The position numbers and the translations under genes were made by a program. Shown here piece by piece: positions 1-64,000 of a DNA stretch of 64,000 bases (its first letter is position 1; each line of letters starts with the position of its first letter). The stretch lies in contig JACKGI010000003.1 in assembly GCA_020632015.1 (NCBI GenBank), forward strand, positions 1,421 through 65,420, in the 5' to 3' direction. The notes under the pieces were generated by a model that made no database searches, was not told the DNA's origin, and saw only the letters and a program-made list of their open reading frames with translations. Source of the DNA: Candidatus Nomurabacteria bacterium. Its GTDB lineage: Bacteria > Patescibacteriota > Minisyncoccia > Phycocordibacterales > UBA918.

Positions 1-288
1 TTATTACGATTCAAAATTATAAACAAGAAACATACGAAAATATACAGGCGCTTAGCATATTGCTAGAAAATAATGAGTTTACGAATATATTTTCTGTATG
101 CAGAGCATAAGACCCCCAAGGGAGAAATAGGCTGTAGCGAGCTGTAAAGGAATTCGCTTCTTGTATAAAATAACTCTAAGAGGGGTTTTCTCTTGCCTTT
201 TTATCTGCGAAGGCCTTTCCTTCGCAACAGTGACAAGTTGTAGAAGACTTGTATACACAACTTACCCCCCCGTGTTAGAATTTCGGTA

Positions 289-1095
289 ATGGAGGAACCA
301 GAGATAAATCCTGTCGAATATTCAAAATGGGCTTTTAAAATAATGGTCGGTTTTGTCGGGGTAATTTGCTTAATGGTTTTTACACCTTTGAGTGGCCACT
401 TGAGTAATCTTTTCGCTAATACGCCTGTTCCTAACACTACTTTGATTGCTACGCTACAGTCGTTTCAGTGTGGGCAAAGTACAGTACAAGACGCCGACGC
501 CAACACATACAACACCATCGCTATCGGTACTCAGTGCTGGATGGCCTCCAACCTCAACGTCGGTACCCGCATCAACATTGCCTCCAACCAAACCGACAAC
601 GCCGTCATCGAAAAGTGGTGCTACTCCGACACCGACGCCAACTGTGACACCACCAACAACCCCAACCAACCCGACGGAGGTCTCTATCAATGGGATGAAG
701 CTATGCAATACAGCACTACCGAAGGCGCGCAGGGTATTTGTCCTACCGGCTGGCATATCCCTACCCACGATGAATACACCACCATGGAGAGAGCTATCTG
801 TACCTCAGGAAGCTGTGCCACTGACTTCCCGTACGACACTACCACCACTGGCTACCGCGGCACCAACGAAGGTACCAAACTAAAACCCAACGGCTCCACC
901 GGCCTAGAATTCAACCTGGCCGGCCTCGGCAACTCTGGTTCCTTCTTCAATCGCGGTTCGTTCGGCTACTTCTGGTCATCTTCGGAGTCTGGCACCAAGG
1001 CTTGGTACCGGCTCGTGTCCTCTGGTTCAGCGCAGGTCTCCCGGCGCACGAACGTCCAGTCGTTCGGTTTTTCTGTGCGTTGCGTAGAGGACTAG
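289..1095 (+). CDS. DGR target protein: N-terminal membrane anchor plus Fibrobacter-succinogenes-major-paralogous/DUF1566-like (C-type-lectin-fold) domain with C-terminal variable region
   Basis: Hydrophobic segment FKIMVGFVGVICLMVFTPL. Motifs GTQCWMASNLN, YQW, CPTGWHIPT, FWSS and GFSVRCV. The last ~58 codons are the VR. Confidence 0.85.
   Translation: MEEPEINPVEYSKWAFKIMVGFVGVICLMVFTPLSGHLSNLFANTPVPNTTLIATLQSFQCGQSTVQDADANTYNTIAIGTQCWMASNLNVGTRINIASNQTDNAVIEKWCYSDTDANCDTTNNPNQPDGGLYQWDEAMQYSTTEGAQGICPTGWHIPTHDEYTTMERAICTSGSCATDFPYDTTTTGYRGTNEGTKLKPNGSTGLEFNLAGLGNSGSFFNRGSFGYFWSSSESGTKAWYRLVSSGSAQVSRRTNVQSFGFSVRCVED
917..1091 (+). repeat. DGR variable repeat (VR)
   Basis: Same length as the TR. 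Differs from it almost only where the TR has A (AAC codons in the TR become CTC, TTC, TAC, TCC, CGC etc.). Confidence 0.85.
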
Positions 1096-1163
1096 ACTCT
1101 TTGTCTCTTTGACTCTTATAAACTTTGATTAGTTACTATGTTTTTTAAATCATTAAAGTGTGT

Positions 1164-1514
1164 ATGACTACCGTCCAGAATTTACCAGTCTATACAGAAA
1201 GCTACGATCTTTTACTTGAATTTTTTCGCCACGCCAAGAACTTCACTAAGGAATATAAGTATACTCTCGGAGAGCAAGTTAAAAATGAAATTATCGCACT
1301 GGTGTTGGATGTATATCGAGCGAATTCTTCACAAGTGGACAGAGTAGGGAATATTCAGTCGGCACGGGAGCGGGTGGAAGTAGTTCGCTTGTTACTTAGA
1401 TTACTACGTGATCTACACCAGCTTTCGATTGAACATTTTGTAGCTTTGAATACTAGTATAGAGTCGGTCAGTCGTCAGTTATCTGGGTGGTTACGTAAGA
1501 GTCAGAGTGTATAA
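1164..1514 (+). CDS. avd: Avd-like accessory variability determinant (four-helix-bundle / 23S rRNA intervening-sequence protein family)
   Basis: Small helical basic protein (YKYTLGEQVKNE...RLLLRLLRDLHQLS) sitting between the target gene and the TR. ATG at 1164 is preferred over the upstream GTG at 1158. Confidence 0.7.
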   Translation: MTTVQNLPVYTESYDLLLEFFRHAKNFTKEYKYTLGEQVKNEIIALVLDVYRANSSQVDRVGNIQSARERVEVVRLLLRLLRDLHQLSIEHFVALNTSIESVSRQLSGWLRKSQSV

Positions 1515-1700
1515 TAAGAATGCTAGAGCTGTGTCTTGCTACGGCATGCACAGGAATGCAAGATGAATCCAGTCACCCTCTAATTTAGAAATCCAATCTT
1601 CTTAATTAGGAGGCGGTACAGTAGTGATACCCTTGCGTGAGGCACAATCTCCTAAAGAGCATGTCTTGCGTGAAAGATAAGTGGTGGCTATCCCAGTAGT

Positions 1701-1875
1701 TGGCCGGCAACGGCAACTCTGGTTCCTTCTTCAATCGCGGTACGAACGGCAACTTCTGGTCATCTTCGGAGTCTGGCACCAATGCTTGGAACCGGAACGT
1801 GAACTCTGGTTCAGCGCAGGTCAACCGGAACACGAACGACCAGTCGAACGGTTTATCTGTGCGTTGCGTAGAGGA
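1701..1875 (+). repeat. DGR template repeat (TR)
   Basis: Adenine-rich (many AAC) near-copy of the VR, located 50 nt upstream of the RT start. The apparent ORFs 1700-1918 and 1681-1935 are by-products of the TR. Confidence 0.85.
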
Positions 1876-1881
1876 TTTATC

Positions 1882-1912
1882 ACAAGGGGCGAGCCGAAGG
1901 CTCGCCCCTTGT
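1882..1912 (+). other. GC-rich stem-loop between TR and RT (about 13-14 bp stem, GAAG loop)
   Basis: acaaggggcgagcc-gaag-ggctcgccccttgt. Probably part of the DGR RNA spacer structure. Confidence 0.6.
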
Positions 1913-1925
1913 ATGTAACAACACT

Positions 1926-3098
1926 ATGCACATAAAAAATCCTCAATTATTAACTGATTTGTTTCAAGCATACGAAGACGCTAGAAGACACAAGCGGAAA
2001 ACAAAAGGAGTTTTAGAATTTTCACTTAATTACGAAGAAAGACTATTTCAACTCTATGAAGATTTGGTGTACCGTCGCTATAAAATCGCCCCATCGACTT
2101 GCTTTATTGTAACTAAGCCAGTATGGCGGGAGATATTTGCTGGCGATTTTCGTGACCGCATAGTGCATCATTTGTTGTTTAATTACTTAAACCCATTCTG
2201 TGAACGGCTGTTTATCAATGACAGTTATGCCTGCAGGAAAGGTAAAGGCACGAGTTATGGCATTAGCAGAGCTGACCACTTCATACGTTCGATGTCAGAA
2301 AATTACACCCGTGACTGCTGGGTACTCAAATTAGATATTAGTGGGTACTTTATGTCGATTAACCACTCAATCTTACAAGAAAAAGTGCTCAAAATTATAG
2401 AACGGTATGAAGAGGAAATTAAGTTTGACCAGTCACTTGTGCGGTGGCTACTTGAGAAAATAATTTTTCATAATCATGTCGAACAGTGTATTCGTAGAGG
2501 CGAGGTGAGTGATTGGTCTATATTACCACGGTCGAAAAGTCTTTTTTACGCTAAGTCAGGTTGTGGTTTGCCAATTGGCAATCTCACTTCTCAGCTCTTT
2601 GGGAATGTGTACTTGAATGATTTTGATCATTTTGCAATGAGGTTGGTGCCGTGTTTACGATATGGGCGGTATGTAGACGATATGTTGTTTGTTCATAAGG
2701 ACCGTGAGACTTTGCTTAGAATTGTAAGTTCAGTTCGGGAATTCTTATCAACTAGACTGTTACTTATATTACATCCGAACAAGGTACGACTTGGACGATA
2801 TGAACACGGGGTGGATTTTCTCGGGGCAAGATTATATTGTGGAAGAATACTTCCACAACAGCAGTTAGTAAGAAATCTAAGAGAAAATATTTGTCAATGG
2901 AACGAAAGTGCGGATACTTCTTCTCTAAGTAGAGAAGAAGTATCCGCACTTATTTCATCATTCAACTCTTCCTTGGGACACTTTGTTAATTTCCAGACAA
3001 GACAACTAAGAAAAGATTTATTAAGTATGAATAACGCTAGTTTGATGACATATATTAGGTCGGACAATAAATATAGGAAAGTGGTTATGGTGAGGTGA
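1926..3098 (+). CDS. DGR reverse transcriptase
   Basis: RT motifs: GKGTSYG, LKLDISGYF, IGNLTSQLFGNVYLNDFDHF (DGR-type motif 4), and the YVDD catalytic box. TGA stop. Confidence 0.9.
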   Translation: MHIKNPQLLTDLFQAYEDARRHKRKTKGVLEFSLNYEERLFQLYEDLVYRRYKIAPSTCFIVTKPVWREIFAGDFRDRIVHHLLFNYLNPFCERLFINDSYACRKGKGTSYGISRADHFIRSMSENYTRDCWVLKLDISGYFMSINHSILQEKVLKIIERYEEEIKFDQSLVRWLLEKIIFHNHVEQCIRRGEVSDWSILPRSKSLFYAKSGCGLPIGNLTSQLFGNVYLNDFDHFAMRLVPCLRYGRYVDDMLFVHKDRETLLRIVSSVREFLSTRLLLILHPNKVRLGRYEHGVDFLGARLYCGRILPQQQLVRNLRENICQWNESADTSSLSREEVSALISSFNSSLGHFVNFQTRQLRKDLLSMNNASLMTYIRSDNKYRKVVMVR

Positions 3099-3142
3099 AA
3101 TAGGTTGGCACTACGTGTTCGAGCGGTTTTTCTATAAAATTG

Positions 3143-3333
3143 TTGCAAAATAAGTAAATATAAGTATACTGACCCCAGCTTTAAAAGACCTATGTACGGA
3201 CTTGTTTCCGGACCAATGGGCACAAATCGCGTGTTTTTACGTTGAGCTTGTGCTTGCGTGATACACGCGATTTGTTGTATGGGTCTAACATTTTTATGTT
3301 ATTAAAGCGGATTATTAATTAGGTTCATACGAA
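3143..3333 (+). promoter_or_regulatory. Putative promoter (TTGCAA-N16-TATACT) and structured leader upstream of rplC
   Basis: -35 at 3143-3148 and -10 at 3165-3170. Perfect 13-bp inverted repeat acaaatcgcgtgt / acacgcgatttgt (3222-3275) lies in the leader. Confidence 0.4.
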
Positions 3334-3957
3334 ATGAAATTCATTCTAGGAACAAAGACGGGCATGACACAAGTCTTCGACGCTGAAGGTGTGTGTCGCG
3401 CAGCTACCGTTCTTAAAGTTTCACCTGCGAAAGTATCACAGGTAAAAACTTCTGAGAAAGATGGTTACGCAGCTGTACAGCTTGCTTCTGGTACACAGAA
3501 GGAACAACGTGTAGCTAAGGCTCAAAAAGGTCACTTCGGTGGCGCGGTTGCTCAATCAAGAGAATTTCGACCAAGAACTGGCGAAGAAACAAAAATCGAA
3601 GGTGCTGAAAAAGGTGCTTCTCATGATGTTTCTGTCTTCGAACCAGGCGATGACATCACTGTATCTGCTATCTCAAAAGGTAAGGGATTCCAAGGTGTTG
3701 TTAAGCGTCACGGCTTCAAAGGAGGTCGTCGAAGTCATGGTCAAAAGCACTCTGAGCGAGAGCCAGGGTCAATTGGAGCAACAGGGATTGGTCACGTACT
3801 TAAGGGCACTCGAATGGGTGGCCGAATGGGAAATGACAAAATCACAGTGAAGGGTCTAAAGGTTCTTCAGGTAAATGCAGCAGAAAACATTCTTGTTGTA
3901 TCAGGAGCTGTCCCAGGTCGAAAGGGCACATTAGTAGAGGTCTTCATGACTAACTAA
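3334..3957 (+). CDS. rplC: 50S ribosomal protein uL3
   Basis: Translation is typical of L3 (KGKGFQGVVKRHGF, GNDKITV). First gene of the cluster. Confidence 0.97.
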   Translation: MKFILGTKTGMTQVFDAEGVCRAATVLKVSPAKVSQVKTSEKDGYAAVQLASGTQKEQRVAKAQKGHFGGAVAQSREFRPRTGEETKIEGAEKGASHDVSVFEPGDDITVSAISKGKGFQGVVKRHGFKGGRRSHGQKHSEREPGSIGATGIGHVLKGTRMGGRMGNDKITVKGLKVLQVNAAENILVVSGAVPGRKGTLVEVFMTN

Positions 3958-3971
3958 GTAATCACTATAAT

Positions 3972-4652
3972 ATGAATGCAAAAGTATATTCTCGAGAAGG
4001 GAAAGAAACTGGTAGCGTAGAGCTTCCAGAAGCAGTGTTTGGTGTTGCTTGGAATGCAGACCTTGTGCACGAAGTAGTAGTTGGAATGCAAGCAAATGCT
4101 CGCAATAGTACAGCTCACACTAAAGACCGAAGTGAAGTGAGTGGTGGTGGTAAGAAGCCATGGCGACAAAAAGGAACCGGTCGAGCACGACATGGTTCGA
4201 ACCGTTCTCCAATTTGGACTGGTGGAGGTGTAACCTTCGGACCACGTTCAGAAAAGGACTATTCAGTAAAAATCAACAAGAAGGTAAAGGCTAAAGCTTT
4301 GGCTTCAGTACTTTCAAAGAAACTTACTGATAACGAAGTTTTGTTTGTTGACTCTCTAAAGATGGAAGAGCCAAAAACAAAAGAAGCAAAAGCTATTGTC
4401 GCAGCAATTGCCAAGGGAGCTGATCAAGCTTCTCTAGCAACAAAGCGTAAGAATGCAGCAGTTGTGATTCTTGCAGATAGAAGTCTAGCTACTGAAAAGA
4501 GTTTCCGAAACTTTGGAAATATCGAAGTAGTAATGGCGAAGGATATCAACCCAGTTGAACTCCTAACTTATAAGTATGTAGTAGTGGCGGACGCTCCAGC
4601 TTCTGTAGAAATTCTAGCTGGTCGTGTAGCGACAACTCCTAAGTCAAAATAG
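3972..4652 (+). CDS. rplD: 50S ribosomal protein uL4
   Basis: L4 hallmarks (GGGKKPWRQKGTGRAR) and conserved order. Confidence 0.97.
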   Translation: MNAKVYSREGKETGSVELPEAVFGVAWNADLVHEVVVGMQANARNSTAHTKDRSEVSGGGKKPWRQKGTGRARHGSNRSPIWTGGGVTFGPRSEKDYSVKINKKVKAKALASVLSKKLTDNEVLFVDSLKMEEPKTKEAKAIVAAIAKGADQASLATKRKNAAVVILADRSLATEKSFRNFGNIEVVMAKDINPVELLTYKYVVVADAPASVEILAGRVATTPKSK

Positions 4653-4653
4653 T

Positions 4654-5028
4654 ATGGCTCTCTTTGGAAAAAAGAAAGAAACCAAAACAAAGAGTGACAA
4701 GGACGTAGTGAAGGTTGACGTGTCAAAAGCACACGCAACAGACTTCGACCTTACAGCTGTAATCGTTGGACCACGACTGTCTGAAAAGACAGTTGGTCTT
4801 GGGGAAAGCAATAACGTCTACACTTTTTTAGTGCGACGTGATGCAACCAAGTATCAAGTTCGAGATGCAGTAAAATCACTCTACAATGTGACGCCGGTGA
4901 AAGTAAACATCGTCAACAAAAAGCCTGCCGAAAGAATGGTAGGAAGTCGAAATCGAACTAAGCACGTTCAAGGCGAAAAGAAGGCCTACGTGTATCTTAA
5001 AAAGGGTGACACCATTAATCTTGTCTAG
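4654..5028 (+). CDS. rplW: 50S ribosomal protein uL23
   Basis: Position between L4 and L2. L23-like core with an N-terminal basic extension. Confidence 0.9.
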   Translation: MALFGKKKETKTKSDKDVVKVDVSKAHATDFDLTAVIVGPRLSEKTVGLGESNNVYTFLVRRDATKYQVRDAVKSLYNVTPVKVNIVNKKPAERMVGSRNRTKHVQGEKKAYVYLKKGDTINLV

Positions 5029-5031
5029 TAT

Positions 5032-5910
5032 ATGAAAAAATACAAACCAACATCTGCTGGACGACGTGATGGTTCAGTAATCGAATATAAGAAGTTCCTA
5101 TCTAGCACTGCTAGTAAGCCACTAAAATCTCTTACTAAAGGTAAGCGAAGTACTGGTGGACGAAACAGTTCAGGTAGAATCACGACTCATTATCGTGGTG
5201 GTGGAAACAAGCGAACTTATCGTCTTATCGATTTCAAATATGATAAGAAAGAAGTTCCTGCTCGTGTAGAAACAGTTGAGTACGATCCAAACCGTTCAGG
5301 TTTTATCGCTCTTGTTTGTTATGCGGATGGGGAACGACGATATATTCTTGCTCCACAAAAGCTAAAAGTAGGCGACAAGATTATTGTCTCTGAAACAGCA
5401 AAGCCAAAGGTGGGTAACCGTTTACCACTTGCTTCAATTCCAGTAGGTACATTTGTGTACAACGTGGAAATCAATCCAGGAGCTGGTGCTAAGCTTGGAC
5501 GTTCTGCAGGAAACGCTATCGAAGTGGTAGCGCATGACAGCAAGCACGCTTCTCTAAAGATGCCGTCAACCGAAATCCGAAAAGTATTGAACTCTGCTTG
5601 GGCTTCAGTTGGAGTGGTTTCAAACGAAGAGCACAAACTTGTAAGTATTGGTAAGGCGGGACGGGCGCGACACATGGGACTTCGACCGAAGACTCGTGGA
5701 GCTGCAAAGAACGCTGTTGATCACCCACATGGAGGTGGTGAAGGACGTTCTCCTCGAGGACACCGACGTCAACGAACCAAACAAGGACGACCAACAGGAA
5801 AGGGTCAAAAGACTCGTTCACCAAAGAAATACTCAAACAAACTTATTGTTCAACGCCGAAAACTTGGAAAAGTCATGGGCGGACAACGACAAAGTATGTC
5901 AAAGAAGTAA
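5032..5910 (+). CDS. rplB: 50S ribosomal protein uL2
   Basis: L2 motifs (GGGNKRTYRLIDF, HPHGGGEGR). Confidence 0.97.
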   Translation: MKKYKPTSAGRRDGSVIEYKKFLSSTASKPLKSLTKGKRSTGGRNSSGRITTHYRGGGNKRTYRLIDFKYDKKEVPARVETVEYDPNRSGFIALVCYADGERRYILAPQKLKVGDKIIVSETAKPKVGNRLPLASIPVGTFVYNVEINPGAGAKLGRSAGNAIEVVAHDSKHASLKMPSTEIRKVLNSAWASVGVVSNEEHKLVSIGKAGRARHMGLRPKTRGAAKNAVDHPHGGGEGRSPRGHRRQRTKQGRPTGKGQKTRSPKKYSNKLIVQRRKLGKVMGGQRQSMSKK

Positions 5911-5928
5911 TTCAATCAGAAAAAGAAA

Positions 5929-5955
5929 AACACCTCGTATGGGGTGTTTTTCTTT
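5929..5955 (+). terminator. Rho-independent terminator after rplB
   Basis: Hairpin aacacctc-gtat-ggggtgtt followed by a T-run. Confidence 0.7.
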
Positions 5956-6397
5956 TGCTTGACTCAAGATAAACAATATCGTCTATGTAGAGAATTATTT
6001 AGTTATTAACTTATTTTACTTATCTTTTATCAAAGTTGTTGTTAGTCTATTAGGCCCACTTATTCCTGTCCCACACAATATCTGCATGAATGAAATTATT
6101 ATTGAACTTATCTATAGGATTATCACTATTATTACTTGTAACTTCAATTAAAATACTGGATGTCGTAATGGTTGAAGAAATGAGTAAATCAATCACCGAA
6201 GAAAAAACACAACAACTATGTGAAAGAAGTAGCAACACTGCATTGGTTGGTTCTCCCCGAAATAATAATGCTTTTGGCAGATTTTTATTTTGTGACAAAT
6301 AGACTAGGGGTAATTATGAAATTAATTGACCACGCAAAATATTAATTACTTATAAAAAAAGGAAGCCAAGGCTCCCTTTACTATAGATCACGTTTTG

Positions 6398-6727
6398 TCA
6401 GAGTTTTATTTTAAGCATTATAGCTCTGTACTTTTTGTAATCTGATTTTTTCATTGCAACCACAACCACATCTGGATCTATCCATACTTCATTCAGAGTT
6501 GAGGTTACTACTCCTGGAAGTCCTGGTCCAAATAGTTTGTGATAAGCAACGTGATCAGAATGACGAACAGAGGAGATATTTCTTTTTTCGTTGCCTCCCC
6601 CAGCACTTCTTGGTCTTCGATGGTGCCGTGTCCGTTTATCAGGAGAAACTACCTTCCTTAATGGTGTGGGTGGATTTTTATTAGCCTCTCTCTGCCTTGC
6701 TTTAGTTGACGATGAACTTCTAGCCAT
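6398..6727 (-). CDS. Hypothetical basic protein (109 aa)
   Basis: ORF only. Arg/Lys-rich disordered N-terminus. No family recognised. Confidence 0.4.
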   Translation of the reverse strand: MARSSSSTKARQREANKNPPTPLRKVVSPDKRTRHHRRPRSAGGGNEKRNISSVRHSDHVAYHKLFGPGLPGVVTSTLNEVWIDPDVVVVAMKKSDYKKYRAIMLKIKL

Positions 6728-6866
6728 TTAATACCCCCAGTATCGTAATGGTTGTACTATTTTAGTTATACAAAACAAATAATATTGAGTCAATGCTTAG
6801 TATGCCGATAGCATCGTTGGTTAAAATGGTACAATACTCACAACTAATCAATTAATTACATTTATT

Positions 6867-8315
6867 ATGAAAGTTTCAGGTTTTACTTCATCAATCCAGA
6901 TTGTTTTTGTGGCAGTCACACTTTTTCTACTGGCTTTGCCAGTAGTTTCTAATGCCCAGTCTACAAATGAATGTTCATTTGGTCAGACTCTAGATATTGG
7001 AGTTGTAGATGAGAGCGTAAGGTGTCTACAAGTATATCTAAATAATAACGGGTTCGTTTTGGCGACAGAAGGTCCAGGGTCGCCAGGGAATGAGACAAAC
7101 AAATTTGGTAGCTTAACAAAAGCTGCGGTTATTAAGTGGCAAGAAGACAAGGGAGTAAGTCCTACTAGTGGTGTGTTTGGACCAAAGTCACAAGCTGCCT
7201 ACCTACTTAGTTTAGTTGCTAGTCTGGAGTCTCAAAAACCAGTAGCTATCCTCCCTAATCCTACTCCGCAACCGATTGTTGCTGGAGCTTCTACAGATGC
7301 AGACAGCGAAGCTCAAGAGGGTGCAGAAAGAATCCTAGGTGCAACTATGGAGATGATCTTGGATACTTTTGATGAACTAGAAGACTTACGTGATGATGAT
7401 CCAGAAGAAGCTGAAGACATAGACGAAGATGTTCGTGATGTAATTGAGTCTCTATTTGATGCTTTACGAGCTTACTTTAGTGGTGACTACAAAAATGCAG
7501 AGGCAGATGCTGATGAAGTGTTAGATGATGCAACTAATGCTTTTGAGGACGCTGGTGGAGAATCAGAAGCTAGCGAAGCTGAAGACATCATTGAAGATGT
7601 CGAGGATTTGCTTGAGGATGTACAAGATATGTTCGAAGAGGCTGAAGACAAGGGAGATGATGTTGGTGACGCAGAAGATATGATTGAAGAAGCTGAGGAT
7701 CTTCTCGATGACGCCCGAGAAGCTTTTGAAAATCGAATTTATCGACAAGCTATCAGCGACGCACTTGATGCAGAAGAATTGCTTGAAGACGCTGAGGATG
7801 AAATCGATATTGTTACTCAAAAAGATGCTGAAGAAGCAGTTGACGATGCAATCGATGCATTTGAAGAAGCAGAGGATGAAGTTGACGAAGCAGAAGAGGA
7901 TGGTGACGAGGTAGAAGATTCGCAAGACCTTCTAGACGACGCAGAACGAGAAATCAAGAAAGCGGAAATTGCTCTAGACGATGAGGATTGGCAAGAAGCA
8001 ATGGAGCGCGCAAAGAAGGCCGAAGATTTGATTGAAGATGCTCTGGATGATATCGGTTCATCTTCAGATGATGATGAGGATGAGGCGGAAGAAGCACTTG
8101 AGGATGCATGGGATGAGTATAGAGACGCAAAAGATGAAATCGAAGAAGCGGACGATGATGGCGACGATATTGGTGATGCTGAGGATTATCTAGATGAAGC
8201 CAAAGACTTATTAAATGATGCGGAAGATGCCCTAGATGATGAAGACTGGGATGAAGTAATGGATTTGGTTGATGATGCACTAGATGCGATTGATGACGCA
8301 CTAGATGAACTCTAG
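6867..8315 (+). CDS. Secreted protein: signal peptide, peptidoglycan-binding (PG_binding_1-like) domain, ~350-aa hyper-acidic D/E helical repeat region
   Basis: Signal peptide ending VSNA/QS. PG-binding-like segment VRCLQVYLNNNGF...LTKAAVIKWQEDKG. Long Asp/Glu repeats (AEDLLDDAE, DEDWQEAMERAKKAEDLIEDALDD). Confidence 0.75.
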   Translation: MKVSGFTSSIQIVFVAVTLFLLALPVVSNAQSTNECSFGQTLDIGVVDESVRCLQVYLNNNGFVLATEGPGSPGNETNKFGSLTKAAVIKWQEDKGVSPTSGVFGPKSQAAYLLSLVASLESQKPVAILPNPTPQPIVAGASTDADSEAQEGAERILGATMEMILDTFDELEDLRDDDPEEAEDIDEDVRDVIESLFDALRAYFSGDYKNAEADADEVLDDATNAFEDAGGESEASEAEDIIEDVEDLLEDVQDMFEEAEDKGDDVGDAEDMIEEAEDLLDDAREAFENRIYRQAISDALDAEELLEDAEDEIDIVTQKDAEEAVDDAIDAFEEAEDEVDEAEEDGDEVEDSQDLLDDAEREIKKAEIALDDEDWQEAMERAKKAEDLIEDALDDIGSSSDDDEDEAEEALEDAWDEYRDAKDEIEEADDDGDDIGDAEDYLDEAKDLLNDAEDALDDEDWDEVMDLVDDALDAIDDALDEL

Positions 8316-8329
8316 AAAGTAGGTAAGTA

Positions 8330-8366
8330 AAAAAGCCGGCGCCCTCTGGGGCGCCGGCTTTTTTAT
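8330..8366. terminator. Bidirectional GC hairpin terminator
   Basis: aaaaagccggcgcc-ctctg-gggcgccggctttttt. Confidence 0.75.
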
Positions 8367-8680
8367 TCTCCGGGTTTTCTGTTTCTCTCCTTGAATTCAA
8401 ATTCGCGTAGTTTTTTGCTGGTTTTGAGTTGTGCTATCACAAAATCTGGTTTGTCTTTGGTGTGTACAGCAACTCGCTGGCTACTTTGCCCGCTTATAAG
8501 CAACTCAAAACCAGCCATTGTGTACGACACTGTAATGAATCTACCACCAGCACTTCTTTTGTTTGTACGAATTTCCCCTGGTGCTATCATCTTGATTCCA
8601 GAAATTTTCTCCAACTCACGCACCACCAAATCAGCCGTTTCTGTTAGGGTAGTGTGTTCTTTCCCTCGTGGCTTTGACAT
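8363..8680 (-). CDS. Hypothetical protein (105 aa)
   Basis: ORF only. No family recognised. Confidence 0.45.
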   Translation of the reverse strand: MSKPRGKEHTTLTETADLVVRELEKISGIKMIAPGEIRTNKRSAGGRFITVSYTMAGFELLISGQSSQRVAVHTKDKPDFVIAQLKTSKKLREFEFKERNRKPGE

Positions 8681-8710
8681 AGGAGTAGGGTAGCACGTAT
8701 TTTAAATATA

Positions 8711-8740
8711 AAAAAAGCCGGAAGCGCATGCGCTTCCGGA
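8711..8740 (-). terminator. Terminator of the 8756-9196 gene
   Basis: Palindrome ccggaagcgcatgcgcttccgg with a T-run on the minus strand. Confidence 0.65.
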
Positions 8741-8755
8741 TTAGTAGAGTGTTTT

Positions 8756-9196
8756 TTAACAACAACTTGACCATGAATCATCCGTAATTGGAGTTTCTTT
8801 AAAGGTTGTTAGTTGAGAGAATAGCTTCTCTGGTAAATGAACGTCATAGTACTCGTGAATAAACTGCACTTCTGTTTGGCCGTCATATCTTATCCCGTCT
8901 CTTTCTTTAGAGCTCAATTCGCTATGTACTATGGCGTGAGCAAGACATTGGGGAGACAAAGTGTGGTCTGGATATATCGAGTAAGCAGTAACACTTTTGT
9001 GATGGATGTAACTATCGCGCCCCACAGTGAGAATTCTCTTATGCAGACGGTCCATCATTTCACCTTCTGATAACACACCTTCACTCAGAAGCAGATTTAT
9101 TATTTTTGCTAGAGTATTGTTTGAACTAATAATCCTGTCCTCACTTATTGCTGTATTATCGATTGTTTCAAGAACAGCTTTTTTAAAAGAGTTCAT
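8756..9196 (-). CDS. Hypothetical protein (146 aa from the ATG at 9196)
   Basis: AAGGAG lies 7 nt upstream of the ATG at 9196. The longer ORF reaching 9238 is less likely. Confidence 0.5.
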   Translation of the reverse strand: MNSFKKAVLETIDNTAISEDRIISSNNTLAKIINLLLSEGVLSEGEMMDRLHKRILTVGRDSYIHHKSVTAYSIYPDHTLSPQCLAHAIVHSELSSKERDGIRYDGQTEVQFIHEYYDVHLPEKLFSQLTTFKETPITDDSWSSCC

Positions 9197-9264
9197 CTTT
9201 CTTCTCCTTGAGTAGGGTTTCTCATGTGAAACTAACAAAAACTTAAGAATAAAGCAAATTATTG

Positions 9265-9464
9265 TTGACTTTTATAGTGATTTCCAGTATTCTCATCCCT
9301 GTTCCAACCTCAGGTGTGTTGCGCTATCTAGCGATACACCAAGAAGTTAAAATTAAAGAAACGAAGTTGGGAGTTCCCCTTAAGGCCGGCCGTTACCTGT
9401 CTTTCAGGGGGAATCCCAATACCGCACCTGTTACGTGCGGGTTTAAACGTATTAATTAAATAAA
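9265..9464 (+). promoter_or_regulatory. Putative promoter (TTGACT-N17-TATTCT) and ~170-nt structured leader upstream of rpsS
   Basis: -35 at 9265-9270 and -10 at 9288-9293. Nested hairpins (ggtgt...acacc, ccaac...gttgg, ccgcac-ctgtta-cgtgcgg) lie before the rpsS start. Confidence 0.45.
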
Positions 9465-9788
9465 ATGTCACGATCACTCTATAAAGGACCTTACGTAGAC
9501 GAAAAGCTCCTCAAAAAGATCGCCGGAATAAAGCCCGGAGAGAGTGTAATCAAGACCTGGGCTCGAAACTCAGTAATCTCACCAGAAATGGTAGGTCACA
9601 AGTTTGGTGTTCATAACGGTCGCGATCACATCGAAGTCTTGGTAGCCGAAGAAATGGTAGGTCACAAGTTTGGAGAATTCTCTCCAACTAAGAAATTCCA
9701 TCGTCACGGAGGTAAGATGCAGAAGGAACTAGAACAGAAGAAGAAGGAAGCTGAAATCGCAGCTGCTAAAGCCGCTAAATCCTCATAA
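9465..9788 (+). CDS. rpsS: 30S ribosomal protein uS19
   Basis: S19 motifs ([26 protein letters not shown]) with a Lys/Ala-rich C-terminal tail. Confidence 0.96.
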
Positions 9789-9793
9789 GTAGT

Positions 9794-10120
9794 ATGAAAG
9801 CAATTCTAAAAAACTACCGCCAGTCACCACGTAAGGTTCGCCTTATTGCTGACTTAGTGCGAGGGAAAAAAGCTTCAGAGGCACTTACAAACCTTCAGTT
9901 TGTAGACAAGCGAGCATCAGGACCTTTTTCTAAGGTAATCAGTTCTGCTATTGCCAACGCCAAGGACCAAGGAAAGAATGTAGAAAACCTCTTTATTAAG
10001 AGCGTTCAAGTCAACAAGGCTTCTACAATCAAGCGATCTATGCCACGAGCTCGTGGTTCTGCGTCGCGTATTAACAAGCGTAACAGCCATATCTCAGTTG
10101 AGCTCGGCGAGAAAAAATAG
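9794..10120 (+). CDS. rplV: 50S ribosomal protein uL22
   Basis: L22-like (SPRKVRLIADLVRGK) and conserved order. Confidence 0.95.
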   Translation: MKAILKNYRQSPRKVRLIADLVRGKKASEALTNLQFVDKRASGPFSKVISSAIANAKDQGKNVENLFIKSVQVNKASTIKRSMPRARGSASRINKRNSHISVELGEKK

Positions 10121-10122
10121 AT

Positions 10123-10830
10123 ATGACACACGTAGCACATCCATATATCCAACGGATTGGAGTAAACCGAGACTGGAAGAGTCGATGGTTCACAACCAGT
10201 CCGGAGAAATTCCGCGAATACATTCGTGTTGATGCCGCTCTTCGAAAGATGCTAAACAAGCGTCTAAAGGGAATGTCTGTCGACGCGGTTGAGATCGAGA
10301 GAAGTCAAAAGGATATCAAAATCATAATCAAGACTGCTCGACCAGGACTTATCATTGGTCGAAGTGGGGAAGGTATCACAAAGCTTAAGAAGGAGATTGA
10401 CCTATTTTTGCGAAAGCAAAAAATGACTGACAAGCCAGAACTTAAGATTGATATTGAAGAAATCCGTTCACCAGAATCATCAGCTCGAATTGTTGGGCAA
10501 ATGATTGCTGAAGGACTAGAAAAAAGAATGACTTTCCGACGAGTAATGAAACAAACTGTCGAGAAAGTGATGGCAAATCGAGACGTTGAAGGAGTGCGTG
10601 TCATTCTTTCTGGACGTCTAGGAGGAGCTGACATGGCTCGAAAAGAAGAGCTAAAGAAAGGTCGAGTACCACTACAAACTCTTCGAGCAGACATTGACTT
10701 TGCTCGAGTTGAAGCCAACCTACCTTACGGTGTGATTGGTATCAAAGTTTGGATTTACCGAGGCGAAGTGTTTGCTGACCGAAAGGCTGGCCAGCAAGAC
10801 GTTGAGGCTCGTCCAACTCATAACCGATAA
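10123..10830 (+). CDS. rpsC: 30S ribosomal protein uS3
   Basis: KH-domain S3 motifs (GIIIGRSGEGI, GRLGGADMAR). Confidence 0.97.
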   Translation: MTHVAHPYIQRIGVNRDWKSRWFTTSPEKFREYIRVDAALRKMLNKRLKGMSVDAVEIERSQKDIKIIIKTARPGLIIGRSGEGITKLKKEIDLFLRKQKMTDKPELKIDIEEIRSPESSARIVGQMIAEGLEKRMTFRRVMKQTVEKVMANRDVEGVRVILSGRLGGADMARKEELKKGRVPLQTLRADIDFARVEANLPYGVIGIKVWIYRGEVFADRKAGQQDVEARPTHNR

Positions 10831-10838
10831 TTCTGCTT

Positions 10839-11273
10839 ATGTTATTTCCAAAGAAAGTAAAACACCGAAAGTGGCAGACTAATCGTATTAGCGAAGCGAG
10901 ACGAAATCGTCCAGACACTCGAGGTATCACTGTTTCATACGGTGAATACGGACTCAAAGCAACATCAGCTTCACGAGTTAAGTCAAATCAAATTGAAGCT
11001 GCCCGTCGAGTTATTTCTCGAACAATGGGTAAGACAGGAAGAATCTGGATTCGAATTTTCCCAGATCGACCAATTACTCAGAAAGCAGCCGAGGTACCGA
11101 TGGGTAAAGGTAAAGGAGATCCAGACCACTTCGTATTCGAAGTGCAACCAGGACGAATTATCTTTGAAGTTGACGGAGTACCAGAAGAAATTGCAAAAGA
11201 AGCCTTTCGAAAGGCTTGTGCAAAATTACCAGTTCAAGGAAAGCTCGTGCGTCGTGAAGACACACGTGTGTAA
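10839..11273 (+). CDS. rplP: 50S ribosomal protein uL16
   Basis: MLFPKKVKHRK..., KAAEVPMGKGKG. Confidence 0.97.
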   Translation: MLFPKKVKHRKWQTNRISEARRNRPDTRGITVSYGEYGLKATSASRVKSNQIEAARRVISRTMGKTGRIWIRIFPDRPITQKAAEVPMGKGKGDPDHFVFEVQPGRIIFEVDGVPEEIAKEAFRKACAKLPVQGKLVRREDTRV

Positions 11274-11284
11274 TCTCTAAGCCT

Positions 11285-11485
11285 ATGACAAAAATGCAAG
11301 ACATCAAAAAGAAGTCTGATGCAGAACTTACCGAAATGGTACAGACTGCTCGCAACACTGTACGGGAAGAGCGTTTCAAGGATAAGTTTGCTCGTAAGGC
11401 AAGCATAATCCGAAATGCCAAAACAGAGATTGCCCGTGCTCTCACCGAGCTCACTGCTCGCCGAAATAACGGAGATACAAAATAG
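11285..11485 (+). CDS. rpmC: 50S ribosomal protein uL29
   Basis: Size, position and helical L29-like sequence. Confidence 0.9.
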   Translation: MTKMQDIKKKSDAELTEMVQTARNTVREERFKDKFARKASIIRNAKTEIARALTELTARRNNGDTK

Positions 11486-11488
11486 CGT

Positions 11489-11743
11489 ATGACTACAGTA
11501 GAAAAAACATCAAATGGTCGCGTGCTCCGCGGAAAAGTAGTAGCTTCAAAAATGACTGATACTATTACTGTCGCTGTAGAGCGATACGTGAAGCATCCAA
11601 AGTACAAAAAGTACTTGCGACGTACGAAGAAATTCCTCGTACATGACAAAGGAAACACCGCCAAGGTTGGCGATACGGTCGACATTATTGAAGTACGCCC
11701 AATCTCAAAGCGAAAGTCTTTCGAGCTTGTAACCACAAAGTAA
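11489..11743 (+). CDS. rpsQ: 30S ribosomal protein uS17
   Basis: [29 protein letters not shown]. Confidence 0.95.
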
Positions 11744-11744
11744 T

Positions 11745-12116
11745 ATGATTCAGCCACAATCAGTCGTGAAAATAACCGACAACTCAGGAGGAAAAATTGG
11801 CCGAGTATTTAAGGTACTTGGTGGTTCAAAGAAGCGATATGCAGAGCTTGGAGAAATGGTTGTACTAGCTGTACAAACAGCAGAACCTAGAAAGCAAGTT
11901 AAGAAGAAGGACGTTGTATACGGAGTAGTTGTTCGACAACGAAAGCCATTCCGACGAAAGGACGGTTCTTATGTGAGCTTTGACGACAACGCAGTTGTGC
12001 TTGTCGACAAGGAAAAGCGAGAACCAAAAGCAAACCGTGTGTTTGGTCCGATTCCTCGAGAACTTGGAGAAGCTGGTTATCAGAAAATTGTTTCATTGGC
12101 TCCAGAAGTCGTGTAA
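11745..12116 (+). CDS. rplN: 50S ribosomal protein uL14
   Basis: MIQPQSVVKITDNSGGK.... Confidence 0.97.
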   Translation: MIQPQSVVKITDNSGGKIGRVFKVLGGSKKRYAELGEMVVLAVQTAEPRKQVKKKDVVYGVVVRQRKPFRRKDGSYVSFDDNAVVLVDKEKREPKANRVFGPIPRELGEAGYQKIVSLAPEVV

Positions 12117-12138
12117 TAACTAATTCAATAACAAGCGT

Positions 12139-12450
12139 ATGAAAATAAGAAAGGGAGACACTGTAAAAGTTATTGCTGGAAAGGATAAGGGAAAGACTGG
12201 AACAGTCCTACTTACCTTGACTGACACTGAGCAGGTCGTAATCGAAGGAGTGAATGAAGTAAAGCGACACCAAAAGAATCGTCGAACTCGTTCACAAGGA
12301 CAAATTATTGAAAAAAGCATGCCGATTCACGTTTCTAACGTGTCACTGATGGAGGGAAACAAAGCTGTTCGAGCTGGTTATATCTTCGAAGGTGAGGGAG
12401 ACAAGCGAAAGAAAGTTCGTGTTGCTCGACCAAGCGGTAAGAAAATATAA
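12139..12450 (+). CDS. rplX: 50S ribosomal protein uL24
   Basis: MKIRKGDTVKVIAGKDKGKTG (KOW motif). Confidence 0.95.
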   Translation: MKIRKGDTVKVIAGKDKGKTGTVLLTLTDTEQVVIEGVNEVKRHQKNRRTRSQGQIIEKSMPIHVSNVSLMEGNKAVRAGYIFEGEGDKRKKVRVARPSGKKI

Positions 12451-12462
12451 ATTCTTTAGAGT

Positions 12463-13002
12463 ATGGAAACTGTACAGACTCAGCTTGCTTCAGTGTTTGA
12501 AACTTTGAAAAAAGATTTCGGATACCAGAACGTAAACCAAGCACCAACTATTGAAAAAGTTGTTATCTCAGTCGGAACCGGACGAGTTGACGACAAAGCA
12601 AAGATTGCTCTTATCCAAGACAGACTTGCTAAGATTACTGGTCAAAAAGCTGCGCCACGAAAGGCAAAGCAATCAATTGCTTCATTTAAGCTTCGCGAGG
12701 GTGATGTAATTGGTTACCAAGTAACACTACGTGGACAACGAAAGATTGATTTTCTAAATAAATTAATTCACGTTGCTATCCCACAAACTCGAGACTTCCG
12801 TGGTCTACGCACAACATCTATAGATGAAATGGGTAACTACACTCTTGGTATCAAGGACAATACAATTTTCCCTGAAACTGCAGAAGAAGATATTCGAGAT
12901 GTGTTTGGTATGTCTATCACTTTAGTGACGACTGCTAAGACAAAAGAAGAATCAGAAGCACTTCTTCGACACATCGGCATGCCGTTGCAAAAAGCCGAGT
13001 AG
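12463..13002 (+). CDS. rplE: 50S ribosomal protein uL5
   Basis: L5-like (FKLREGDVIGYQVTLRG, RDFRGL). Confidence 0.96.
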   Translation: METVQTQLASVFETLKKDFGYQNVNQAPTIEKVVISVGTGRVDDKAKIALIQDRLAKITGQKAAPRKAKQSIASFKLREGDVIGYQVTLRGQRKIDFLNKLIHVAIPQTRDFRGLRTTSIDEMGNYTLGIKDNTIFPETAEEDIRDVFGMSITLVTTAKTKEESEALLRHIGMPLQKAE

Positions 13003-13189
13003 GTTTTTTAGAAAGCAAACTGCTTTGCTTTCGGCAAGGGCATGAGGCGGAGACATGTTTCTTTTTCTCTCCTAGAAAAAGAAACAGTCGAGCCCGGGGA
13101 GGAAGTTCTTATGAGCGTAAGCGAATTAGAAACTTGACCCTCCCGTTGATTAAAAAAGAAGAGGTAAAATAAGCTTCAAACAGAAGAGT

Positions 13190-13220
13190 AAAAACCGGCC
13201 CTGTATAGGCCGGTTTTTAC
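13190..13220 (+). terminator. Terminator downstream of rplE
   Basis: aaaaccggcc-ctgtata-ggccggttttt. Confidence 0.7.
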
Positions 13221-13231
13221 TATGATTTAAA

Positions 13232-13258
13232 TAAAAACCGAGAGCTAAGCGCTCTCGG
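13232..13258 (-). terminator. Terminator of the 13277-13771 gene
   Basis: ccgagagc-taagc-gctctcgg with a T-run on the minus strand. Confidence 0.65.
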
Positions 13259-13276
13259 CCAGTCTCGGTTATTGGT

Positions 13277-13771
13277 TTACCGAGATAATGTTTTCATCAT
13301 TGATCTGAGGGTTTGATAGTGTCTTGGGTTGGTCGCTTGCAGTTTGGCCAACCTTTCGGTCACCGCCTCAGTTTCCCTATCAGTCAGGAAGTCGATTGAT
13401 TCAATATGCGAAGGTAGTTTCCCTCCTGTGAACTTTATGCGTTCACCTCTTTCCTGCAAAAATGACATTCCCAGCAGTGGCCATCTCTTTAGGTCGATAT
13501 CTTCAATGAAATGGCCGATTAGAATAGGCTCTTTTGCCTTGCGGGATAGCCTATACTTCGAAACAAAGAAGAATAATCTTTTTCTGGTTCCTTTAAACGT
13601 GATTGCCAGGAAACCTTTGTTTACAAAGATGTTCGACATTCGGCGTGAAGTCTCGAGGTCGTAGTGACCAAACAAGTATTCATCCGCATCGATTTTCTTG
13701 GTGTTGTCACCCTTCAGCAAGGTCAGTATTCGCCGTGGGTCGCCCTTTGGGTGTCTGCTTGTAGCTTCCAT
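13277..13771 (-). CDS. Hypothetical protein (164 aa) inserted antisense inside the spc cluster
   Basis: ORF with its own terminator. No family recognised. Confidence 0.5.
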   Translation of the reverse strand: MEATSRHPKGDPRRILTLLKGDNTKKIDADEYLFGHYDLETSRRMSNIFVNKGFLAITFKGTRKRLFFFVSKYRLSRKAKEPILIGHFIEDIDLKRWPLLGMSFLQERGERIKFTGGKLPSHIESIDFLTDRETEAVTERLAKLQATNPRHYQTLRSMMKTLSR

Positions 13772-13871
13772 CTATTTCTCCCTGTAAATTGAGTCGATTG
13801 ACTCTAGAACTAAACCGATGAGAATATATCACGTGATTTGTTGATGTCAATGTGAGAAGGCTAAAATACTA

Positions 13872-14061
13872 TTGCTATTTAACGAAATTCTGGTATTCTT
13901 GCGGGCAAGACGAACAGGCGCCTACTTAGGGCAACCTGCCGTTGAACCCAGTGAAATACGAAAGCGAAGCTTTCGTCAGCGTAAGCACATTTCATCGGGG
14001 GATTTATCAAGAGGCACGTCACCATTTCTAGGTGATACGGTCTCATAAACAATAAAATACA
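13872..14061 (+). promoter_or_regulatory. Putative promoter (TTGCTA-N16-TATTCT) and ~160-nt structured leader upstream of rpsN
   Basis: -35 at 13872-13877 and -10 at 13894-13899. Hairpins include cgaaagc-gaa-gctttcg. Confidence 0.4.
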
Positions 14062-14247
14062 GTGGCTAGAAAAGCTTTAATTCTCCGTTCTGAACGGACA
14101 CCAAAGTTTAAGTCTCGTGTTGTCCGACGCTGCAAACTTTGCGGTCGTGGAAAAGGATATATGCGTGACTTTGCAACGTGCCGAATTTGCTTCCGCGAAC
14201 TCGCACATGAAGGACATATACCAGGCGTAAGAAAATCATCATGGTAG
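14062..14247 (+). CDS. rpsN: 30S ribosomal protein uS14, zinc-ribbon (type Z) form
   Basis: 61 aa with a GTG start and CKLCGR...CRICFR cysteine pairs. Confidence 0.95.
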
Positions 14248-14636
14248 GCGATACAATTGGCGATTTGATAATTCGTCTGAAGAACGCTGGCGCAATTGGT
14301 AAGGATTCAGTTTCTGTTCCTTATTCAAAGCTCCGAGAAGCAGTTCTCAACAAATTAGTTGATGCAGGATACATTTCTGCAGTTTCAACAAAAGGAAAGC
14401 AGGTACAAGAAAAAACCCTCGAAGTGACACTTAGTTATGAAAACGGTGAACACCGAATCAGCGGTGTGAAGCGTATTTCAAAGCCAGGTCGACGTCTCTA
14501 CACGAAGGTTGCTGATTTACACCCAGTTAAGTTTGGGAAGGGTCACCTTATTCTTTCAACTCCAGCCGGTATTTTGACTAATACTGAAGCTAAAGAGAAG
14601 AAAGTAGGAGGCGAACAACTTTTCATTATTTGGTAA
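14241..14636 (+). CDS. rpsH: 30S ribosomal protein uS8
   Basis: [13 protein letters not shown]... Overlaps rpsN by 7 nt. Confidence 0.96.
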
Positions 14637-14638
14637 GT

Positions 14639-15169
14639 ATGAGTCGACTAGGAAAAATTCCAGTAGCAATTCCCGGAGGAGTTACAGTAACTCTAGAGAA
14701 CGGACTACTGACGGTAAAAGGACCAAAGGCAACTTTAACTCGTGAATTCAAAAACGATGTTGAAGTAAAAATTGAAGGCGACACAGTAACTATGTCTCCA
14801 GGAGATACTCCAGAAGCTAAGGCTCTTTGGGGAACTTATGCAGCGCACTTACGTAACATGATTACTGGAGTGACTGAAGGTTTCACTAAAGTTCTTGAAA
14901 TCGAAGGAGTTGGTTACCGAGCTGAAGTAAAAGGAAAGGAAATCGTACTAAACGTAGGTTTCTCTCACCAAGTAATGCTTGAAATTCCAGAAGGTATTTC
15001 AGCAGAAGTGGTAAAGAACGTAATCACTCTTACTGGAGCTGATAAGGACGCTCTTGGACAGTTTGCTGCCAATGTGCGAAAGGTTAAGAAGCCTGAACCA
15101 TACAAAGGAAAGGGTATTCGATACCAAGGTGAATACATTATTCGTAAGCAAGGTAAGAAGGCTGTTTAG
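14639..15169 (+). CDS. rplF: 50S ribosomal protein uL6
   Basis: MSRLGKIPVAIPGGV... ATG at 14639 is preferred over the TTG at 14630. Confidence 0.95.
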   Translation: MSRLGKIPVAIPGGVTVTLENGLLTVKGPKATLTREFKNDVEVKIEGDTVTMSPGDTPEAKALWGTYAAHLRNMITGVTEGFTKVLEIEGVGYRAEVKGKEIVLNVGFSHQVMLEIPEGISAEVVKNVITLTGADKDALGQFAANVRKVKKPEPYKGKGIRYQGEYIIRKQGKKAV

Positions 15170-15186
15170 TCTTGTAATAATTCAAT

Positions 15187-15537
15187 ATGGAAAAATCACA
15201 ATACAAAACAGAAATGAGAACCAAACGACACAGTCGTTTGCGTCACAAGGTTTCTGGTACAGCCGAACGACCTCGTTTAGCGGTATTCCGAAGTAACACA
15301 TCTGTCTACGCACAGTTGATTGATGATGTTGCTGGTAAGACACTAGCTGCTGCTGATTCTCGAAAGGAGAAGAAAGGAACAGCTGTAGAAAAAGCAAAAA
15401 TCGTTGGAGCAGAGATTGCAAAGAAGGCAGGAGCAGCAAAAATTACTGAAGTGGTTTTCGACCGTGGAGGTTTCCGGTACCAAGGTATCGTAGCAGCTTT
15501 AGCTGATGCAGCTCGAGAAGGAGGTCTAAAATTCTAA
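15187..15537 (+). CDS. rplR: 50S ribosomal protein uL18
   Basis: [32 protein letters not shown]. Confidence 0.96.
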
Positions 15538-15547
15538 ATTAATTATT

Positions 15548-16201
15548 ATGTCAGAAACAAAACAGCAGGAAGCTACAACTGACGTTAAGTCAGATGCTGT
15601 AGTTGAAAAAACTACAGAAGCTGTGCCGACAACGGCACCAGCTACCGATGCACCAGCTGCGACAACAGGGGACCGAGGTCCACGTCGCCGCCGAGGTGGA
15701 AACGATAGAAGAGGCGGAGGACAAGGTGGTCGTCGACCACGTCGTGGAGGACGTCATGAACGAGTTCGACCAGAGTTCGATCAAAAGATTGTCAGTATCC
15801 GACGAGTTACTCGTGTGATGGCCGGAGGACGACGTTTCTCTTTCTCAGTTTCAATGGTTATTGGAGATAAAAAAGGTAAGGTAGGAGTAGGAGTCGGTAA
15901 AGCTGGCGATACTCAACTTGCTATCGAAAAGGCTGTACGAGACGCAAAGAAGAAAATGATTGTAGTACCAATGGATAAGGACGGACGTATTCCTCATGAT
16001 GTACACGTAAAGTATGCTTCAAGTGAGGTTATGATTATGCCAGCGCCAGGTCGTGGACTTGTAGCCGGATCATCAGTTCGAACTGTTCTAGAGTTAGCTG
16101 GAGTAAAGGACGTTACAGCAAAGCTATTCTCACGAAGTAAGAACAAACTTAACAACGCTCGCGCTGCTGTCGAAGCGCTTAAGCAACTTAAGAAAGGCTA
16201 G
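15548..16201 (+). CDS. rpsE: 30S ribosomal protein uS5 with ~70-aa Ala/Thr- and RGG-rich N-terminal extension
   Basis: S5 core (IVSIRRVTRVMAGGRRFSF, GVGVGKAGD) preceded by GDRGPRRRRGGNDRRGGGQGGRRPRRGG. Confidence 0.95.
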   Translation: MSETKQQEATTDVKSDAVVEKTTEAVPTTAPATDAPAATTGDRGPRRRRGGNDRRGGGQGGRRPRRGGRHERVRPEFDQKIVSIRRVTRVMAGGRRFSFSVSMVIGDKKGKVGVGVGKAGDTQLAIEKAVRDAKKKMIVVPMDKDGRIPHDVHVKYASSEVMIMPAPGRGLVAGSSVRTVLELAGVKDVTAKLFSRSKNKLNNARAAVEALKQLKKG

Positions 16202-16204
16202 TGT

Positions 16205-16654
16205 ATGCAACTTCATGAACTAAAACCAACAGCACCACGAAAGTCAGCCAAAAGAATTGGTCGCGGTGGAAAGCGTGGTAAGACCTCAGGAAAGGGGCAC
16301 AAGGGACAAAAGGCACGAACAGGTAACAGTACTCGTCCAGAAATGCGAGAGCTAATCAAGAAGCTTCCAAAGCTTCGTGGTCATGGTGTAAACCGAGCTC
16401 GAACAGTTAATTCAGAACGAGTTCTACCAGTTGTTGTAAATGTGTCTGCTCTAGAAACAGCTTTTGAAGCTGGGGCTACAGTATCACCAAAGACTCTAGT
16501 TGTTGCTGGAGTGATTTCAACTACTCGAAAACAAGCGCCAAAAGTTAAGATTCTAGGTAATGGAAGTCTAACTAAGAAACTAACGATAGAAGATTGTCAG
16601 GTCTCGCAGTCAGCGAAAGAAAAAGTAGAGAAAGCTGGCGGAAGCGTGAAATAA
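16205..16654 (+). CDS. rplO: 50S ribosomal protein uL15
   Basis: MQLHELKP...RIGRGGKRGKTSGKGHKGQKAR. Follows rpsE directly, with no L30 gene between them. Confidence 0.96.
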   Translation: MQLHELKPTAPRKSAKRIGRGGKRGKTSGKGHKGQKARTGNSTRPEMRELIKKLPKLRGHGVNRARTVNSERVLPVVVNVSALETAFEAGATVSPKTLVVAGVISTTRKQAPKVKILGNGSLTKKLTIEDCQVSQSAKEKVEKAGGSVK

Positions 16655-16671
16655 GCGGTAGCATTAAGCTT

Positions 16672-17943
16672 ATGCAAACATTCCTTCACAAACTTAAAGT
16701 AATCTTTACCGAACCAGCTATACGAAACCGAGTACTATTTGTACTAGGGGCGTTAGTAATCTTCCGAGCTTTGGCCTCAATTCCAATTCCAGGAGTTGAC
16801 CAAGTAGTACTGGAACAGTTCTTCTCAAACAACCAATTTCTAGGACTCCTAAACATCTTCTCTGGAGGTGGTTTGGCAAACCTTTCAATTGTAATGCTTG
16901 GTGTTGGGCCGTTTATTACAGCTTCAATTATCATGCAACTCTTGACTGTAATGACTCCAAAACTTAAGAGTCTTTACACTGAGGAAGGAGAAGCTGGACG
17001 AGCTAAGTTTACACAGTACAGTCGTATGCTTACTCTTCCATTGGCTATTCTTCAAGGTTTTGGTTTCCTAACTCTTCTACAGAGTCAGGGGGTAATCTCT
17101 GGACTAACTACATTTGATTTCGTGGTAAACGTTATCTTGGTTGTAGCCGGCTCAGTATTATTGATGTGGATTGGTGAACTGGTTACAGAATACGGTATTG
17201 GTAATGGTGTTTCTATCCTCATCTTTGCTGGAATCGTAGCCGGTCTTCCTGCCACAGCTAGTCAGCTTCTATTGAACTATGACCCTTCTCAACTACCTCT
17301 ATATGTTGGATTCGCTATCGTTGCGATTGGTATCATCTATGCAGTGGTGGTAATGACAGAAGCAGAACGACCAGTGCCTATTACTTACGCTAAGCAAAGT
17401 CGGGGTGGTTCGACTTATGGGTCTAGTCAGTCTTACTTGCCAATGCGTCTTAACCAAGCTGGTGTTATTCCAATCATCTTTGCGCTTTCAATTATTTTGT
17501 TCCCGCAAATGGTATTGAATATTCTTTCAGCCTTTGATTTGCCTTGGGTGGCACAAGCTAATGAAGTAGTGACTGGTTTCTTGAATAACCAGTGGGCATA
17601 TGGAGGTACATACTTCACCTTAGTATTCCTTTTCACTTTCTTCTATACAGCGGTGACTTTCGACCCAGATGCAGTGTCAAAGAACTTACAAAGAAGCGGA
17701 GGTTTTATCCCAGGGATTCGTCCAGGTGGTCACACCTCAGAATACCTAGGAAATCTAGTTACTCGTCTTACATTAGTAGGAGCTCTCTTCCTTGGTGTCG
17801 TAGCCGTTCTTCCAGTTGGTATGCAAATTGCTACTGGTGTAACAGCTTTGGCGATTGGAGGTACAGCCGTATTGATTGTGGTATCAGTGGTTCTCGATTT
17901 GATTCGACGACTCGATGCACAAGTCTCGATGCGAGAGTACTAA
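16672..17943 (+). CDS. secY: Preprotein translocase subunit SecY
   Basis: Multi-TM protein with SecY motifs (GGGLANLSIVMLGVGPFITASIIMQLL). ATG at 16672 chosen. Confidence 0.95.
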   Translation: MQTFLHKLKVIFTEPAIRNRVLFVLGALVIFRALASIPIPGVDQVVLEQFFSNNQFLGLLNIFSGGGLANLSIVMLGVGPFITASIIMQLLTVMTPKLKSLYTEEGEAGRAKFTQYSRMLTLPLAILQGFGFLTLLQSQGVISGLTTFDFVVNVILVVAGSVLLMWIGELVTEYGIGNGVSILIFAGIVAGLPATASQLLLNYDPSQLPLYVGFAIVAIGIIYAVVVMTEAERPVPITYAKQSRGGSTYGSSQSYLPMRLNQAGVIPIIFALSIILFPQMVLNILSAFDLPWVAQANEVVTGFLNNQWAYGGTYFTLVFLFTFFYTAVTFDPDAVSKNLQRSGGFIPGIRPGGHTSEYLGNLVTRLTLVGALFLGVVAVLPVGMQIATGVTALAIGGTAVLIVVSVVLDLIRRLDAQVSMREY

Positions 17944-18043
17944 TTTCCTGAAATCACTTCATCTGCGTCGTTAAGCTTCGGAAAATTTCCTCACTTATCT
18001 TGCATCTAAAGTAAAAGAAAAGACCCTTTCGGGTCTTTTCTTT

Positions 18044-18676
18044 TTAATATTGGTTCTTGTATGAATACCCCAAAGGAACCTCATTGTGTCTTGGTTCCCA
18101 AACTTCAGAGTCTAACCACTCTCGATAAGCATCAAATACTGCTATGGCTACAGACTGCGGATTTTGACGTGAGGTGTCGATTACAAAATCAAAGTTGTTT
18201 TTGTTGTAAGGATCTACCCCGTACATAGCTTTAAATCTCGACTGTTCATTTAGCATTCTCTCTTTAACTTGTCTTGAGACGTCACTTAGAGAAGAAGAGC
18301 TGGTACCAACAGCCTTACGCATACTGTTGCTAACAGTGTCTTTAAAGATTCGTGCAGTAGCAATTTCTAAATCTAAATCCAAATACACTTTAAAAGATTC
18401 TGGTATCCAGTAGAACCCAAGTCTTGAATCAACCACAATATCTTTCTTGTCACGAAGTGCACGGAGTTGTTCGTCTACTTTGTCATCCAAATCGTGGTCT
18501 GTCTCCGCCTTTTGGTTGTACTCCTCAAGTGTCATGTGGCTTTTAGCAAGAATCTGCCTAACCATATCTCCTGAGGAGTGTCGGGTATAGTTTAAGAGCT
18601 CAGCCACCTTGTCAGCCGTTGAGGATTTTCCGCTTCCTGGCTTTCCGGAAAGGGTAATTATGTGTTTCTTTTTCAT
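18044..18676 (-). CDS. Cytidylate-kinase-like / (d)NMP kinase family P-loop protein
   Basis: P-loop ITLSGKPGSGKSST. Size and layout fit a small nucleotide kinase. Substrate unknown. Confidence 0.6.
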   Translation of the reverse strand: MKKKHIITLSGKPGSGKSSTADKVAELLNYTRHSSGDMVRQILAKSHMTLEEYNQKAETDHDLDDKVDEQLRALRDKKDIVVDSRLGFYWIPESFKVYLDLDLEIATARIFKDTVSNSMRKAVGTSSSSLSDVSRQVKERMLNEQSRFKAMYGVDPYNKNNFDFVIDTSRQNPQSVAIAVFDAYREWLDSEVWEPRHNEVPLGYSYKNQY

Positions 18677-18737
18677 GCGGTATTTAGCATATCATATTGT
18701 TGCGTGACAGGTAAAAAGTTGCTACTCTCTGTTAGCA

Positions 18738-19334
18738 ATGAATACAGATTTGACTGAAATACGCGGACACGTTGTGGTCGTCATGGCCCCAATGGGAAGC
18801 GGAAAAGGCACAATCATTAAAAGTGCTTTAGAAGAGTACCCGACCGTCTACGAGACGGTTTCTTGCACTTCTAGAGCAGTGCGACCGGGAGAGGTAGATG
18901 GTGTTCAATACCATTTTCTTTCTTTGGAAGCTTTTGATAAGAAAATAGAAGATGGAGAGTTTCTAGAATGGGCAGAATTTGCTGGACATAAGTACGGCAC
19001 GCTAAAAAGCGAAATTCTCCCGAAGCTAGCAGAAAAGCAAGTTGTGATAGTTGAGATAGAGCTACAGGGAGTAGAACAGTTGTTAGAACTTCTTCCTAGA
19101 GAACATATGACAATCACTTACATCGAAGCTGGTGGCTGGGAGGTGCTTCGGGCGCGCGCCGAAGCGCGCGCCCCAATGGGCGAAGAAGAAATGTCGGCAA
19201 GACACGATAGATTTTTAATCGAACAAAAAGCCAAACCAATCGCTGACGTAGTTATCGATAATAGCAATGATTTAGAATCAGCTTATTCAGAATTTAAGAC
19301 TGTAATTGAAGACGCTTTCAAGAAATGTAAATAA
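18738..19334 (+). CDS. gmk: Guanylate kinase
   Basis: GSGKGTI, CTSRAVRPGEVDGVQYHFLS, EWAEFAGHKYGT. Confidence 0.9.
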   Translation: MNTDLTEIRGHVVVVMAPMGSGKGTIIKSALEEYPTVYETVSCTSRAVRPGEVDGVQYHFLSLEAFDKKIEDGEFLEWAEFAGHKYGTLKSEILPKLAEKQVVIVEIELQGVEQLLELLPREHMTITYIEAGGWEVLRARAEARAPMGEEEMSARHDRFLIEQKAKPIADVVIDNSNDLESAYSEFKTVIEDAFKKCK

Positions 19335-19339
19335 TAAAT

Positions 19340-19939
19340 ATGAAACCAACCACAGTTATTTTTATTGGTCCACAAGGAAGTGGAAAGGGAACACAAATTG
19401 AACTCCTGTATAAAGTTATTTCTGAACAGGACCCACTTCGAAGAATCGTAGATATCCAAACGGGTCGTCGTTTTAGAGCTTTGTCAGCTAAGCGAGAAAC
19501 TTTTGCTGAGAGAAAAATTGAACAAACTCTAGACACAGGAATGTTGCAACCAGATTTTTTGACACACATTCTTTGGGGTCAGGCCATGCTTGATCAGTTG
19601 GATCCAAATAGTCATTTGTTGATTGATGGTTTTCCTCGCACTGTGAATCAGGCTCAGGTTCTTGAAGACGCTTTAGATTTTTTTGAGAGAGAAGATTTGC
19701 ATATAATCAACCTTGATACACCAGAAGAAATTGTTCGTAAAAGAATGCAAGAGCGGGCTAGGGATGATGATACTGAAGATTCGATAGAAACTAGACTCCG
19801 ATGGTATCGAGAGGATACTTTGCCGGTTTTGGATTACTACCGCGTTCGACCTGATACGTTTGTACATGATTTAGATGGAACAGATTCGATTGAGGGGGTT
19901 CATTCTCAAATTCTGAAGGCATTAAAATTACAAGACTAA
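19340..19939 (+). CDS. adk: Adenylate kinase (short form)
   Basis: IGPQGSGKGTQ, LIDGFPRTVNQA. Confidence 0.92.
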   Translation: MKPTTVIFIGPQGSGKGTQIELLYKVISEQDPLRRIVDIQTGRRFRALSAKRETFAERKIEQTLDTGMLQPDFLTHILWGQAMLDQLDPNSHLLIDGFPRTVNQAQVLEDALDFFEREDLHIINLDTPEEIVRKRMQERARDDDTEDSIETRLRWYREDTLPVLDYYRVRPDTFVHDLDGTDSIEGVHSQILKALKLQD

Positions 19940-19953
19940 ATCATACGACTTTT

Positions 19954-20724
19954 ATGATTAACAAAAAAACACCAGAAGAAATTGAGGCTTTAGGAGAAGC
20001 TGGTCATATTTTGGCTAAGATACTTAAAGAGTTGGCCAAAGAGGCTGTGGCAGGAGCAACCACCTTAGATATCGATGACAGAGCAATGGAGCTGGTAGAG
20101 GAATATGATGTTGAGCCTATTTTGCTTGGATACCACCCAGGTTTTGCTGATAGGCCGTACCCAGCAGCAGTTTGTGTGTCGGTAAATAACTGTGTTCAGC
20201 ACGGAATACCTTCTTCTGATGTAGTTTTGCATGAAGGCGATGTGGTTAATATCGATATGTCGATTGCTTATCAAGGTATGGTAGTAGATTCTGGACTTAC
20301 TGTTGGAGTGGGAGAAATTGATGACGAAGCTCGGCGACTATTAGCTTGTACTCAGGAAGCGCTTGCTCATGGCATTAAGGCAGCTCAACCGGGGGGACAT
20401 ATTGGTGACATTAGTGAAGCAGTACAAAAGTTTGTTGAGTCACGTGGCTTCTCAGTGGTAGAGGTTCTCTGTGGGCACGGAGTTGGTTATGAAATTCACG
20501 AAGAGCCGAACATTCCAAACTTTGGAAAGGCTGGGACAGGTCCAAAGATAGAAGTTGGACACGTATATGCCATTGAGCCGATTGTGAATGTTGGTAAGCC
20601 AGACGTTTTCTTCGATGACGAAGGCGACGGTTATAGTGTCTATACTGCTGACGAGTCATGGAGTGCTCATTTTGAGCATACTGTGGCTATTACAGAGGAT
20701 GGTCCAATCATTCTGACTAAATAA
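19954..20724 (+). CDS. map: Methionine aminopeptidase type I
   Basis: Pita-bread motifs (VCVSVNNCVQHGIP, GDVVNIDM, CGHGVGYEIHEEP). Confidence 0.95.
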   Translation: MINKKTPEEIEALGEAGHILAKILKELAKEAVAGATTLDIDDRAMELVEEYDVEPILLGYHPGFADRPYPAAVCVSVNNCVQHGIPSSDVVLHEGDVVNIDMSIAYQGMVVDSGLTVGVGEIDDEARRLLACTQEALAHGIKAAQPGGHIGDISEAVQKFVESRGFSVVEVLCGHGVGYEIHEEPNIPNFGKAGTGPKIEVGHVYAIEPIVNVGKPDVFFDDEGDGYSVYTADESWSAHFEHTVAITEDGPIILTK

Positions 20725-20783
20725 TTAGACCTTTAGTTTTAACAGTCTTTTTGCTATACTGCTCCCACTTTAATTTTATATTT

Positions 20784-21389
20784 ATGACAAAACATCCAAA
20801 TCAAGAACGCTCACTAGTTCTACTTAAGACTGACGCGGTACAACGTAGTTTGGTCGGAGAAATTATCAAGCGGTTTGAACAAACTGGTTTAAAAATCAGC
20901 GCACTTAAAATGGTTGAAGCGACAGAAGAACAACTTCTGAGTCACTATCACAAGGACGACGCTTGGTACCAAAAGAAAGGAGAAGGAATTGTAGAGGATC
21001 TAAAATCACAAGGAAAAGAAATAGAGAAGGAAGCTATCGAGTACGGCAAAGATATAATTCGAACTGTAGTTAAGTACATGCAGGCTAGTCCGATTGTCGC
21101 TTTAGTATTTGAAGGGAACAAGGCTACTTCAGTAGTAACAAAGATTGTTGGTTCAACCGAACCTTCGACTTCAGACGTGGGAACAATAAGAGGAGACTAC
21201 ACATTAGACTCATTTAGCCACGCTACTTACGAGAACCGAGCGGTACGAAACTTGGTTCATCAATCAGAATCTCCAGAAGAAGCGGAGCGAGAAATTGCTA
21301 TCTGGTTCAAGGATGATGAAATCATGAAGTATACAACTGCTCAAGAGAGAATTCTTTACGATGTAAATCTAGACGGAACTCCTGAATAG
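20784..21389 (+). CDS. ndk: Nucleoside diphosphate kinase (long form with insertion)
   Basis: ERSLVLLKTDAVQRSLVGEIIKRFE, GTIRGDY, NLVHQSESPEEAEREI. ATG at 20784 chosen. Confidence 0.88.
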   Translation: MTKHPNQERSLVLLKTDAVQRSLVGEIIKRFEQTGLKISALKMVEATEEQLLSHYHKDDAWYQKKGEGIVEDLKSQGKEIEKEAIEYGKDIIRTVVKYMQASPIVALVFEGNKATSVVTKIVGSTEPSTSDVGTIRGDYTLDSFSHATYENRAVRNLVHQSESPEEAEREIAIWFKDDEIMKYTTAQERILYDVNLDGTPE

Positions 21390-21407
21390 TTTTAGGATTT
21401 GTTATTA

Positions 21408-21441
21408 GACGGCCGGGCCCTTTGGGCCCGGCCGTTTTTCT
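21408..21441 (+). terminator. Terminator after ndk
   Basis: gacggccgggccc-tttg-ggcccggccgttttt. Confidence 0.8.
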
Positions 21442-21457
21442 GATACCATAATAAGTG

Positions 21458-21636
21458 GAATCATATTACGTATGTTCCGATTACGTATTTTAAGGGCTGT
21501 CGGAAGTCGTGCCTTGTGCCGAAGACCATCACGGGTCATCGAATAGTCGAGTCAGATAAGACGCCCACCTGATTTTTAATCGGGGGCATACGTTTGTGAT
21601 TCCTTAGAAAAGACACCCCCTCCAGGGTGTTTTTTC
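21458..21636 (+). ncRNA. Candidate small structured RNA: ~145-nt long hairpin followed by an intrinsic terminator
   Basis: 5' arm ggaatca...acgtatgttccgatta pairs with 3' arm taatcggggcatacgt...tgattcc: 7 bp plus 16 bp, including two G-U pairs. Terminator acaccc-cctcca-gggtgtTTTTTT at 21613-21636. No ORF in the interval. Confidence 0.3.
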
Positions 21637-21810
21637 TTGCTTGAGTAAATACCCGAAGGGTATATTACGAAAGTACGCCAGTAATCTGCTCCTTTCCTAG
21701 AGCAGATTATCGGTGTAAGTCTAACGCTCATATAGATCCTTTCCTTGATTAAAATCTGAGTATGACCAACAACTACTTCCTCCTTTGTAGGATATTGATA
21801 TACTTAACTT

Positions 21811-22263
21811 ATGAAAAATCTTAGAAATTTCTTGCTGCCGTTTAGTTTTTTTATTGTAATGGAATTCCTTGCTTATGATTGGCTTTATCCGAAAATGGGT
21901 GAACACAGCACAGAAGATTTTATTTCTGCAACTATAATTATTTCTATTACATCAATAATAATATTAATTTTTCAACTAAACACAAAAGAAAGTCCTAGAA
22001 GAAAAAGACATACAGTAATCCAGTATGTAGTATCTGCCTTGGTTTTGATCCCTAATATGTGGGACACAGGGTCAATCGGTTTAGGTATATGGATGGCTTG
22101 GTTATTTCTTACTTTTATTCTTACTCCAATTAACATTTTATTCTATGATGAAGGGGTGTACTCTTCTATTTGGAGAAATGTGTTTAAAAAAGAAATACCG
22201 AAACCTCTTTTTTACGTTGTCTCAGCTGGATTAATCATTTACTTACTAAAAGAACTAATTTAA
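21811..22263 (+). CDS. Hypothetical integral membrane protein (150 aa)
   Basis: Four or more hydrophobic segments. No family recognised. Confidence 0.6.
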   Translation: MKNLRNFLLPFSFFIVMEFLAYDWLYPKMGEHSTEDFISATIIISITSIIILIFQLNTKESPRRKRHTVIQYVVSALVLIPNMWDTGSIGLGIWMAWLFLTFILTPINILFYDEGVYSSIWRNVFKKEIPKPLFYVVSAGLIIYLLKELI

Positions 22264-22305
22264 CGTCTTTAAACAAGATAGAGTCAAAACTGTATTCTAT
22301 ATAAT

Positions 22306-22677
22306 ATGCCCCACAAGCGAATAATCCTATTTTTGATACTTTCAGTCGCTTTCGCGACAACCCATTACTTTGCTGGACTAGCTTCATTGTATTGGTATTT
22401 CTGGTGGTTTGATATTTTGATGCATTTTTGGGGAGGTATTTTGATTGGGTTAGGAGTGCATGTTTTTGGTTCATTTAGTGTGATTAGTATAAGACCAAAT
22501 CTTCTTCAGTTATTAGTAACGATTGCAATGGTTACTCTTTCGTGGGAAATCTTTGAGCGCGTCTATGGCTTATACAATCCTGATGGATATATATTAGATA
22601 CTGTAATTGATATTTCGTTGGGCTTCAGCGGGGGATTACTCGCACATGCTATCCTGCGTAGATATACAATGAAATAA
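22306..22677 (+). CDS. Hypothetical integral membrane protein (123 aa)
   Basis: Hydrophobic, Trp-rich segments. Confidence 0.6.
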   Translation: MPHKRIILFLILSVAFATTHYFAGLASLYWYFWWFDILMHFWGGILIGLGVHVFGSFSVISIRPNLLQLLVTIAMVTLSWEIFERVYGLYNPDGYILDTVIDISLGFSGGLLAHAILRRYTMK

Positions 22678-22678
22678 T

Positions 22679-24040
22679 ATGAGTTCGACATTAGGTTTTT
22701 ATGGAGGGGTAGGTTCAGTGACGGGAGCAAATTTCATGCTTGATACAGGTAGGCTGGCTATCTTGGTAGATTGTGGTTTGGTACAAGGTGATAAATTCGC
22801 ACAAGAAATAAATGCCAAGGATTTTGCTTATGATCCTTCACATGTAGATGTGTTGTTTGTTACTCACGCGCACGCTGACCACATTGGACGTATACCAAAG
22901 CTGGTAAAAGATGGCTTTAGGGGCCTTATTTATTCGACCACTCCAACAAAAGACTTGGCAACGATAATGTTTGATGACGCTCTCCACATAATGGAGTATG
23001 AAGCCAAGCGAGATGATAGAAAGCCACTATTTAGTCAAAATGATATTGATTTAGCTTTGTCACTATGGAAGACGACTGGCTATCACGAAGAGATAAAGCT
23101 CGAAGATGACGTGACGGCTATTTTTACTGATGCTGGACATATTCTTGGTTCAGCAATGGTGCAACTGACGCGCGACGGCAAAAAAGTTGTGTTCACTGGC
23201 GATGTTGGGAATGTACCTCAGCCTCTTCTAGGTCGCCCTGAAGTGCCGGTTGGTTATGACTATATGGTAATGGAAAGTGTGTACGGAGATAGGGTGCACG
23301 AAGAAGTAGAGGAGAGAACAGCCATTCTCCAACACTACATTGAAGAGACAATTAGAAAGCAAGGAACTCTCATTATTCCAGCCTTTTCTCTTGAGAGAAC
23401 CCAAGGAATATTATTTGAAATAAATAATATGATTGAATCTGGTGCGGTGCCACCAATTAAAACTTATCTAGATTCACCGCTAGCGATTCGGGTAACCGAT
23501 GTCTATAGAAATTCAAATGAATATCTAAAACCAGAAGTCCAAGATCAGATAGAGGCAGGGGACGACATCTTTTCTTTCGAAGGTCTGTCATTTACAGAAA
23601 CAATGAAAGAGTCTAGTCAGATAGCCAAGTTTGGCGGACCAAAGATTATCATCGCTGGTTCTGGTATGAGTCATGGTGGAAGAATCCGTCAGCATGAAAA
23701 ACAATTTTTAGGCGATGCCAACACCACTCTTCTTTTGGTTGGTTATCAAACCGTTGGCAGTGTTGGGAGGTTGCTTCAAGATGGTGCCAAGCAAGTTTTT
23801 ATTGATAAAGTAGCAGTGAGGGTGAAGGCACAGGTAGCAACAATTCGCGGATTCTCAGGTCATGCTGACCGCAATCAGCTAATAGACTTGGTCTATGGAG
23901 GCTGTAAGGACGCTAAGCAGGTGTTTGTGACAATGGGGGAGGAAAAGGCTTCATTGTTCCTTACACAGCGTCTCAGAGACTATCTTGGAGTAAATGCAAT
24001 TGCACCAGAAGCTAACGCTGAAGTGGAAATAGATTTCTAG
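22679..24040 (+). CDS. MBL-fold metallo-hydrolase of the beta-CASP (RNase J / CPSF-like) type
   Basis: HAHADHIGRIP motif, later DAGH and GDVGN, C-terminal FSGHAD (beta-CASP motif C region). Confidence 0.8.
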   Translation: MSSTLGFYGGVGSVTGANFMLDTGRLAILVDCGLVQGDKFAQEINAKDFAYDPSHVDVLFVTHAHADHIGRIPKLVKDGFRGLIYSTTPTKDLATIMFDDALHIMEYEAKRDDRKPLFSQNDIDLALSLWKTTGYHEEIKLEDDVTAIFTDAGHILGSAMVQLTRDGKKVVFTGDVGNVPQPLLGRPEVPVGYDYMVMESVYGDRVHEEVEERTAILQHYIEETIRKQGTLIIPAFSLERTQGILFEINNMIESGAVPPIKTYLDSPLAIRVTDVYRNSNEYLKPEVQDQIEAGDDIFSFEGLSFTETMKESSQIAKFGGPKIIIAGSGMSHGGRIRQHEKQFLGDANTTLLLVGYQTVGSVGRLLQDGAKQVFIDKVAVRVKAQVATIRGFSGHADRNQLIDLVYGGCKDAKQVFVTMGEEKASLFLTQRLRDYLGVNAIAPEANAEVEIDF

Positions 24041-24044
24041 TTTT

Positions 24045-24857
24045 ATGGAAAAATTTGGTAGTTCAAATGAATCGTCTGAAGGATTAAGAGGTTATGCAAG
24101 ATCAGAAAGAATTACAATCAACGACAGTTCGGATTTGGAGTTATTAAAAGTTAAGCATACTTCCGAAACCCTTGAAAGCTATCGAAATGAGATAGAAGTT
24201 TTTGTGTCTGAAGCCAGTGTTCTGGTCAGTGAGATGGTGGTTCTACCAGAGGATATAGACGAAAATTCACAGGAGATAGAGAGGTTTTATAGTGAAATTA
24301 CTAAAATGGCTATGGAAAGTGGAATCCCAGTACATGTTGCTGACCCAGAAAGGAGATTTTCTCAAGCCCTCATAAATAGATGTGTTTCAATTGCTCCTGG
24401 GATAGCAGCTGTAGGTTCAGGTGGTTACTTGGCTCGGAAACTGTATAGTATTGCAGAAAATCTGCATAATACAAAAAACAACAAAAAGGATGAGCCGGTA
24501 ATGTCCCGTAGAAGTTTTTTAAAGATGGGTGCGGCAGCCGGAGTTACTGCCTTAGGCGGTGCTCATATGTTGGCGAGTTTGTTAGAGGAGATGCGTATAA
24601 GTAAAGAAAAAGGTGATTTATTAGAGTCCGTTTTATTAGACTCCTTAGATTACCGCAATGCACTAGTTGCTAAAAAAATTATTGAATTATCTGCATCGTA
24701 TCAAAAGGTATCATCGGTATACGGCGGAGCCCACGCGCCAGGAATTAGAAAGTATTTGTCAGACCCAGAAATGCTTGAAGAGAAACTTTTGACTTACTCT
24801 AAAACATTTGGGCTATTTAATGATGAAGAACCGATAGAGTATGATTTTGCTAAATAA
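24045..24857 (+). CDS. Hypothetical protein (270 aa) with internal twin-arginine-like hydrophobic segment
   Basis: ORF. MSRRSFLKMGAAAGVTALGGAH at about residues 152-173. Confidence 0.55.
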   Translation: MEKFGSSNESSEGLRGYARSERITINDSSDLELLKVKHTSETLESYRNEIEVFVSEASVLVSEMVVLPEDIDENSQEIERFYSEITKMAMESGIPVHVADPERRFSQALINRCVSIAPGIAAVGSGGYLARKLYSIAENLHNTKNNKKDEPVMSRRSFLKMGAAAGVTALGGAHMLASLLEEMRISKEKGDLLESVLLDSLDYRNALVAKKIIELSASYQKVSSVYGGAHAPGIRKYLSDPEMLEEKLLTYSKTFGLFNDEEPIEYDFAK

Positions 24858-24872
24858 AGTATAAGAAAAGAT

Positions 24873-25340
24873 ATGTACAACCATGAACCTGCAAATTACG
24901 AATGTCCACTATGTATAGTTTCGTCGGGCGGGGAAACTGAATACAATAAGCAGTCAGACATAGTATTTGAAAATGATGATGTTTTAGCCTTTGTTTCCCC
25001 TAAGTGGTGGGTGAACAACCCAGGTAACATTATGGTTATCCCTAAAGAACATGTTGAGAACATATATGATATTTCAGACGAGCTTTTAGCTAAAGTACAA
25101 GTTGTTGGTAAGAAAGTTGCTTTGGCTATGAAAGAGGTCTATAGATGTGACGCTACCTCCTTCCGTCAACATAATGAGCCGGTTGGTAATCAAGATGTTT
25201 GGCACTATCACCTACACGTTTTTCCAAGATGGGAAGGAGATGATTTATACATAAATCACAAAAATAAATCATTTGTTGAAGCTGAGAAGAGAGAGGTGTA
25301 CGCAAAAAAACTTAGGGTATATTTTAATAATAATAAATAA
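24873..25340 (+). CDS. HIT-family nucleotide hydrolase/transferase
   Basis: Histidine triad HYHLHVFPR. Confidence 0.85.
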   Translation: MYNHEPANYECPLCIVSSGGETEYNKQSDIVFENDDVLAFVSPKWWVNNPGNIMVIPKEHVENIYDISDELLAKVQVVGKKVALAMKEVYRCDATSFRQHNEPVGNQDVWHYHLHVFPRWEGDDLYINHKNKSFVEAEKREVYAKKLRVYFNNNK

Positions 25341-25372
25341 AACCGCTGGCCTTAGGGCCAGCGGTTTTTTGT
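25338..25372. terminator. Bidirectional terminator (HIT gene / rplT)
   Basis: aaaaccgctggcc-ttag-ggccagcggtttttt. Confidence 0.8.
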
Positions 25373-25385
25373 TGGAGTATGAAAC

Positions 25386-25733
25386 TTATTTTGAAGCCTC
25401 TGCAACAACTCGATCAAATGCTTCTGGATTTTCAACTGCTAGAGTAGCAAGAATCTTTCGGTCGATTTCGATATTCTTATCCTTTAGAGCCTTGATAAAC
25501 CGGCTGTACTTGATGCCATGTGACATAAGTGCTGCGTTGATTCGGACAGTCCAGAGACGACGGAAGTCGTTCTTCTTGTCTTTTCGGTGAGCAAAAGCGT
25601 AAGTCTGAGCGTGATAAATAGCTTCACGAGCTTGCTTCTTTTTTGTTGAGCGACCGAACCGATATCCTTTTACTTCAGCAAGAATATTTTTTCGACGCTT
25701 TTGGGCCATTAAGCCTCCTTTTACACGTGCCAT
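25386..25733 (-). CDS. rplT: 50S ribosomal protein bL20
   Basis: MARVKGGLMAQKRRKNIL... Confidence 0.96.
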   Translation of the reverse strand: MARVKGGLMAQKRRKNILAEVKGYRFGRSTKKKQAREAIYHAQTYAFAHRKDKKNDFRRLWTVRINAALMSHGIKYSRFIKALKDKNIEIDRKILATLAVENPEAFDRVVAEASK

Positions 25734-25756
25734 ATTAATTCGTTACAGATTGATAA

Positions 25757-25948
25757 TTAAGCGCCTGTCTTTGGAAGGAATCGACGTGTGATTCGCTTGC
25801 TCATAGTTAGAAGCTGAGTACGCTTTCGACGTAGTCGCTGCTGACCAGTTTGGCGGGCATTGAAGTGGTTTTGACCAGGTCGACGAGCAACTAACTTGCC
25901 GTTCTTGGTTACTTTAATGCGCTTAGTAAATGATTTATTTGTTTTCAT
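25757..25948 (-). CDS. rpmI: 50S ribosomal protein bL35
   Basis: MKTNKSFTKRIKVTKNGKLVARRPGQNH. Internal ATG at 25948 is preferred over the ORF start at 25978. Confidence 0.9.
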   Translation of the reverse strand: MKTNKSFTKRIKVTKNGKLVARRPGQNHFNARQTGQQRLRRKRTQLLTMSKRITRRFLPKTGA

Positions 25949-26095
25949 AGTAGATTTTTTTGATCGGGCTTGTGTCACAGGGAAATGACAAAGTGGGCAA
26001 AATATACAGTATTTAGGGTCAAAAGTCCAGTAAATTTAGAGATGATAAGGAATAAAAAGTACACCAGACTCAATCTGTGCTAGATTACTAACGAT

Positions 26096-26866
26096 ATGAA
26101 ACAATTTATTAAAGAAACTCTTGAACAAGCTGGAGACGAGATAATGAAGTTTTATGGCTCTAGAGAGGTGTTATATACAAAAGAAAATGTTTCAGATGTA
26201 GTTACCAAGGCTGATTTGGCTTCGAATCGCATCATTGTTGAAGCTATAAAAGAAAAATTTCCAGACCACGGAATTGTGTCTGAGGAGGATGAAGGTTATC
26301 AAATAACTGCAGACAACCTCTGGTACATAGACCCGTTAGACGGAACAAGAAATTTTTCAACTACAGTGCCACTTTTTGGAATCAATATCTCGATGGCCAA
26401 TAATGGGGTCGTAACTCATGCGGCAATTTACCAGCCGATAACTAAAGAGTTTGTTTATGCTGAGGTAGGGCAGGGAACTTTTCTGAATGGTGAGAAGGTA
26501 ACTTTTTCTAAAGTAGAGAAATGGGAAAATTCATACGGTCTTACACCAATTAGCCCATCTTTGGAAACAGATGCGGTTAAACAAAAAATTTATGAGTTAT
26601 CAAATAAAACTGCTTGGATGAACTCGTTGGCTAGTTCAGCAGTTGCTGGTGCCTTGGTGTCTACTGGTAGAAGAGATTGGTATTTTACTCCTAATAGCAA
26701 TACTTGGGATTTGGCAGCCAATTCCTTAATCGCGAAAGAAGCAGGGGCAGTTGTAACTAATCTCGCTGGAGAAGACTATAAGCCAGGGGACCAAGGTTTA
26801 GTTATTGCAAACGAAACTCTTCATCCAAAATTATTGGAAATCGTCAAAAACGGATACGGGGTATAA
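26096..26866 (+). CDS. Inositol monophosphatase family protein (SuhB/CysQ-like)
   Basis: WYIDPLDGTRNF and WDLAA motifs. Confidence 0.85.
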   Translation: MKQFIKETLEQAGDEIMKFYGSREVLYTKENVSDVVTKADLASNRIIVEAIKEKFPDHGIVSEEDEGYQITADNLWYIDPLDGTRNFSTTVPLFGINISMANNGVVTHAAIYQPITKEFVYAEVGQGTFLNGEKVTFSKVEKWENSYGLTPISPSLETDAVKQKIYELSNKTAWMNSLASSAVAGALVSTGRRDWYFTPNSNTWDLAANSLIAKEAGAVVTNLAGEDYKPGDQGLVIANETLHPKLLEIVKNGYGV

Positions 26867-26900
26867 AAACAGGCGGGACCTTCGGTCCCGCCTGTTTTTA
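26865..26900. terminator. Bidirectional terminator (IMPase / infC)
   Basis: aaaaacaggcgggacc-ttcg-gtcccgcctgttttt. Confidence 0.8.
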
Positions 26901-26904
26901 TATC

Positions 26905-27579
26905 TTAAATCATTCCTCCTTCAAGCAAGTCATCCAGCGACTTCTTTTTTGATTTAGTTTCCTTGGCTGGTGCTTCCTTCTTCTTGGTTACTTCCTTCTT
27001 TTCAGCTTCCAGAATCTTTGGTTTTTGAATTTTTGCTCCCGGCACTCTTTCTAAAGTAGTTGTAAAGCCTTTAGGGCTTTTCTTCATTGGATCAGCAATT
27101 TTATATTCGTAAGGGATGATTTTTAGGAATCTTTGTAGTCTTTCCTTGAGGAATCCGGCTTCCATGTATTTGTATCGTCCCCACAAAAACAAGTCCACTT
27201 TAACTCGGTGGCCTTCTTCCAACCACTCAGCGACTCGTTTCGCTTTTAGTTGCTGGTCGTGTTCGCCAGTTCCGATTTTTACCTGAACGCTTTTTGTTTC
27301 TGTGACATGTGCTTTTGCTTTTGCTTTGCTAGCTTTTCGTTTGGTATCGTATCGATATTGCCCGAAGTCCATTATTTTAGCTACTGGCGGTTTTGCTTTT
27401 GGAGAAATTTCAATCAAGTCAAGCTTAAATTTTTCAGCTTGTTTGAGAGCATCTGCAAGGGAGAGCGTACCAAGATTTTCTCCTTCAGGCCCAACAACTC
27501 TTAGTTCAGACGCACGAATCGCCTTGTTAATCTTTGTTCGAGTGTCTTTTCCTGAAAATCTTTGACGTGGTTTTTGCAA
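26905..27579 (-). CDS. infC: Translation initiation factor IF-3 with Lys-rich C-terminal tail
   Basis: INKAIRASELRVVGPEGENLG, PPVAKIMDFGQYRY. The ORF-track start codon is TTG (non-ATG). Confidence 0.92.
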   Translation of the reverse strand: MQKPRQRFSGKDTRTKINKAIRASELRVVGPEGENLGTLSLADALKQAEKFKLDLIEISPKAKPPVAKIMDFGQYRYDTKRKASKAKAKAHVTETKSVQVKIGTGEHDQQLKAKRVAEWLEEGHRVKVDLFLWGRYKYMEAGFLKERLQRFLKIIPYEYKIADPMKKSPKGFTTTLERVPGAKIQKPKILEAEKKEVTKKKEAPAKETKSKKKSLDDLLEGGMI

Positions 27580-27801
27580 ATTGAATGGGTTTATTTAATA
27601 AACTACGTGACCAACCTACTTATTTAATTTTGTGAAAGGGTAAATAAGTTAGCGACGTAACGTTGTATCAAAATGTACCACAAAACCCTTGTTTTGCAAT
27701 ACGTATTATTAAATCCCAGGCAAAGTCAGCTGTTTCGTTATTGACATAATCATATTTTCTGTCTACTACATATTTAAAGTAGGTGGTACAATCATGAGCA
27801 C

Positions 27802-28491
27802 ATGGAAAGTTCCTCAGAAGAAAAGAAGACACCTAGAAAATCAACCCGAACTCGTACTAGAGCAAGGCGAGGCTCTGTCAATGTGTCCGAAAAACCTGAG
27901 CGAAAGTCAGCACTTAAAAAACCGCTAGAGGTTGTAAAGCGAAAAGTTGCAGCCCCAAAACCAGAAGTGGTAACTCCTGATGGCGAGAGTATAAGAAAGG
28001 CACCAACTCCTTTTTCTTTTAATAGAAACCTGCTGTCTAAAAAAAGAAAGCGAACTATAGTCGCTAGTCTTGTTATGTTAGTTGGGGTAGGAGCATCAGC
28101 TGTAGTGGGCTTTACTGACAGCGGACAAATCGATGTGCAGAAAACTATTGAAGAAAGAAATGCTCGTATTCGCAAAAACAACCCAGATGAGCGAGATGTT
28201 CTAAATAGCACAGTCGAGGTTCCGGTCCAAAATACAAATAGCTCAGGTCAACCACCTAAGCCACTCAAAGGTCTGGGTATCGGTAGCGGAAATGCTCAAA
28301 CCCCTCCACCAGAGCCAGATGTTTCAACAAGCACAGCAAGCTCTACTGACCAAACCGCCACAAGTACAGAGGAAGTTATTGAAACTTCAGCTGATTCAGA
28401 AGTTGAAGATGTTGCTAGCGAAGAAACTAACGAATCAGAAACGACCCCAGAAGTACTAGAAGAAGAGACAAACGAAGCTCCGGCTACTTAG
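27802..28491 (+). CDS. Hypothetical single-pass membrane protein: Lys/Arg-rich N-terminus, one TM, Ser/Thr/Glu-rich C-terminus
   Basis: KKTPRKSTRTRTRARRGS...KKPLEVVKRKVAAPKPE, then TM IVASLVMLVGVGASAVVGF. Confidence 0.55.
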   Translation: MESSSEEKKTPRKSTRTRTRARRGSVNVSEKPERKSALKKPLEVVKRKVAAPKPEVVTPDGESIRKAPTPFSFNRNLLSKKRKRTIVASLVMLVGVGASAVVGFTDSGQIDVQKTIEERNARIRKNNPDERDVLNSTVEVPVQNTNSSGQPPKPLKGLGIGSGNAQTPPPEPDVSTSTASSTDQTATSTEEVIETSADSEVEDVASEETNESETTPEVLEEETNEAPAT

Positions 28492-28879
28492 TACACTTTT
28501 CGCACTTACAACCAAGAGGCTTAATCATATCATCGAAGTAGGTCTTGCCATAGTTATATGTAAGCTCTTCTCCAAGGGCGATTTTTCTTTTGGCGTAGAT
28601 AAATACCTGCTTTTCATCTTCGCTAAGTTCGGGGTAACAGTTTGGTTTACAGCTATGGTTTATGTACCGCGCTAGGTTGTCACGTCCCTTCCCGTCAATT
28701 GTCCAATCGTCATTAAGTTCAAATAGATACTTACCACCTCGACGATTTGCTTCTGCTTCTGAAATTATCTCGCCAGTATATTCAATAACCAGGTCACCTT
28801 TTTTGAAAGACGTATTTGCGAATAAGCCAAGACCAGCTGAGCTTTTTCTAACTTTTACTTTTTCCGTTGGTAAATTCAT
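28484..28879 (-). CDS. SET-domain protein-lysine methyltransferase
   Basis: NHSCKPNC, ELTYNYG, post-SET CKCEKC. Confidence 0.85.
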   Translation of the reverse strand: MNLPTEKVKVRKSSAGLGLFANTSFKKGDLVIEYTGEIISEAEANRRGGKYLFELNDDWTIDGKGRDNLARYINHSCKPNCYPELSEDEKQVFIYAKRKIALGEELTYNYGKTYFDDMIKPLGCKCEKCTK

Positions 28880-28956
28880 GCGCGCTAGTATATCAGATAT
28901 AGCGAGTACACAGTGGGGAAAAACTAATTTAGAAAAACCTGATAGAATAATATGTA

Positions 28957-31311
28957 ATGAGTGATGTTCTTAAGAAGTTCGTTAGAGCTGCGGATTATTT
29001 GTCAGCCGCCCAAATATATTTACAAGATAATGTTTTATTAACAGAGCCTTTAACTGCTGACCATATCAAGCCTCGCTTGCTAGGTCACTGGGGTACGTGC
29101 CCAGGGATTAATTTCACCTACGCACATCTCAATCGAGCAATTATTGCGCACGACGTCGAAATGATGTTCGTTCTTGGTCCAGGGCACGGTTTTCCTGCTG
29201 TTCAAGCAAACTTATTTCTTGAAGGAACACTTTCTAAATATTTTCCAAAAGTTACCCACAATACTCCGGGTATAGCACATATGGCTCGCCAGTTTAGCTG
29301 GCCTTATGGAAGCCCTAGTCACAGTAATCCCGAAGCGCCAGGCGTAATCCTAGAAGGGGGTGAGCTTGGTTACGCTCTTTCTACTTCTTACGGAGCAATT
29401 TTGGACAACCCAAATCTAGTTGTCGCTTGCTTGGTTGGTGATGGTGAGGCAGAAACTGGCCCAACAGCCACTGCTTGGCATCTTAACAAGCTTATCGATC
29501 CGGCTACGAACGGGGCGGTGCTACCAATACTTCATCTTAACGGGTACAAAATCTCTGGTCCAACTTTCTTCGGACGAATGAGTGATGACGAGTTACGTTC
29601 TCTTTTTTACGGTTACGGTTATGAACCTCATTTTGTAGATGCATACACAGAAGAAGATGTTCACGCCAAAATGATGGAGGTGATGGATACTGCTATCGAG
29701 GCAATTCGCTTTACCCAACACTGTGCACGAGAGGGAACTCTTCATGAGACCCCTCGTTTCCCGATGATTGTTCTTCGTACTCCAAAAGGTTGGAACAGTA
29801 TTGATTATATTGGTGACAAAAAGATTGAAGATAATCACTACTCTCACCAAGTTATTGCTGATGGCGCGAAGAAAGATCCAGCCCAGCTGGCTCAGCTAGA
29901 AGAATGGTTGCGCTCGTATAACTTCAACGAATTATTTGATGGAGAGAAATTTGATGATGACATCCAAAGTCTAATTCCACGTGAAGGTAGAAAAATGGGA
30001 GATACACCTCATGCTAGAGGAGGGGACCCAACCTACAAACCTCTCGAACTTCCGAACGTTGAAGATTACGATTTAGAAAATACCTGTAATCTAGATGATC
30101 CAATCTGCGGTACAGAAAGCGGAATGGAAAAGGTCGGCAAGTACTTGCGAGACGCAATGAAGGCAAACGAAGCCAACCGCAATCTCCGCTTAATGTCACC
30201 TGACGAGACTTACTCAAACAAGCTAGATGCGACTTTCGAAGTGACGAACCGTGCCTTCGTTTGGCCACACAAAGAATGGGACAGAAACTTAGCTTGGGAC
30301 GGAAGAGTTTTGGAAATGTTATCAGAACACAGTCTTCAAGGAATGTTACAAGGTTACGTACTTACAGGACGGCACGGAGTATTTGCTTCGTATGAAGCCT
30401 TTGTTCAAATTGTTGCCAGTATGGCAGACCAATATGCGAAGTTCCTCAAGATTGCTCGTGATGTAAAATGGCGAGGTGATTTCCCTTCATTCAATTACAT
30501 CTTAACTTCAGGTGCATGGCGCCAAGAACACAACGGCTTCTCTCACCAAAACCCAGGCTTCATTGACGGTATTTTACAAAGGCAGGGTTGCTACACTAAT
30601 GTGTATTTCCCAGCAGACGCCAATACCGCACTTGTGGCGTTCGATAGAATGATGGGCTCAAAGAAAGAAATCAATGTATTGGTTTGCTCAAAGCGACCTT
30701 TACCTGTTTGGCGAACTATTGATGAAGCTAAGAAAGATGTCATGGATGGAGTTTCGATTTGGGACTTTGCAAGTGATGTAGACCCACACATCGTTTTCAG
30801 TGCCGCAGGAGACTATCCAACTCTAGAGGCGCTTGCTGCAATGAGTTTGGTAAGAAAGCATGTTCCTTCAATGCGCATGCGTTTTGTAAACATCACATCT
30901 TTATCTGCTCTTGGAATTGGAAATTCTCAGTGTCGGGTACTTCGTCATGATTTCAAGTACTACTTCACAGAGGACAAACCTGTAATTATAAACTTCCACG
31001 GATACCCTCAAACAATAAAGCAAATCCTCTTTGATTACGCACAACATCCAGAACGATTTACAATTCATGGTTATGAGGAAAGTGGTTCTACTACAACACC
31101 GTTCGACATGATGGTTCGTAACCGAGTCGACCGATTCCATCTAGCTATGGATGCGTTTGCTCAAGCTGCAGAGCATGGTCTTATTACTCAAAAGGAAGCT
31201 CACGACCTGATTGCTGACTTCCAAGAAGAACTAGAAAAGAACAGAGAATATGCAATTGAACACGGGGAAGACAGGGAAGAGATTACTAACTGGGTATGGG
31301 AAAAACGTTAG
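28957..31311 (+). CDS. xfp: Xylulose-5-phosphate/fructose-6-phosphate phosphoketolase
   Basis: 784 aa with the typical N-terminus (YLSAAQIYLQDNVLL...RLLGHWGTCPG) and the ThDP motif GDGEAETG. Confidence 0.93.
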   Translation: MSDVLKKFVRAADYLSAAQIYLQDNVLLTEPLTADHIKPRLLGHWGTCPGINFTYAHLNRAIIAHDVEMMFVLGPGHGFPAVQANLFLEGTLSKYFPKVTHNTPGIAHMARQFSWPYGSPSHSNPEAPGVILEGGELGYALSTSYGAILDNPNLVVACLVGDGEAETGPTATAWHLNKLIDPATNGAVLPILHLNGYKISGPTFFGRMSDDELRSLFYGYGYEPHFVDAYTEEDVHAKMMEVMDTAIEAIRFTQHCAREGTLHETPRFPMIVLRTPKGWNSIDYIGDKKIEDNHYSHQVIADGAKKDPAQLAQLEEWLRSYNFNELFDGEKFDDDIQSLIPREGRKMGDTPHARGGDPTYKPLELPNVEDYDLENTCNLDDPICGTESGMEKVGKYLRDAMKANEANRNLRLMSPDETYSNKLDATFEVTNRAFVWPHKEWDRNLAWDGRVLEMLSEHSLQGMLQGYVLTGRHGVFASYEAFVQIVASMADQYAKFLKIARDVKWRGDFPSFNYILTSGAWRQEHNGFSHQNPGFIDGILQRQGCYTNVYFPADANTALVAFDRMMGSKKEINVLVCSKRPLPVWRTIDEAKKDVMDGVSIWDFASDVDPHIVFSAAGDYPTLEALAAMSLVRKHVPSMRMRFVNITSLSALGIGNSQCRVLRHDFKYYFTEDKPVIINFHGYPQTIKQILFDYAQHPERFTIHGYEESGSTTTPFDMMVRNRVDRFHLAMDAFAQAAEHGLITQKEAHDLIADFQEELEKNREYAIEHGEDREEITNWVWEKR

Positions 31312-32486
31312 TTGTAAATCCGGGTAGTTCTTCAAGAAAATACGCTCTTTATTGCGATGGTAAACAAGTCTTAGAAACTAGATTTGAAGATTTGAAATCA
31401 GGTTTTGAAATGTGTTCCCATTTAGCGGGTACACAGCAAGTTTGTGAATCAATTTCCGAAACTGATTTTTCGGACTCATTTGCAAAAGTGTATGACGATG
31501 TCGACAAGTATCTTTTTCGTGCTGGCTTAGGTAAGTTAGACTCCGTCGTCATAAGGGTGGTGGCGCCGGGGACTTACTTCCAAAAAAACTCTGTTATAGA
31601 CGAAAAGTATCTAAACAAATTAAAAGAGTGTGAGCTTGTTGCGCCACTTCATGTTCCGACTATTTTGCGAGAGATTCAAAGTGCCAAAAAACATATTAAA
31701 GACGTACAAATGATTGCTGCGTCTGACAGTGCTTTTCATAGCCAAATGCCAGTCTACGCAAGACAATATAGTATTAACTCAGAGGATTCTGAAGACTTCG
31801 ATATACATCGCTTTGGCTATCATGGTTTGTCAGTGGCTTCGGTAGTGCGAAGAATTCATTCAGTAATTGGTATCGATCCAGAGAGAATGATTGTCTGCCA
31901 TATTGGAAGTGGTACTAGTGTTACTGCAGTTAAGAACGGTAAAAGCGTTGAAACTTCTATGGGTTTTTCACCTACTTCTGGTTTGCCAATGAGTAGTAGA
32001 GCTGGCGACTTAGATGCTGCCGCACTTCTAGAGTTAATGCGTCTGAAGCACTGGCGACCTCGTGATGCTGAGGTTTATATAAATACAAATGGAGGATTAG
32101 CTGGGCTTTCTGGGGAATCAGATATTCGTAGATTGCTGGACCGAAGAGTGCAGAAGGACAAAAAAGCAGTTTTGGCTCTAGACAAGTTCTCTTACAGTAT
32201 TCAAAAAGAAATCGCTGCCCAAACAGTATCGCTTGGCGGTGTAGATGCGCTGGTGCTTACTGCAACAGCAGCGGTGCGAAGTAATGAACTACGTTCGCTT
32301 GTCATGTCTCGCTTGGGTCACTTAGGAATGCAAATAAGTGAAGATAGAAACAGTGCACTTGTCGGTAAAGACGGAGTAATAAGCGTACGAAATAGTCCGG
32401 TGAAAGTAGTGGTAATGAGAACAGACGAAATGGGGGAGATGGCTCAGGTTGCAACGCAATTCAGTCAAAAGCTGGGTAAAGGATAG
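31296..32486 (+). CDS. ackA: Acetate kinase
   Basis: LVVNPGSSSRKYALY, HRFGYHGLS, CHIGSGTSV. Overlaps xfp by 16 nt. Confidence 0.93.
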   Translation: MGKTLVVNPGSSSRKYALYCDGKQVLETRFEDLKSGFEMCSHLAGTQQVCESISETDFSDSFAKVYDDVDKYLFRAGLGKLDSVVIRVVAPGTYFQKNSVIDEKYLNKLKECELVAPLHVPTILREIQSAKKHIKDVQMIAASDSAFHSQMPVYARQYSINSEDSEDFDIHRFGYHGLSVASVVRRIHSVIGIDPERMIVCHIGSGTSVTAVKNGKSVETSMGFSPTSGLPMSSRAGDLDAAALLELMRLKHWRPRDAEVYINTNGGLAGLSGESDIRRLLDRRVQKDKKAVLALDKFSYSIQKEIAAQTVSLGGVDALVLTATAAVRSNELRSLVMSRLGHLGMQISEDRNSALVGKDGVISVRNSPVKVVVMRTDEMGEMAQVATQFSQKLGKG

Positions 32487-32528
32487 TTAGCTCTTATGAG
32501 CTTGGTACAATAAAGGAAGTTCTAAATT

Positions 32529-33857
32529 ATGAATTCTTGGTTCAGTCAAAACAAAAAACCACTCATCCAATCCCTTGGTGTTTTTTTGTTGATGTTTGGA
32601 GCAGTTATTCTGATAACTATTTACTACGACTTTTCTCAAATTGATGTCGGGGCGCTGTTGTTTCTAACTGCCTTCTTGTGTTGTGTCTTTGTGGCTAAGA
32701 ACACTTTCGATATGTCTCAAGCAAATGACATGTCTGAAGAATTAAAGAAAAGCGTAGCTGTTGATTTGGCGGTGTCATCAGATGAGCTTTATGTACAGCT
32801 GTACAAAAATAGTCCAGTACCTTATTTAATTATTGATTTTGAGGGACATGTTAAGTCTGCCAATATTGCGGCGGTTAGAATGTTGGGTGAGAAACAAACA
32901 TCAGTTAACGGTTTGAATATATTCAGTAGACTACGTTGTGACGAACTTGAGCATCTAGATTTCTTAGTAGAGAAATATCGTAGCGGTTTGGCTGTGAGCG
33001 ATGAAATGGTGCGGGTTGAGAAAGTTGGCCATGGAGACGCTTGGGCCTTGTTATCTCTTTTTGCCTTTACTGACTTTGCTGGTGAAAGAATCGGTCTTCT
33101 TACTCTGGTTGATATAACAAAGCAAAAGAAAGCAGAGGACGCCAAATCAGAATTCGTCTCTTTGGCTTCCCATCAACTTCGGACTCCGATTGCTGGCATG
33201 AAGTGGAGTGCTGAATTATTGCTTATGGACAATCCTAATTCTCTCAACGCTAGACAGCTCAAATATATTGACCGTTTACTCATAAGTATCAAACGCATGG
33301 CTGTCTTGGTGGATGATTTTCTTCGAGTCTCTCGCTTTGAATTGGGAACCTTCCAAGCCGAGTATAAAAAATTCAATTTAACTGAGTTGTTTAAGGATGT
33401 GATGGAGGAGCAGTCTTCAAGGGTACAACAAAAGAAGCTCACCGTGAAAACTTTCTTTGATGAATCGGTTAGTGAAATCGTTAGTGATCAAAACCTAGTT
33501 AGAATGATTGTGACAAATCTTTATTCAAATGCGGCCAAGTATACGCGTGAAGAGGGAACTATCCATCTTGGATTTGCTCGCAAGGATGACAACGTAGTTA
33601 TAACAGTAGCCGACAATGGTATGGGTATTCCAGTAGGGGATCAGGATGAAATTTTCTCTAAGTTGTTTAGGGCATCAAACGCAGTAAGAAATGTTCCAGA
33701 TGGAACAGGCTTAGGCTTATATATTTTAAGGGAAGCAGTGTCAGTCCTTCGTGGTAATGTAACTTTCACTACTACTGAAAACGTCGGTACAACCTTCGAG
33801 GTTGTTTTGCCACTTGAGGCTTCTGACCTTAAGGACGAAGCTAGTCCTGAAGTATAG
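32529..33857 (+). CDS. Sensor histidine kinase (2 TM, PAS-like, HisKA, HATPase_c)
   Basis: H-box FVSLASHQLRTPI. N/G boxes NAAKYT, DNGMGIP, GTGLGL. Confidence 0.9.
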   Translation: MNSWFSQNKKPLIQSLGVFLLMFGAVILITIYYDFSQIDVGALLFLTAFLCCVFVAKNTFDMSQANDMSEELKKSVAVDLAVSSDELYVQLYKNSPVPYLIIDFEGHVKSANIAAVRMLGEKQTSVNGLNIFSRLRCDELEHLDFLVEKYRSGLAVSDEMVRVEKVGHGDAWALLSLFAFTDFAGERIGLLTLVDITKQKKAEDAKSEFVSLASHQLRTPIAGMKWSAELLLMDNPNSLNARQLKYIDRLLISIKRMAVLVDDFLRVSRFELGTFQAEYKKFNLTELFKDVMEEQSSRVQQKKLTVKTFFDESVSEIVSDQNLVRMIVTNLYSNAAKYTREEGTIHLGFARKDDNVVITVADNGMGIPVGDQDEIFSKLFRASNAVRNVPDGTGLGLYILREAVSVLRGNVTFTTTENVGTTFEVVLPLEASDLKDEASPEV

Positions 33858-34236
33858 AATCGATTTTTTCCATCAAGTCCATCACACTCCATTCTGGCTT
33901 GAACAAAATGTATTCCTTGGGTAGGTCTATATTTTTTGAGATGTTACCAATTGATTCAGAAGCAGTAAGAATCATCACTTTTGCTTTGTTGCCCCAGTCT
34001 GACTCACGGATTCTTCGGTACACTTCATAGCCGTCTATGTCTGGTAGACGAATATCTAGTAATATCAGGTCTGGATGTCTGTCCAAGGCCAGCTCAACAC
34101 CTTCTCGACCGTTCGGAGCAAGGATGGGTTCGTAACCTTTTATGTTAAGCATATCAGCCAATGATTCAGCTAAGTATGGTGAATCTTCTACAACAAGAAC
34201 GCTTTTGGTTGGCATAGTATCTATAGTGTACCGCAT
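33841..34236 (-). CDS. Single-domain response regulator (receiver only)
   Basis: VLVVEDSPY...LILLDIRLPDIDG...ILTA. Convergent 17-nt overlap with the kinase gene. Confidence 0.88.
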   Translation of the reverse strand: MRYTIDTMPTKSVLVVEDSPYLAESLADMLNIKGYEPILAPNGREGVELALDRHPDLILLDIRLPDIDGYEVYRRIRESDWGNKAKVMILTASESIGNISKNIDLPKEYILFKPEWSVMDLMEKIDSILQD

Positions 34237-34344
34237 TTTCTCTCGTCTGTACTTTAAGGTTGGGGCTTATTGACATCTTCCAAGATTGGAAGTGGTTTTA
34301 TTTACATAGTAAGAAAACGTGAGACAATACGTCAAAACATATAT

Positions 34345-34962
34345 ATGAAAAGAATACTGATTTTTGTTGTGCTCACTTTGACGATACTCGTTGGTTTTAT
34401 GCTGTATACACAAGTAGTTAAGCCTACTCTGGATAATAGAACGGTGGCCACCGTTGTGCCTATGAAAATAGAAGCAACTGACTTAAAGTTTGAGTTCACT
34501 TATCCGAGCGGTGAATCAGCCTATACTCTAATTGAGCCTCCGGTTCCACCAGAGACTTCAGACGGGTTAGCAAAAATATACATAATGATGAAAAATGAAG
34601 ATTACCAAGCTTTTTCATCAGAGTCAGACTTAAAGGAGACGCCTCCAACAGTTACGGTGTTCGTACTTAAAGAAATAAAAGATCCAAATAACCTAGATGA
34701 AGATAGACAATCTCGGTTAATGAAATGGGCAGAAAGTAATCCGCAATATACTTCGTATTCACTAAGAAACAGCGAACCTGAAGAGGTCAGTATCGACGGA
34801 GTGAAAGCGTTGCACTACATATCTTCAGGAAACTACGAAAGTGAAGTCTACCTAGTCAGCAATAGGGGAAATATTTATGTGTTTGTTGGTCAGTACACGG
34901 AAGAGTCTGATGGTGGTTTGGTCATGCTAAAAGACCTGATTAACACAGTATCCTTCTACTAA
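34345..34962 (+). CDS. Hypothetical secreted/anchored protein
   Basis: ATG at 34345 gives MKRILIFVVLTLTILVGFMLY, a signal/anchor sequence. Confidence 0.55.
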   Translation: MKRILIFVVLTLTILVGFMLYTQVVKPTLDNRTVATVVPMKIEATDLKFEFTYPSGESAYTLIEPPVPPETSDGLAKIYIMMKNEDYQAFSSESDLKETPPTVTVFVLKEIKDPNNLDEDRQSRLMKWAESNPQYTSYSLRNSEPEEVSIDGVKALHYISSGNYESEVYLVSNRGNIYVFVGQYTEESDGGLVMLKDLINTVSFY

Positions 34963-35065
34963 AGAGGAAGGACATATATTGACAGAATACAAATATAATG
35001 TTATCGTTTGAAAACGTCTCGGGGACGTTAGTTCATTAAATAAAACTTACATAAGGAGTAGGCTC

Positions 35066-35446
35066 ATGGTCTATGACAGAGTGAGAACCCATCTTGGTTT
35101 CAAGTTTTTGGCTGCCTTGGCAGTATTGGTAGCAGTGGTCTTTGTACCGCTGAAGGAGCACTTCAGCCCGTCAGAGCTCGTGGTGGCAAACAAGCGTTCT
35201 GTTGCCGACGGGTTTAAATACATTGATGCGGGGAATGGTGCAGAGACTGTCATCATGGAAGCTATTCAAGGAGGGACAAGTTTCGATGGCGAACCTCGAA
35301 ACTCGTATCGAGTCCAGGAGGGGGATACATTTTATTCCGTCTCCCAAAAATTCGGGGTTAGCCCCGTGAAGTTGAAGACTCACAACAGACTCACAACCTA
35401 TAGTCTTAGTGTTGGCCAGGTGTTGTACATACCTGACGACAACTAG
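35066..35446 (+). CDS. LysM domain protein with N-terminal membrane anchor
   Basis: YRVQEGDTFYSVSQKFGVSPVKLKTHNRL...GQVLYIP. Confidence 0.85.
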   Translation: MVYDRVRTHLGFKFLAALAVLVAVVFVPLKEHFSPSELVVANKRSVADGFKYIDAGNGAETVIMEAIQGGTSFDGEPRNSYRVQEGDTFYSVSQKFGVSPVKLKTHNRLTTYSLSVGQVLYIPDDN

Positions 35447-35824
35447 ACTGCACTTCTTAGTCTTTACAGCCTCAAGCATTTACTTGCTTGGGGCTTTTCA
35501 TATATGAAAAAACCACCCTTGGGTAGGGTGGCGAAAGAGGGGTGAGGTCCCTAGCTGTAGAAGCTTCGGTCTTTTCTGGTTCTGAAGTCTTCCAGAGCAG
35601 CTAGAATACCTTGGACTGCAATGTAAAAAGTTACACTGACGACTTCACGTAGAACCGATTTGTTCTCTGAATCTTCAATCATATTCTGCCTACTTTTTAG
35701 TATTGTGGGTGAACGAATCTCAGGCACGATAGTGCAAGAGGATAGTATAAAAACATTAATAAGCAAACTAGTCAATAAAAAAATAGCTACTCCTGTGAGT
35801 AGCTATTTTCTATAGGACTGATGT

Positions 35825-36607
35825 CTACAAACCGAAACTCTTCAGTTGTGTAAGAAGCTTAATTAGCATGGTTAATTGCTCAATTTGCTTCAAAAGTTCA
35901 GCTCGTAGTTCATCTTCATCTTCATCTTCTGCTTCCGTTTCCTCTTCCTCCTCGTCTACTTCTTCAGTATTCTCCTCATCCTCACTCTCATCATTGTCTA
36001 GGTAATCTTCAATATCAATTTTAAGTTCCTTGAAAACATTTTCACCTAGTTCAATAGCGTTGTTTGCAGTGTTTTCGGCACTAGGATATTCATTATCATC
36101 AAACTCATCTTCTGCTTGGTCATACAAATCTTCAGCAGCGTCTAGTATTTCCTCGGCGTCATCGTAGTTCCGGTCGTCCCTATCTGTATCATCCAGAGCT
36201 TCGTCAGCAGCGTCAAGAATATCTCTAGCTAGCTCGATAGCAAACTTTGCGTCTGCTGACATTTCTTCATCTAGGTCGTCAATTGCTTCTTCGAGTATGT
36301 CGAAGGCTTCCTCAGCGATTTCTAAGGCGTCATCCCAGTCTTCGTCTGCATCTTGTTCTTCGGCATCCTCTAGTAAGTCCTCAGCATCTTCTAGTGCATC
36401 CTCGGCATAAGAGGTGAAGACATCTTCTTCTTTCGCTTCTTTTATTAGGTTGATTAAGTCAGAACGTAATTCCTTTACGTCACGAATCATGTCGTTTGCT
36501 TCGTTTTCAAATTCTTCACTCCCAGCAAAAACAGTTGGAGCAATAAACATTGTTAACATCAGTACGAGTGATGCCGAAAATAAATTAAAACTTAGTTTTT
36601 TTGTCAT
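35825..36607 (-). CDS. Secreted hyper-acidic helical repeat protein (paralogous to the acidic region of 6867-8315)
   Basis: Signal peptide ending TVFA/GS. Shares motifs with the other protein (AEDLLEDAE, DEDWDDALEIAEEAFDILEEAIDD). Confidence 0.7.
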   Translation of the reverse strand: MTKKLSFNLFSASLVLMLTMFIAPTVFAGSEEFENEANDMIRDVKELRSDLINLIKEAKEEDVFTSYAEDALEDAEDLLEDAEEQDADEDWDDALEIAEEAFDILEEAIDDLDEEMSADAKFAIELARDILDAADEALDDTDRDDRNYDDAEEILDAAEDLYDQAEDEFDDNEYPSAENTANNAIELGENVFKELKIDIEDYLDNDESEDEENTEEVDEEEEETEAEDEDEDELRAELLKQIEQLTMLIKLLTQLKSFGL

Positions 36608-36745
36608 ACAATCAATAATTATTTAATTTTGTTTTTTCATACTACATTATTTATCATATTTGAGTAGTAAGGATTCAACACAGAGAAGAATAATAAAAGC
36701 TTAGGCCGAAGTCTCAAGAGACTTCGGCCTATACGTTGTACCCAA

Positions 36746-37447
36746 TCATACTGGGTAAATAATCACCAGAGAGCTGTATATGGTAACGCCAATCGAAAGG
36801 ATGAAATGTCCTGACTCAGGCGCTTCCCAAAACTTTGGAATCCACTTGATCTCGTAGCGGTAAATGATTAGCTTGCCAATAAAGCAGGCAATTACAACCA
36901 GAAGCCAAAATCCAGTTGCACTAAACAAGCTTGCGCCAATTATTGGAAACCCGAAGGTTACCAATAAGAAGGCACTTACAGCTCCGAGCCAGAAGAATAT
37001 CCAAGCTCCTCTTTTCCAGTCCGATTCCTGCTCACGGCACTTGTATAAACCAATCAAGGTTAGACAAACGAAGAAAGCAGGGATTGCTAACGGTTTCTGG
37101 TAAAGAAACGGTAATGATGTCGATAGTACGTATGCACTTATCATTATTTGGTCGACGATTCGCAAAGCGCTGTTTGGTCGCCATGCGTGATACGCCGCAC
37201 TACTGAGGTACAAACCAACTGCTGTTGCGAAGTATATTGTTTGACCAGTGGTTTTTTGAGATAGTCCGAGATACATGAAACCGAGCAGAACCACATATGG
37301 TAGATGAAAAAATACCACAAATGGATGTCTGAACAGTAACTTCTCGGGGCGGGGGTTGTCCTCGTGATGAACGAGGAATTTGCTGAAGGGCACAGCTATC
37401 GATGTATTTCTTTGTGAAGAACTCATCGTCTTTCTCCTCTCTATCAT
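36746..37447 (-). CDS. Multi-pass membrane protein, possibly hemolysin-III/PAQR-like
   Basis: About seven hydrophobic segments. SAAYHAWRP...RIVDQIMISAY and ESGHFILSIG weakly resemble PAQR motifs. Confidence 0.4.
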   Translation of the reverse strand: MIERRKTMSSSQRNTSIAVPFSKFLVHHEDNPRPEKLLFRHPFVVFFHLPYVVLLGFMYLGLSQKTTGQTIYFATAVGLYLSSAAYHAWRPNSALRIVDQIMISAYVLSTSLPFLYQKPLAIPAFFVCLTLIGLYKCREQESDWKRGAWIFFWLGAVSAFLLVTFGFPIIGASLFSATGFWLLVVIACFIGKLIIYRYEIKWIPKFWEAPESGHFILSIGVTIYSSLVIIYPV

Positions 37448-37567
37448 CGCTGAGTGACAGCCACTCGACTACTAACTTAATAATGCTACATATTTTGAGT
37501 GCGTCAAACACCTTGTACACACATGATGTAATTAAAGCTTGCTGTTATAAAAACCTGTTGAGGTTAT

Positions 37568-38053
37568 ATGAGAAGAGAGTATTATTTAGATATGAAAAAA
37601 GAAACAGAAGCAAGAAGACCAAAAATTTTGATAATAGAAGACAACGATGCAAATCACTCACTTTTTCGTCAGTCTTTTGAAAATTTCGGTTTTGAAGTCG
37701 TAATTAGCGATACTGCTGAAGACGACTTCGTTGAGGCTGTTTGTGCACTTAAGCCAGATGTTATCTCTATGGATATTATGATTGGTAAAGCAAATATAGA
37801 AGTAGCAAGAGATGGACTGCAAGCACTGGAGTTACTAAAGAGCGATGACCGAACAAAAGACATTCCGGTTATCATGCTCACAAATTTCCATACCGAGGAC
37901 AAGGTCGAAAAGGCAAAGTCACTAGGAGCAGTAGATTACATAAATCTTCAGAGCCGCGTGATTACTCAAGTTCCAGAAATATATTTAAATTATTTGGCAA
38001 ATCCAGAGGTGTACATTCCAGTTCATCCTGCTTTTCAGGCGAAAGTTAAGTAA
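37568..38053 (+). CDS. Single-domain response regulator (receiver)
   Basis: KILIIEDND...DVISMDIMIG...VIMLTN. The start could instead be the ATG at 37592. Confidence 0.8.
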   Translation: MRREYYLDMKKETEARRPKILIIEDNDANHSLFRQSFENFGFEVVISDTAEDDFVEAVCALKPDVISMDIMIGKANIEVARDGLQALELLKSDDRTKDIPVIMLTNFHTEDKVEKAKSLGAVDYINLQSRVITQVPEIYLNYLANPEVYIPVHPAFQAKVK

Positions 38054-38076
38054 ATTAAAATTAAATCTATACGTAA

Positions 38077-38106
38077 CAAGGGGTCACTGTATAGTGACCC
38101 CTTTGT
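38077..38106. terminator. Bidirectional terminator
   Basis: caaggggtcact-gtat-agtgacccctttg. Confidence 0.7.
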
Positions 38107-38107
38107 G

Positions 38108-38539
38108 TTAATTGGAGGGAGGAACTTCTGGTTTTAATAGATGGACAGAACAAAGATCAATATCGTCACTCAGGATGACGTAGTTGTATTTTCCGTTTGT
38201 TGGTTGCGCTTGAATTCTACTCGCCAAGTCTTGATGTTTGTTTGTAAGGTACTGAAGAATACCCATTGGTACCAGATAAATAAAGTTACCAGCAAAGAAT
38301 ATCGCACTCTTCACATCTTCAATATCCATTTGTTCTACCAAAGTGCAAAACAAACTGTGCCATACTTTTGAACGACAAGGCATGTGCAAAAGAATCGCTT
38401 CTTGGTTGCTGAGTGATAGACTCTGGGAGACATACCACAAATATTGATTCATATTTATGGCTCCGTTTCTTAGATAAATTGTTCTTCCTTCTGCCCTCTG
38501 TCTCTCGCCTTGAACTAGCTGTTCATTCAGTTTATCCAT
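38108..38539 (-). CDS. Hypothetical protein (143 aa)
   Basis: ORF with AGAGGA about 7 nt upstream of the ATG. No family recognised. Confidence 0.5.
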   Translation of the reverse strand: MDKLNEQLVQGERQRAEGRTIYLRNGAINMNQYLWYVSQSLSLSNQEAILLHMPCRSKVWHSLFCTLVEQMDIEDVKSAIFFAGNFIYLVPMGILQYLTNKHQDLASRIQAQPTNGKYNYVILSDDIDLCSVHLLKPEVPPSN

Positions 38540-38644
38540 GGTGACGTCCTCTTGTTGTATTGAACCATCTAGTTAAAAGTTAGTACGGATAGCTTGATTT
38601 GTAAACACCCGCTCGCAGAGCGAACGGGTGTTTGAAAAAATATA

Positions 38645-38967
38645 TGTGGTCTTATCATAACGCTTGCTCGAACTACTTGGTCGCGAAGCGACTAACGCTG
38701 GCCGCGCGGAGCGCGTGGTGATGCGGTACTTCCGCGTACGCATTCGCGTTCGTGGTGATGCCTCACGCTCCTTACAGTAGCGGTACACCCTTTGGCTATA
38801 TTCTCCTTGCGTCAAATCTAGCGCAAAAGGTCTTGCGAAAGTCTCCCAGACTTTCTCACCTCCCACCGCCTCCGCTACCCGCTCCGGCGGTACGCTCTCC
38901 AGAACCTCCTTTGCAGTATTCCTTTTTCTTTTGGGCCCGGGAATAGTTTTTGAATATGGAAAAGGAG
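38645..38967 (-). repeat. 323-bp GC-rich repeat, left copy (X); perfect inverted copy at 44173-44495
   Basis: My base-by-base comparison found no mismatch between the copies. Identical spurious ORF translations appear in both copies. Confidence 0.95.
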
Positions 38968-39213
38968 TTCTGTCGGGCGCACTTCCACTATGTCGTGGAA
39001 GTAGGGAGGTGCTCCCGAATTCGGTGCCTCGTGACTTGTTTCCTCGCTAGTGGTTGTCCAGGCTAAAGGTGTGGCACCCTCGGCATCCGCCTCGGGCTAT
39101 TTACGTTAGTGCTTGCCCCACGCCCTCGCGCTGACGCGCTCGGGCTCCCGCCAGTGCATTCATTGGGTTTCACTACAGTATTAATATCGAGTTCCTAGAT
39201 TAAATATTACTTC
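38645..39213 (-). ncRNA. Candidate large structured noncoding RNA (~570 nt) directly downstream of the 977-aa gene; class unknown
   Basis: Visibly GC-rich compared with its flanks. 38968-39213 has no ORF of 60 aa or more in any frame. Many local hairpins (gaaagtc-tggga-gactttc, ttccac-gacata-gtggaa, accgcc...ggcggt, gtcgc-ttc-gcgac). A hairpin at about 38600-38632 follows on the minus strand. Confidence 0.3.
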
Positions 39214-42147
39214 TTAATAATTATTTGGAAGATTGTATGGTTTAATATCTTTTATATCAATAAATCCATTATCTATTCTTTCATCAGTTTTGTTGCGCTG
39301 CCAAGACATGTTTGATTCAAAAACTAGTTTCAAGTCCTCGGGTGTAATGTTTTTCTTTATAAAGTTTTCTATCTCGGGGTCGCTCATGTCCGATGGGTTA
39401 AATGACTCAATATTTTCCAACATACCAATTTCCATCAACACCTTAGTATCAGTTGCTAGTCTACTCAAAGTAGTATTATCTTGCTCTAGCCCTTCGACCC
39501 TAAGTAGAACCGGATTGCTGTCTGCGTATGTAGACCAGTACTTTTCAAAAGTACTAATTATTTCATCACCATCTTCTTCAGACACGTTTTTGTATCCAGC
39601 TTTTAAATATTCCTCTTTACGATTAGTGATTGACTGAACTTTTCTGAGCACATTTCTTTTCGCTTTTTCGTAATCTCTTTCTGAAAAAGCACCGTCTGTC
39701 ATAACATTTAACCACTCAGGGCTACCTTTAGCATAATTAACAGCACCGCCTGAACTCTCACAGCTACCCGTTAAGAACAGCTTATTTGATGAATTAATGT
39801 CATACCAGCCGATAAATTCATTTTTAGGAACATTATTTCGTTCCAGTATGTCCGACAATCTATCAAGATCTGCTTCAAATCCTCGCTCACTACTTTTTGC
39901 CCTGCCACTTTCTAGTATTTCTCTTAAAGCCACACTGTTGGTGCCGTGATACATAACGCCCATTTGTTTATCGTACAGTGACAGACAAACATCTAGGGCA
40001 CTTTCAATGTTTGAATCAAAATCAACAGAAAGATTTTTACTTTCTAGATTAATCATGGAATCAAAAAGTAATTTTCTCTCTTCATTAAAAATTTTGTGAT
40101 CTGGCAATGAAGCTAATTCATTGAAATCTACGCCACGTAACTCGTCCATCATTAGGGTCAAACTATCTAAGGAATCGTCACATTGCATAAGTAATGAAGA
40201 TGCGAAACCCAGTAATATTTCACGCGCTTTTTTATCTTCATAAGATTCAAAAAACGCATTAAATTTTTCTCCTTGTAGAAAAGAAGAGACTTTCATTTGT
40301 TCAAAATTACTATCTTTTTTCATAAGACTGCTTTTGGTCTTTGAATTTTTAACACTTCTTCTTTCTCTCCATTTGTCAAAGTTTCCATCCATATATGCCC
40401 ACAAAGCAGTTTTATCAGTTAGTGTTTCCTTTGGAAAACCAACCAGCTCGAGTGCGCCAGGATACTGCTGTTCGTATACTTGATTTATTTTAAAAATATC
40501 ATTTTGATTCCGGACTCTAATCCAAGGCAAAACTTCACTTTCGATTTTTAGTAAAGACCTCTCGCCATTCTTGGTCTCTATTGTTTCTATTGAGCCTACT
40601 ATAAAACCACGATCGATTTTATCCTGCCAATCTGCCACCTCTTCGCTGTCAGCAGTAGTTTTTTCGTAAGGGTACTCTGTTCTGAAAATTTCTGCGGGCA
40701 TTTTTTCTAACCCACTGGCTTTTATACCAGCAACACGATGTGTCCCGTCAAAAACCGAATAAATTGGACCTGCTGGACCTTCATAACTAGCTAATTTAAT
40801 CCTCTCATTTGTTCCATCTTCCGTGTGAAAAATTCTCTCAATCCCAGTTTCATCTTCTGGATTGTTCACTTGCTGTACTATTTCGCTGATTCGTCCACCA
40901 CGCTCGTCATACTCATGTGCCCATCCATTTTCATAATTATCAGCGTTTGGTCTACCGACAATTTTATCTGTTTCTACAAATTCAAAAATGCTTTGTTCTG
41001 CACGAGAGGGTTCAACATCATAGAGGGTTTTAGTGTCTATAATTGGTTCACCCTTTAATCTTTCGTAATCTGGCTCCTTATTGATTTTTCCTTCGCCCAT
41101 CTGCTCTCGGATCGTTTTTATCGTTTCCACTTTCGTTATTTCTGTTGGAGATTCGATACCACCCTCTGTTTCTACTATTGGTTTCGATTTAGCTGTTCCT
41201 ACTTCAGCAGGTGTCATTCGATCGTAGTAGGCACTTTTTTGAGGAAACCTGTCTCTAAATAATTTTTCTGCAGTTTCTGAAGGATCATATTTTATATTTC
41301 TTTTAAATTCACGATCGTCATCGCTGCTATACGTATCAGCCTCCTTCAAACAGGCGGCATAATCAGGATCCTCCTTTAGCGACTTAGGGAGCTCCTCTTC
41401 AGAAACTCCCGCAGCTACAACCGCATCAATTTCTGATTGAACAGATTCACGATTTTGGGCTAAGACATCAATCCCTTCTTTTTCTTTCATCAGAGTTTCG
41501 TAACGATCTGATACACCACTCATTTCCACTAATACGTCACGTCTGTGTAACTTAAGACGATCTGAATCGGGGTCGCCAGACTCGATAGATGTGTTCAGAT
41601 CGTCTAACTCAGCTTGAAGTTTTTCTGTAGCTCGATGATTACGTTCTATACGCTCATTGAAATCTGCTTCTTGCTTATCAAACGATGAAAGCTGGTTGCG
41701 TAATTCTGCAGTCCGCTGGTCTATTACTTGGTCAGCAACGAATCCTTTGACAACCTCGTCTTCTTGTTCGGGTGATTCAGCACCAGAGTTGATGAGATCA
41801 ATATCAAGTCGACTACTGGATATACTATGTTCAGCTCTACTAATCCTGTTTTGAATTTCTGGTAAATGAAACTCGAAGTGAGAAGGCTCGGTTGTATTGT
41901 TATTTCTCCACCTTTCCAGATCTGCTAAGGCGGTATCTCGACCAATTTCGGTTAAACGGATTCCTTCTTCAAGAGCCTCGACCCGTTCCTGAGGCGTGTC
42001 CTCAATAGGGTAGCTTTCTACTTCTACGCTTTCTGGAGCACTAAGAGATTCATCTGGTTGCTCGGACATCTCAGACTCCCCACTTGTTTCAGTGGGAGGT
42101 GTTGCGGAAGGATTCTCAAAACTCTCTTTCATACTCATATGATACAC
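39214..42147 (-). CDS. Large (977 aa) multidomain protein: acidic coiled-coil N-terminus, central ParB/sulfiredoxin-like motif, C-terminal region with a possible ADP-ribosyltransferase/Tpt1-like motif
   Basis: ParB-type signature SVFDGTHRVAGIKASGLEKMPAEI (aa ~464-487). C-terminal MYHGTNSVALREILESG (aa ~732-748) resembles the HG[ST]...IL..G start of PARP/Tpt1-type folds. GTG start at 42147, or ATG at 42138 or 42132. Confidence 0.6.
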   Translation of the reverse strand: MYHMSMKESFENPSATPPTETSGESEMSEQPDESLSAPESVEVESYPIEDTPQERVEALEEGIRLTEIGRDTALADLERWRNNNTTEPSHFEFHLPEIQNRISRAEHSISSSRLDIDLINSGAESPEQEDEVVKGFVADQVIDQRTAELRNQLSSFDKQEADFNERIERNHRATEKLQAELDDLNTSIESGDPDSDRLKLHRRDVLVEMSGVSDRYETLMKEKEGIDVLAQNRESVQSEIDAVVAAGVSEEELPKSLKEDPDYAACLKEADTYSSDDDREFKRNIKYDPSETAEKLFRDRFPQKSAYYDRMTPAEVGTAKSKPIVETEGGIESPTEITKVETIKTIREQMGEGKINKEPDYERLKGEPIIDTKTLYDVEPSRAEQSIFEFVETDKIVGRPNADNYENGWAHEYDERGGRISEIVQQVNNPEDETGIERIFHTEDGTNERIKLASYEGPAGPIYSVFDGTHRVAGIKASGLEKMPAEIFRTEYPYEKTTADSEEVADWQDKIDRGFIVGSIETIETKNGERSLLKIESEVLPWIRVRNQNDIFKINQVYEQQYPGALELVGFPKETLTDKTALWAYMDGNFDKWRERRSVKNSKTKSSLMKKDSNFEQMKVSSFLQGEKFNAFFESYEDKKAREILLGFASSLLMQCDDSLDSLTLMMDELRGVDFNELASLPDHKIFNEERKLLFDSMINLESKNLSVDFDSNIESALDVCLSLYDKQMGVMYHGTNSVALREILESGRAKSSERGFEADLDRLSDILERNNVPKNEFIGWYDINSSNKLFLTGSCESSGGAVNYAKGSPEWLNVMTDGAFSERDYEKAKRNVLRKVQSITNRKEEYLKAGYKNVSEEDGDEIISTFEKYWSTYADSNPVLLRVEGLEQDNTTLSRLATDTKVLMEIGMLENIESFNPSDMSDPEIENFIKKNITPEDLKLVFESNMSWQRNKTDERIDNGFIDIKDIKPYNLPNNY

Positions 42148-42179
42148 TTAATTAAACCTTTTTATAAATAAATATTTTT

Positions 42180-42512
42180 ATGCAAAATCAAGATTTTCAA
42201 GATTTTTTGTTTAAGCTGTATGACTTCACAGACCGCTTAGCAGACGAAGCTCAGTTCGACCCGTCTCAGGAGAGTGTTCGAATCCTAACGTTAATTTTCA
42301 TAGAGCAATACTTTGACAGTATTGGTCGGGGTGAAATTAGCCAAGCAGCAAGAGAAAGTGGTGCTGATGCACAGCAATCACTTTCAGAAGCTCATAAGAG
42401 AATTGATGAACTGCGAGGTCAGATAAACTCACTCGTCTCTAAAATTGAAGATATTGAACCTATGGAAAGGTACGCCAGAGAGATAGTGGCTCAGTGGCTT
42501 AAAAAGAACTAA
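42180..42512 (+). CDS. Hypothetical small helical protein (110 aa)
   Basis: ORF divergent from the 977-aa gene. Only 4 nt separate it from the next ORF. Confidence 0.55.
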   Translation: MQNQDFQDFLFKLYDFTDRLADEAQFDPSQESVRILTLIFIEQYFDSIGRGEISQAARESGADAQQSLSEAHKRIDELRGQINSLVSKIEDIEPMERYAREIVAQWLKKN

Positions 42513-42516
42513 TCAT

Positions 42517-43311
42517 ATGGCTAATGATGATAGTGATCTAGAATTTGAATTGATAAGTTTTGTCGACCTGGTTAAACATACCCTTCTAGATATGTTTGAG
42601 TTTAGTGCTCACTCATTTGAAAGCATCCAAGGTCCATATTATTGGAATGGTCTCGGAATGGACTTTATGACCTCAATGCCAACCGAGAAAGTTTTGAAAC
42701 ATGCCGAGCAAGAAGGTGCCAAAAAGGTATATCTTGCTCACACTCATCCCTTGTCGAATGATGATGTATGCAAGTTTCTAAATATAAAAGTTGATCCCCG
42801 TGAGGAAATGGCGTTTGGCTATAAAGCACTACCTTTAGGGAACAAACCTTCATCAGGTGATATCTCATTTCTCAGTCAATTTCAGAAAGACTTTGAAGAT
42901 GCTGGTATTGAAGTGTCTGGTGTAGTGTTTTCTGCCACAGGATTATGGGAATTTAGTATAGTTGACATCCTCAACTTTAACTCCGATAAGTTTGTGGGAG
43001 CGTATGACGTCGTCTTTCCGATTGAAGACAGTGAGGACTTTTTTGATGAACTTTCAGCTAGAAGCGCTTTCCCGAGCTATTTTATGGAACTGCAGAAGCC
43101 AAAAATTAGGGACAATTCATACCAAACACAGCTTGATGGGAAACGAGACATCTCTCCTGTTGATTATAATGAGAACATCGAGTCAATTGTAAAATTTTTT
43201 GGCGATAACGGTATTAGGCTTAAATTTTACCTGTATTCAGACTTTAATATCAATCCACAACAAGTCATGGCTGATACTATTGATCAGTGGTCGGGTCAGT
43301 TCACAACTTAG
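42517..43311 (+). CDS. Hypothetical protein with possible JAB/MPN (JAMM) metallopeptidase motif
   Basis: AEQEG...LAHTHP...(32 aa)...PSSGDISFL resembles E / HxH / SxxD, but the HxH-to-S spacing is unusually long. Confidence 0.4.
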   Translation: MANDDSDLEFELISFVDLVKHTLLDMFEFSAHSFESIQGPYYWNGLGMDFMTSMPTEKVLKHAEQEGAKKVYLAHTHPLSNDDVCKFLNIKVDPREEMAFGYKALPLGNKPSSGDISFLSQFQKDFEDAGIEVSGVVFSATGLWEFSIVDILNFNSDKFVGAYDVVFPIEDSEDFFDELSARSAFPSYFMELQKPKIRDNSYQTQLDGKRDISPVDYNENIESIVKFFGDNGIRLKFYLYSDFNINPQQVMADTIDQWSGQFTT

Positions 43312-43877
43312 AAAACAAGTTCCACAATTTTATCAGCTGTCACATAGACAATGTTAGTATTGTTGTATTTCTGCACCAGACTGTCTTTTGTTGGGTATGT
43401 ATGACCGTGAAAAAAGTATTTTGGCTGCTTCTGGTCCAAATAATTTCGTAAGGCAATTAAGCCTGTGTGGGCAGGGTCATCTTCATCATTGATACCTGCA
43501 GGTGGTGAATGTGCAATAAACACATCAACATATGGAAAGTCTTTCATAAGCTCAACAGCTTCTTCTTGTGTGTACATTTTTGCAAATTGATCATTCTTGT
43601 ACTTGTGTGATCCATCAAAACCACCGAAGGTTATACCGCCAACTTCTATTGTATTCAAGTGCATATCTGCGATACCTAATTGCTCCATATAGCCTGGTGT
43701 GCAGTGATTACCATAAACACCAATCTTTGGAATGTTCGTAATTAATTCAAGTTCCGCGATCTGGGTATATTCAAGGTCACCAAGTGTAATAACTAAATCA
43801 ATATTCTCATCCAGAACTTGATCTTTAATCGAACTTTTAGGTGGGCGATCTGCTATTACTAGTACTTTTAGATCCAT
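43308..43877 (-). CDS. Calcineurin-like metallophosphoesterase (YfcE/MJ0936-like)
   Basis: VLVIADRP, ITLGDL, VYGNHC, IAHSPP, FHGHTY. ATG at 43877, directly after the HTH stop. Confidence 0.8.
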   Translation of the reverse strand: MDLKVLVIADRPPKSSIKDQVLDENIDLVITLGDLEYTQIAELELITNIPKIGVYGNHCTPGYMEQLGIADMHLNTIEVGGITFGGFDGSHKYKNDQFAKMYTQEEAVELMKDFPYVDVFIAHSPPAGINDEDDPAHTGLIALRNYLDQKQPKYFFHGHTYPTKDSLVQKYNNTNIVYVTADKIVELVF

Positions 43878-43881
43878 GATA

Positions 43882-44103
43882 CTAATCGACGAAGTAGTCG
43901 AGTTTTCTTTTGAATAATTTTGCAATTGCTGAGAGTTCGATAACGTCAATTCGTCGTTCGCCTCGTTCGATCTTTGAAATGTATGATTGAGGTTTGCCAA
44001 GCTTCTCAGCAGCTTCAGTTTGCGTCAAACCGGCCGCTTCGCGGGCTTCGCAAAGTTTCTTGATGACTGTTTTGTATTCACTGCTGTGAATTGACTTTGG
44101 CAT
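43882..44103 (-). CDS. XRE-family helix-turn-helix transcriptional regulator
   Basis: LTQTEAAEKLGKPQSYISKIERGERRIDVIEL. Confidence 0.88.
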   Translation of the reverse strand: MPKSIHSSEYKTVIKKLCEAREAAGLTQTEAAEKLGKPQSYISKIERGERRIDVIELSAIAKLFKRKLDYFVD

Positions 44104-44116
44104 ACGACTTAAATGT

Positions 44117-44150
44117 ATAACCCATTGTAGGATAACCCAAAATAGGTTAT
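44117..44150. promoter_or_regulatory. Putative operator of the XRE regulator: three ATAACC half-sites
   Basis: ATAACCCA at 44117-44124 and 44132-44139, with inverted GGTTAT at 44145-44150, immediately upstream of the HTH gene. Confidence 0.4.
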
Positions 44151-44172
44151 TCTTTTATTATCCTCCAGAACA

Positions 44173-44495
44173 CTCCTTTTCCATATTCAAAAACTATTCC
44201 CGGGCCCAAAAGAAAAAGGAATACTGCAAAGGAGGTTCTGGAGAGCGTACCGCCGGAGCGGGTAGCGGAGGCGGTGGGAGGTGAGAAAGTCTGGGAGACT
44301 TTCGCAAGACCTTTTGCGCTAGATTTGACGCAAGGAGAATATAGCCAAAGGGTGTACCGCTACTGTAAGGAGCGTGAGGCATCACCACGAACGCGAATGC
44401 GTACGCGGAAGTACCGCATCACCACGCGCTCCGCGCGGCCAGCGTTAGTCGCTTCGCGACCAAGTAGTTCGAGCAAGCGTTATGATAAGACCACA
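44173..44495 (+). repeat. 323-bp GC-rich repeat, right copy (X'), inverted relative to 38645-38967
   Basis: No mismatch found by eye. The 3' end (gataagaccaca) abuts the 139-bp repeat Y. Confidence 0.95.
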
Positions 44496-44629
44496 AATTG
44501 AAACATTACTCATTCCACGACCCCTATCCGCAAAGCGGATAGGGGTTTGTGTGTGCATGAAATCGGTTTTTGTATTGTACGCAAAGACCAATTCCGAGAG
44601 GACGGGCACGCCGAAGCGCGCGGATTTGT
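44491..44629 (+). repeat. 139-bp inverted repeat, left copy (Y)
   Basis: Its reverse complement matches 46047-46185 with no mismatch by my comparison. Contains the hairpin cccctatccg-caaa-gcggatagggg followed by TTTGTGTG. Confidence 0.95.
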
Positions 44630-44656
44630 TCTTGTTTTAAGTATCTTCAATGCATT

Positions 44657-46201
44657 ATGTCCAAACCAAAATATTTTCTATATGCTCGCAAGAGCACCGA
44701 GGATGATGACAAGCAGGTGATGAGTATCGAAGCTCAGTTGTTTGAGCTTCGTGAGTTTGCTCGCAAAGAAAATCTTGAAATCCTAGTGGAGTTTCAAGAG
44801 TCAAAAAGCGCAAAGACACCAGGGCGACCTGTATTCAATGACATGATGCGGGCTATCGAGGAGCAAGAAGAAATCGGCATATTGGCGTGGCATCCGGACA
44901 GACTTGCTCGCAACTCGATAGATGGTGGTCGCATCATTTACCTTGTCGATCAGGGGAAGTTAGTGTCTATGCGCTTTCCGACTTTTTGGTTTGAACCTAC
45001 CCCGCAGGGGCTCTTTATGTTGCAAGTGGCGTTTGGCCAGTCGAAATATTACTCGGATAATCTCCAAGAGAATATTCGTCGGGGGATGCGCCAAAAACTC
45101 CGCCGTGGAGAGTGGTTGTGTAAAGCGCCGCTCGGGTACACAAACAATCCCAAGACCAGAAATATTGAGCCAGTTGGTTTTCAAGCGCGGGTGATAAAGT
45201 TAGCATTTGAAAAATACGCGAAGGGCGGAACTGGTCTTGAGGCATTGGCGGAGTTTATGGCGCATCATGGTATGACGACTCAGGAAGGAACGCCACTTGG
45301 CAAAGCTACCGTGAAGCGAATGCTTTCGAATCGGGCATATATCGGACTTACGAAACATAAGGGCGAATGGTTTCCCGGTAGCTTTGCACCAATTATTTCC
45401 TCGAAATTATTTGAAGACGTGCAACGAGCACTCAAAGTGCGCGAGAAGCCGCGGAAGCGCAAGGTACGACATGATTTTCCTTTTGCTGGACTTTTTCAGT
45501 GTGCGGAGTGTGGCGGCATGTTTACTGCTCAGTGGGCAACAGGGAAGACAGGGCAGCGGTATAGATACTATCGTTGCACTAAGAAAAAGGGAGTCTGTAC
45601 GCAAAAGTACTTGCGTGAGGAGGAACTTCTCGCGCAGATAAAAGATCGTCTTCAAAAAATTTCGCTTTGCGATAATGTGCTTGAGGAGTTGGAGCGTCAG
45701 CTCACAGAGATTGAAAAAGCAGAACATCAATCATCGCAAAGCGACCTCCAAAATCTTTCTGAAAGTATCAAAGCGGGTGAAGCGCGCTTGAATAAGTTGG
45801 TCGAGTCGTATCTCGATGGTGATATTCCAAAGGAGCTGTATGTACAGAAGAAAGACGAGATACTCCGCGCAAACACCGCTTTGCATGAAGAAATGAAAGA
45901 TTTTAAACGTCGAGGAAATACTTGGGTCGAACCCCTGCGCGAATGGATTTCAGATACTAAACAAGCCAATTTTTTAACAAACACAGAGGATCTTCAAGAT
46001 ATTCGTGTGTTTGTTGAAAAAATTGGAACGAACCCTTCGGTTCGTGACAAATCCGCGCGCTTCGGCGTGCCCGTCCTCTCGGAATTGGTCTTTGCGTACA
46101 ATACAAAAACCGATTTCATGCACACACAAACCCCTATCCGCTTTGCGGATAGGGGTCGTGGAATGAGTAATGTTTCAATTTGTGGAGATGGGGGGAGTTG
46201 A
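44657..46201 (+). CDS. Large serine recombinase (integrase)
   Basis: N-terminal resolvase domain (KYFLYARKSTEDDDKQVMSIEAQ), recombinase domain, zinc ribbon CAECGG...YYRC, coiled coil. The last ~52 codons read through repeat Y', and the TGA stop lies inside the ssrA T-arm. Confidence 0.9.
   Translation: MSKPKYFLYARKSTEDDDKQVMSIEAQLFELREFARKENLEILVEFQESKSAKTPGRPVFNDMMRAIEEQEEIGILAWHPDRLARNSIDGGRIIYLVDQGKLVSMRFPTFWFEPTPQGLFMLQVAFGQSKYYSDNLQENIRRGMRQKLRRGEWLCKAPLGYTNNPKTRNIEPVGFQARVIKLAFEKYAKGGTGLEALAEFMAHHGMTTQEGTPLGKATVKRMLSNRAYIGLTKHKGEWFPGSFAPIISSKLFEDVQRALKVREKPRKRKVRHDFPFAGLFQCAECGGMFTAQWATGKTGQRYRYYRCTKKKGVCTQKYLREEELLAQIKDRLQKISLCDNVLEELERQLTEIEKAEHQSSQSDLQNLSESIKAGEARLNKLVESYLDGDIPKELYVQKKDEILRANTALHEEMKDFKRRGNTWVEPLREWISDTKQANFLTNTEDLQDIRVFVEKIGTNPSVRDKSARFGVPVLSELVFAYNTKTDFMHTQTPIRFADRGRGMSNVSICGDGGS
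46047..46185 (-). repeat. 139-bp inverted repeat, right copy (Y'), which is the region immediately downstream of ssrA including its terminator hairpin
   Basis: Reverse complement of 44491-44629. Shares CCA with the 3' end of ssrA. Confidence 0.95.
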
Positions 46202-46576
46202 ACCCCCGTCCGAATCAGGGTGCGAATATGAGTCTACAGTGCGTAGTACATTCTTTGGTTTAAAGTAGCTAACTAGAGAATGAACAAAACACTAACTACT
46301 CGAGTTGTTACAATCTTGAAAACCTAAGACAACGACAAAGGTTTCCACAGTCTCGTAGCTATTCTACAAGTGTCAGCGTATGAGACGTTTACTGAACTTG
46401 CATCGCATCGGCGAGCGTAAGATTACGCTACAGCGGGTGCGAATCCGAACGCGTTAGCGTAAGGACTTGGTACTGCTTTGTTTGCATGTACAAGACGGAA
46501 CCTTTTAACGAATTGATTACCAGTTTTCGACACTGCACACATCCGACACGACTAACCGTCGATGCCTAGCATCCCC
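46183..46576 (-). ncRNA. ssrA: tmRNA (SsrA)
   Basis: 5' GGGGAUGCUAGGCAUCGACGG. 3' GGACGGGGGUUCAACUCCCCCCAUCUCCA. The acceptor pairs GGGGAUG/CAUCUCC with G3-U. Predicted tag reading frame 46485-46423 gives ANKAVPSPYANAFGFAPAVA*. smpB lies nearby. Confidence 0.9.
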
Positions 46577-46623
46577 AGAGTGGTTGTGGACGGGAATTTT
46601 TTCGGAGAAAAATTCCCGTCTTA

Positions 46624-46652
46624 ATCATAAGCACTCTGGGAATGGTGTACAA
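46624..46652 (-). promoter_or_regulatory. Putative ssrA promoter (TTGTAC-N17-TATGAT)
   Basis: On the minus strand: -35 at 46652-46647 and -10 at 46629-46624. A leader hairpin gacgggaattttt...aaaaattcccgtc precedes the mature 5' end. Confidence 0.45.
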
Positions 46653-46696
46653 AATATTTAGTTACAGAAAGGTGGTGGGGAGGTGACTCCCCTAGA

Positions 46697-46858
46697 CTAC
46701 CAGCCGGTCCACGGCTCGTCATCGACAGAGCCTTGTGACTTGTTGGCGTCTCGGACAAGACGTTCCCAGTCCTTGTCAATTATTCTGTCGTTATTCTTGA
46801 CAGACGGTTCGTCTTTTTGTTTTTTTGAAGTTTTTTCATTCTTTTGAACTTTTTCCAT
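46697..46858 (-). CDS. Hypothetical small charged protein (53 aa)
   Basis: AAGGAG lies 5 nt upstream of the ATG at 46858. No family recognised. Confidence 0.4.
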   Translation of the reverse strand: MEKVQKNEKTSKKQKDEPSVKNNDRIIDKDWERLVRDANKSQGSVDDEPWTGW

Positions 46859-46921
46859 GTGCACTCCTTGTGCCTGTGATGTGATTCGGGACAATTCCCG
46901 TACTACCTTTCTGTAACTAAA

Positions 46922-47368
46922 TTATTGAGATTTCAAGGTTCGATCGATATCGCGTTTTGTGTCGCGAGCTTTCAGAGTTTCGCGTTTATCAAACTTCTTT
47001 TTACCTCGAGCTAAGGCAAATTCAAGCTTTATTTTCCGGCCAGCATTATACAACTTAATTGGTACTGCTGTCAAACCAGCTTTCTCAGTTTGTTGCTCTA
47101 TATGAGCAAGTTCTTTTTTAGATAAGAGTAGTTTACGAGTTCTTTCAGGGTCATAATTCTTAGGAGTATTGGCTGGTTGATAGGGTGAAATACTGGTCCC
47201 TACCAAGAACGCCTCTCCACCTCGAATAATAACGTGAGCCCCTTCCAGCTTGCCTTTGCCTGCTCTGATTGATTTGGCCTCAAAACCTTGTAGCACCAAA
47301 CCCGCTTCGAATGTCTCGAGGATTTCAAAGTTGAAGTGAGCTTTACGATTTTGTATATACGCTTTCAT
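46922..47368 (-). CDS. smpB: SsrA-binding protein SmpB
   Basis: IQNRKAHFNFEILETFEAGLVLQGFEAKSIR...GRKIKLEFALARGKK. Confidence 0.95.
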   Translation of the reverse strand: MKAYIQNRKAHFNFEILETFEAGLVLQGFEAKSIRAGKGKLEGAHVIIRGGEAFLVGTSISPYQPANTPKNYDPERTRKLLLSKKELAHIEQQTEKAGLTAVPIKLYNAGRKIKLEFALARGKKKFDKRETLKARDTKRDIDRTLKSQ

Positions 47369-47412
47369 GTAAGTATTGTACTCTAGCAATGATACAATAA
47401 TGATTCAAGACA

Positions 47413-48327
47413 ATGATTTTTGAAGGAGAACATTCTGTCATACAGGCAATCAAAGAAAAAAAGAATCTCATGGATTCTGGAGAGCCACATGAACACCTGC
47501 GGATTTTATGTATTCAAGGCGGTGGTCTTATGCGTGGCGTGTATGGTGTGGGAGCAGCTCTAGCTCTAGAAGAAATGGGGCACACTAATACTTTTACTTC
47601 TTTGGTGGGTATTTCGTCAGGCGCGCCCATTGTCGCGCATTTTGCTGCAGGCACAACTGCTGAGGGGTTGTCGCTATTGATGGAAGACTGCTGTGATCCT
47701 GAGTTTGTTAATCCTTGGCGTTTTTGGAATCAAGTTAATTCAAAGCACTTTATTGATGTGGTCAGGAGTCATCCGAGGAAAAAAATTGATATCAATAAAG
47801 TATTTGCGAATCCTGCCCAAGTATATTTCGGTGCGGCAGAATACAAGACAGCTTTGCCTAGGTTGTTGTTCCCAAGAAATGAAGATCATTTTTTCAAATG
47901 TATGCATGCTTCGATAAATATGCAAAACGTGTCCCCTTACAAAATCATCATTGATGGTATTCACTATGCTGATGGGGGATTTTCTAATCCGCATGTAATT
48001 TCTGAAGCGATACGAACCCTTAACCCGACCCATGTTTTAATTATTGCTAATAACGATCGTGACTTCACGCCAATTTCAAAAGTAGAAAGACTGCTAAACA
48101 GAACAATTTTTAGATTAAGATTAAACGGTATCATGGCTCAAGCTATAAATACTAGAAGAGAGGCGCGTGACCAAGCAATTACTGAGGCTATGGAAAGTGA
48201 AGTTAAAACCGCTGTTGTTTGGGGTGATGGCTCTATAAGTGGCATGGAAAAGAACGCCAGAAAAATTGAATCAGCAGTAGAAGCTTCTCGCATGTGGTGG
48301 CATGGACTTTTTGCGCTAGAAAAATAG
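47413..48327 (+). CDS. Patatin-like phospholipase
   Basis: GGGLMRG oxyanion motif, GISSGA (GxSxG), YADGG (DGG). Confidence 0.85.
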   Translation: MIFEGEHSVIQAIKEKKNLMDSGEPHEHLRILCIQGGGLMRGVYGVGAALALEEMGHTNTFTSLVGISSGAPIVAHFAAGTTAEGLSLLMEDCCDPEFVNPWRFWNQVNSKHFIDVVRSHPRKKIDINKVFANPAQVYFGAAEYKTALPRLLFPRNEDHFFKCMHASINMQNVSPYKIIIDGIHYADGGFSNPHVISEAIRTLNPTHVLIIANNDRDFTPISKVERLLNRTIFRLRLNGIMAQAINTRREARDQAITEAMESEVKTAVVWGDGSISGMEKNARKIESAVEASRMWWHGLFALEK

Positions 48328-48371
48328 CAAATCATGGCGTTTCGGGCCGTTTTCTGTATAATAGCCCACAT

Positions 48372-50471
48372 ATGAATAAGCCTGAAAATACTGAAAAAAC
48401 AAAGGGTGAAGTGCCTGAAAATTCTAGTAACTCACCCGAAATGCCAGAAGTTAAAACAGATTCTAATAAAAAAGAATCACCTTCACCGATTCCTAAAGCC
48501 GACAATACAAAAAAGATTGGTGGCAATTTGCGACAAGCAGGTAAAAAGATGCCTATTGGTCCCGGAAACTTCTGGAACAATATGCTTTCTACCTTGCTGT
48601 TACTAATCTTTGTTACTGCGGTATTCTCATATATAACCGAAAATAAAGTTGTTCCAGAAGAGTTGACTATTACCGATGTGGTTGGTCAGGTGAAGGCCGG
48701 TGAGGTTGATACTATTATCGTTCGTGGCGCTTCGCTAGAAGTTAGCTACAAGGATGAAACCAAGAATCCTGGTGAAGCCAAGAGGGAAGTTGATGCTTCA
48801 GTTACTGAATCGCTAACTAACCTTGGTGTTACTGCCGAAGAGTTGGCCGGTATCACAATCGACGTTCAGCGTGAGACAGGTTTCTTGTTTTGGTTTGGTC
48901 AATTCGCTCCATTTTTGTTTCCGTTAATCTTGCTTGGAGTAATAATCTGGTTCTTCACTCGTTCAGTTAAAGGCGCTGGTATGCAGGCTATGAGCTTTGG
49001 CAATTCTAAAGCTAGGATGATTGATCCAAACGATGCAAATCAGAAGGTTACATTTAAAGACGTGGCAGGTGCTAAAGAAGCTAAACAAGAACTAGAAGAA
49101 ATTGTTGATTTCCTAAAGAACCCCAAGAAGTTTTTGGACATTGGTGCAGAAATTCCTAAGGGTGTAATGATGATGGGTTCTCCGGGTACAGGAAAGACAC
49201 TGCTTGCTCGAGCGGTCGCAGGGGAGGCTGGAGTACCTTTTTACTCAATCTCAGGTTCTGAGTTTGTGGAAATGTTTGTTGGAGTTGGTGCGTCTCGAGT
49301 GCGTGATTTGTTCAATATGGCCAAGAAGTCTGCACCATCTATTATCTTTGTGGACGAGATTGATGCTGTAGGACGGGTTCGAGGAACAGGAGTTGGGGGA
49401 GGAAATGATGAGCGAGAGCAAACCCTTAACCAAATTCTAGTAGAGATGGATGGATTCGAGCCAAATGCAAAAGTTATTGTAATGGCTGCTACCAACCGAC
49501 CTGATGTGCTTGATCCTGCTCTTCTTCGACCAGGGCGATTCGACCGCCGAGTTACTATTGATTTGCCAGACCGAAAAGATAGAGAAGAGATACTTAAGGT
49601 CCATGCACGAAAGAAGCCTCTGCAAGAAGATGTAAATCTAGAAATTATTGCACAAAGAACACCTGGTTTTTCTGGAGCAGATTTATATTCACTTATGAAT
49701 GAGGGAGCGATTCTAGCTGCACGTGAAAAGCGAAAGAAGGTAGGTCAATTTGATTTGATTCGCTCAATTGAAAAGGTGATGCTTGGTCCTGAGAGAAAGA
49801 GTCATGTGCTTTCAAAACATGAAAAGTTGGTAACAGCATACCACGAAGTGGGTCACGCTTTGGTTGCGTCGGTATTGCCATATGCTGATCCTGTTCAAAA
49901 AATCTCTATCATTTCACGAGGAAGAGCTGCTGGATACACAATGAAACTTCCAGATTATGACCGTCGTAGTCATACAAGAAAAGAATTTTACGATGATATC
50001 GCTATGACACTAGGAGGTTATGTAACTGAGCAGATGATTTTTGGAGACCTTTCAACAGGACCTTCCAATGATCTACAGGTAGTGTCTAGCTTGGCTAGAG
50101 ATATGGTGACAAAGTATGGAATGAGTGAAAAACTAGGACCAGTTGCATTTGAGAACTCGAGTGATTCATCACAGATTAAAAAGTATTCACCTCAAGTTGC
50201 AAAGGATATCGATGACGAAGTGTCTCGAATTATCGACGAAGGTATGGAAAGAGCGAGAGAAATATTAATTCGACACAAAAGTGCTTTAGAAGCTATCTCT
50301 AAGAAACTCATGGAAGTAGAAACCCTAGAAAGAGATGAGTACGAAGCATTGCTGAAACAACATGGTGTTGAAATTAAAGACGCTTACGAAGAAATGTACA
50401 AAGAAGACGAAAAAGTTGGTGATCCAACTAGAGGTTTGGAAATAAAACCGGAAGAGCATCGGCCTCGTTAG
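48372..50471 (+). CDS. ftsH: ATP-dependent zinc metalloprotease FtsH
   Basis: Walker [12 protein letters not shown] region, HEVGHAL zinc motif. ATG at 48372 chosen. Confidence 0.96.
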
Positions 50472-50473
50472 AT

Positions 50474-50524
50474 GAGGAGAATAAAAAGGCGCGGTCGTGA
50501 GACCGCGCCTTTTTATTCTCCTCG
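50474..50524. terminator. Long bidirectional terminator palindrome
   Basis: gaggagaataaaaaggcgcggtc-gtga-gaccgcgcctttttattctcctc. Confidence 0.8.
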
Positions 50525-51217
50525 GCCAAATCTCCCAAGGTATTCAATATTTGTCACTAAACCATCTTCCATGTGAATGATTCGGTTGCATCCCATGGCG
50601 TATTCTCGTTCGTGAGTAACCATCACCACAGTCTGGCCATGGTTTTTATTTAGAGAGGTAATCAGGTCTACAACTTGAGTACCAGAAACAGTATCAAGGT
50701 TCGCTGTCGGCTCGTCGGCAAAGAGAATTTTTGGCTTGCCTGCGATTGCTCTTGCTATAGCAACTCTTTGTTGCTCTCCACCAGATAATTCACTAGGTAA
50801 GTTTGGATATTTCCCAACCATACCAACTTCATCAATTGATTTTTTTGCTTGGAGTTTTGCTTCTTCCCAAGGCATGCCTTTCATCAAAAGGGGAATCATG
50901 ACATTTTCTTCGGCACTTAGGTCTGGTACAAGAGCGTAATCTTGAAATACGTAACCTAGAGTATTTAATCTAAACTCCGTTTTTTCACGTTCATTTAAAT
51001 CTACTACTTCAGTACCATCTATCTCTACGGTTCCTTCTGTTGGTTCATCAAGAACAGAAAGCTGATACATCAGAGTGGATTTACCAGCGCCAGACTTACC
51101 CATGATTGCCACAAACTCACCTTCTTCTATAGAGATATCAATACCTTTTAGGACATGCGTAATAAGCTTATCTTTTCCAAACTTTCTATGAATATTTTTC
51201 GCTACAATTATTGACAT
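50513..51217 (-). CDS. ABC transporter ATP-binding protein (MacB/LolD/FtsE-like)
   Basis: GKSGAGKST, LSGGEQQRVAIARA, LFADEPT. Confidence 0.92.
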   Translation of the reverse strand: MSIIVAKNIHRKFGKDKLITHVLKGIDISIEEGEFVAIMGKSGAGKSTLMYQLSVLDEPTEGTVEIDGTEVVDLNEREKTEFRLNTLGYVFQDYALVPDLSAEENVMIPLLMKGMPWEEAKLQAKKSIDEVGMVGKYPNLPSELSGGEQQRVAIARAIAGKPKILFADEPTANLDTVSGTQVVDLITSLNKNHGQTVVMVTHEREYAMGCNRIIHMEDGLVTNIEYLGRFGRGE

Positions 51218-51220
51218 AAA

Positions 51221-52468
51221 TTATTTCCTACCAAGGATTGAGTTAAGGGTGTTTTGTTTGACGATAATCCAAGCAGGAATGAATCCTGCAATTAAAGTAA
51301 TGATGAAGAGTACGACAAATTTAATGAATGTACTGTATGGGTCGGCCACCATGATCCCGTCACTAAAAGGGAAGCTAATTGGATTTCGGTCAAAGTAACC
51401 GATTAAGAAACCGTAAGTTACTAAAGCTCCAAGTAGGGAACCAGTCACTGCATAGAAAGCTGCTTGAATGACGTAAGCTACTTCAATAACGTGTCTGTCG
51501 ATTCCGATTCCTTTCAAAATACCAATGTGTCTTTTTCTAGAGAGAGCATTAATGAAAATAATAATGAAAATAGTTATGGAAGCTACTATAATACCAATAG
51601 AGCCAATGAAGGTGCCAAGTAAGTCGAAAGTGTTTTTAATGTCAGTCAAAAACTTTGGTACGTTCTCTTCGTAAGTTCTAATTTTTGCGAAATCATCCAA
51701 CCCGCTGTTTATTAGCGCCTCTTTTATCTCGGCGTTTCTGTCTGGGTCAACTACTCGGACTACTATTTGGTCGGCATTTCTATCTAGTCGATTAAAGAGT
51801 CTCCGAAACTCTCTCTCTGGAATAAAGGTGGTGAAGTTTACCTCATCAACTTTTGATTCAACTATACCTTTAACTTCAAACTCTTTGGAAATATTTCCAA
51901 CACTCAATCTAACGATTGAGCCCGGCTTAACATTTTCGACGGTATCAAATACGTCACCAAAGTTTTCTGCATATTCGGCTAAGAAATAAACACCAATCAA
52001 CATTTTTCCTTCGTCATCTGGAGACAAGTATTCACCATCAACTACTAGTTCAGATAGATGGGTCATCTCATCTTCCATGATTGGGTCTATTCCGGTAACT
52101 GTAACTGCAGCCGTATCTCTTTCTCCTGTTAAGTCACGACGCTCTTTGTAATTGGCTTCTAGTGTTCCGCCCCCGTCATATCGAACGGAGTAGGCAGTTA
52201 TTTCCGGAAACGATTCTAGTTCTCTTATGAATGTCTGAGTATCTAGTATCCTGTCTTCATCGTCTTTGGCTGAAATAATTATGTCACCAGTTGCGTATTC
52301 TCGTACAGCTACTTCTGCACCAGCAATTAAACCTACCAAAATTCCAGATACAGCTATTAGGTTTAAGAAGGTCAGCATCATCACGAAAATAATTAATGAG
52401 GTAGTCCAAAAATTAGCTCGCTGTATTTGGCGAAATCCCAGTAAGAGTCCGATGCGAAGCGCTCTCAT
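51221..52468 (-). CDS. ABC transporter permease (FtsX/MacB-type)
   Basis: N-terminal TM, large extracytoplasmic domain, three C-terminal TMs. Adjacent to the ATPase gene. Confidence 0.85.
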   Translation of the reverse strand: MRALRIGLLLGFRQIQRANFWTTSLIIFVMMLTFLNLIAVSGILVGLIAGAEVAVREYATGDIIISAKDDEDRILDTQTFIRELESFPEITAYSVRYDGGGTLEANYKERRDLTGERDTAAVTVTGIDPIMEDEMTHLSELVVDGEYLSPDDEGKMLIGVYFLAEYAENFGDVFDTVENVKPGSIVRLSVGNISKEFEVKGIVESKVDEVNFTTFIPEREFRRLFNRLDRNADQIVVRVVDPDRNAEIKEALINSGLDDFAKIRTYEENVPKFLTDIKNTFDLLGTFIGSIGIIVASITIFIIIFINALSRKRHIGILKGIGIDRHVIEVAYVIQAAFYAVTGSLLGALVTYGFLIGYFDRNPISFPFSDGIMVADPYSTFIKFVVLFIITLIAGFIPAWIIVKQNTLNSILGRK

Positions 52469-52475
52469 AAATTAC

Positions 52476-53981
52476 TCAAGGGGCAACTATAGTGTCGCCT
52501 TCATCTAGACCAGTTATGGAAACAAAACCATCATTTCCGCTTAGGATTACTTCAACTGTACTTGAGGCACTTATCCCATTTTTTTGAACGATAACCTCGT
52601 AGCCGGATTCAGTTTTGGTTAAAAATCTTTTCGGGATTCTAAGGCCATTAGCCTCTTCGCTAATTATTATTTCTATGTCAGCGTTTAGACCGCTACGAAT
52701 CCAGGCTGGTATCTCGTCTAATTGAATTATTGCTTCGTAGTACGCAACGCCGTCGATTTCTGTAGCCTTAAGTGAAATAAAACTGATTTTGCCTGTAAGT
52801 ATTTCTCCGTTCTTTGCGTCAAATAGCATTTCAACCTTTTGTCCGACCAGAAGTTTGCCGATGTCTATTTCTGGTATTCGTGCAGTTACTTCAAATTCGT
52901 CGCTTGCCAACAAGGTAGCTACTGGAGCAGTTGTTACAGTTTCGCCCGGAAGTATGTCTATCTCAGTGATCACACCAGCAAATGGCGCGGTCAGAGAACG
53001 GTCAGCAATTGTGGAATCAATTCGCGCTATTCTAGCCTTTGCTTGTGCAATTGATGCGTTTGCTCGAGCAACGGCTTCGCTTCTGGCTGGTGCGTTTTGG
53101 TTTGTGACATCAGCTTTGGCCAACGAAAGAGCTTTCTCGGCTAGTGAGATAGCGCTTGCAGATTGGCTAACAGCAAGTAAGTAGGCATTTCTGTTAGCGG
53201 TGTATTGAGAAGATTTCATGTTTGGAATGTCCACTCTCCAATTGCTGTTTGAATAATTTGATGACTGACTGAATTGGATTCTAAGCCCGCAATTACCCAG
53301 CGCACTTGGCTGGTCTGTAGAAATGGTGTAAGTGCCGTTTTCTAGTCCAGTCAATCTAAATGAATAACCAGACTCTGCTTTTGAACTGAATACTTCAATG
53401 TTGTATACACCTTCTGTGCCACAGGTATATGTTCCAGAGATAAGTGGTGGTACAGCATCATCGTTTGGATCTACAGAGTAGGCGGTTAAGTCTGTCGACA
53501 GAAGTGAGCGGTAGGCATTTTCTACTTTTTGCGCCTCAGTGTCCTTGGTAGTTTGTAGAGCCTCTTCCTTACTTAGGACTGTCTTGGCAGAGACGTCGCG
53601 AGCAGATAGAGTAGGTCCTTCTAGTAGTTCATCTCTATCAGCGATTGCTCTAGCTAATGAAGCTAGAGCGTCTTGTCTGTCAGCGTAAAGAGCTCTTGAA
53701 TCGAGAGTAATAAGTGGGTCTCCAGCATTTACTTCGTCACCTATTTTTACATGAACTGTTTCTACGATACCACTCACGGGAAAGGCGAGTTCGGCAGTTT
53801 GTTCTGCCTTAGCAATTCCTGAAACTGAGACAAGTTCTCTAACCGGACCTGATTCAACCTGTGTGGTGACCAAGACCTCTTTGTTTCTACTGCCAACGCC
53901 GTGAGCCATCAAAATAACGATGACGATTACTACTACAGCAATACCAATAAATGAAGAACGACTATGAAAAAGCTTAACCAT
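52476..53981 (-). CDS. Periplasmic adaptor / HlyD-family membrane fusion protein
   Basis: N-terminal anchor, lipoyl-like GDEVNAGDPLITLD, coiled coil, beta-barrel region. Shares an operon with the ABC genes. Confidence 0.8.
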   Translation of the reverse strand: MVKLFHSRSSFIGIAVVVIVIVILMAHGVGSRNKEVLVTTQVESGPVRELVSVSGIAKAEQTAELAFPVSGIVETVHVKIGDEVNAGDPLITLDSRALYADRQDALASLARAIADRDELLEGPTLSARDVSAKTVLSKEEALQTTKDTEAQKVENAYRSLLSTDLTAYSVDPNDDAVPPLISGTYTCGTEGVYNIEVFSSKAESGYSFRLTGLENGTYTISTDQPSALGNCGLRIQFSQSSNYSNSNWRVDIPNMKSSQYTANRNAYLLAVSQSASAISLAEKALSLAKADVTNQNAPARSEAVARANASIAQAKARIARIDSTIADRSLTAPFAGVITEIDILPGETVTTAPVATLLASDEFEVTARIPEIDIGKLLVGQKVEMLFDAKNGEILTGKISFISLKATEIDGVAYYEAIIQLDEIPAWIRSGLNADIEIIISEEANGLRIPKRFLTKTESGYEVIVQKNGISASSTVEVILSGNDGFVSITGLDEGDTIVAP

Positions 53982-54138
53982 GATGGATTAATTATAGCAG
54001 AATGCTAGACGTTTCTTTGCGAAGTTTTAGGTTCTAGGTGCCGGCGCTCTATTTAGTAGTGAGGTGATATGAAAGTTACTCTCTGAGTCTCCGTACACAG
54101 TTCAAGAAATATTTGCTTACAAACTGAGTTTAATTTTG

Positions 54139-54168
54139 TCCATCCACTAGGACTCGAACCTAGGACTA
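54139..54168 (-). pseudogene. 3' fragment of a tRNA (variable loop, T-arm, acceptor 3' strand UGGAUGG, discriminator A)
   Basis: uaguc-CUAGG-UUCGAGU-CCUAG-UGGAUGG-A. The acceptor strand is perfectly complementary to the 5' fragment at 54353-54390. Confidence 0.6.
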
Positions 54169-54197
54169 TTAGCTATATGGAAATGAAGTTTCCTGTG

Positions 54198-54270
54198 TCC
54201 GCCCGCCAGGACTCGAACCTGGGACCACGAAGGTATAAGCTTCGCGCTCTACCAACTGAGCTACAGGCGG
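54198..54270 (-). tRNA. tRNA-Ile(UAU)
   Basis: Manual cloverleaf: acceptor CCGCCUG/CGGGCGG, D arm GCUC-AGUUGGUA-GAGC, anticodon arm CGAAG-CUUAUAC-CUUCG, variable UGGUC, T arm CCAGG-UUCGAGU-CCUGG. CCA is not encoded. Confidence 0.8.
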
Positions 54271-54352
54271 ACACATCAAACTTCAACCCACACAATGCTT
54301 CGCTTCGGAAAACAAATACTCACTTCGCTCGTGCTTGTTTCCTCAGCTAACA

Positions 54353-54390
54353 TTGTAAGCTTCGCGCTCTACCAACTGAGCTATGGATGG
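54353..54390 (-). pseudogene. 5' fragment of a tRNA (acceptor CCAUCCA, D arm, anticodon-stem 5' strand, loop CUUACAA with anticodon UAC, Val-like)
   Basis: Positions 8-35 are identical (28 nt) to the tRNA-Ile gene. No matching CUUCG 3' stem strand follows. Confidence 0.6.
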
Positions 54391-54836
54391 TTGGTGCTCA
54401 ACACTATAACGCAGAGTCACAAATGGAACAATGTTGACTCCTTTACAAATAGTCATGTTTTGGTAATACTATATAAAGGGTTACTCCTAATGTGCCCTGT
54501 TTCACACCACTCGGGAGCAATTCCCGGCGGGGGCAGTCTACATGACAGGCTGCCCCCTTTTATTTTGTAGATACTTGATATCCAAGATTTTTCATATACA
54601 ATCGAAATAGGCGCACTATTCGGTGTGCTGGATTAGAAGGAGTATACGTTTATGATATATGCCATCAAACCCTTCCCATCCACCAAGTTTCTTAAAGGAG
54701 GTGATTGCCTCTAGAAGGCTATCTTAAGGTGCTGTTGAAAGTCTCATACTGTGGGACTCATGAAATATCACCAAACGAGGCTCACCCCCTCAAACATTAT
54801 TTGACCGCAGAGTTTCTATCGCCTGCGGTTTTTTAT

Positions 54837-57014
54837 TTATTCCATATGTAGAACTTCGCCTATACGAGCGACCCTTTCTGCAATAAGAGGGAAGTCCTTT
54901 GATAATTCGGGATGAGTTTCTACAAGATGTCTTGCTTCATTACGAGCTGCTTCAACTAACTTTAGGTTACGGATAGCTTCCATCCCTAAGTCCGAAAGAC
55001 CAGATTGTTTGCCTCCGTAGAGTTCTCCGCCACCACGAAACTGTAAGTCGTGTTCTGCTAGTTCAAAACCATTTTTGGCGGTGGCTAGTGCTTTGAGACG
55101 GTCGCGAGTTTTGTCGCTCTTGCTGTCAGTTACAGCAAAGCAGTACGGCTGATGAGTTCCTCTAATAACTCTTCCTCGAAGTTGATGGAGTTGAGCAAGT
55201 CCAAATCTTTCAGCTCCTTCTATAATAATGTTGGTAGCGTTTGGAACATTTACTCCCACTTCTACAACTGAAGTGGCACAAAGTATGTCAATTTTATGGG
55301 CATTGAATTCATTCATTATTTTGTCCTTTTCCGCGGGAGTCATTTTTCCGTGTAGAACTCCGATGTTCCACTCTTGGAATACATCTTTCTTTAGACGTTT
55401 AGCTTCAGCTATGACGCTCTTCATATTGAGTGCCGTTTGTTTGTCTGGATCTGGTTCTTCGATGCGGGGGCAAATGACGTAAGCTTGTCGGCCGGCCTCA
55501 AGCTCGGAGCGGACATGGTCATACATTTCTTTACTTTGTCCCGGACCAACAATAGTCGTCTTAACCGCTTTTCGGCCGGCCGGCATCTCCTCCAACAAAG
55601 TAATGTCTAAATCACCATAAATAGTAAGAGCAAGAGTACGGGGGATAGGAGTGGCGGTCATAGAAAGTAAGTGTGGCAGTCGAGAGTCTTTCTTGGCTAG
55701 TTTTTTTCTTTGGTTTGTTCCGAAGCGATGTTGCTCGTCGATAATCACGTAAGCTAAATGTTTGAACTCCACACTCTTATATATGAGAGAATGAGTTCCG
55801 ATTACAATCGGTATCTCTCCATTGGCAATCCATTTGGTTAGTTGAGCTTTAGAAATCTTTGTTGGTTTAGTTGGGTCTGACTTACTTGGGAATTTCATGC
55901 AACCACTTCCAGTAATAAGACCAATCTGAATCGGTAGGTGTTGAAAATATTCAATGAAGCTTTCGAAGTGTTGTTTGGCGAGGATTTCAGTCGGAGCCAT
56001 GTAGGCAACTTGCAGGTTTCCGTACTCAATTTTTTTGTCCATCCCTTCGGGTGGACGTGAAGTAGCTACAGCGTAGGCGGTGGTAGCTGCGACAGCAGTC
56101 TTACCGCTTCCTACATCACCTTCAAGTAGTCTGGACATGGCGTGGTTATCGACAAAGTTTTTGGTAATCGCCTCGATGGATTTGTTTTGAGATTTGGTAA
56201 GTTTAAATTCAAATCTATCAGTAAACTCCTTTATATGTTGAGGTGAGGTTCGGATGGTGTAAGTTTGTGCTGCACTTACCGCTGCTCGTTCTTGGGCTTT
56301 TTGTACTTGTATGTAAAACACTTCCTCAAAGGCGAATCGTTTTCGTGCACTTTCAGCATCCTTGGCTTTTTTGGGAGAGTGAATCCAGACCAAAGCCGTT
56401 TTTAGTTCCGGCAAATTATATTTTTTTAGGATTTCTACTGGAATCGGATCAATCAAGGTCTCCAATATTTTTTTCTCAAAACATTTGAGAACAGTGTGGT
56501 AAATCCACTTACTGGTGATTCCTTTGGTTTCTCGATAGACAGGGTAGAGAGTGTCGTCGCCAGAACCAGTGTCTTTAAAAATAGAATCATGACGATCGAT
56601 AGGAAGTGAATCGAGTGGCTCAACCTCTGGGTTAGAAAGGTAAAGTTTGCCTTCACTACCCGATACTTTTCCGGCTAGTTTTACGTACATGCCATCCGTA
56701 TACATTTTGGCGATGTACGGTTGGTTGAACCACATGATTTTCATCTTGGCGGAGCCGTCTTCCACGTAACCTTCAGCTATTGGTTTCTTGCTTTTCCAAG
56801 CCTTGCGAGTTTTGAGTCCGGACAGCTGTCCGTAGACAACGGTGTCTTGATTTTTCTCTAGACTACCGACTGATTGAACATCAGAAATATCTTCATAGCG
56901 TGCAGGCAAATGATAAAGTAGGTCTGAGACAGTTTCTATATTCAGACGTAACAAAGCCTTCTTATGGGCAGTATCAATACGGAAATGGTCGGCCAGACTG
57001 TCTGATAGTTTCAT
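54837..57014 (-). CDS. recG: ATP-dependent DNA helicase RecG
   Basis: Wedge-domain N-terminus, helicase motifs GDVGSGKT, DEQHRFG, TATPIPRT, QLHQLRGRV. Confidence 0.95.
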   Translation of the reverse strand: MKLSDSLADHFRIDTAHKKALLRLNIETVSDLLYHLPARYEDISDVQSVGSLEKNQDTVVYGQLSGLKTRKAWKSKKPIAEGYVEDGSAKMKIMWFNQPYIAKMYTDGMYVKLAGKVSGSEGKLYLSNPEVEPLDSLPIDRHDSIFKDTGSGDDTLYPVYRETKGITSKWIYHTVLKCFEKKILETLIDPIPVEILKKYNLPELKTALVWIHSPKKAKDAESARKRFAFEEVFYIQVQKAQERAAVSAAQTYTIRTSPQHIKEFTDRFEFKLTKSQNKSIEAITKNFVDNHAMSRLLEGDVGSGKTAVAATTAYAVATSRPPEGMDKKIEYGNLQVAYMAPTEILAKQHFESFIEYFQHLPIQIGLITGSGCMKFPSKSDPTKPTKISKAQLTKWIANGEIPIVIGTHSLIYKSVEFKHLAYVIIDEQHRFGTNQRKKLAKKDSRLPHLLSMTATPIPRTLALTIYGDLDITLLEEMPAGRKAVKTTIVGPGQSKEMYDHVRSELEAGRQAYVICPRIEEPDPDKQTALNMKSVIAEAKRLKKDVFQEWNIGVLHGKMTPAEKDKIMNEFNAHKIDILCATSVVEVGVNVPNATNIIIEGAERFGLAQLHQLRGRVIRGTHQPYCFAVTDSKSDKTRDRLKALATAKNGFELAEHDLQFRGGGELYGGKQSGLSDLGMEAIRNLKLVEAARNEARHLVETHPELSKDFPLIAERVARIGEVLHME

Positions 57015-57111
57015 AAGAGTATTGTACCAAGTTCATAATAAATTTGCCGGTCTAGGCAAGAGGCGTATACTAGTAGTTACTTTTATATTTTTAATGTAAC
57101 AACCATTATCC

Positions 57112-58272
57112 ATGCCAGCAAAGAAACCCGACTATAACAAGCTTGCCCTTGCGCTTCATAAAAAACTTAAGGGAAAACTCTCTATAGAAAGTAAGGGAAA
57201 GTTAAAAACCAAGACTGACTGGAGTACGATGTATACTCCGGGGGTTGGGGCAGTGTCTAGTCATCTGGCTAAGCATCCAAAACAAGCACGTGAATACACC
57301 ATGAAAAGAAACACTGTAGCTGTGGTCAGCGATGGTTCGGCTGTGCTTGGTCTTGGTGATATCGGTGCAATTGCTTCTCTCCCTGTGATGGAAGGAAAGG
57401 CAGCTATTTTTAAAGAGATGGCAGACGTAGATGCTGTTCCGATTGTACTAGATACCAAAGAGCCTGAAGAGATAATCAGGATTGTAAAAGCTATCGCACC
57501 CGGCTTTGGGGGAATTAATCTAGAAGATATTTCTGCACCAAAGTGTTTTGAGATTGAAGAAAGATTAAAGGCGGAGCTAGATATTCCAGTCATGCACGAT
57601 GACCAACATGGTACAGCGATTGTGGTTTTGGCCGGCCTTATCAATGCGTCAAAGGTTGTTCAAAAAAAGATGACCAGCATGAAGGTGGTGGTAGTTGGAG
57701 CTGGAGCGGCCGGCCGAGCTGTCGCGCTTCTGCTTCATCTGGCTGGGGTGCAAGAAATAATCGTGGTTGATTCTAAGGGTGCTATCTATGAAGGTCGGCC
57801 GGGTCTTGAAGGGTACAAACGGAAGTTGGCTGAAATTACCAACCCAACAAACCTAGTTGGAGATGTACTTACAGCTTGTGAAGGAGCAGACGTGATTGTC
57901 GGAGTTTCTGGTCCGGGAACAATTGCTCCTGCTCATATAGAGAGAATGTCTCACCAGCCAATTGTATTTGCTTTGGCTAATCCGATTCCAGAAATAATGC
58001 CAGAAGACGCAAAGAGGGCTGGAGCGTATGTTGTAGCTACAGGACGTTCAGATTTTCCAAACCAAATAAACAATGCCTTAGCTTTCCCGGGAATTTTCCG
58101 TGGAGCATTGGATAAAGGAGTGCGGATGATTACTGATGAGATGAAACTAGAGGCCGCCAAGAAGATTGCTGGTTTGATAAAAAAACCAACTCCTGATAGC
58201 ATCATTCCTCCGGTCATGACTCCTGGTCTAGTGAAAGCTGTAGCTAGTGCAATAAAGTTACCTAAGAAGTAA
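57112..58272 (+). CDS. NAD(P)-dependent malic enzyme (short form)
   Basis: VVSDGSAVLGLGDIG, FGGINLEDI, HDDQHGTA, GAGAAG. Confidence 0.92.
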   Translation: MPAKKPDYNKLALALHKKLKGKLSIESKGKLKTKTDWSTMYTPGVGAVSSHLAKHPKQAREYTMKRNTVAVVSDGSAVLGLGDIGAIASLPVMEGKAAIFKEMADVDAVPIVLDTKEPEEIIRIVKAIAPGFGGINLEDISAPKCFEIEERLKAELDIPVMHDDQHGTAIVVLAGLINASKVVQKKMTSMKVVVVGAGAAGRAVALLLHLAGVQEIIVVDSKGAIYEGRPGLEGYKRKLAEITNPTNLVGDVLTACEGADVIVGVSGPGTIAPAHIERMSHQPIVFALANPIPEIMPEDAKRAGAYVVATGRSDFPNQINNALAFPGIFRGALDKGVRMITDEMKLEAAKKIAGLIKKPTPDSIIPPVMTPGLVKAVASAIKLPKK

Positions 58273-58327
58273 TTGAAATGATTATATTTTTTATAGAAGT
58301 GTTTTATTAGTTTAAAGTATCGCTTGA

Positions 58328-59143
58328 ATGGATTGGTTTATTACTCAAGGACCTGTTACACAAGCCCTATTAGCAGGTTTATTTACATGGGGAGTTACCG
58401 CGCTTGGTGCGGCAACGGTATTTTTCTTTAAAGAAATAAATAAAAAAATATTAAATGGCATGTTGGCTTTTGCGGCTGGCGTGATGATTGCTGCAAGTTT
58501 TTGGTCTTTACTTTCTCCAGCTATAGATATGTCAGAAGGGGGAGTGTTTCCAGTTTGGGTTCCTCCGTTAATTGGTTTCTTGTTAGGTGCTGGGACACTT
58601 TGGGTTATGGATAAAGTAATTCCTCACTTACACCTTGGTTTTCCTGTGGCAGAAGCAGAAGGTCCGAAGACTTCATGGCACAGAAGTGTTTTATTAGTAT
58701 CAGCGATTACACTTCATAATATCCCCGAAGGGTTAGCAGTAGGAGTTGCTTTTGGTGCGGCATACGCAGGACTTGAAAGTGCTTCAATGGCTGGAGCTGT
58801 TGCGTTAGCAGTAGGAATTGGTATCCAAAATTTTCCAGAAGGAGCTGCAGTATCAGTACCTCTTCGTCGAGAGGGATTTACTCGCTGGAAATCCTTTGTC
58901 TATGGACAATTCTCAGGGATGGTAGAGCCTTTTGCGGCTGTAGCAGGTGCTGCATTGGTGGTTGTGTTTACTCCAATCCTTCCATACGCTCTTGCTTTTG
59001 CTGCGGGGGCAATGCTTTTTGTGGTAGTAGAAGAATTAATTCCTGAGGCGCAACGTGGCGGTCCAGGTATGACAGACTTTGCTACTATGGGTGCAATACT
59101 TGGTTTTGCAATCATGATGACTTTAGACGTAGCTTTAGGATAG
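58328..59143 (+). CDS. ZIP-family metal (zinc) transporter
   Basis: Eight hydrophobic segments. [10 protein letters not shown] and QNFPEG motifs. Confidence 0.88.
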
Positions 59144-59154
59144 AGTGGATAGAA

Positions 59155-59186
59155 AAAGCCGGCCCCTTCGGGGCCGGCTTTTTCTT
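59155..59186 (+). terminator. Terminator after the ZIP gene
   Basis: aaaaagccggcccc-ttcg-gggccggcttttt. Confidence 0.8.
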
Positions 59187-59247
59187 TTGCCTTCTCATCT
59201 TTTATGCTATTCTAGCCAGCACAGAAGTGACCAAATAGAATAATACG

Positions 59248-59265
59248 GGAGAGTTGGCTGAGTGG
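59248..59265 (+). repeat. Duplicated 5' end (18 nt) of tRNA-Ser, 137 nt upstream of the intact gene
   Basis: ggagagttggctgagtgg is identical to 59385-59402. Followed by a perfect 13-bp hairpin gatgaaaagtgaa/ttcacttttcatc. Confidence 0.85.
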
Positions 59266-59384
59266 ATGAAAAGTGAAATTGATTCACTTTTCATCTGGTC
59301 CGCGAACAAGTGAGCGGAATTGCCGATATTTATGAGGCAATAGGTGGACGAAATTTTCGACCACTACCTTAATTAAATAATTAC

Positions 59385-59472
59385 GGAGAGTTGGCTGAGT
59401 GGTCGAAAGCGCTTCACTGCTAACGAAGTAAGCCTGATAAAGGCTTCAAGGGTTCGAATCCCTTACTCTCCG
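59385..59472 (+). tRNA. tRNA-Ser(GCU)
   Basis: Class II tRNA: acceptor GGAGAGU/ACUCUCC, anticodon loop CUGCUAA, long variable arm AAGCCUGAUAAAGGCUUC, T arm AAGGG-UUCGAAU-CCCUU, discriminator G. Confidence 0.88.
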
Positions 59473-59562
59473 CATCATCGAGCTAGCACGAGGAACTATC
59501 GTTTTAGCTCAAAGAAGCACCCGCTTGGGTGCTTCTTTGTTATAGCGTATTATTGACATTCT

Positions 59563-60357
59563 ATGTTTAAATCAATCGTAGTTGCTATTTTTTTAGTCGG
59601 AGCTGTCGGAGCTTTTGTATTTTTTACAAATACTCAAAAATCACCAGACTATCACCTAGATGTTAGTAAGGATTCTTCTACACCAGAACAAGTATTTTCA
59701 CTTGAGTTGAATGTTGGGGCACAAACTATAGACGACAGTGTTACAATTACCCGCGCGTATCTAACTGAATCAGGCTTTATTGTGCTTAGAGAGGTTATTG
59801 AAAGTAAGTTGGGACAGATCGTTGAAATCAGTCAGTATCTAAAAGCTGGTGAACATGCTGATATAAAAATACCAGTTGGAGATTTTTACGATGGTACAAA
59901 TGAACTTATAGCAGTCATCTATAAAGATGTCGGGGACGACGAAGTATTTAATGATCTTGACACTCCCATAGTGGATGCGAAAGGTTCAGTTATGGCTCGG
60001 TATGTTAAGACTGGTGAAGTAGTACCTGCATCACTTTTGCAAGCCAACACTAATTCACAGCTCGGTCACATGATGGGTAATATGAAAATGGAGACAGTTC
60101 GGTACACCAACGATGGTTTTGTGCCAACACAACTAGATATTCAGGTTGGAACAATGGTTCAATTTGTAAATGAAAGTGATACTGACATGTGGGTGGCATC
60201 AAATGTTCACCCAGCGCACGACATCCTGCCTACTTTTGACCAGTTTGGTACAACAGAGAAAGGTGGAGTTTATACGTATGTTTTTGATAAAGCTGGGGAT
60301 TGGAAGTATCACGACCATATCAACGCAGCGTTTGAGGGAGTTATTAGTGTTCAATAG
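59563..60357 (+). CDS. Secreted protein with C-terminal cupredoxin-like domain
   Basis: N-terminal anchor. The C-terminal ~90 aa (VGTMVQFVNESDTDMWV...HPAHD...WKYHDH) weakly resemble a cupredoxin/EfeO-like fold. Confidence 0.5.
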   Translation: MFKSIVVAIFLVGAVGAFVFFTNTQKSPDYHLDVSKDSSTPEQVFSLELNVGAQTIDDSVTITRAYLTESGFIVLREVIESKLGQIVEISQYLKAGEHADIKIPVGDFYDGTNELIAVIYKDVGDDEVFNDLDTPIVDAKGSVMARYVKTGEVVPASLLQANTNSQLGHMMGNMKMETVRYTNDGFVPTQLDIQVGTMVQFVNESDTDMWVASNVHPAHDILPTFDQFGTTEKGGVYTYVFDKAGDWKYHDHINAAFEGVISVQ

Positions 60358-60397
60358 TTATTTCTAAAGTAGAAATGATTAGAGAGCTATTTTTACC

Positions 60398-60859
60398 ATG
60401 AATCCCGAAATTATAATTTTCTTAGCAACGAAACTACACGTGATAATCGTGGTCACTGTTTTGGTATATATCTTGTTTTTACACAAAGAAAAACGAAATC
60501 AAACACTACTTCTTGCATTATTAACGCTACCCATAGCGTTTATTTTTGGGAAGGTCGCTAGCTTATTTATAGATAATCCACGACCCTTTGTTGTTGAGGG
60601 TATCACTACGTTGATTCAACATATTGCTGATAATGGATTTCCATCAGACCATACACTGCTGGCCGCTACGGTTGCTTGTATAGTGTTTGTATACAACAAA
60701 CCTCTGGGTGCAATTCTTCTGGGTCTAAGCATCTTGGTGGGTGTGTCACGAGTATTGGCTGGGGTGCATCATTATATTGATGTTTCCGGTAGCGTATTAA
60801 TTGCTGTCTTTGCAACTTATCTAGCGACGGTTGTTATACAGCGTCAACGACTTTTTTAA
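60398..60859 (+). CDS. PAP2-family phosphatase (undecaprenyl-diphosphatase BcrC-like)
   Basis: NPRP, PSDH and SRVLAGVHHYIDV motifs in a membrane protein. Confidence 0.85.
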   Translation: MNPEIIIFLATKLHVIIVVTVLVYILFLHKEKRNQTLLLALLTLPIAFIFGKVASLFIDNPRPFVVEGITTLIQHIADNGFPSDHTLLAATVACIVFVYNKPLGAILLGLSILVGVSRVLAGVHHYIDVSGSVLIAVFATYLATVVIQRQRLF

Positions 60860-61217
60860 GCCTCGTCTCCACTTCTTCTGCGATATCCGCGATGGCATCA
60901 TTTTCAACTGCGCTCATGGCAGCACTCGGAAGCATTGCCGAGACATGAACGTCATCCCCAGTTTGATAGACAATTACATTGCATGGCAACAGAAGACCTA
61001 TTTCTTTTTCTGCTTCTAGTGCTTTGTGAGCAAAGGTTGGATTGCAGGCACCGAGAATAGTGTAATTCTCATAGTTGAGATCAAGCTTCTTCCTCATGGT
61101 GGCTTTGACGTCGATAGTTGTAAGTACGCCGAACCCCTCTGTAGCCAATGCTTCAGTTACTTTTATAATCGCTTCTTCAAACGGAGGGCTAACAATTTTT
61201 GAATATCCGTATTTCAT
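60834..61217 (-). CDS. DUF302-domain protein
   Basis: FEEAIIKVTEALATEGFGVLTTIDV...ILGACNP...LLPCNVIVY. Confidence 0.75.
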   Translation of the reverse strand: MKYGYSKIVSPPFEEAIIKVTEALATEGFGVLTTIDVKATMRKKLDLNYENYTILGACNPTFAHKALEAEKEIGLLLPCNVIVYQTGDDVHVSAMLPSAAMSAVENDAIADIAEEVETRLKKVVDAV

Positions 61218-61218
61218 A

Positions 61219-61476
61219 CTAATTTATCTCTCTCGTTACGAACCAGTTGTACACGAGTGCAAAGGCGTACAAAATCACAAAACTGATTATTGCTGCCTCT
61301 ACCATCCCACCCAGGATTCCACCAAATGAAGGAGAGAAGAACATGTGCCACTCTCTCATCATCATTCCAGCTCCAGTGTATAGACCTAAGTTCATGAGTA
61401 CCCCGAGAAGCAACATACATGCTGCGGATACGATTGCCCCTGCGTATCCAAGAGCGAGTGCATTAAGTGTTTTCAT
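61219..61476 (-). CDS. Small membrane protein (85 aa), Met/Gly-rich
   Basis: Two or three hydrophobic segments. Adjacent to the DUF302 gene and the copper module. Confidence 0.55.
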   Translation of the reverse strand: MKTLNALALGYAGAIVSAACMLLLGVLMNLGLYTGAGMMMREWHMFFSPSFGGILGGMVEAAIISFVILYAFALVYNWFVTREIN

Positions 61477-61509
61477 ATAAAATATTTTGTTGGATTAGTA
61501 AAAGTGGTA

Positions 61510-61538
61510 TTGACCTAAATACCCCCTAGGGGTATTAT
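61510..61538 (+). promoter_or_regulatory. Promoter (TTGACC-N17-TATTAT) overlapped by a CsoR-type operator palindrome
   Basis: ATACCCC-cta-GGGGTAT (61519-61535) sits between the -35 and -10 elements. Confidence 0.6.
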
Positions 61539-61546
61539 ACCAGCAT

Positions 61547-61816
61547 ATGAAAAAAGAAGTCAAGAAACGTGTCACCCATCGTCTCAAGATTATTGAGGGA
61601 CAGGTACGAGGTCTAAATAAAATGATTGATGAGGAGGCATATTGTCTTGATATCATCACGCAATCATCAGCTATACGTCATGCCCTTGGTTCAATTGAGG
61701 ACTTGATGCTTGAGAATCACCTGACTACTCACGTGAAGGAACAGATGCAAAGTGGTGAGGATAAGAAGGCGGCTGAAGAAATCCTAGCAATTTATAAGCT
61801 CGCTAAGAAAAAATAA
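61547..61816 (+). CDS. csoR: CsoR/RcnR-family metal-sensing transcriptional repressor
   Basis: RLKIIEGQVRGLNKMIDEEAYCLDIITQSSAIRHAL. Confidence 0.88.
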   Translation: MKKEVKKRVTHRLKIIEGQVRGLNKMIDEEAYCLDIITQSSAIRHALGSIEDLMLENHLTTHVKEQMQSGEDKKAAEEILAIYKLAKKK

Positions 61817-61817
61817 T

Positions 61818-63854
61818 ATGCATACACATTCAAACAATAATCATAGCGACCACCATGCTCACAAGCATCACAACCATAGTGAGCACGGTAGTCACGGCAT
61901 GGGTCATGGTTCGGCAGAAGTGTTCCTTCGACGTTTTTGGATTGTCACCTTTTTACTTATTCCACTCGTTGTTACCAACGAAGCTGTAGCAGGTTTCTTT
62001 GGAATACCAACCTTCGAGCTTGGAAAATGGATATCCTTTGCAATCGCAACGGTTGTCTTTGGCTTTTCACTTATCTTCTTCCAACACGCTCTTCATGAGA
62101 TAAAAGCTCGTAAGTACGGCATGATGACGTTAGTCTCCCTTGCCGTCGGAGCAGGATATCTATTCTCGGTAGCGTCTACGTTCATTCCGTCATTACATGC
62201 TGAGTTCTACCTTGAAATCTCAACCTTGATTTGGGTGCTTCTTTTTGGTCACTATCTTGAAGCACGCTCAGGAGCAGCTGCGGGAAATGCTTTGCAAGAA
62301 GTTGCTAAGCTTTTACCAAAGCAAGCGCACAAACTAGTTAACGGTGTAGAAGAAGATGTTGATGTCACTGAATTAAAAGAAGACGACCAAGTACTTGTAA
62401 AGCCAGGCGAGAAAATTCCAGCTGATGGGGTTATCCTTTCCGGTTCAGCTAATGTTGATGAGGCACTTATCAGTGGTGAATCAAAACCGATTCATAAAAG
62501 CGAAGGAGATGAAGTGGTGGCAGGCAGTATTTGTCTTGATGGTTCTTTGACTCTGAAACTATCTCGTGTCGGTGAGCACTCCACCATCGGTCAGATTCAA
62601 AAATTGATTGCAGAAGCGCAACAGACAAAGCCAAACTCACAGCGTATTGCTGACAAAGCAGCGGGCATTCTTACTTTTGTTGCAGGAATCACAGCTCTTC
62701 TCACTATTCTTGTGTGGTCACTGCTACTTGGTGAAACATTTACCTTCTCAATTACGCTCGCAATAACAGTCTTAGTCATTGCGTGTCCACATGCCCTTGG
62801 CTTGGCGATTCCAACAGTCACCACCATTACCACCTCGCTTGCAGTTAAGAACGGGTTCTTTATCAAGAACCTCGCTAAGATAGAAGTCATTCGAAAAGCT
62901 GACTATGTCGTGTTTGATAAAACAGGAACCTTGACCTCCGGCGTATTTGGAGTAACTGATGTAACAACCGTTGGGGACTTTACCAAGGACCAGGTTCTTA
63001 AAGTTGCTGGCTCGCTTGAACAACATTCTTCTCATATTATTGGGCAGTCGATTGTGGCACACGCAAAAAAAGAAAGAATCAGACTCGAAAATATATCAGA
63101 GTTCAAGAACGTAGCTGGTAAAGGGATTAAAGCGGTACTTGATGGTGTAACGTACACCGTTGGAAACAAGGCAATTATGCAAGAAGTAGGTATTACCACT
63201 ACAGATTCAGAAAAAGCATACGGTGAACTCACATCTAAAGGAAAAACCACTATCTTTGTGGCTAACGAAACGAAGGTAATTGGACTTATTAGTCTCTCAG
63301 ACACAATAAAAGAAGAATCATTTAATGCACTCAAGAAACTGCACGACATGGGCGTAAAGGTAGCGATGCTTACCGGCGATAATAAAGCGGTCGCACAATC
63401 AGTGGCAGAAGAACTCAACATCGATACCTACTTCGCTGAGGTGTTACCTGAAGATAAATACACGCACATTAAATCTCTGCAAAAAGATGGGAGTGTGGTG
63501 CTGATGGTTGGTGACGGCGTCAATGATGCGCCAGCACTTACTCAAGCAGACGCTGGGATTGCAATTGGTGCAGGTACCGATGTGGCGGTTGAAGCTGGAG
63601 ATGTGGTTCTTACAAAAAGCAATCCAGAAGATATAGTAAAGCTCATAAAGCTCTCAAAAAAAGTCTACTCTAAAATGATTCAAAATCTCGTCTGGGCACT
63701 CGGATACAACATTGTGGCTATTCCAGCCGCAGCTGGAGCGTTCGCCTATTGGGGATTCTTCCTACGGCCTGAAATCGGTGCTTTTGTGATGAGTTTGTCG
63801 ACCGTTATTGTGGTTGCAAATGCTATGTTACTTAAACGCATAGACTTAAGTTAA
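61818..63854 (+). CDS. copB: Copper-translocating P1B-type ATPase with His-rich N-terminus (CopB-like)
   Basis: HSDHHAHKHHNHSEHGSHGMGHG, TM CPH motif (ACPHALGLA), DKTGTLT, GDGVNDAP. Confidence 0.92.
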   Translation: MHTHSNNNHSDHHAHKHHNHSEHGSHGMGHGSAEVFLRRFWIVTFLLIPLVVTNEAVAGFFGIPTFELGKWISFAIATVVFGFSLIFFQHALHEIKARKYGMMTLVSLAVGAGYLFSVASTFIPSLHAEFYLEISTLIWVLLFGHYLEARSGAAAGNALQEVAKLLPKQAHKLVNGVEEDVDVTELKEDDQVLVKPGEKIPADGVILSGSANVDEALISGESKPIHKSEGDEVVAGSICLDGSLTLKLSRVGEHSTIGQIQKLIAEAQQTKPNSQRIADKAAGILTFVAGITALLTILVWSLLLGETFTFSITLAITVLVIACPHALGLAIPTVTTITTSLAVKNGFFIKNLAKIEVIRKADYVVFDKTGTLTSGVFGVTDVTTVGDFTKDQVLKVAGSLEQHSSHIIGQSIVAHAKKERIRLENISEFKNVAGKGIKAVLDGVTYTVGNKAIMQEVGITTTDSEKAYGELTSKGKTTIFVANETKVIGLISLSDTIKEESFNALKKLHDMGVKVAMLTGDNKAVAQSVAEELNIDTYFAEVLPEDKYTHIKSLQKDGSVVLMVGDGVNDAPALTQADAGIAIGAGTDVAVEAGDVVLTKSNPEDIVKLIKLSKKVYSKMIQNLVWALGYNIVAIPAAAGAFAYWGFFLRPEIGAFVMSLSTVIVVANAMLLKRIDLS

Positions 63855-63884
63855 ATTGAAGAATAGTATACAATTACATCAAAT

Positions 63885-64000
63885 ATGACACGGAGACTTA
63901 GTACATTAGTATTTACGTTACTCTTCCTCGGAGCTATGTTCGGTGGTCTTTTCCATATGACCATGGGTATGGATATGACCGGAAACATGACCGGGTGTCC
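63885..64000 (+). CDS. Partial ORF (5' end only), Met-rich small membrane/secreted protein
   Basis: ATG at 63885 gives MTRRLSTLVFTLLFLGAMFGGLFHMTMGMDMTGNMTGC.... Truncated by the window end. Confidence 0.3.
   Translation, partial: MTRRLSTLVFTLLFLGAMFGGLFHMTMGMDMTGNMTGC

Follow-up and report, generated by a model that had tools for sequence, protein, structure and literature searches.

INTRODUCTION

The IS200/IS605 family consists of hairpin-ended single-strand transposons with short derivatives, and in archaea the intron of tRNA-Trp encodes a box C/D RNA. Integrative elements and islands are said to insert into tRNA genes and to restore the part that they displace, and the anticodon and T stem-loops of tRNAs are reportedly classic integrase targets. 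An archaeal tRNA gene disrupted by a mobile element has been described (PMC3293823), and archaea also harbor tRNA introns, split tRNAs and transposing bulge-helix-bulge introns (PMC4090602, PMC10714607). In Patescibacteria, tRNA introns are abundant, and group I introns are found at 35/36 of tRNA-Asn and tRNA-Asp (PMC13011429).

Here, we analyze a locus in a 64-kb stretch of DNA (hereafter the window, meaning the whole stretch that was analyzed) in which a structured insert carries a complete tRNA gene and lies between the two halves of another. Like the IS200/IS605 family and its short derivatives, the insert has a hairpin at each end, structure favored on one strand, and neither terminal inverted repeats nor a clear target duplication, and a mini hairpin of one insert variant resembles the GNA-triloop mini-hairpins of IS200/IS605-like elements, which are very stable as single-stranded DNA. 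In contrast to that family, its hairpins are flush with the ends rather than subterminal, it has a single target per genome instead of many sites sharing a tetranucleotide, and no transposase was seen. Like the archaeal tRNA-Trp intron with its box C/D RNA, it places a second, presumably functional RNA inside an interrupted tRNA.

The insert shares with tRNA-inserting integrative elements and islands, and with the disrupted archaeal gene (PMC3293823), that tRNA fragments are left behind, that replacement sequence is supplied, which would preserve tRNA function, and that one locus is struck repeatedly; unlike them, it has no integrase or recombinase gene, measures ~180 nt, supplies an entire tRNA where they supply a 3' segment, nests within both 5' and 3' relics and has a fold conserved on one strand. 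In the archaeal intron and split-tRNA systems (PMC4090602, PMC10714607), structured sequences likewise occupy tRNA loops and can move between tRNA genes, with halves joined by complementary flanks. The insert differs from these in its bacterial host, its three-way junction with abutting hairpins, a passenger that is a copy of the interrupted gene, and the lack of a splicing endonuclease among the eight neighboring genes. The group I introns of bacterial tRNA anticodon loops, including those in Patescibacteria (PMC13011429), agree with the insert in phylum, in the kind of site next to position 35, in patchy distribution and, for most copies, in the absence of a homing-endonuclease gene. The insert, however, has no detectable core, ends in U, carries a complete tRNA and is flanked by host halves that usually decay, which suggests that splicing is not maintained. 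The nested arrangement is apparently undescribed.

RESULTS

A complete tRNA gene lies between the halves of another

On the minus strand of the window, an intact tRNA-Ile(UAU) gene is enclosed by the halves of a second tRNA gene (Table 1). This nesting, recognized in the initial annotation, is confirmed by ARAGORN, by the Rfam tRNA model and by profile matches to both outer pieces; with intron and pseudogene options, ARAGORN finds the inner gene and misses the outer one. Read from CCATCCA through CTTACAA, the outer 5' part covers 54390..54353, which leaves an 82-nt spacer (54352..54271) before the inner tRNA, and the outer 3' part terminates in TGGATGG-A at 54139. The insertion point lies between U34 and A35 of the resident tRNA-Ile(UAU) gene. 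The insert in the window measures 180 nt (domain A, the 5' strand of helix B, the complete tRNA-Ile(UAU) and the 3' strand of helix B) and without the tRNA only ~107 nt. Besides the tRNA, the window copy contains no gene and no promoter of its own, and the inner tRNA-Ile(UAU) is taken to be the functional gene of the locus.

Table 1. Coordinates of the features of the nested tRNA-Ile(UAU) locus in the window
Feature	Position	Strand	Basis
Putative promoter of the whole unit: TTGTTC (54431-54426), 17-nt spacer, TATAGT (54408-54403), then CACCAA	54403..54431	-	Read from the sequence; function presumed
Outer 5' half (relic), positions 1-34 of the older tRNA-Ile(UAU), CCATCCATAGCTCAGTTGGTAGAGCGCGAAGCTT, last nucleotide U34	54357..54390	-	nhmmer, acceptor complementarity
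Domain A of the insert, 65-nt rod	54292..54356	-	Covariance model R1, covariation
Helix B, 5' strand, GTGGGTTGAAGTTTGATGTGT	54271..54291	-	MFE folds, covariation
Inner intact tRNA-Ile(UAU), CCA not encoded	54198..54270	-	ARAGORN (tRNA-Ile(TAT) at 54197-54270), Rfam tRNA (69.1 bits at 54198-54270)
Helix B, 3' strand, CACAGGAAACTTCATTTCCAT, with which the insert ends	54177..54197	-	MFE folds, covariation
Outer 3' half (relic), A35 to discriminator, ATAGCTAATAGTCCTAGGTTCGAGTCCTAGTGGATGGA	54139..54176	-	nhmmer

The CACCAA that follows the putative promoter abuts the outer 5' half directly. A consensus promoter scan did not list the TTGTTC/TATAGT pair, the -35 hexamer of which is weak; in 71 of 103 related loci, the outermost tRNA piece is preceded within 120 nt by an exact TATAGT, usually with CACCAAC after it. 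Taken as a whole, the 252-nt unit has a folding energy of -102.4 kcal/mol (z = -5.55), and 0/200 shuffles fold as well. Syntenic host genes flank the locus, namely RecG, an HlyD-like adaptor, MacB/FtsX, an ABC ATPase and FtsH. A tmRNA is present, and the host is a bacterium.

The outer gene is a decayed relic in the window

To assign the outer pieces, we used a profile from 62 related tRNA-Ile genes in an nhmmer search, in which the 5' piece matches profile positions 2-37 (29.5 bits, E 3.4e-7) and the 3' piece positions 43-74 (19.5 bits, E 4.5e-4). Since the 3' half in relatives begins ATACC... and the halves joined at 34/35 restore CUUAUAC, the outer gene is, by its sequence, an older tRNA-Ile(UAU), interrupted between U34 and A35. 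The initial annotation had instead read it as a Val-like tRNA with anticodon UAC. This assignment fails, given that the ACA of the supposed anticodon loop forms the first three nucleotides of helix A1 and covaries with its 3' strand, that the outer 3' half starts AUA(C), and that two of the five anticodon-stem pairs are left. Similarly, CUUCA (54184-54188), proposed there as a candidate anticodon-stem strand, belongs to the 3' strand of helix B, and the 8-bp complementarity thought to bracket the insert (UGUUAGCU against AGCUAAUA) is at chance level, complementarity of at least 8 bp being present in 56% of shuffles.

Two other early observations stand: the outer acceptor strands are 7/7 complementary (the 5' half against 54140-54146), and the outer and inner genes agree at every nucleotide of positions 8-35 (28/28). 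Insertion or gene conversion had been offered as the cause of the disruption; insertion is the best-supported reading, and the 28/28 identity may plausibly stem from gene conversion.

The outer 3' half retains an intact T arm and acceptor strand; mutations are found in its anticodon-stem strand and variable region, where relatives read ATACCTTCGTGGTCC. The joined halves of the window gene are not recognized as a tRNA by ARAGORN. In a relative, L006, the same CCATCCA relic lies at the orthologous position in a further decayed state, and domain A is degraded there. The inner tRNA is identical to the tRNA-Ile of relatives L006, L008, L010 and L033; in the last three, which are close relatives, no tRNA relics were detected, and only the inner-type gene is kept. 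The best reading of these results is that the window copy is old, with a dead outer gene (CCATCCA type) and a working inner gene (CCGCCTG type).

The insert is built from two conserved hairpins

In all copies, the insert comprises two hairpins directly adjoining the break. One of them, domain A, is a rod whose G·A loops are conserved, the other is helix B, and the complete tRNA is always at the tip of one of the two. Helix A1 (ACAATGT/GCATTGT) begins at the nucleotide that mimics A35 and leads, in domain A, through a 2x3 purine loop to a 3-bp helix (GCT/AGC), from which a tandem G·A loop leads on to helix A2 and its apical loop. Covariance model R1 matches domain A with 78.9 bits (E 1.8e-18), and this is the sole match in the 64-kb window. 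In the alignment of domain A (alignment A1), 93.9% of the cells are paired, with changes on both sides in 13 of 19 pairs, a result that 0/500 shuffles reach, and A9, G13, G51, A52, G56 and A57 are invariant and unpaired.

The 5' strand of helix B pairs with 54177-54197 and runs on into the inner acceptor stem, such that U(-1) pairs with A73 and G(-2) with C74. In the corresponding alignment (A2, 21 copies), 89.4% of the cells are paired, with compensatory changes at 14 of 17 pairs (again reached by 0/500 shuffles), and G(-2):C74 does not vary. In 39/39 copies, the better fold is that of the sense strand and not of the antisense strand, with mean energies of -28.7 kcal/mol for sense, -19.7 kcal/mol for antisense and -14.6 kcal/mol for shuffled sequences. 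In variant 2, a tiny second hairpin (ATC-GAA-GAT) is kept though it holds nothing. This empty hairpin points to specific recognition of the two-hairpin junction, and it could equally be an RNA-splicing signal.

At both gathering and permissive thresholds, Rfam returned only tRNA and chance matches, and the insert fits no Rfam family. By eye, we rejected a hammerhead core (CUGA is present, but the equivalents of G8-A9 are Watson-Crick paired) as well as a kink-turn, box C/D, loop E and hairpin ribozyme. No terminal inverted repeat or target duplication is consistent among the copies, and a TA/ATA repeat is partly that of helix A1. The junctions have only a 3-4-nt A(Y)A/ATA similarity, the left copy of which covaries with the insert's own helix (ACA/TGT, ATA/TAT, ACT/AGT).

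The nested arrangement recurs at one locus among relatives

Loci were found through the neighboring RecG gene, with tRNA-Ile(UAU) downstream of it in 62 of 80 cases. Among the 63 RecG-linked tRNA-Ile genes obtained with the window included, 14 are nested between both halves, 9 are accompanied by a 3' relic alone and 3 by a 5' relic alone, and no relic is present at the other 37. Another 35 nested loci came from a scan of metagenomes, for 49 contigs in all. Relatives show nesting, solitary genes or decayed relics rather than two ordinary tandem tRNAs, which the initial annotation had named as evidence against its reading.

All insert copies are at one orthologous RecG-linked locus. The 5' pieces end at about model position 35-37, and nearly all 3' pieces start at 32-34 (43 in the window copy). 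Of the matches to domain A in 1.1 Mb of related DNA, the 18 strong ones (at least 55.7 bits) all lie just upstream of tRNA-Ile genes; the others are two weak ones on the opposite strand, at or beside tRNA-Ile pieces (28 bits in L028 and 22.5 bits in L151). No insert without an inner tRNA was seen among the loci examined. An 18-nt hairpin occupies the insertion site in L054, but only inside a decayed relic. Viral contigs searched with three patterns and phage genomes searched with BLAST contained only unrelated or tandem tRNAs, and exact-protein look-ups of both flanking genes gave no record.

The acceptor stems of inner and outer genes often differ, each pair being self-complementary, and layered loci (L048, L077 and L004) hold different insert types at different levels. 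While the RecG proteins of L007 and L019 are 94% identical, their inserts are only 59% identical (shuffle baseline, 50%); for L077 and L127, the values are 73% for RecG and 87% for the inserts. Insert types appear not to follow the host phylogeny, and the best reading is that invasion was probably independent and repeated, with re-invaded outer halves giving rise to what may be described as Russian dolls.

In the unbiased set, the joined outer gene is still recognizable as tRNA-Ile in 4/14 cases and broken in 10/14, the window included. Joining the halves in silico gave a recognizable tRNA-Ile(UAU) in 24/39 copies, many of them intact yet unlike the inner gene; the metagenome set was picked by a pattern that demanded an intact 3' half, and intact outer genes are especially frequent there.

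The insert lacks hallmarks of known introns and mobile elements

A group I intron was rejected, because the Intron_gpI model matched neither the window nor 12 related loci at the gathering threshold, nor 53800-54800 at E up to 10; moreover, U34 precedes the insert, but the insert ends in ...AU, not G, in essentially all copies. Some relic halves are interrupted by further insertions in their T arm, and these too were rejected as group I introns (no Intron_gpI match in the 12 related loci). For a protein-spliced tRNA intron, no bulge-helix-bulge with a 4-bp helix between two 3-nt bulges can be drawn, since the ends are the bases of two closed hairpins that form a three-way junction with the anticodon stem. 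A split or permuted tRNA gene does not fit either, as the halves are collinear on one putative transcript with an intact copy between them.

Neither an integrase island nor its remnant is apparent: there is no integrase or recombinase near the 64 relic-bearing loci, and direct repeats of the tRNA 3' part are absent. When 585 ORFs within 4 kb of these 64 loci were clustered, only syntenic host genes emerged, with no integrase, transposase or homing endonuclease, and a Pfam scan of eight neighboring genes of the window gave host genes, with no splicing endonuclease or ligase and no recombinase. A short IS200/IS605 derivative does not fit, given one domain A copy in the 64-kb window and the confinement of all 18 strong matches in 1.1 Mb of related DNA to sites just upstream of tRNA-Ile genes.

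DISCUSSION

We think it probable that the window holds an old copy of a group of tRNA-carrying structured insertions directed specifically at the anticodon loop of the one tRNA-Ile(UAU) gene that Paceibacteria-like Patescibacteria have. On the best reading, the insertion is site-specific, invades recurrently and replaces the gene that it breaks. The resident promoter would transcribe the whole unit, RNase P and 3'-end processing would cut the inner tRNA from the long precursor, and the inner tRNA would assume AUA decoding; therefore, breaking the only gene copy would be harmless. The resident halves would become relics through decay, partial overwriting by gene conversion from the inner copy, or deletion by recombination between the repeated halves. 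New copies would re-invade intact tRNA-Ile genes, inner ones included, which would yield layered genes and insert types at odds with the host phylogeny. Entry into DNA might proceed by recombination after DNA uptake, with the tRNA halves as homology arms, or through an unlinked enzyme that recognizes the two-hairpin structure; no mobility enzyme was found near the loci.

Some observations sit less easily with this account. A parasite acting at the DNA level has no obvious need for invariant unpaired purines or for sense-strand structure, and the outer gene is intact in the 24/39 copies mentioned above. In addition, the inserts are confined to one orthologous locus, and their distribution is explained in part, without active transposition, by vertical inheritance combined with losses and the exchange of alleles. 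We also put forward, tentatively and with less than even confidence, that these inserts form a new class of protein-free site-specific element or bacterial tRNA intron, in which a two-hairpin RNA or single-stranded DNA module with tandem G·A loops directs insertion or excision at the tRNA-Ile(UAU) anticodon loop, made harmless by the carried gene copy, the module being a new catalytic RNA or the recognition site of a splicing or integration machinery of Patescibacteria.

The alternative that survives best, although we judge it unlikely, is an RNA intron of a new type. Cuts at the hairpin bases (U34|A and U|A35) and ligation of the exons by a host activity or by the RNA itself would give two tRNA-Ile(UAU) per transcript, and the outer gene would decay only where redundant. 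The two closed hairpins leave exactly CUU + AUAC, a normal 7-nt anticodon loop, and an intron would suit the sense-strand-specific structure, the invariant unpaired purines and the mini hairpin retained in variant 2. The same is true of the many intact outer genes that differ from the inner one, of the further structured inserts located precisely in the D and T loops of the outer halves, and of the richness of Patescibacteria in tRNA introns (PMC13011429). However, with an inner tRNA in every copy, no interrupted gene must depend on splicing, and the frequent decay of outer halves (10/14 in the unbiased sample, that of the window among them) argues against a maintained splicing function. The group I core, terminal G and bulge-helix-bulge motif are all missing, and in L006 even domain A has decayed.

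A scar of site-specific recombination, in which small circles or deleted remnants of integrase-driven elements with the anticodon loop as attachment site pile up at the tRNA gene, as do cis-mobilizable remnants of integrative elements, is improbable in our view. Integrases duplicate the 3' part of a tRNA, so neither 5' halves nor a nested complete gene would be expected, and covarying helices on one strand together with conserved G·A loops are foreign to attachment sites. The short A(Y)A/ATA repeat at both junctions, the predominance of loci with only a 3' relic over those with only a 5' relic (9 versus 3), the 13 loci with two or more 3' relics, the other insertions in the T arm of relic halves and the standing of anticodon and T stem-loops as integrase targets would all fit such a scar. 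Yet no recurrent integrase or recombinase lies beside the 64 relic-bearing loci, and the viral contigs and phage genomes have no match.

More doubtful still is the possibility that the leader is what matters, domain A acting as a small RNA or, transcribed together with tRNA-Ile, as an element for processing or stability, and that the tRNA halves are incidental debris of the rearrangement from which it arose. Domain A does keep its invariant purines and compensatory pairs among hosts whose RecG proteins are 58-94% identical, and between L019 and L127 it is better conserved than the adjacent relic. Against a host function, it is absent in 37/63 relatives and degraded in L006, it always starts exactly at the anticodon-loop break, and variants 1 and 2 place it differently with respect to the tRNA. 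Finally, misassembly, also raised in the initial annotation, can be dismissed: although the identical positions 8-35 could have misled an assembler into joining near-identical tRNA genes as a chimera, the 49 contigs all show this architecture, with unique, covarying inserts; they come from many projects and independent assemblies and include contigs of 0.4-1 Mb, and L006 has the orthologous relic.

If tRNA-carrying, site-specific insertions are indeed the explanation, they would represent a parasite strategy new for tRNA genes, namely to break an essential single-copy gene harmlessly by bringing its replacement. The outcome would be gene turnover, which in the lineage of the window exchanged a CCATCCA-type gene for one of the CCGCCTG type. 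For annotation, tRNA finders report only the inner gene, and the relic halves are easily mistaken for something else, for example a Val(UAC) pseudogene or a split tRNA. With no known family and with invariant G·A loops, domain A is a candidate for a new ribozyme or protein-recognition element. More broadly, the locus would show, in living bacteria, how the interruption of tRNA genes comes about, through insertion, nesting, decay and recombination between halves, and it bears on the origin of tRNA introns and split tRNAs.

Recurrence of the nested arrangement among related loci

The initial annotation described a complete tRNA gene lying between the two halves of another, and we found this nesting in 49 contigs. 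Using the neighboring RecG gene, we collected 80 related loci (68–90% RecG identity) from Kaiserbacteria, Nomurabacteria, Paceibacteria, and Parcubacteria, all Patescibacteria; tRNA-Ile(UAU) lies downstream of RecG in 62 of them. Profile mapping of 63 tRNA-Ile(UAU) genes, the window's included, identified 14 nested between a 5′ and a 3′ piece, 9 accompanied by a 3′ relic alone, 3 by a 5′ relic alone, and 37 without a relic. A single metagenome scan added 35 nested loci, with a pattern (a T loop, then ATACCT..G.GGTC within 28–58 nt) that favors intact 3′ halves. The relatives thus carry nests, one-sided relics, or no relic, instead of two ordinary tandem tRNAs, and misassembly can be dismissed, given that the 49 nested contigs come from many projects and reach 1 Mb.

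Features of the locus and its surroundings in the window
Feature	Position	Strand	Basis or remark
Outer tRNA 5′ part (limits of the initial annotation)	54390–54353	−	CCATCCA...CTTACAA, read from the sequence
Spacer, 82 nt	54352–54271	−	Read from the sequence
Domain A	54292–54356		Covariance model, 78.9 bits; single match in the 64-kb window
Intact tRNA-Ile(TAT)	54270–54198	−	ARAGORN; Rfam, 69.1 bits
Spacer and outer tRNA 3′ part	to 54139	−	Ends in TGGATGG-A
G+C-rich 11-bp hairpin, then T run	54529–54557	+	Between the recG end and the tRNA promoter
tmRNA gene	46180–46576	−	Predicted tag ANKAVPSPYANAFGFAPAVA
tRNA-Ser(GCT)	59385–59473		Without a tRNA-Ser(ACT) in the window

Its tmRNA gene marks the window as bacterial, and its RecG relatives place it in Patescibacteria. 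Several features of the related loci were recorded alongside. The stored sequence of L001, among the closest relatives (RecG 88%), is N-masked from 6753 onward, starting in the tRNA-Ile T arm, which hides its arrangement. A 3′ CCA is encoded in few tRNA-Ile(UAU) genes (L002, L032, L047, and L074) and is absent from most of the clade, both window genes included. Upstream of recG in L005, L023, L027, L052, L054, L063, L065, and L068, ARAGORN reports a tRNA-Ser with anticodon ACT beside tRNA-Ser(GCT); a serine tRNA with A34 is unusual in bacteria.

The outer gene is read as tRNA-Ile(UAU)

The two outer pieces of the window are both matched by a profile of related tRNA-Ile genes (E = 3.4e-7 and 4.5e-4). 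The complementarity of their acceptor strands (7/7) and the identity of positions 8–35 between inner and outer gene (28/28) were borne out, and ARAGORN with intron options found the inner gene, leaving the outer one unreported. The 8-bp complementarity proposed to bracket the insert is at chance level, as 56% of shuffles contain a match of 8 bp or longer. Across the related loci, 5′ pieces end at model position ~35–37 in all cases and nearly all 3′ pieces begin at position 32–34, the decayed one of the window aligning from 43 only. In intact outer genes, the 3′ piece starts with ATACC, and fusing the halves after U34 gives CUUAUAC, the anticodon loop of tRNA-Ile(UAU). Because relatives' halves give back this loop, we identify the window's outer gene as a tRNA-Ile(UAU) relic. 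The initial proposal of a tRNA-Val(UAC) does not survive this fusion, and its supposed anticodon nucleotide “C36” covaries with the 3′ strand of helix A1 (ACA/UGU, AUA/UAU, and ACU/AGU).

The locus is flanked by recG on one side and, on the other, by an operon encoding an HlyD-like adaptor, a MacB/FtsX permease, and an ABC ATPase. A putative promoter, TTGTTC-N17-TATAGT followed by CACCAA, directly adjoins the outer 5′ half, and 71 of 103 related loci have an exact TATAGT upstream of their outermost tRNA piece. Since no promoter was seen inside the window's insert, the whole unit is probably one transcript; this 252-nt unit folds far more strongly than its shuffles (z = −5.55). The hairpin between recG and the tRNA promoter looks like a terminator parting the two.

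The insert has a conserved two-hairpin anatomy specific to the tRNA-Ile(UAU) locus

The insert comprises two closed hairpins flush with the break (exon 1 ...CUU, A-Y-...-R-U, A-U-...-A-U, AUAC... exon 2), and the first nucleotide of domain A mimics A35. In the rod of domain A, helices A1 and A2 are separated by a 2x3 purine loop, a 2-3-bp helix, and a tandem G·A loop, and the tip beyond A2 is variable. In an alignment of 13 copies, 93.9% of cells are paired and 13 of 19 pairs show two-sided changes, a result matched by none of 500 shuffles (slid controls, 34–50% paired); internally, invariance is confined to unpaired purines (A9, G13, G51, A52, G56, and A57). Helix B, aligned over 21 copies with artificial linkers and fixed windows, has 89.4% of cells paired and 14 of 17 pairs compensatory, with 0/500 shuffles as good, and it continues into the inner acceptor stem via U(−1):A73 and an invariant G(−2):C74. 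Variant 1, the window's type, bears the tRNA on the tip of helix B; variant 2 bears it on the tip of domain A, with helix B reduced to a mini hairpin (for example, AUC-GAA-GAU). Every copy examined contains a complete tRNA.

With RNA parameters, mean folding energies are −28.7 kcal/mol for the sense strand, −19.7 for the antisense strand, and −14.6 for shuffled sequences, the sense strand folding better in 39/39 copies (37/39 with DNA parameters). Since this holds under both parameter sets, we conclude that selection acts on the structure of the tRNA-sense strand, either as a transcript or as sense single-stranded DNA. In variant 2 inserts (L029, L012, L146, L097, and others), the mini hairpin B commonly takes the form of a C(GNA)G triloop (ATCGAAGAT); the domain A loops of L077, L127, L129, and L029 contain GCGAAGC. 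Both motifs are exceptionally stable in single-stranded DNA, a hint that DNA might be the form in which the fold acts.

In 1.1 Mb of related DNA, the domain A covariance model, whose E-values are rough, gave 18 strong matches (at least 55.7 bits), all directly upstream of tRNA-Ile(UAU) genes, and two weak opposite-strand matches at or beside tRNA-Ile pieces (L028, 28 bits; L151, 22.5 bits). The insert matched no Rfam family in the window region or related loci, the viral contigs and phage genomes searched held no similar arrangement, and no account of nested tRNA genes in bacteria emerged from a full-text literature search.

Decay of the outer gene and other structures at relics

Fused outer genes are still recognized as tRNA-Ile(UAU) in 4 of 14 cases in the unbiased set collected through RecG and in 24 of 39 non-redundant copies, the metagenome part of which was preselected for intact 3′ halves. 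In the window's outer gene, acceptor stem, D arm, and T arm are preserved and the 3′ strand of the anticodon stem is lost (2/5 pairs). L006 (RecG 86%) shares with the window the CCATCCA 5′ relic and, in a more decayed state, the odd 3′ relic, and it has a degenerated domain A; the window's nest is therefore old, and both relic and domain A are dispensable. In L008, L010, and L033 (RecG 86–90%), the sole tRNA-Ile gene kept is identical to the window's inner gene; in this lineage, the invading copy has taken the resident gene's place. One-relic loci fit deletion between repeated halves, and partial gene conversion, with the inner copy as donor, could account for the 28/28 identity in the window.

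Relic halves carry further structured sequences. A conserved 57-59-nt insert occupies the T loop of 3′ halves, GGTTC[CACCACAAGGGTA...CTAGGTC]GAGTCC (L007:8944-9006, L019:8875-8937, L040:8096-8156, and 11 other loci); it is confined to relics, being found in no working gene of the loci examined, and its removal restores a perfect T arm in L040. In the 5′ relics of L109/L122 and L152, G+C-rich hairpins are inserted precisely into the D loop, e.g., GCTCAGC[TTGCCCCGCCCGGCGGGGTGAAG]TAGAGC, so that structured inserts gather in all three tRNA loops of relics. A recurrent GTGAGAAA-hairpin-TTTCGCAAGAC sequence, without a match in Rfam, adjoins truncated T arms of 3′ halves in either orientation (downstream of the tRNA in L063, L079, L123, and L077; reversed in L004:6790-6895 and L054:8395-8440). 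Upstream of tRNA-Ile in L017, L020, L023, L026, L028, L032, L033, L041, and L048, a leader hairpin CCGCCTGTA...TACAGGCGG pairs an apparent relic 5′ acceptor strand with a complement nearby, and another small hairpin comes after it. A relic strand otherwise free to compete as the working tRNA folds may be neutralized by the leader hairpin.

Layering and incongruence with host phylogeny

Inner and outer acceptor stems are often unlike, each self-complementary (window, L077, L133, L097, and L143). L048, L077, and L004, among others, are layered with insert types that differ between levels, and 13 loci hold at least two 3′ relics. L007 and L019 share 94% identity in RecG and 59% in the insert (shuffle baseline, 50 ± 2.5%), and the window and L004 share 88% and 56%; the corresponding values are 73% and 87% for L077 and L127, and 82% and 83% for the window and L127. 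Insert type, as judged from these comparisons, does not follow the host, which points to repeated and horizontally mixed invasion.

Interpretation

We consider it probable that a site-specific insertion without a protein gene breaks the single tRNA-Ile(UAU) gene at 34/35 and supplies a replacement copy. That the insert represents a new type of true intron is unlikely: its exact geometry leaves a normal 7-nt loop and many outer genes are intact, but the presence of an inner tRNA in every copy, like the frequent loss of outer genes to decay, speaks against splicing being maintained. Scars of integrases acting at the tRNA gene are a poor explanation, since they would account for the surplus of 3′ relics but not for the 5′ halves found in nests, the strand-specific structure with its covariation, or the lack of recombinases; the neighbors of 64 relic-bearing loci are syntenic host genes and include no recurrent integrase, transposase, or homing endonuclease. 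We give slightly less credence still to a functional leader RNA, conceivable as an add-on, given its absence from 59% of relatives.

Under site-specific insertion, the resident promoter would drive transcription of the unit, and RNase P, to which a U at −1 is suited, together with 3′ processing would free the inner tRNA, which would take over function. Entry could occur through DNA uptake followed by homologous recombination, with the 34- and 38-nt tRNA halves as arms and with pairing to the inner gene producing an extra layer, or through an unlinked enzyme recognizing the two-hairpin junction. Specific recognition of this junction is favored because the purines are invariant and the mini hairpin is retained. 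The insert differs in the defining features tested from group I introns, bulge-helix-bulge introns, integrase islands, and IS200/IS605 derivatives. In its working, it would be nearest to homing introns and tRNA-targeting integrative elements, which likewise leave an essential target unharmed.
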